A stretch of 15,506 bases of DNA from IMG/VR virus record IMGVR_UViG_2700989487_000004. One strand, written 5' to 3'. How positions within the stretch are numbered: position 1 is the first letter of the stretch; every line of letters begins with the position of its first letter. Origin of the DNA: a virus (lineage: Duplodnaviria; Heunggongvirae; Uroviricota; Caudoviricetes). A model generated the notes under the pieces. It was not told the DNA's origin and ran no database searches. It saw only the letters and a list, made by a program, of their open reading frames with translations. Below, piece by piece: positions 1-15,506 of this stretch. The position numbers and the translations under genes were made by a program.

Positions 1-553
1 TCATCCTGCGCATCCGGATATTAAACGGGCGCGGCGGCAGGTTATCCACCACCACCGAGGCCAGATACTGCGAGGTGGTTTTGCCCTTAATGGTGATGTC
101 TTTTTCCGTCACCCAGCCACCGTTACGCTGTATCTGAACCAGCAGGCGGACTTCCGATGGATTCCTGTCCCCCTTTGAGGTGGTTTCCACCAGTGCCTGC
201 ACACCGAAGGTAAAGCGCAGACGGTCGATGGTTGCCGACGTGATGGTCCGGGTGATCGGCGTATCATATTTCACTTCCGTACCCAGCACCGTCTCGGAGC
301 CGGAGGATTCAAACCCCTCCGGCGGTGACTGCTCCTGCTCACCTGCCCGGAACACCACCGTGACGCCGGAGATGTTGGTATTCCCCTCATTGTCCAGCAC
401 CGGCGTACTGTTCAGCAGCACGCTTTTTAATCCATCCACCGGACCTTCAACCGGCCCTTCACTGATGGCATCGATCACACTCAGCAACTGCGTGGACTTC
501 AGGTTGTCCTTCGCTTCGCGCGGGGTATGCCCCTTACTGCTGCCTTTACCCAT
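1..553 (-). CDS. J: Host specificity protein J (tail tip central fibre), N-terminal ~184 aa; the rest lies beyond the window start
   Basis: Minus-strand ATG at 551-553 translates MGKGSSKGHTPREAKDNLKSTQLLSVIDAISEGP..., which matches my recollection of the lambda J N-terminus; frame stays open to position 1; follows gene I as in lambda. Confidence 0.88.
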   Translation of the reverse strand, partial: MGKGSSKGHTPREAKDNLKSTQLLSVIDAISEGPVEGPVDGLKSVLLNSTPVLDNEGNTNISGVTVVFRAGEQEQSPPEGFESSGSETVLGTEVKYDTPITRTITSATIDRLRFTFGVQALVETTSKGDRNPSEVRLLVQIQRNGGWVTEKDITIKGKTTSQYLASVVVDNLPPRPFNIRMRRM

Positions 554-575
554 TCCTCACGCTCCATAAACGACA

Positions 576-595
576 AAACCGCCCGGAGGCGGTTT
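576..595 (-). terminator. Terminator-like hairpin between I and J (8-bp stem AAACCGCC/GGCGGUUU, loop UCCG, then UGUCGUUUAU)
   Basis: Inverted repeat read directly on the minus strand, followed by a U-rich tract; lies between the I stop (614) and the J start (553). Confidence 0.4.
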
Positions 596-613
596 CACAT
601 AAAACGTTTTTCA

Positions 614-1261
614 TCAGCGACCAATCACCACAACCTGACCACCATCACCTTCATCTGCCGTGCTGATCTCCTGAGATACCACCCGGGACCCCACGCGCAT
701 TTCGCCATACAGCACCGGCAGCGAATTACCCTGTGCAACCATATTATCTAGCGAAGAAAAATAGGTGTTCTGTTTGCCGTTATCCGTGCTGGTCGCTGTG
801 GGAGTTCTGGCTTTCGGTGCCAGCATCTGCGCCACTCCGCCCAGGACCATACTGGCCCCTGCCGCATACATGCCCGATACAGCCGCGGCACCCAGCCAGC
901 CCACAGGGTTCCACCATGCCACCGCAATCAGCGCCGCCCCAAGCACCACCTGAAACACACCGCCACTTTTAGCTCCCACCAGACGCGGCACGATGTGGAT
1001 CACGGCACCATTTGCCAGCGGCTCATTAAGACGGGCAGACAATTCGGTTTCACCAGCATCACGCCCGGCAATGCGTACCTGATACCAGCCGTCGCTCAGT
1101 TTCTGACGAAACGCCGGGATCTGTGTGGCCAGCGCCCGGATGGCTTCGGCCCCCGTTTTCACACGAAGGTCGATGCGGCGGCCAAATCGTTGCAAATCCC
1201 CGTAAAGGCAGATGCGTGCCATGCCCGGTGACGCCAGAGGGAGTGTGTGCGTCGCTGCCAT
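614..1261 (-). CDS. I: Tail tip assembly protein I (ubiquitin-like N-terminus)
   Basis: 215-aa ORF MAATHTLPLASPGMARICLYGDL...GGQVVVIGR resembling lambda gpI; ATG at 1259-1261 preceded by GAGAGAGG; a stop lies 11 codons upstream in frame, so no earlier start is possible; overlaps the K 3' end. Confidence 0.85.
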   Translation of the reverse strand: MAATHTLPLASPGMARICLYGDLQRFGRRIDLRVKTGAEAIRALATQIPAFRQKLSDGWYQVRIAGRDAGETELSARLNEPLANGAVIHIVPRLVGAKSGGVFQVVLGAALIAVAWWNPVGWLGAAAVSGMYAAGASMVLGGVAQMLAPKARTPTATSTDNGKQNTYFSSLDNMVAQGNSLPVLYGEMRVGSRVVSQEISTADEGDGGQVVVIGR

Positions 1262-1902
1262 TTGTCGGTATACCTCTCTCGTTTGCTCAGTTGTTCAGGA
1301 ATATGGTGCAGCAGCTCGCCGTCACCACAGTAAATGGCGGCATGATTCGGCACCGATGAACCAAAACAGCACAGCAGCACATCGCCCGGCTGCGCCGCTG
1401 ACAACGGCACCTGATACAGCCCTGTGGCCTCCAGATTATCCAGATAGAGATTCTGACCGTTACGCCACCAGTCATCCCCGCGATGAAAATCCGGCATCTC
1501 AATCCCCGCCAGATGATAAGCATCCCGAAACAGCGTGTAACAGTCCGTCACCCCGTGCTCAAAGCGACGCCCGGTGAGATGCGGCACACAGCGGAACTTG
1601 TGAATCTCACCCCGGCAGACCAGCCACCACGGCAAATCACTCTGCACCTGCAGCCGCCGGTCAGCCTCACTCAGCCAGGGCAGACCACCGGGATGACTGT
1701 GGACCAGTGCCACAATCTCACCCTGCATCTCTGCCTGCAGCCAGTCCTCCGGAGCCATCCGGAAATAATCCTCCGGCTCACCGGAAATATTCACGCAGGG
1801 AAAATATCTTTCCCCCTCCGGCGCTCTCACCACGAAGCCGCACGACTCCGCTGGCGCACATCGCCGGGCGTGCGCCAGAATCGCTGATTCTGTCTCTGTC
1901 AT
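1159..1902 (-). CDS. K: Tail tip assembly protein K (JAB/MPN metalloprotease domain + NlpC/P60 domain)
   Basis: ORF with JAMM motif HSHPGGLPWLSEAD (HxHx7SxxD) followed by an NlpC/P60-like Cys/His region (VTDCYTL ... NHAAIY); start placed at the internal ATG 1900-1902 (MTETESAIL), 4 nt after the L stop; the track's 5' extension to 1944 would overlap L. Confidence 0.8.
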   Translation of the reverse strand: MTETESAILAHARRCAPAESCGFVVRAPEGERYFPCVNISGEPEDYFRMAPEDWLQAEMQGEIVALVHSHPGGLPWLSEADRRLQVQSDLPWWLVCRGEIHKFRCVPHLTGRRFEHGVTDCYTLFRDAYHLAGIEMPDFHRGDDWWRNGQNLYLDNLEATGLYQVPLSAAQPGDVLLCCFGSSVPNHAAIYCGDGELLHHIPEQLSKRERYTDKWQRRTHSLWRHRAWHASAFTGICNDLAAASTFV

Positions 1903-1906
1903 GGGA

Positions 1907-2605
1907 TTACTGCGAAAGTTTGTTAATGGAAAGGAAGCCGCCAAAGTTGCCGACGTTATTGCGAAATTTACAGCCGCTCAGGCATTTGCTGCATTTATCC
2001 TTCGTGATATCGGACGTCGGCTGGTCATATTCATCCGCGACTGCCGGACCGTGATAACCGCACTCATCACCGCGATAGGTCCAGGTGCAGGTGTTGGCCA
2101 GCATGATACGTCCTGGAAAAACAGCGCCGTCCGTTTCCGTCGGCGTGGACAGTACAAAGGAGGCACTGACCGCGCTCAGTTCGCTGCACTGCTCGATGCG
2201 CCAGCGACTGATCACCTCCTGCTCCGGATCGGCGTCGCTGTTTCCGTTGACGAAGTTCACCGCATCCAGAAAACGGGCGTAAACCTTACGCCTGACCACC
2301 GTTCCGCCGACCAGACTCTGCATATCTTCCACCATACCGGTAACCATACCGTACAGGTTAGAAACCGTCAGTGTCGGACGGGCAGCACTGCCCTTGCCGT
2401 TCAGTTCAAATCCCGTCCCCTGAATGGGATACGCCTGATACTGTCGCCCCTGCCAGGTGACCGGCTCACTTTTTTCGTTCTGCTCATTACAGAAAAAATA
2501 ACGTTCTCCACCGACCTCTGTCAGATCGATTTCCCAGAGCACCATCTGGGCTGACTGAGTGAGGCGTGTCGTCTCATGATGTGTTTCCTGTGGAATATCC
2601 TGCAT
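1907..2605 (-). CDS. L: Minor tail protein L (tail tip, C-terminal Cys cluster)
   Basis: 232-aa ORF MQDIPQETHHETTRL...FGGFLSINKLSQ matching lambda gpL; AGGAG 7 nt upstream of the ATG; cysteine-rich C-terminus (CTWTYRGDECG...CSKCLSGC). Confidence 0.9.
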   Translation of the reverse strand: MQDIPQETHHETTRLTQSAQMVLWEIDLTEVGGERYFFCNEQNEKSEPVTWQGRQYQAYPIQGTGFELNGKGSAARPTLTVSNLYGMVTGMVEDMQSLVGGTVVRRKVYARFLDAVNFVNGNSDADPEQEVISRWRIEQCSELSAVSASFVLSTPTETDGAVFPGRIMLANTCTWTYRGDECGYHGPAVADEYDQPTSDITKDKCSKCLSGCKFRNNVGNFGGFLSINKLSQ

Positions 2606-2614
2606 CAGAGACTC

Positions 2615-2944
2615 CTATGCCACGACCTGTTCAAAATCTGCCGTTATGGTTACCCACAACGCCCCCACGCTTGCCGACCATTTACGACAAACCACCCTGA
2701 TCGGCTTCCAGTCATAAGGTGGCGTCCACTGAAATGCGCGGACGCCACCGTGCCGTTCCAGAAAGGCTTTTAAAGATGGGTGTTCACATTTACGAACACG
2801 TATCGTCACGCTGTAAATCGACAACTGGTTATTCAGTCCCGCCGCACGACGCTGTTCATAACCATCGCCCAGCTTCACTGTCACCACTTTCGGCTCTGAT
2901 ACCACATTCATATCCGGGCGCACTTTCCAGTGAAACGTCTCCAT
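2615..2944 (-). CDS. M: Minor tail protein M
   Basis: 109-aa ORF METFHWKVRPDMNVV...ADFEQVVA, same length and pattern as lambda gpM; its ATG overlaps the H stop (TAATG). Confidence 0.88.
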   Translation of the reverse strand: METFHWKVRPDMNVVSEPKVVTVKLGDGYEQRRAAGLNNQLSIYSVTIRVRKCEHPSLKAFLERHGGVRAFQWTPPYDWKPIRVVCRKWSASVGALWVTITADFEQVVA

Positions 2945-5900
2945 TACCGATATGCTCCACTTAACCGACCACCATCACGGGCCTGCTGTTGCATAAAATC
3001 CGCTGCCGCTTTTTTCCCAAGGTCATAAACCACCTTCAGGGCAGCCGGACCTATCTGCCCGTTCGTGCCATCGTTATTGATCTCGATGTTGTACTGCGGG
3101 GCAAACATCGCCATACCTGAACCACCAATATCCGCCACAACCCCCAGCTTACCGTCAGCACCACGACGCAGTGGCAGAATGGCTTCAGGTCCAGCTTCCC
3201 CCATCACACCCGCGCCTTTTGCAAAAGCAAAAAACGTCGGACGGTTAACCACCGTGCCACTGTAACGACTCAAATCAGCAGACTGATAAATCCCCCCATT
3301 GGCATTCAGGGAAAGGCTGCTGAGATCAAATCCCAGTACACTGCCAATCCCTTTTATCGATTTCATCATGGTTGCCTGCGCCAGGATTTTCGCCATATCT
3401 GACAGCACCGAAGAGGTGAAGGATTTGAAGTTGAGTTTGCCGGTAGTGACAAAAGTTGCCAGGCCATTTCCCATGTTGCTGAAGGCTGACGAGAACACCT
3501 GTTCTGCTGTTCCTGCCGTATTGTCTGCATCCACGGTAAAATCCTGAAATGCACGCAGGACTCCGTTTTTCCAGTTACCCTGCACAACTTCAAGCTGTTG
3601 CCAGTAACGGCGATTCTCATTCAGTTGTCGGTTCAGGCTCTCCGTCAGCGCCTGCTCGGCCTTTCTGTAGTCATCCGTGTTATATGTCCCTTTCTGCTCA
3701 CTATCCCGCCTCAACTGCTCCAGCTGTTGCTGGTTTTTCTGGCGAAGACTCAGTTGTACCTGATATCGCTGCCGCTGCTGATCACCCATACCCACCGTGG
3801 CGATATCCAGGTCATGTTGCTGACGCTGAGCGCGCTCTTCTTCAGCCAGTTGACTGGTCAGCTGAATTGTTTTTTTCTTCAGATCGTTGAGTGCCGTCTG
3901 TTTCTGAAGCTCCTGCTGTTTTACATCCAGCAGCATCAGTGCCTGAATCAGTTCATCTTTACGGGCCAGCACACTCTTTTCATCTGTCGTCAGTTTTTTC
4001 CCGTCCAGATCGCTGATGCGCTGCTGCAGAGCCAGAAGCTGTTTATGCGCTTCTGTCATCTTTTCAGTGGCAATGCCTGCTGACTGTCTTGCAGCAGCAA
4101 TCTGTCCTTCCACCTGTGCCTGTTGCTGACTGTACTGCAGCAATAACCGGGTGGCCTCATCATTACGGGTTTCGCGTGTTTTTTTCTTACCGGATGCCAG
4201 GGCTTTCTCGTAACGTTCATTTTCACGTTGTATCGCTGCATCCCTGACAGCCTGATCGGCGTACTGCATGGAATTAATACGCGCAATTTCACGCTGATGT
4301 CGTGCTGCTTCCGATTCATTCATCCGGTTCAGTGCAGCATTTTCAGCATTACGTCGTTTCTGTTGCTCCTGATAATTCCGCTCTGCCTGCTCTTTTGCAT
4401 CCTGCAAATCCTTCTGGCGTTTTTTCTCCTGAAGATCGTTAAGACGCTGCTGATCGTATTCAACCTGAGAAGATGATGCCGTCCAGGGGAGTCTTTTCGC
4501 CCGCGACACTTTCTCCTGTAAAGCGGCAATCTGTTCATCCAGCGAGTCTTCACGACCAATATTCATGGCCGCATCCCAGAAACGACTCCACAAATCAGAC
4601 AGATACTTCAGCGTACTGCCAAGCGCATTGAGGTTATTATCAATATCCGCAGTACGCCGACCGGTTTCCTCTGCCAGTGCAGACATGGCTATCCGTGCAG
4701 CATCACTGGACCGTCCCTGATCCCCAAGGACACGTATCTGCTCAAGCTGAGTGGCAGTAAGAAAATGCAGCTCATTGTCCAGAGCCTTCGCGGCATTTAC
4801 AGGATCATCCTTCAGCCGCTTAAACTGACTTATGGTATCGCTGACCGACTGGCCAACCGATCGCTCCATCTGTGCGGCAGCTCTCGCCACCATACCGATA
4901 TCGTTTCCACGAAATGCGCCACTCCCCACCACCTGAGCCAGCGCACCGGCTGCAGCATGTTGCGTGATACCATTCCCGGAAATAGCACGACTGAGCGTCC
5001 ACAGCTGCCCGGCAGTGACTCCGGCATAATGCCCCGTCAGCGACAACTGGCGGTTAAATTCTTCCCCCTCCTTCTGACCATCATACCAGGCTTTACCCAG
5101 ACCATAGACGGCCGCGGCAATACCGCCAATAACCCCGCCCAGCATCATGCCTTTCGGTGACATCAGTGTGTCTATCCATCCGGCACGGTTAGCCAGCGTT
5201 ATCCCGGATCCCCTCAGCGCACCTAAATTGCCGCGAACCAGTTCACCTATCAGAACGCCTATCTCCTGGCGGGCCGCTGCACTTTTCAGACCCAGCGAAT
5301 GCGTGGCTTTTCCTGCCTGCTCCATTTTGCGGATATACACTTCTGCAGCACTGCTTACCCCCAGCTGGGCAGCCTTAGCACGAAGCAACTCAGAAGAAGA
5401 AAGATTCTGGCGGGTTGCCTGCTCTTTAAGCTGACGGATAAACGCCACTTTCTGTCGGGTAGCCTCTGCCTCAGCCTGCGTAAGAACACGGGTTTTCGCC
5501 GTAACCTCAGAAATCAGCGCCAGATAATCCTGCTGACCAATCCCGCCACTGTTTCTAGCCTGTCGGATCTGCTGCTGAATACGCTGTAATTCCTGCAGCC
5601 CCGCACTGGCCTGTTTCACACTGTCAATCTGACGATAAAACGCGGCAGCCGCTTTATCCTGAGCCTCCGCCAGAGCCATGGCCTGCGCCTGTTCCTCGCG
5701 CATTTTCTGGCTCAGTGCCTCCATACGCTGGCGGGTTTGCTCCACCTCGCGGGCCATGCGTTCATGAGCCTGTGCGCTCTTCTCCACCGTCTGCGCATGG
5801 ACGGATGCGGCAGTTGCAGCCGAAGAAGCCGCCTGCATTGTCTGCCGGGCGGCCTGAGTCTGACGCTCCATAAAACGCTGCATACGGGCAGAAGACCGTT

Positions 5901-6009
5901 CTGCATCGCTGGCTGCACCATTCAGAAGGTTTTTGATACGGGGAATTTCATTTTTAAACTCTGCCGCATCAATCCCCAAATCAATGACCAGGTTGGCTAT
6001 CTGGTCCAT
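2944..6009 (-). CDS. H: Tail tape measure protein (gpH-like)
   Basis: ~1021-aa ORF, Ala/Gln/Glu/Arg-rich and coiled-coil-like, with a Gly-rich hydrophobic segment, directly downstream of G-T; start placed at ATG 6007-6009 (MDQIANLV) with GGAGG 8 nt upstream, rather than the track's 6039. Confidence 0.88.
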   Translation of the reverse strand: MDQIANLVIDLGIDAAEFKNEIPRIKNLLNGAASDAERSSARMQRFMERQTQAARQTMQAASSAATAASVHAQTVEKSAQAHERMAREVEQTRQRMEALSQKMREEQAQAMALAEAQDKAAAAFYRQIDSVKQASAGLQELQRIQQQIRQARNSGGIGQQDYLALISEVTAKTRVLTQAEAEATRQKVAFIRQLKEQATRQNLSSSELLRAKAAQLGVSSAAEVYIRKMEQAGKATHSLGLKSAAARQEIGVLIGELVRGNLGALRGSGITLANRAGWIDTLMSPKGMMLGGVIGGIAAAVYGLGKAWYDGQKEGEEFNRQLSLTGHYAGVTAGQLWTLSRAISGNGITQHAAAGALAQVVGSGAFRGNDIGMVARAAAQMERSVGQSVSDTISQFKRLKDDPVNAAKALDNELHFLTATQLEQIRVLGDQGRSSDAARIAMSALAEETGRRTADIDNNLNALGSTLKYLSDLWSRFWDAAMNIGREDSLDEQIAALQEKVSRAKRLPWTASSSQVEYDQQRLNDLQEKKRQKDLQDAKEQAERNYQEQQKRRNAENAALNRMNESEAARHQREIARINSMQYADQAVRDAAIQRENERYEKALASGKKKTRETRNDEATRLLLQYSQQQAQVEGQIAAARQSAGIATEKMTEAHKQLLALQQRISDLDGKKLTTDEKSVLARKDELIQALMLLDVKQQELQKQTALNDLKKKTIQLTSQLAEEERAQRQQHDLDIATVGMGDQQRQRYQVQLSLRQKNQQQLEQLRRDSEQKGTYNTDDYRKAEQALTESLNRQLNENRRYWQQLEVVQGNWKNGVLRAFQDFTVDADNTAGTAEQVFSSAFSNMGNGLATFVTTGKLNFKSFTSSVLSDMAKILAQATMMKSIKGIGSVLGFDLSSLSLNANGGIYQSADLSRYSGTVVNRPTFFAFAKGAGVMGEAGPEAILPLRRGADGKLGVVADIGGSGMAMFAPQYNIEINNDGTNGQIGPAALKVVYDLGKKAAADFMQQQARDGGRLSGAYR

Positions 6010-6310
6010 AACGCACACCTCCGGAAATACCTTCCCCAAGATGCATCAGTTCTTCGTCCGTTCGCTCCGGTATCCCGTTCTCTTCCGGTAAAAGGCTGAA
6101 ATCAGCCACCGCAGCATCACTGCTACCGGACACCATTCTCACGATCAATGCCTTCAGCGAGGCAAACTGCGCATCCATCCACACATCACTGAAGCTCTGC
6201 ATCCGGAAATAATCGCCCCACTCACCAAGCTCAGTGGCCGACATTTCCGACAGCATCCGCCGCCAGTCTGCCCGTCGGAACTCCCGGGCAAGCCGCATGA
6301 CAAACTGCAT
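5981..6310 (-). CDS. T: Tail assembly chaperone T segment, expected to be made only as a G-T fusion by -1 frameshifting near the end of G
   Basis: ORF in the -1 frame relative to G; that frame is open upstream to 6343 and so overlaps the last 8 codons of G; position between G and H as in lambda. Confidence 0.8.
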   Translation of the reverse strand: MQFVMRLAREFRRADWRRMLSEMSATELGEWGDYFRMQSFSDVWMDAQFASLKALIVRMVSGSSDAAVADFSLLPEENGIPERTDEELMHLGEGISGGVRYGPDSQPGH

Positions 6311-6318
6311 TTCCCGCG

Positions 6319-6705
6319 TCAGGACTTTTCCGGCGTCAGCGCCTCATGCTCATCATCCCCGGCATTATCAATGGTCCCCATACCGCTCAGCGACAGAACC
6401 ATCTCCGCCCCCGCACCCAGGGCATCATACGACCATGTTGTAATAACGGATGCGCAAAGCGTCTCTACATCCTTAGACTGATCCGCATTCCACAGTGAGC
6501 GGGAAACCAGCCAGGCATTGATATCCATCCCCATCCGCAGAAAAGCAATCTGTCGTTCAGCCTCCGGCAGTTCTCCCTCTTCGGCATCAAACTTTGCCGT
6601 TCGCTGCTGAACAAACGCCAGATATTCAATTCTCTGCAGCCCGGACAGCTCACTGAGCACCACGGACTGCTTTTCATAATTAAACGTGCCCTGTTTCAGA
6701 AACAT
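6319..6705 (-). CDS. G: Tail assembly chaperone G
   Basis: ORF MFLKQGTFNYEKQSVVLSELSGLQRIEYLA... ending ...TPEKS; start at ATG 6703-6705 (or 6706-6708) downstream of AGGTGGAG; the track's 6747 start is a TTG inside the upstream hairpin and was rejected. Confidence 0.85.
   Translation of the reverse strand: MFLKQGTFNYEKQSVVLSELSGLQRIEYLAFVQQRTAKFDAEEGELPEAERQIAFLRMGMDINAWLVSRSLWNADQSKDVETLCASVITTWSYDALGAGAEMVLSLSGMGTIDNAGDDEHEALTPEKS
6325..6331 (-). promoter_or_regulatory. Putative -1 programmed ribosomal frameshift slip site G-GAA-AAG joining the G and T frames
   Basis: Minus strand reads GCG CTG ACG CCG GAA AAG TCC TGA; the -1 frame is open only from 6343, so any shift into T must occur in this 25-nt window; the only A-rich slip candidate is GGAAAAG. 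Confidence 0.6.
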
Positions 6706-6721
6706 CATGTTCTCCACCTGC

Positions 6722-6745
6722 AAAAAAGCCCCGGATAATCGGGGC
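6722..6745 (-). terminator. Intrinsic terminator-like hairpin after V (GCCCCG-AUUAUC-CGGGGC + UUUUUUG)
   Basis: Perfect 6-bp GC stem followed by a U6 tract on the minus strand, 19 nt past the V stop and just before the G ribosome-binding site. Confidence 0.55.
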
Positions 6746-6765
6746 AAATGATGAGTATCGTCCTG

Positions 6766-7509
6766 TTAACCTGCGGCGCTGACAGCCACCGTAGCCACTG
6801 CCACAAAATCGCCGTCAGAAGTCATGCCCACAATGCTGACACTGCCCTGCTTCACGCCTTTCACCGTGGCCACAAGCCCGTTCAGGGTCACCGTGGCAGT
6901 CTGTGGATCTGTCGAATGCACACTGATCGCTTTGTCACTGGCTCCGTCAGGTTTTACTGTAAAGGTCAGCGTGGTGGTTGCTCCCACTTTTACACTGGCA
7001 GATGCCGGTGCCACCGTCAGCCCGGTAACGCCCACGGTTTCAGTGCCTTCTTCTGCCAGATACGGACGCCCCACACCGCTGATTTTCACTGTGCGGGTCA
7101 TCACGTCTTTTGAGGCAATGGTTTTACCCAGTGAACTCAGCCAGCCACGGAAAACATCAACAGTACCGTTGGGATATTTGATACGAAACGCGCAGACTTC
7201 ACCGGAGTCGAACAACTGAACCAGTTTTTTCTGCCCGCTGTCACCCGGACGCCAGGCCAGCGTCGCCGAAGTATCACCGACGGATTTCTGCCCCTGGGTT
7301 GTCGTTTTCCAGTCTGCATCTTCATCATCGAGATAAGTGTCATCTTCTGCATCAGCGGTCATTTCGCCAGGTTGCAGATCCTTCACCATCGCAAGACGCA
7401 GCCAGTCAGTGTCCGACAAAGGGTTCGCAAACGCATCGCCGTTGCCGGTATACATCCAGAACGTCGTCCCCGCACCTTTCGTCTTTGCCAGTGGATTTGG
7501 TGTGGTCAT
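6766..7509 (-). CDS. V: Major tail protein V with C-terminal Ig-like (Big_2-type) domain
   Basis: ORF MTTPNPLAKTKGAGTTFWMYTGNGDAFANPLSD... resembling lambda gpV; ATG 7507-7509 preceded by AAGGAGGTGG; Thr/Val-rich C-terminal region typical of an Ig-like domain. Confidence 0.9.
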   Translation of the reverse strand: MTTPNPLAKTKGAGTTFWMYTGNGDAFANPLSDTDWLRLAMVKDLQPGEMTADAEDDTYLDDEDADWKTTTQGQKSVGDTSATLAWRPGDSGQKKLVQLFDSGEVCAFRIKYPNGTVDVFRGWLSSLGKTIASKDVMTRTVKISGVGRPYLAEEGTETVGVTGLTVAPASASVKVGATTTLTFTVKPDGASDKAISVHSTDPQTATVTLNGLVATVKGVKQGSVSIVGMTSDGDFVAVATVAVSAAG

Positions 7510-7519
7510 TACCACCTCC

Positions 7520-7921
7520 TTAATTCGTGTACGTGATCTGGTACGTGATTTCCGCCATCGCCCAGGTGGCCATCTCATTATCACGTTGATAGTTAAAACC
7601 GAGTGGGATCAGGATGTCGATGAGTCCGGAAAGTGCCGGTACATCATTCAGGGCAGGGAAAATGGTGCTCTCCATCCACATATCCAGCTCTGAATCCGGT
7701 GCCTGTGCCCGGATGAAGACGGCAATATGCAGAACAGCCTGCCAGTCATCTTCATCCGTCATTTTTCCGGTGTACTGAGCATCACTCAGCCACACCGCCA
7801 CGGCAGGCAGTTCCTGCGCATCAATAAATGCCGGAAGCCCGTCAAAAAACGTGGCGCTGTCTCCACACTGTTCCCGAAGGCGTGCCAGTACGGCCTGGCG
7901 GATTTGTGTATGTCGGTTCAT
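7520..7921 (-). CDS. U: Tail terminator protein U
   Basis: ORF MNRHTQIRQAVLARL...ITYQITYTN resembling lambda gpU; start at ATG 7919-7921 overlapping the Z stop (ATGA); an alternative ATG at 7933 (MADPMNRH) is possible. Confidence 0.85.
   Translation of the reverse strand: MNRHTQIRQAVLARLREQCGDSATFFDGLPAFIDAQELPAVAVWLSDAQYTGKMTDEDDWQAVLHIAVFIRAQAPDSELDMWMESTIFPALNDVPALSGLIDILIPLGFNYQRDNEMATWAMAEITYQITYTN

Positions 7922-15506: not shown

What the first reader, a model, noticed from the sequence alone, without database searches (positions are those of the whole stretch)
6319..6343. G-T frameshift window contains a non-canonical slip heptamer (GGAAAAG rather than lambda's GGGAAAG)
T lies in the -1 frame relative to G and that frame is open only from 6343, so the shift must occur within the last 8 codons of G. 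The only slippery candidate there is G-GAA-AAG. The A-site A-AAG allows tRNA-Lys to slip, but the P-site codon GAA is not the GGA of the lambda site as I recall it. This predicts either reduced or mechanistically different frameshifting, and hence an altered G:GT ratio.
Basis: partly seen in the sequence, partly recalled or inferred. Interest (0 to 1): 0.55.

Follow-up and report, generated by a model that had tools for sequence, protein, structure and literature searches.

The report
Phage G-T frameshift site GGAAAAG
This is the ordinary tail-chaperone frameshift site of a lambda-like E. coli prophage; its GGAAAAG slip sequence differs from lambda's GGGAAAG, but it is the commonest version among the relatives sampled and is already annotated in phages N15 and phi80.

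Summary
The genes lie on the minus strand. G (PF06894) runs 6705-6319. The T frame (PF06223) is -1 relative to G and is open only from 6343. The seven sense codons of overlap (GCG CTG ACG CCG GAA AAG TCC) hold one shift-prone site, G GAA AAG, at 6331-6325. Lambda has G GGA AAG at the same place.

It is not a read error. All 80 close relatives have it. 574 complete E. coli genome records match the 69-nt junction exactly, and none matches a GGGAAAG version.

It is also not an oddity. 21 of 32 diverged G/T lineages from Enterobacterales use GGAAAAG. The GenBank records of N15 and phi80 mark this heptamer as the -1 slippery sequence. Lambda's GGGAAAG is the minority form in this sample.

Conservation of the T frame starts exactly at the heptamer, with no conserved start codon, so T is made as a 241-aa G-T fusion. 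I found no conserved downstream RNA structure. An upstream GAGG is inconclusive.

In vitro work (Peng 2019) calls G GAA AAG less slippery than G GGA AAG. A lower or differently achieved G:GT ratio is therefore plausible but untested.

Verdict: real, ordinary, already known.

The parts
6319..6705 (-). Gene G, tail assembly chaperone, 128 aa, including the stop TGA at 6321-6319. An alternative ATG lies at 6708.
   Evidence: Pfam PF06894, E=6e-40. Translation. GGAG Shine-Dalgarno sequence a few nt upstream of ATG 6705. RefSeq annotates the same 128-aa gpG.
6325..6331 (-). Slip heptamer G GAA AAG. Zero-frame codons are GAA and AAG; -1-frame codons are GGA and AAA.
   Evidence: Sequence. Conserved in 80/80 close relatives and in 21/32 diverged lineages. 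The identical heptamer is annotated as the slippery sequence in N15 and phi80.
6322..6343 (-). The only stretch where both frames are open, between the -1-frame stop TGA (6346-6344) and the G stop TGA (6321-6319). The shift must occur here.
   Evidence: Three-frame translation.
6324..6324 (-). U immediately 3' of the heptamer, a context reported to favour shifting at X XXA AAG sites.
   Evidence: Sequence. The 3' base is a pyrimidine in 32/32 lineages: 22 T and 10 C. The context effect (U > C > A > G; Bertrand et al. 2002, RNA 8:16) is recalled from my own knowledge and was not read here. Selection on the Val/Ala/Ile codon of the -1 frame confounds this pattern.
5981..6325 (-). T part of the fusion: 114 codons in the -1 frame from GUC (6325-6323) to the stop at 5983-5981. 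Base 6325 is read twice.
   Evidence: Pfam PF06223, E=5e-15. The frame is conserved gap-free from the heptamer onward in 32 lineages, as GK[VAI]xxxExxFxxxLAREFxRxDWRxML. The predicted fusion is 241 aa with junction ...ALTPEK|VLTREMQF....
6308..6310 (-). In-frame ATG used by RefSeq, mEp460 and cdtI to annotate a stand-alone 109-aa T. It is probably not a real start.
   Evidence: The best Shine-Dalgarno-like hexamer, CGGGAA, abuts the ATG with 0-1 nt spacing. The homologous codon is CTG, ATT, CGT or CAT in most other lineages. The first in-frame ATG falls at codon 7, 11, 17, 25 or 53, inside the conserved domain.
6342..6345 (-). Shine-Dalgarno-like GAGG, 10 nt upstream of the heptamer. A possible dnaX-type stimulator; status inconclusive.
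   Evidence: 17/32 lineages have an anti-Shine-Dalgarno duplex of -4 kcal/mol or stronger at offsets -19..-14, against 11.0 +/- 2.3 after synonymous-codon randomisation (P about 0.014, window chosen post hoc). Neighbouring control windows score 11-15/32.
2944..6009 (-). Gene H, the tape measure (1021 aa). Its start overlaps the end of T, as in lambda.
   Evidence: Pfam TMP_2, TMP_4 and Tape_meas_lam_C. GGAGG Shine-Dalgarno sequence upstream of ATG 6009.
6766..7584 (-). Gene V, the major tail tube protein with a C-terminal Big_2 domain. It is the upstream neighbour that fixes the V-G-T-H synteny.
   Evidence: Pfam Phage_TTP_12 and Big_2.

Best explanation
This is the programmed -1 ribosomal frameshift site of a lambda-type tail assembly chaperone pair.

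Most ribosomes translate G to its stop and make the 128-aa chaperone gpG. A small fraction, after decoding GAA (Glu) and AAG (Lys) in the G frame, slip one base back on G GAA AAG (6331-6325). They then continue with GUC in the T frame. The product is a 241-aa gpGT fusion with junction ...ALTPEK|VLTREMQF.... By analogy with lambda, its G part binds the tape measure gpH and its T part recruits the tail tube protein gpV.

The slip is driven mainly by the single E. coli tRNA-Lys (anticodon mnm5s2UUU), which moves from AAG to the better-matched AAA. The P-site tRNA-Glu (mnm5s2UUC) re-pairs from GAA to GGA. It keeps the first and third base pairs and replaces the middle A-U with a G.U wobble.

The site therefore works like lambda's G GGA AAG with a slightly weaker P-site re-pairing. 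No downstream RNA structure is involved. The U 3' of the heptamer, and possibly an upstream GAGG, may help.

Shown: the frame arrangement, the heptamer, its conservation, the absence of an independent T start, and the absence of a conserved structure.
Inferred: the slip itself, the tRNA re-pairing geometry and the efficiency.
For: (1) Gene order is V-G-T-H with the Pfam families of lambda G, T and H.
(2) The overlap of open frames is 7 sense codons and contains a single A_AAG.
(3) The G tails upstream of the site are hypervariable in sequence and length. NNG GAA AAG is kept in lineages from Escherichia, Salmonella, Citrobacter, Enterobacter, Kosakonia, Erwinia, Serratia, Xenorhabdus, Proteus, Providencia and Symbiopectobacterium.
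(4) G at heptamer position 1 is kept although the codon it ends varies: GCG 11, CCG 10, CTG 8. G at position 2 is kept although the zero-frame amino acid varies (Glu, Gly, Ala). The constraint is therefore on nucleotides, as expected if the P-site tRNA re-pairs.
(5) T-frame conservation begins at the heptamer, at a fixed 13-codon distance from the LAREF motif. The first ATG lies inside the conserved domain.
(6) ATG 6310 has no usable Shine-Dalgarno sequence.
(7) The same heptamer is annotated as the -1 slippery sequence in N15 and phi80, and phi80 has a joined gpG-T CDS.
(8) On an NJ tree of the fusion proteins, GGAAAAG and GGGAAAG interchange: GGGAAAG appears in three separate places. This implies functional equivalence.
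(9) E. coli ribosomes do shift on G GAA AAG in vitro, though less than on G GGA AAG (Peng 2019, PMC6924986).
Against: No GT fusion protein has been observed for this module in anything I could read. The predicted 241-aa product is absent from the 15-billion-protein collection.

In a reconstituted system G GAA AAG gave 'mainly the 0-frame product' with wild-type EF-G. In vivo, A_AAG without a slippery P-site codon and without a stimulator is at background: 0.147% against 0.112% (Sharma 2014, PMC4066793).

I found no stimulator that would compensate:
- The downstream fold has z = +0.45 and +0.06.
- RNAalifold over 31 lineages gives -1.2 kcal/mol with no covariation.
- There is no Rfam hit.

Sister lineages with G GCA AAA and A GAA AAG have even poorer P-site re-pairing. 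That weakens the argument that P-site pairing matters.
Confidence: 0.8

Rival explanations
1. The product is the same, but the mechanism is a single-tRNA slip. Only tRNA-Lys slips on A_AAG, in the A site or later in the P site while UCC or the nearby stop is being read. tRNA-Glu does not re-pair in any meaningful way. This is the IS3-type tetramer mechanism without its pseudoknot.
For: Related lineages keep only the A_AAR part with a poorly re-pairing P-site codon: G GCA AAA in five sampled genomes (L096, L097, L238, L245, L260) and A GAA AAG in Morganella. A zero-frame stop lies 0-1 codons after the heptamer in many lineages, which would fit a slip during a slow A-site event. [quoted passage not shown]
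Against: A_AAG alone is at background in vivo without a strong pseudoknot, and no such structure exists here. Positions 1 and 2 of the heptamer are G in 30 of 32 lineages, despite different zero-frame codons and amino acids. A pure A-site model does not predict this. The next codon is not conserved (UCC, CCC, UAG, UAU, UCU, UCG), so there is no shared 'hungry' codon.
Confidence: 0.15
2. T is made on its own from ATG 6310, as RefSeq, mEp460 and cdtI annotate it (109 aa). This would happen by termination at the G stop and re-initiation 8 nt downstream, and no frameshift would be needed.
For: ATG 6310 lies 8 nt after TGA 6321-6319. The stand-alone 109-aa T is the annotation on at least 1000 contigs. 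The same GGGAAATG arrangement is present in one other lineage (Edwardsiella, L250).
Against: There is no Shine-Dalgarno sequence at a usable spacing. The homologous codon is not a start codon in most lineages, and the first ATG often lies after the conserved LAREF...DWR motif. The residues between the heptamer and ATG 6310 (VLTRE) align with lambda, phi80 and N15 T sequence. In lambda, T is known only as the GT fusion (Levin et al. 1993, as summarised in PMC5009743).
Confidence: 0.04
3. The heptamer is a sequencing error or a decaying prophage allele of lambda's GGGAAAG, or the fusion arises by RNA polymerase slippage on the A run.
For: None beyond the single-base difference from lambda. Deletion-derived G-T fusions (P0027, P0046) show that some copies of the module are decaying.
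Against: The heptamer is identical in 80/80 IMG/VR relatives, in isolated phages (cdtI, mEp460, Ayreon, Tritos) and in 574 exact 69-nt matches in complete genomes. There are zero exact matches to the GGGAAAG version. A run of four A is far shorter than the runs of roughly 7-9 or more A or T that give appreciable transcriptional slippage in E. coli (my own knowledge).
Confidence: 0.01

Closest known systems
Phage lambda G / G-T programmed -1 frameshift (Levin, Hendrix & Casjens 1993; Xu, Hendrix & Duda 2004, 2013, 2014)
   Same: Same gene order V-G-T-H. Same Pfam families (PF06894, PF06223). T is in the -1 frame. The slip site sits at the same aligned position, 13 codons before LAREx. The A-site A_AAG is the same and is followed by U. 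No downstream structure is found.
   Different: The P-site codon is GAA (Glu), not GGA (Gly). After the slip the middle base pair is U.G rather than C-G. The G stop is 1 codon after the site rather than 5. G is only 31% identical to lambda G.
Phage N15 gene 14/15 and phage phi80 gene 14/G-T
   Same: The heptamer GGAAAAG is identical and lies at the homologous position. Both GenBank/RefSeq records annotate it as 'slippery sequence for -1 translational frameshift'. N15 also has a hairpin terminator between the V and G homologues.
   Different: The flanks differ: GCG GAA AAG CCC ... five more codons, against CCG GAA AAG TCC TGA here. G and T belong to another sub-lineage on the NJ tree. In the window's own clade (cdtI, mEp460, RefSeq E. 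coli) the frameshift is not annotated.
E. coli dnaX A AAA AAG frameshift (upstream Shine-Dalgarno sequence plus downstream stem-loop)
   Same: tRNA-Lys slips from AAG to AAA. A Shine-Dalgarno-like GAGG lies 10 nt upstream here, which is the spacing of the dnaX stimulator.
   Different: No downstream stem-loop is found. The upstream element is not clearly above the background of the acidic G tail. The expected efficiency is a few percent or less, not about 50-80%.
IS3-type A_AAG tetramer frameshift
   Same: An A_AAG preceded by a P-site codon that is not of the XXY form.
   Different: IS3 depends on a strong downstream pseudoknot (Sharma 2014), and none is present here. In addition, the P-site codon here can still re-pair through a G.U wobble.

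Membership tests
Lambda-type G/GT tail assembly chaperone frameshift | Two overlapping ORFs lie between the major tail protein gene and the tape measure gene. | tested here: met
   V 7584-6766, G 6705-6319, T frame 6343-5981 and H 6009-2944, all on the minus strand.
Lambda-type G/GT tail assembly chaperone frameshift | The upstream ORF is homologous to gpG and the downstream ORF to gpT. | tested here: met
   PF06894 E=6e-40 and PF06223 E=5e-15. The T frame aligns without gaps with lambda T from the slip site onward.
Lambda-type G/GT tail assembly chaperone frameshift | The downstream ORF is in the -1 frame and has no start of its own. | tested here: met
   The -1 frame is shown. There is no conserved start codon and no usable Shine-Dalgarno sequence. 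Independent initiation in vivo cannot be excluded by sequence alone.
Lambda-type G/GT tail assembly chaperone frameshift | A canonical X XXY YYZ slippery heptamer lies in the overlap. | tested here: not met
   The site is G GAA AAG. The A-site half (A AAG) is canonical. The P-site half (G GAA) is not, and re-pairing needs a middle-position G.U. The same non-canonical heptamer is accepted as the slip site in the N15 and phi80 records. The family evidently does not require this feature strictly.
Lambda-type G/GT tail assembly chaperone frameshift | A GT fusion is made at a few percent of G and is required for tail assembly. | not testable with these tools
   This needs a reporter assay, mass spectrometry or genetics. 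No fusion protein for this module is on record.
dnaX-type stimulated -1 frameshift | A Shine-Dalgarno-like element lies about 10-14 nt 5' of the heptamer. | tested here: inconclusive
   GAGG at 6345-6342 is 10 nt upstream. The enrichment is 17/32 against 11.0 +/- 2.3 (P about 0.014, post hoc), but control windows score 11-15/32.
dnaX-type stimulated -1 frameshift | A stable stem-loop or pseudoknot lies 5-9 nt 3' of the heptamer. | tested here: not met
   The fold z-scores are +0.45 (100 nt) and +0.06 (60 nt). The consensus fold of 31 lineages is -1.2 kcal/mol with 0 covarying pairs. There is no Rfam match.
IS3-type A_AAG tetramer frameshift | An A_AAG tetramer depends on a strong downstream pseudoknot. 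| tested here: not met
   A_AAG is present, but no downstream structure is found.

The most novel reading that the evidence does not exclude
G GAA AAG, which in vitro work uses as the poorly slippery control, is the commonest natural slip site among the sampled lambda-type tail chaperone genes of Enterobacterales and may be the ancestral one. Lambda's textbook G GGA AAG is a minority form in that sample and may be derived. If so, one of two things follows. Either a middle-position U.G pair in the P site is well tolerated in vivo, so the 'X XXY YYZ' rule is too strict for bacterial A_AAG sites. Or these phages run on a markedly lower GT:G ratio, or use an unrecognised stimulator such as the upstream GAGG and the 3' pyrimidine. 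The sister variants G GCA AAA and A GAA AAG would extend this to almost no P-site re-pairing.
Probability: 0.3. Interest if true: 0.45.

Novelty: already known. Interest (0 to 1): 0.27.

Why it matters
For biology it matters little. The G-T frameshift is a textbook case, and this heptamer variant has been annotated in the N15 and phi80 records.

Two practical points remain.

First, the module sits in about a third of complete E. coli genomes (1845 of 5426). There, and in the mEp460, cdtI and Fels-1 records I examined, T is annotated as a stand-alone 109-aa protein. The predicted 241-aa GT fusion is in no database that I could query. This is a systematic annotation gap.

Second, the family offers a natural series of slip sites (GGGAAAG, GGAAAAG, GGCAAAA, AGAAAAG, AAAAAAG) at one fixed position. 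All have to deliver a workable G:GT ratio. That makes it a convenient in vivo test bed for how much P-site re-pairing a bacterial -1 frameshift really needs.

Tried and rejected
- Downstream stimulatory structure. I folded 60 and 100 nt after the heptamer (z = +0.06 and +0.45). I ran RNAalifold on 31 diverged lineages (-1.2 kcal/mol, no covariation). I scanned Rfam at E <= 1 (only a spurious lncRNA hit). Rejected.
- Upstream Shine-Dalgarno-like stimulator. The raw enrichment looked strong against a 7.9% per-window background. It shrank to 17 against 11 +/- 2.3 once amino-acid sequence was held fixed, and control windows were nearly as rich. Left as inconclusive.
- Natural in-frame G-T fusions as evidence for the junction. 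P0027 and P0046 turned out to be internal deletions, not frameshift alleles. Uninformative.
- Exact look-up of the predicted GT fusion. Not in the collection.
- Literature. Xu et al. 2004 (Mol Cell) and Xu et al. 2013 (JMB) are not held. Searches for GGAAAAG with 'phage', 'slippery' or 'frameshifting' gave only Peng 2019. The figure in the PRFect paper that defines its 'twofour' motif is not held, so I cannot say that motif equals GGAAAAG.
- Census bias. The genome-wide scan used peptide patterns fitted to window-like G proteins. The '21 of 32 lineages' figure therefore over-represents this side of the family. I partly corrected this by sampling named phages.

Full report
**What is in the window.**
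The finding lies in the tail-assembly part of a lambda-like prophage, and all its genes are on the minus strand. Pfam identifies the following genes:
- terminase large subunit (14977-12875) and portal (12738-11158);
- a ClpP-protease/capsid fusion ORF (11405-9186) and a cement protein;
- Z, U and V (7584-6766, with a Big_2 domain);
- G (6705-6319; PF06894, E=6e-40);
- a -1-frame ORF with PF06223 'minor tail protein T' (E=5e-15);
- the tape measure H (6009-2944), then M and L.

The 821-nt G-T region is 97-99.5% identical to phages cdtI, mEp460, Tritos and Ayreon. It is 100% identical to prophages of E. coli O145 strains. The module occurs at 95% identity or more in 1845 of 5426 complete E. coli genomes.

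**Checking the observation.**
G ends ...GAG GCG CTG ACG CCG GAA AAG TCC TGA, with the stop at 6321-6319. The -1 frame carries a TGA at 6346-6344. It is then open from 6343 to 5981. Only seven sense codons lie between the two stops.

These codons hold one zero-frame Z_ZZN tetramer, A_AAG. They hold no canonical X_XXY_YYZ heptamer. The candidate is G GAA AAG at 6331-6325, followed by U.

Lambda (J02459) has GCG GGA AAG TGT TCG ACG GTG AGC TGA at the homologous place.

The A at heptamer position 3 is not an error:
- All 80 IMG/VR relatives have it.
- A 69-nt junction query matches 574 complete-genome records exactly.
- The same query with GGGAAAG matches none at 99% or above.

**Is it peculiar to this window? 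No.**
G homologues down to 56% identity all end in [TS]-P-E-K-[SPF]. The roughly 20 residues before that are hypervariable.

I collected DNA for 262 loci from IMG/VR and from one genome per GTDB species. For each I extracted the stretch where both frames are open. Among 32 lineages with clearly different flanks the counts are:

| Heptamer | Lineages |
|---|---|
| GGAAAAG | 21 |
| GGGAAAG | 4 |
| GGCAAAA | 4 |
| GGGAAAA | 1 |
| AGAAAAG | 1 |
| AAAAAAG | 1 |

GGAAAAG occurs with quite different neighbours:
- CCG GAA AAG TCC TGA (E. coli and Salmonella);
- GCG GAA AAG CCC TTG CCA GCG AGC TGA (Enterobacter, Citrobacter, phi80);
- CTG GAA AAG TAG (Proteus, Providencia);
- GCG GAA AAG TCT TAG (Erwinia, Serratia).

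Named phages sort as follows:
- GGAAAAG: phi80, N15, HK225, mEp237, mEp043, Fels-1, Klebsiella Kp4865-4, Providencia PSTCR8lys, mEp460 and cdtI.
- GGGAAAG: lambda, 434, PhiR57_1, PhiR12_5 and one Stx2a phage.
- AAAAAAG: two Stx phages.

On an NJ tree of the predicted fusion proteins, GGAAAAG is spread over the whole tree. GGGAAAG appears at three separate tips (no bootstrap). The two forms differ by one transition and evidently interchange.

One caveat applies. The genome scan used peptide patterns fitted to window-like G proteins, so the proportions are biased towards this side of the family.

**Already recognised.**
The N15 RefSeq record marks GGAAAAG (10027-10033) as 'slippery sequence for -1 translational frameshift'. 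The phi80 record FN582354 does the same and carries a joined gpG-T CDS.

In contrast, RefSeq E. coli, mEp460, cdtI and Fels-1 annotate T as a separate ORF that starts at an internal ATG. The predicted 241-aa fusion is absent from the 15-billion-protein collection, whereas the 109-aa T is on at least 1000 contigs.

**Is T made by frameshifting?**
Translating the -1 frame from the heptamer gives GK[VAI]xxxExxFxxxLAREFxRxDWRxML in all 32 lineages. There is not a single gap between the heptamer and the LAREF motif.

The first in-frame ATG falls at codon 7, 11, 17, 25 or 53, which is inside or even after the conserved block. In this window the ATG at 6310 has only a CGGGAA that abuts it, with 0-1 nt spacing. 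G and H, by contrast, have GGAG and GGAGG at normal spacing.

Heptamer position 1 is G although it closes different codons (GCG 11, CCG 10, CTG 8). Position 2 is G although the zero-frame residue is Glu, Gly or Ala. The -1-frame GGN codon is never decoded if the shift occurs on the Lys codon. These constraints therefore act on the RNA, as expected for a slip site where the P-site tRNA re-pairs.

**Mechanism.**
The following is established knowledge, supported by PMC5009743 and PMC4066793. E. coli has one tRNA-Lys (mnm5s2UUU). It pairs weakly with AAG and better with AAA, which makes X XXA AAG the best bacterial -1 sites.

In this window the A-site half is canonical. The P-site tRNA-Glu (mnm5s2UUC, from my own knowledge) would move from GAA to GGA. 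That keeps C36-G and U34-A and replaces the middle U-A with U.G.

Three papers bear on how well this should work:
- Peng et al. 2019 used exactly AUG GAA AAG as the 'unfavourable' control. With wild-type EF-G it gave mainly the 0-frame product. It did shift with EF-G tip mutants, less than G GGA AAG.
- Sharma et al. 2014 found A_AAG alone at background without a pseudoknot. The best V_VVA_AAG heptamers gave about 0.3% without stimulators, and up to about 3.7% with a favourable 3' context.
- Bock et al. 2019 showed that a single P-site G.U mismatch in dnaX still allows substantial shifting. They did not measure the middle position.

**Search for compensating stimulators.**
- No stable or conserved downstream structure is present, and there is no Rfam hit.
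- The base 3' of the heptamer is a pyrimidine in 32 of 32 lineages and is U here. As I recall Bertrand et al. 2002, this is the favourable context, but the Val/Ala codon of the T frame confounds the pattern.
- A GAGG lies 10 nt upstream, which is the dnaX spacing. Shine-Dalgarno-like pairing at that offset is found in 17 of 32 lineages, against 11.0 +/- 2.3 under synonymous randomisation. Neighbouring windows of the acidic G tail are almost as rich. I treat this as inconclusive.

**Conclusion.**
The feature is real and correctly located. It is the -1 frameshift site that yields a gpGT fusion (predicted 241 aa, junction ALTPEK|VLTREMQF).

It is non-canonical by the X XXY YYZ rule. It is nevertheless the commonest form among the G/T lineages sampled and has been annotated in N15 and phi80. 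It is therefore already known rather than new.

Whether it gives a lower G:GT ratio than lambda's site is a reasonable but untested inference from in vitro data. The more divergent sister sites, G GCA AAA and A GAA AAG, are the more surprising members of the series.

Noticed in passing
window 6728-6745 (minus strand), between V and G: A G+C-rich hairpin, GCCCCGATTATCCGGGGC, followed by TTTTTT, lies about 15 nt before the G ribosome-binding site. It looks like an intrinsic terminator that would lower G/T/H transcription relative to V. The homologous hairpin is annotated as a terminator in mEp460 and N15.
   Followed up: partly
loci L096, L097, L238, L245, L260 (GGCAAAA) and L240 (Morganella, AGAAAAG): At the same fixed position, sister lineages use G GCA AAA UAG or A GAA AAG UAA. 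There the P-site tRNA (Ala or Glu) could keep at most one or two base pairs after a -1 slip. These are less canonical than the window's site, and most have the stop codon directly after the heptamer.
   Followed up: partly
window 5981-6310 (minus strand) and public annotation: T is annotated as a stand-alone 109-aa protein in RefSeq E. coli and on at least 1000 contigs. The predicted 241-aa G-T fusion is absent from the 15-billion-protein collection. This is a systematic annotation gap for a module present in about a third of complete E. coli genomes.
   Followed up: yes
window 9186-11405 (minus strand): One long ORF combines a ClpP-type protease domain (residues 95-255) with a major capsid domain (441-736). 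As listed, its 5' end overlaps the portal ORF (11158-12738) by about 250 nt, so the real start is probably further downstream.
   Followed up: no
window 6342-6345 (minus strand) and homologous positions in other loci: Shine-Dalgarno-like GAGG, GGAG or AGGA motifs sit about 10 nt upstream of the heptamer in about half of the diverged lineages. They are often built from a GAG codon where GAA is used elsewhere in the same acidic tail (for example L086: GAA GAA GAA GGT GCG GAG GCT). This is suggestive of a dnaX-like stimulator, but it is not clearly above the local background.
   Followed up: partly
proteins P0027 and P0046 (homologues of window G): Two database proteins carry both the G and T domains in one frame. 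They arise from internal deletions that remove the G tail and the slip site, so they are decayed prophage alleles rather than frameshift products.
   Followed up: yes
loci L223 and L228; phage record MW057783: Contigs labelled 'Bacillota bacterium MAG' and 'Proteobacteria bacterium MAG' carry a G gene 91-95% identical to this E. coli prophage. A record named 'Campylobacter phage CJLB-4' has a lambda-type G at lambda-like coordinates. These look like binning or contamination problems.
   Followed up: no

Follow-up and report, generated by a model that had tools for sequence, protein, structure and literature searches.

A terminator-like hairpin between the tail genes V and G of cdtI/mEp460-type lambdoid prophages, and the retention of its stem among relatives

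The window, a stretch of 15,506 nucleotides from the IMG/VR virus record IMGVR_UViG_2700989487_000004 (Caudoviricetes), carries the lambda-like head-tail module of a cdtI/mEp460-type lambdoid prophage. Its genes all lie on the minus strand and were recognised through Pfam: portal, a ClpP-protease/major-capsid fusion, a cement protein, a Gifsy-2-family protein, Z, U, V, G, T and the tape-measure gene H. V and G are separated by an intergenic gap of 57 nt, and it is in this gap that a short G+C-rich hairpin followed by a run of U is found (Table 1). A preliminary description made from the letters alone had placed a hairpin with its U run at positions 6722–6745, with the ribosome-binding site of G just past it, and re-reading the minus strand returned exactly these coordinates and the motif GGTGGAG immediately beyond. 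The location of the hairpin behind the V stop codon was likewise correct, and only the distance, given there as 19 nt, has to be amended to 20 nt.

Table 1. Features at the V-G junction and other hairpins of the head-tail module (positions are those of the window).
Feature	Position	Strand	Details
V, major tail tube	6766..7509	minus	Pfam Phage_TTP_12 (1.5e-66) and Big_2; 247 aa + stop
V stop codon	6768..6766	minus	TAA; from sequence
Spacer, V stop to hairpin	6765..6746	minus	20 nt; from sequence
V-G stem-loop	6745..6728	minus	GCCCCG-AUUAUC-CGGGGC; 6 G-C pairs, 6-nt loop, −11.8 kcal/mol
Hairpin 5′ arm	6745..6740	minus	GCCCCG
Hairpin loop	6739..6734	minus	ATTATC
Hairpin 3′ arm	6733..6728	minus	CGGGGC
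U6 tract	6727..6722	minus	abuts the stem; followed by G at 6721
G Shine-Dalgarno	6718..6712	minus	GGTGGAG; GGAG core at 6715..6712
G, tail assembly chaperone	6319..6708	minus	Pfam Phage_TAC_2 (6e-40)
Sister hairpin after capsid gene	9162..9143	minus	GGCCC-GUAA-GGGCU + U7; 23 nt past the stop of the ClpP-protease/major-capsid fusion
Second hairpin after capsid gene	9130..9114	minus	AGCCCC-UGAAC-GGGGCU, no U-run; flanked by the capsid terminator and the next gene's ribosome-binding site (start at ATG 9099)
Third mEp460 ‘rho-independent terminator’, inside T coding region	6107..6090	minus	GGCTG-ATTT-CAGCC + TTTT

A stem directly followed by six U is the anatomy of an intrinsic (rho-independent) terminator. 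Such elements are expected to have a stable, G+C-rich stem of about 5–14 pairs with a loop of 3–8 nt, to carry a U-rich tract directly 3′ of the stem, and to lie on the coding strand in non-coding sequence past a stop codon; all of these are present in the window, and the U-rich tract is poorly represented in the Fels-1-like relatives described below. On the opposite strand the same stem can form without a T-run, as CAAATGATG comes after it, and since the T-run is found on the coding strand alone, the element is one-directional and shares the orientation of the genes. Between the stem and the G Shine-Dalgarno there are 9 nt, and the hairpin lies 19 nt upstream of the first G start codon, the GGAG core being 3 nt 5′ of ATG 6708 and 6 nt 5′ of ATG 6705. 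On the V side, the length of the spacer probably keeps the stem out of reach of ribosomes that terminate at the stop codon, and the hairpin would thus be clear of both ribosome footprints, at the V stop and at the G start.

The start given for G in the open reading frame track, TTG 6747, would have translation run through the hairpin, and the preliminary description had argued against it; it is indeed wrong. Deposited records begin G at ATG 6708 (mEp460, Ayreon) or at ATG 6705 (RefSeq/PGAP), the aligned G homologues all start with MMFLK or MFLK, and the Pfam model starts at residue 2 of the protein read from ATG 6708. One relative (L096) has ATG ATT at the G start, so that only the first ATG is usable there. 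Moreover, the number of T residues between the TTG and the ATG varies from five to six to seven in close relatives, which breaks the TTG reading frame, and this length polymorphism marks the hairpin and U-run stretch as non-coding. TTG 6747 is simply where the open frame offers its earliest potential start. The start of V probably needs a similar change, from GTG 7584 in the track (272 aa), which appears to be too far upstream, to ATG 7509: the homologous coding sequences in mEp460, Ayreon, Fels-1 and RefSeq are 744 nt long, which corresponds to ATG 7509, and the translation from there, MTTPNPLAKTKGAGTT (also listed as MTTPNPLAKTKGAG...), matches the N-termini of the homologues. An antisense ORF of 121 aa that starts with ATG and adjoins the hairpin (6748..7113, plus strand) has no Pfam match and is treated as probably spurious. 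At the 3′ end of G (window 6319..6335, minus strand) the sequence reads ...CCG GAA AAG TCC TGA, while the reading frame of T carries on at −1; GGAAAAG is probably the counterpart of the lambda G-T frameshift site GGGAAAG.

The junction is common in E. coli, a 301-nt V-G query being present in 1835 of 5426 complete genomes; the copies in O157:H7 strains are 95–96% identical. The prophage of E. coli 214-4, which adjoins prfC, is 100% identical over this query and has, about 13 kb upstream of the junction and oriented like it, a gene for an ‘antiterminator Q family protein’, after which come genes for lysis, terminase, head and tail; mEp460 also has a Q-like ‘late gene regulator’. With the Q gene upstream and in this orientation, the hairpin lies deep inside a Q-antiterminated late operon. 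The head-tail operon of mEp460 is tightly packed, its junctions overlapping or leaving 8–11 nt, apart from its two largest non-coding gaps, one of 86 nt behind the capsid gene and one of 57 nt behind V. Since both of these gaps hold a terminator-like hairpin, the hairpins follow the genes for capsid and tail tube, which are the most abundant proteins of the virion, and we count this arrangement in favour of the explanation preferred below.

The gap after the capsid gene holds a tandem. Its first member, the sister hairpin, is annotated as a terminator in both mEp460 (rho-independent) and Ayreon, and Fels-1 keeps it with a GUCA loop and U7. At the position of the second member Fels-1 has a hairpin of different sequence. 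Judged by its layout, the tandem would cap the upstream RNA at its 3′ end and the downstream RNA at its 5′ end, and it lends mild support to the role proposed below. Lambda itself has a stem-loop directly after its capsid gene E, AUGGCCC-UUCG-GGGCCAU, with a fold energy of −12.3 kcal/mol and a poor U-run (lambda 7163..7180; L003 2164..2181). The third terminator annotated in mEp460, inside the coding region of T, corresponds in the window to a weak 5-pair stem that neither of our scans, loose or strict, flagged.

That the V-G hairpin is a terminator in the sense of annotation is already known, and it is an ordinary kind of element. The V-G region is 97.5–99.4% identical to that of sequenced coliphages including cdtI, mEp460, Ayreon, Tritos and phi458, and two of these records carry a feature at the hairpin site: a ‘rho-independent terminator’ in mEp460 (JQ182728.1, 8751..8774; 98.0% identical over the region) and a ‘terminator’ in Ayreon (MF807953.1, 8742..8782; 97.8% identical over the region). 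ARNold was used to call the Ayreon terminators (PMC5764929). Both features are in-silico predictions, by ARNold in the case of Ayreon, so the run of a terminator predictor that the preliminary description had proposed has in effect been made at the same site, and our consensus scan of the window agrees with it. The window shares with both phages the V-G junction, the arms, the T6 tract and the sister terminator after the capsid gene, and differs from them in carrying a minority loop allele, A rather than G at 6739, which leaves a stem of 6 pairs rather than 7. The commonest allele, GCCCCGG-UUAU-CCGGGGC, forms 7 pairs around a UUAU loop and folds at −15.0 kcal/mol, compared with −12.6 for mEp460 and −11.8 for the window, whose allele is thus a weaker minority form.

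The hairpin is very unlikely to occur here by chance. A loose consensus scan of the window found 30 terminator-like sites against 13.5 expected, and the V-G hairpin was near the top of this list, with 6/6 G-C pairs and the tail TTTTTTGCAG. Under a strict rule, which asks for 6 pairs without mismatch (5 or more being G-C), a loop of 3–8 and 5 or more T among the 6 bases that follow, it is the sole match on both strands of the 15.5-kb window, and only 2% of 300 dinucleotide-preserving shuffles gave any match to this rule anywhere in the window on either strand. Folded in isolation, the hairpin has an energy of −11.8 kcal/mol. The whole 81-nt context shows no unusual stability (z = −0.18), but its centroid structure keeps the V-G hairpin and nothing else, so the signal is local. 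One minimum-free-energy (MFE) fold pairs the spacer segment CAUCAUUU with AGGUGG of the G Shine-Dalgarno; this pairing was set aside, as its frequency in the ensemble is 0.014, the centroid lacks it and no compensating changes accompany it among the variants. A search of both strands of the whole window against Rfam 15 at the gathering threshold gave no matches.

The comparison with relatives gives a clearer view of what has been kept. Among 88 scored loci of E. coli/Shigella type (group A: 79 from IMG/VR, 7 genome contigs and 2 phages), every one keeps the stem and a run of T5–T7; an 80th IMG/VR locus (L004), which fell outside the position filter used for scoring, is identical to the window at the hairpin site. 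What varies in this group is the loop, with G or A as the seventh base and a change of T to C, together with the base that closes it (C, T or G), the length of the T-run, the spacer and the Shine-Dalgarno. The preliminary description had named absence of the hairpin from close relatives with the same junction as the finding that would count against it, and no such absence was observed. The same arms, GCCCCG and CGGGGC, are present in 64 of 64 Fels-1-like loci (groups B and C), which comprise Salmonella Fels-1, Citrobacter and a large IMG/VR group, the G protein of Fels-1 itself being 53.7% identical to that of the window. In these loci the spacer, whose sequence is conserved among the E. coli relatives, is entirely different, the loop reads GCUC, ACUC or GUUC, the sequence downstream has changed and the U-run is down to 2–3 U (UUUG, UUGG or UUCU). 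In the intergenic alignment the arms stand out as the longest invariant blocks, and the six-pair core of the stem is unchanged in 151 of the 152 scored relatives of lineages A–C, the exception (L027) having lost the basal C. Compensatory covariation was sought in the E. coli/Fels-1 stem and none was found, because the stem does not vary within these lineages. The 64 Fels-1-like loci thus show a stable stem-loop at the 3′ end of V that is kept independently of terminator function, as is expected of a stabilising hairpin. It was also observed that a full U-run goes together with a strong GGAG Shine-Dalgarno, and the decayed U-run of the Fels-1-like loci (L114–L175) with a weak one, GGGA or GGAA; there may be a trade-off here between transcriptional and translational control of G.

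Beyond these lineages, other genera have terminators of their own at the junction. Providencia phage PSTCR8lys, P. heimbachae and one IMG/VR locus (L105), together group D, carry the unrelated stem AGCCACA-NNNNN-UGUGGCU with U-rich tails between V and G. Eight IMG/VR contigs of Providencia/Proteus type (group E, L106–L113) have a third stem, AGGTCGC-NNN-GCGGCCT, directly 5′ of G, with a T5–T7 run in 7 of the 8 and an extended stem instead in L106. Across both groups nearly all stems have a T5–T7 run; they are analogous to the stem of the window and are not alignable with it. The group E contigs also hold 0.8–1.4 kb of extra genes between V and the terminator (~600..1460), namely Rha, KilA-N or KilA-N+P63C, all antirepressor-like, so that in this lineage the V-G junction is a moron insertion site; the extra coding sequence with a terminator that marks a moron is found in L106–L113 and not in the window, whose 57-nt gap contains no ORF. 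The V proteins of the same eight contigs lack the C-terminal Ig-like domain.

A third arrangement dispenses with the hairpin altogether. In lambda, phi80, mEp043, VT1-Sakai, an Stx2a phage, four Proteus loci and Superficieibacter, the V-G gap is 10–25 nt long and holds a ribosome-binding site only. For the genome scan, a G-protein alignment of seven sequences was too divergent, and one of three sequences yielded 14 loci. A different kind of change was seen in E. coli O157 PA11 (NZ_CP145942.1; L176 1190..2505), where a half-length match had looked like a mosaic recombination joint at the hairpin. This was ruled out when the interruption proved to be IS1203, of the IS3 family, inserted in the V-G spacer directly 5′ of the hairpin and accompanied by duplication of a TTT target. 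The end of IS1203 (TGAACCGCCCCGGG) contains the hairpin-arm sequence GCCCCGG, which might explain the choice of target.

Taken together, these observations suggest on balance, with somewhat more confidence than doubt, that the likeliest role of the element is that of a leaky terminator combined with a hairpin that protects the 3′ end and so favours V mRNA over the mRNA of G, T and H. The element would act in cis and at the RNA level, as an intercistronic stem-loop in the late mRNA. RNA polymerase with incomplete protection by Q, or with none, would stop at the hairpin and U6, which would make it a leaky terminator; transcripts ending at the hairpin, either by termination or by endonuclease cleavage in the U/A-rich stretch downstream, would carry a stable hairpin at the 3′ end, and this would block 3′-to-5′ exonucleases. 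The predicted outcome is that the V message, and by way of the sister element the capsid message, is raised relative to those of G, G-T, H and the distal tail genes. RNA 3′ ends would accordingly form at the hairpin and alter the V:G ratio. The preliminary description had proposed partial termination or 3′ stabilisation that raises V over G, GT and H, and this reading fits the comparative data.

The two halves of this proposal are not equally well placed. Leaky terminators balance expression in phage operons (PMC9163698), and terminators within late operons are recognised in P22 and phage L, where partial termination is one possible role (PMC8022706). In lambdoid late operons, however, Q makes RNA polymerase resistant to intrinsic terminators, a point for which the phage L paper refers to structural work (PMC8022706), and Q-modified polymerase is therefore expected to pass them, so that termination during lytic growth may be small and would be partial at best. 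With a U-run of only 2–3 U, the termination half is weak in the Fels-1-like loci, and the fact that they keep the stem without the U-run suggests selection on the hairpin itself. Together, the Q-antiterminated operon and the Fels-1-like stem favour RNA stability over efficient termination. The unrelated terminator-like stems just 5′ of G in the Providencia/Proteus types are also counted in favour of the combined role. On the other side, lambda, phi80, mEp043, VT1-Sakai and the Stx2a phage assemble tails of this type with a gap of 10–15 nt and no hairpin, which means that the hairpin is not needed to set tail stoichiometry, and the homologous V-G junctions of Proteus and Superficieibacter, also without it, mark the element as dispensable for such tails. 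The literature offered nothing directly usable on Term-seq or other 3′-end maps of this phage type, or on lambda ribosome profiling of V versus G; Term-seq data for EHEC Sakai are deposited in GEO (PMC7547250).

Several other explanations can be envisioned. The hairpin may be an insulator that stops polymerases which started without Q, whether from spurious starts in the head genes or by read-through in the lysogen, keeping the tail genes silent in the prophage and having a small effect in lytic growth. Insulation is one of two possible roles listed for terminators inside late operons (PMC8022706), and a Q-dependent operon and a full terminator anatomy are what it would call for; we nevertheless regard it as unlikely, since within the window the coding strand showed no sigma-70-like promoter ahead of V, the loss of most of the U-run in the Fels-1-like lineage would weaken a pure terminator there even as the stem is kept, and the placement right after the two most abundant structural genes would go unexplained. 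If the junction is instead a dock for morons that bring a terminator with them, the hairpin could be a leftover or an insertion boundary with no present role for V or G. The eight Providencia/Proteus-type IMG/VR contigs speak for such gene traffic, as V is followed there by Rha or KilA-N genes, some of the latter with P63C, and then by the terminator and G, and IS1203 sits directly 5′ of the hairpin in PA11. Yet a functionless relic should decay, and this stem is unchanged in 151 of 152 relatives although the spacer has diverged beyond recognition; moreover, a terminator is likewise present here in Providencia phages that lack morons, and the 57-nt gap of the window holds no remnant of coding sequence, all of which makes this origin improbable.

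An effect on translation is more doubtful still. The hairpin would part ribosomes terminating on V from the G start, or tune access to the Shine-Dalgarno, so that G is translated independently of V. The 9 nt between stem and Shine-Dalgarno would suit this idea, as would the MFE fold in which CAUCAUUU pairs with AGGUGG and the association of a strong U-run with a strong GGAG and of the Fels-1-like form with GGGA or GGAA. The stem itself, however, excludes both the Shine-Dalgarno and the start codon, the extended pairing is rare in the ensemble (0.014) and missing from the centroid, and the variants in spacer and Shine-Dalgarno come without compensating changes. The element might also be a chance inverted repeat with no function, for it is short (18 nt) and its 81-nt context is not unusually stable; but any such site arises in only 2% of shuffles, counting the whole window and either strand, and this one is on the coding strand, in one of two sizeable non-coding gaps, and kept across lineages, which renders chance very unlikely. 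A different question is raised by the stem sequence. A hairpin that ends in a U-tail is what Hfq classically binds, StxS from tR′ being an example. That the arms are kept letter for letter between E. coli and the Fels-1-type loci of Salmonella, Citrobacter and their like, where spacer, loop, U-run and ribosome-binding site have all changed, could mean that GCCCCG/CGGGGC has a sequence-specific role beyond termination, as a signal for RNase processing or protection, as the 3′ module of a small RNA released by cleavage of the V mRNA, or as a short conserved ‘linker’ for recombination of tail modules that also takes in morons and IS elements; we give this a slim chance.

The combination of a leaky terminator with a protective 3′ hairpin has several partial precedents. 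Among them are the terminators that follow the procapsid module in phage L and P22, which are likewise predicted intrinsic terminators inside one antiterminated late operon and past abundant structural genes (PMC8022706). They differ in belonging to another phage group, in lying at a head-module junction rather than between tail tube and chaperone, and in having no sequence relationship to the V-G element. In lambda, V and G are homologous, the gene order is the same and a hairpin follows capsid gene E, but the V-G gap is 15 nt and no hairpin is found in it. The T-phi terminator of T7 sits after the major capsid gene 10. It thus resembles the V-G element as an inefficient terminator placed right after the most needed structural gene, so that fewer transcripts reach the distal genes. 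The use of inefficient terminators to balance T7 expression is cited in PMC9163698. T-phi acts on T7 RNA polymerase, however, whereas here the enzyme is that of the host, modified by Q and expected to ignore most intrinsic terminators.

For the stabilising half of the proposal, the malE-malF REP and the puf operon are examples of intercistronic stabilising hairpins, which belong to selective RNA processing and stabilisation. In the Clostridium cellulosome operon, an intercistronic stem-loop at the 3′ end of the promoter-proximal, more needed cistron has been proposed to set stoichiometry through protection from 3′ exonucleases (PMC4423207), and stabilising hairpins in other operons follow the same logic (PMC4423207, PMC11696848). 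The best fit to this class is the Fels-1-like form, a stem with almost no U-run; the V-G element, known here from its sequence, is not a REP sequence and has no Rfam match at the gathering threshold.

Overall, the finding opens no new question, as the role of late-operon terminators has already been described as known but unresolved, the phage L paper suggesting either partial termination or the blocking of spurious transcription (PMC8022706). What is added to the public annotation is modest: a stem conserved letter for letter across lineages whose U-runs have decayed, unrelated terminators just 5′ of G in other genera, and a junction that has been used by morons and by an IS element. For annotation, the start codon of G is fixed and a non-coding regulatory gap is marked in about one-third of complete E. 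coli genomes, which is relevant to the engineering of these prophages or of their tails. If the proposed role is correct, the V-G hairpin would be another case in which a single antiterminated structural message of about 20 kb still gives capsid and tail tube more message than their downstream neighbours.
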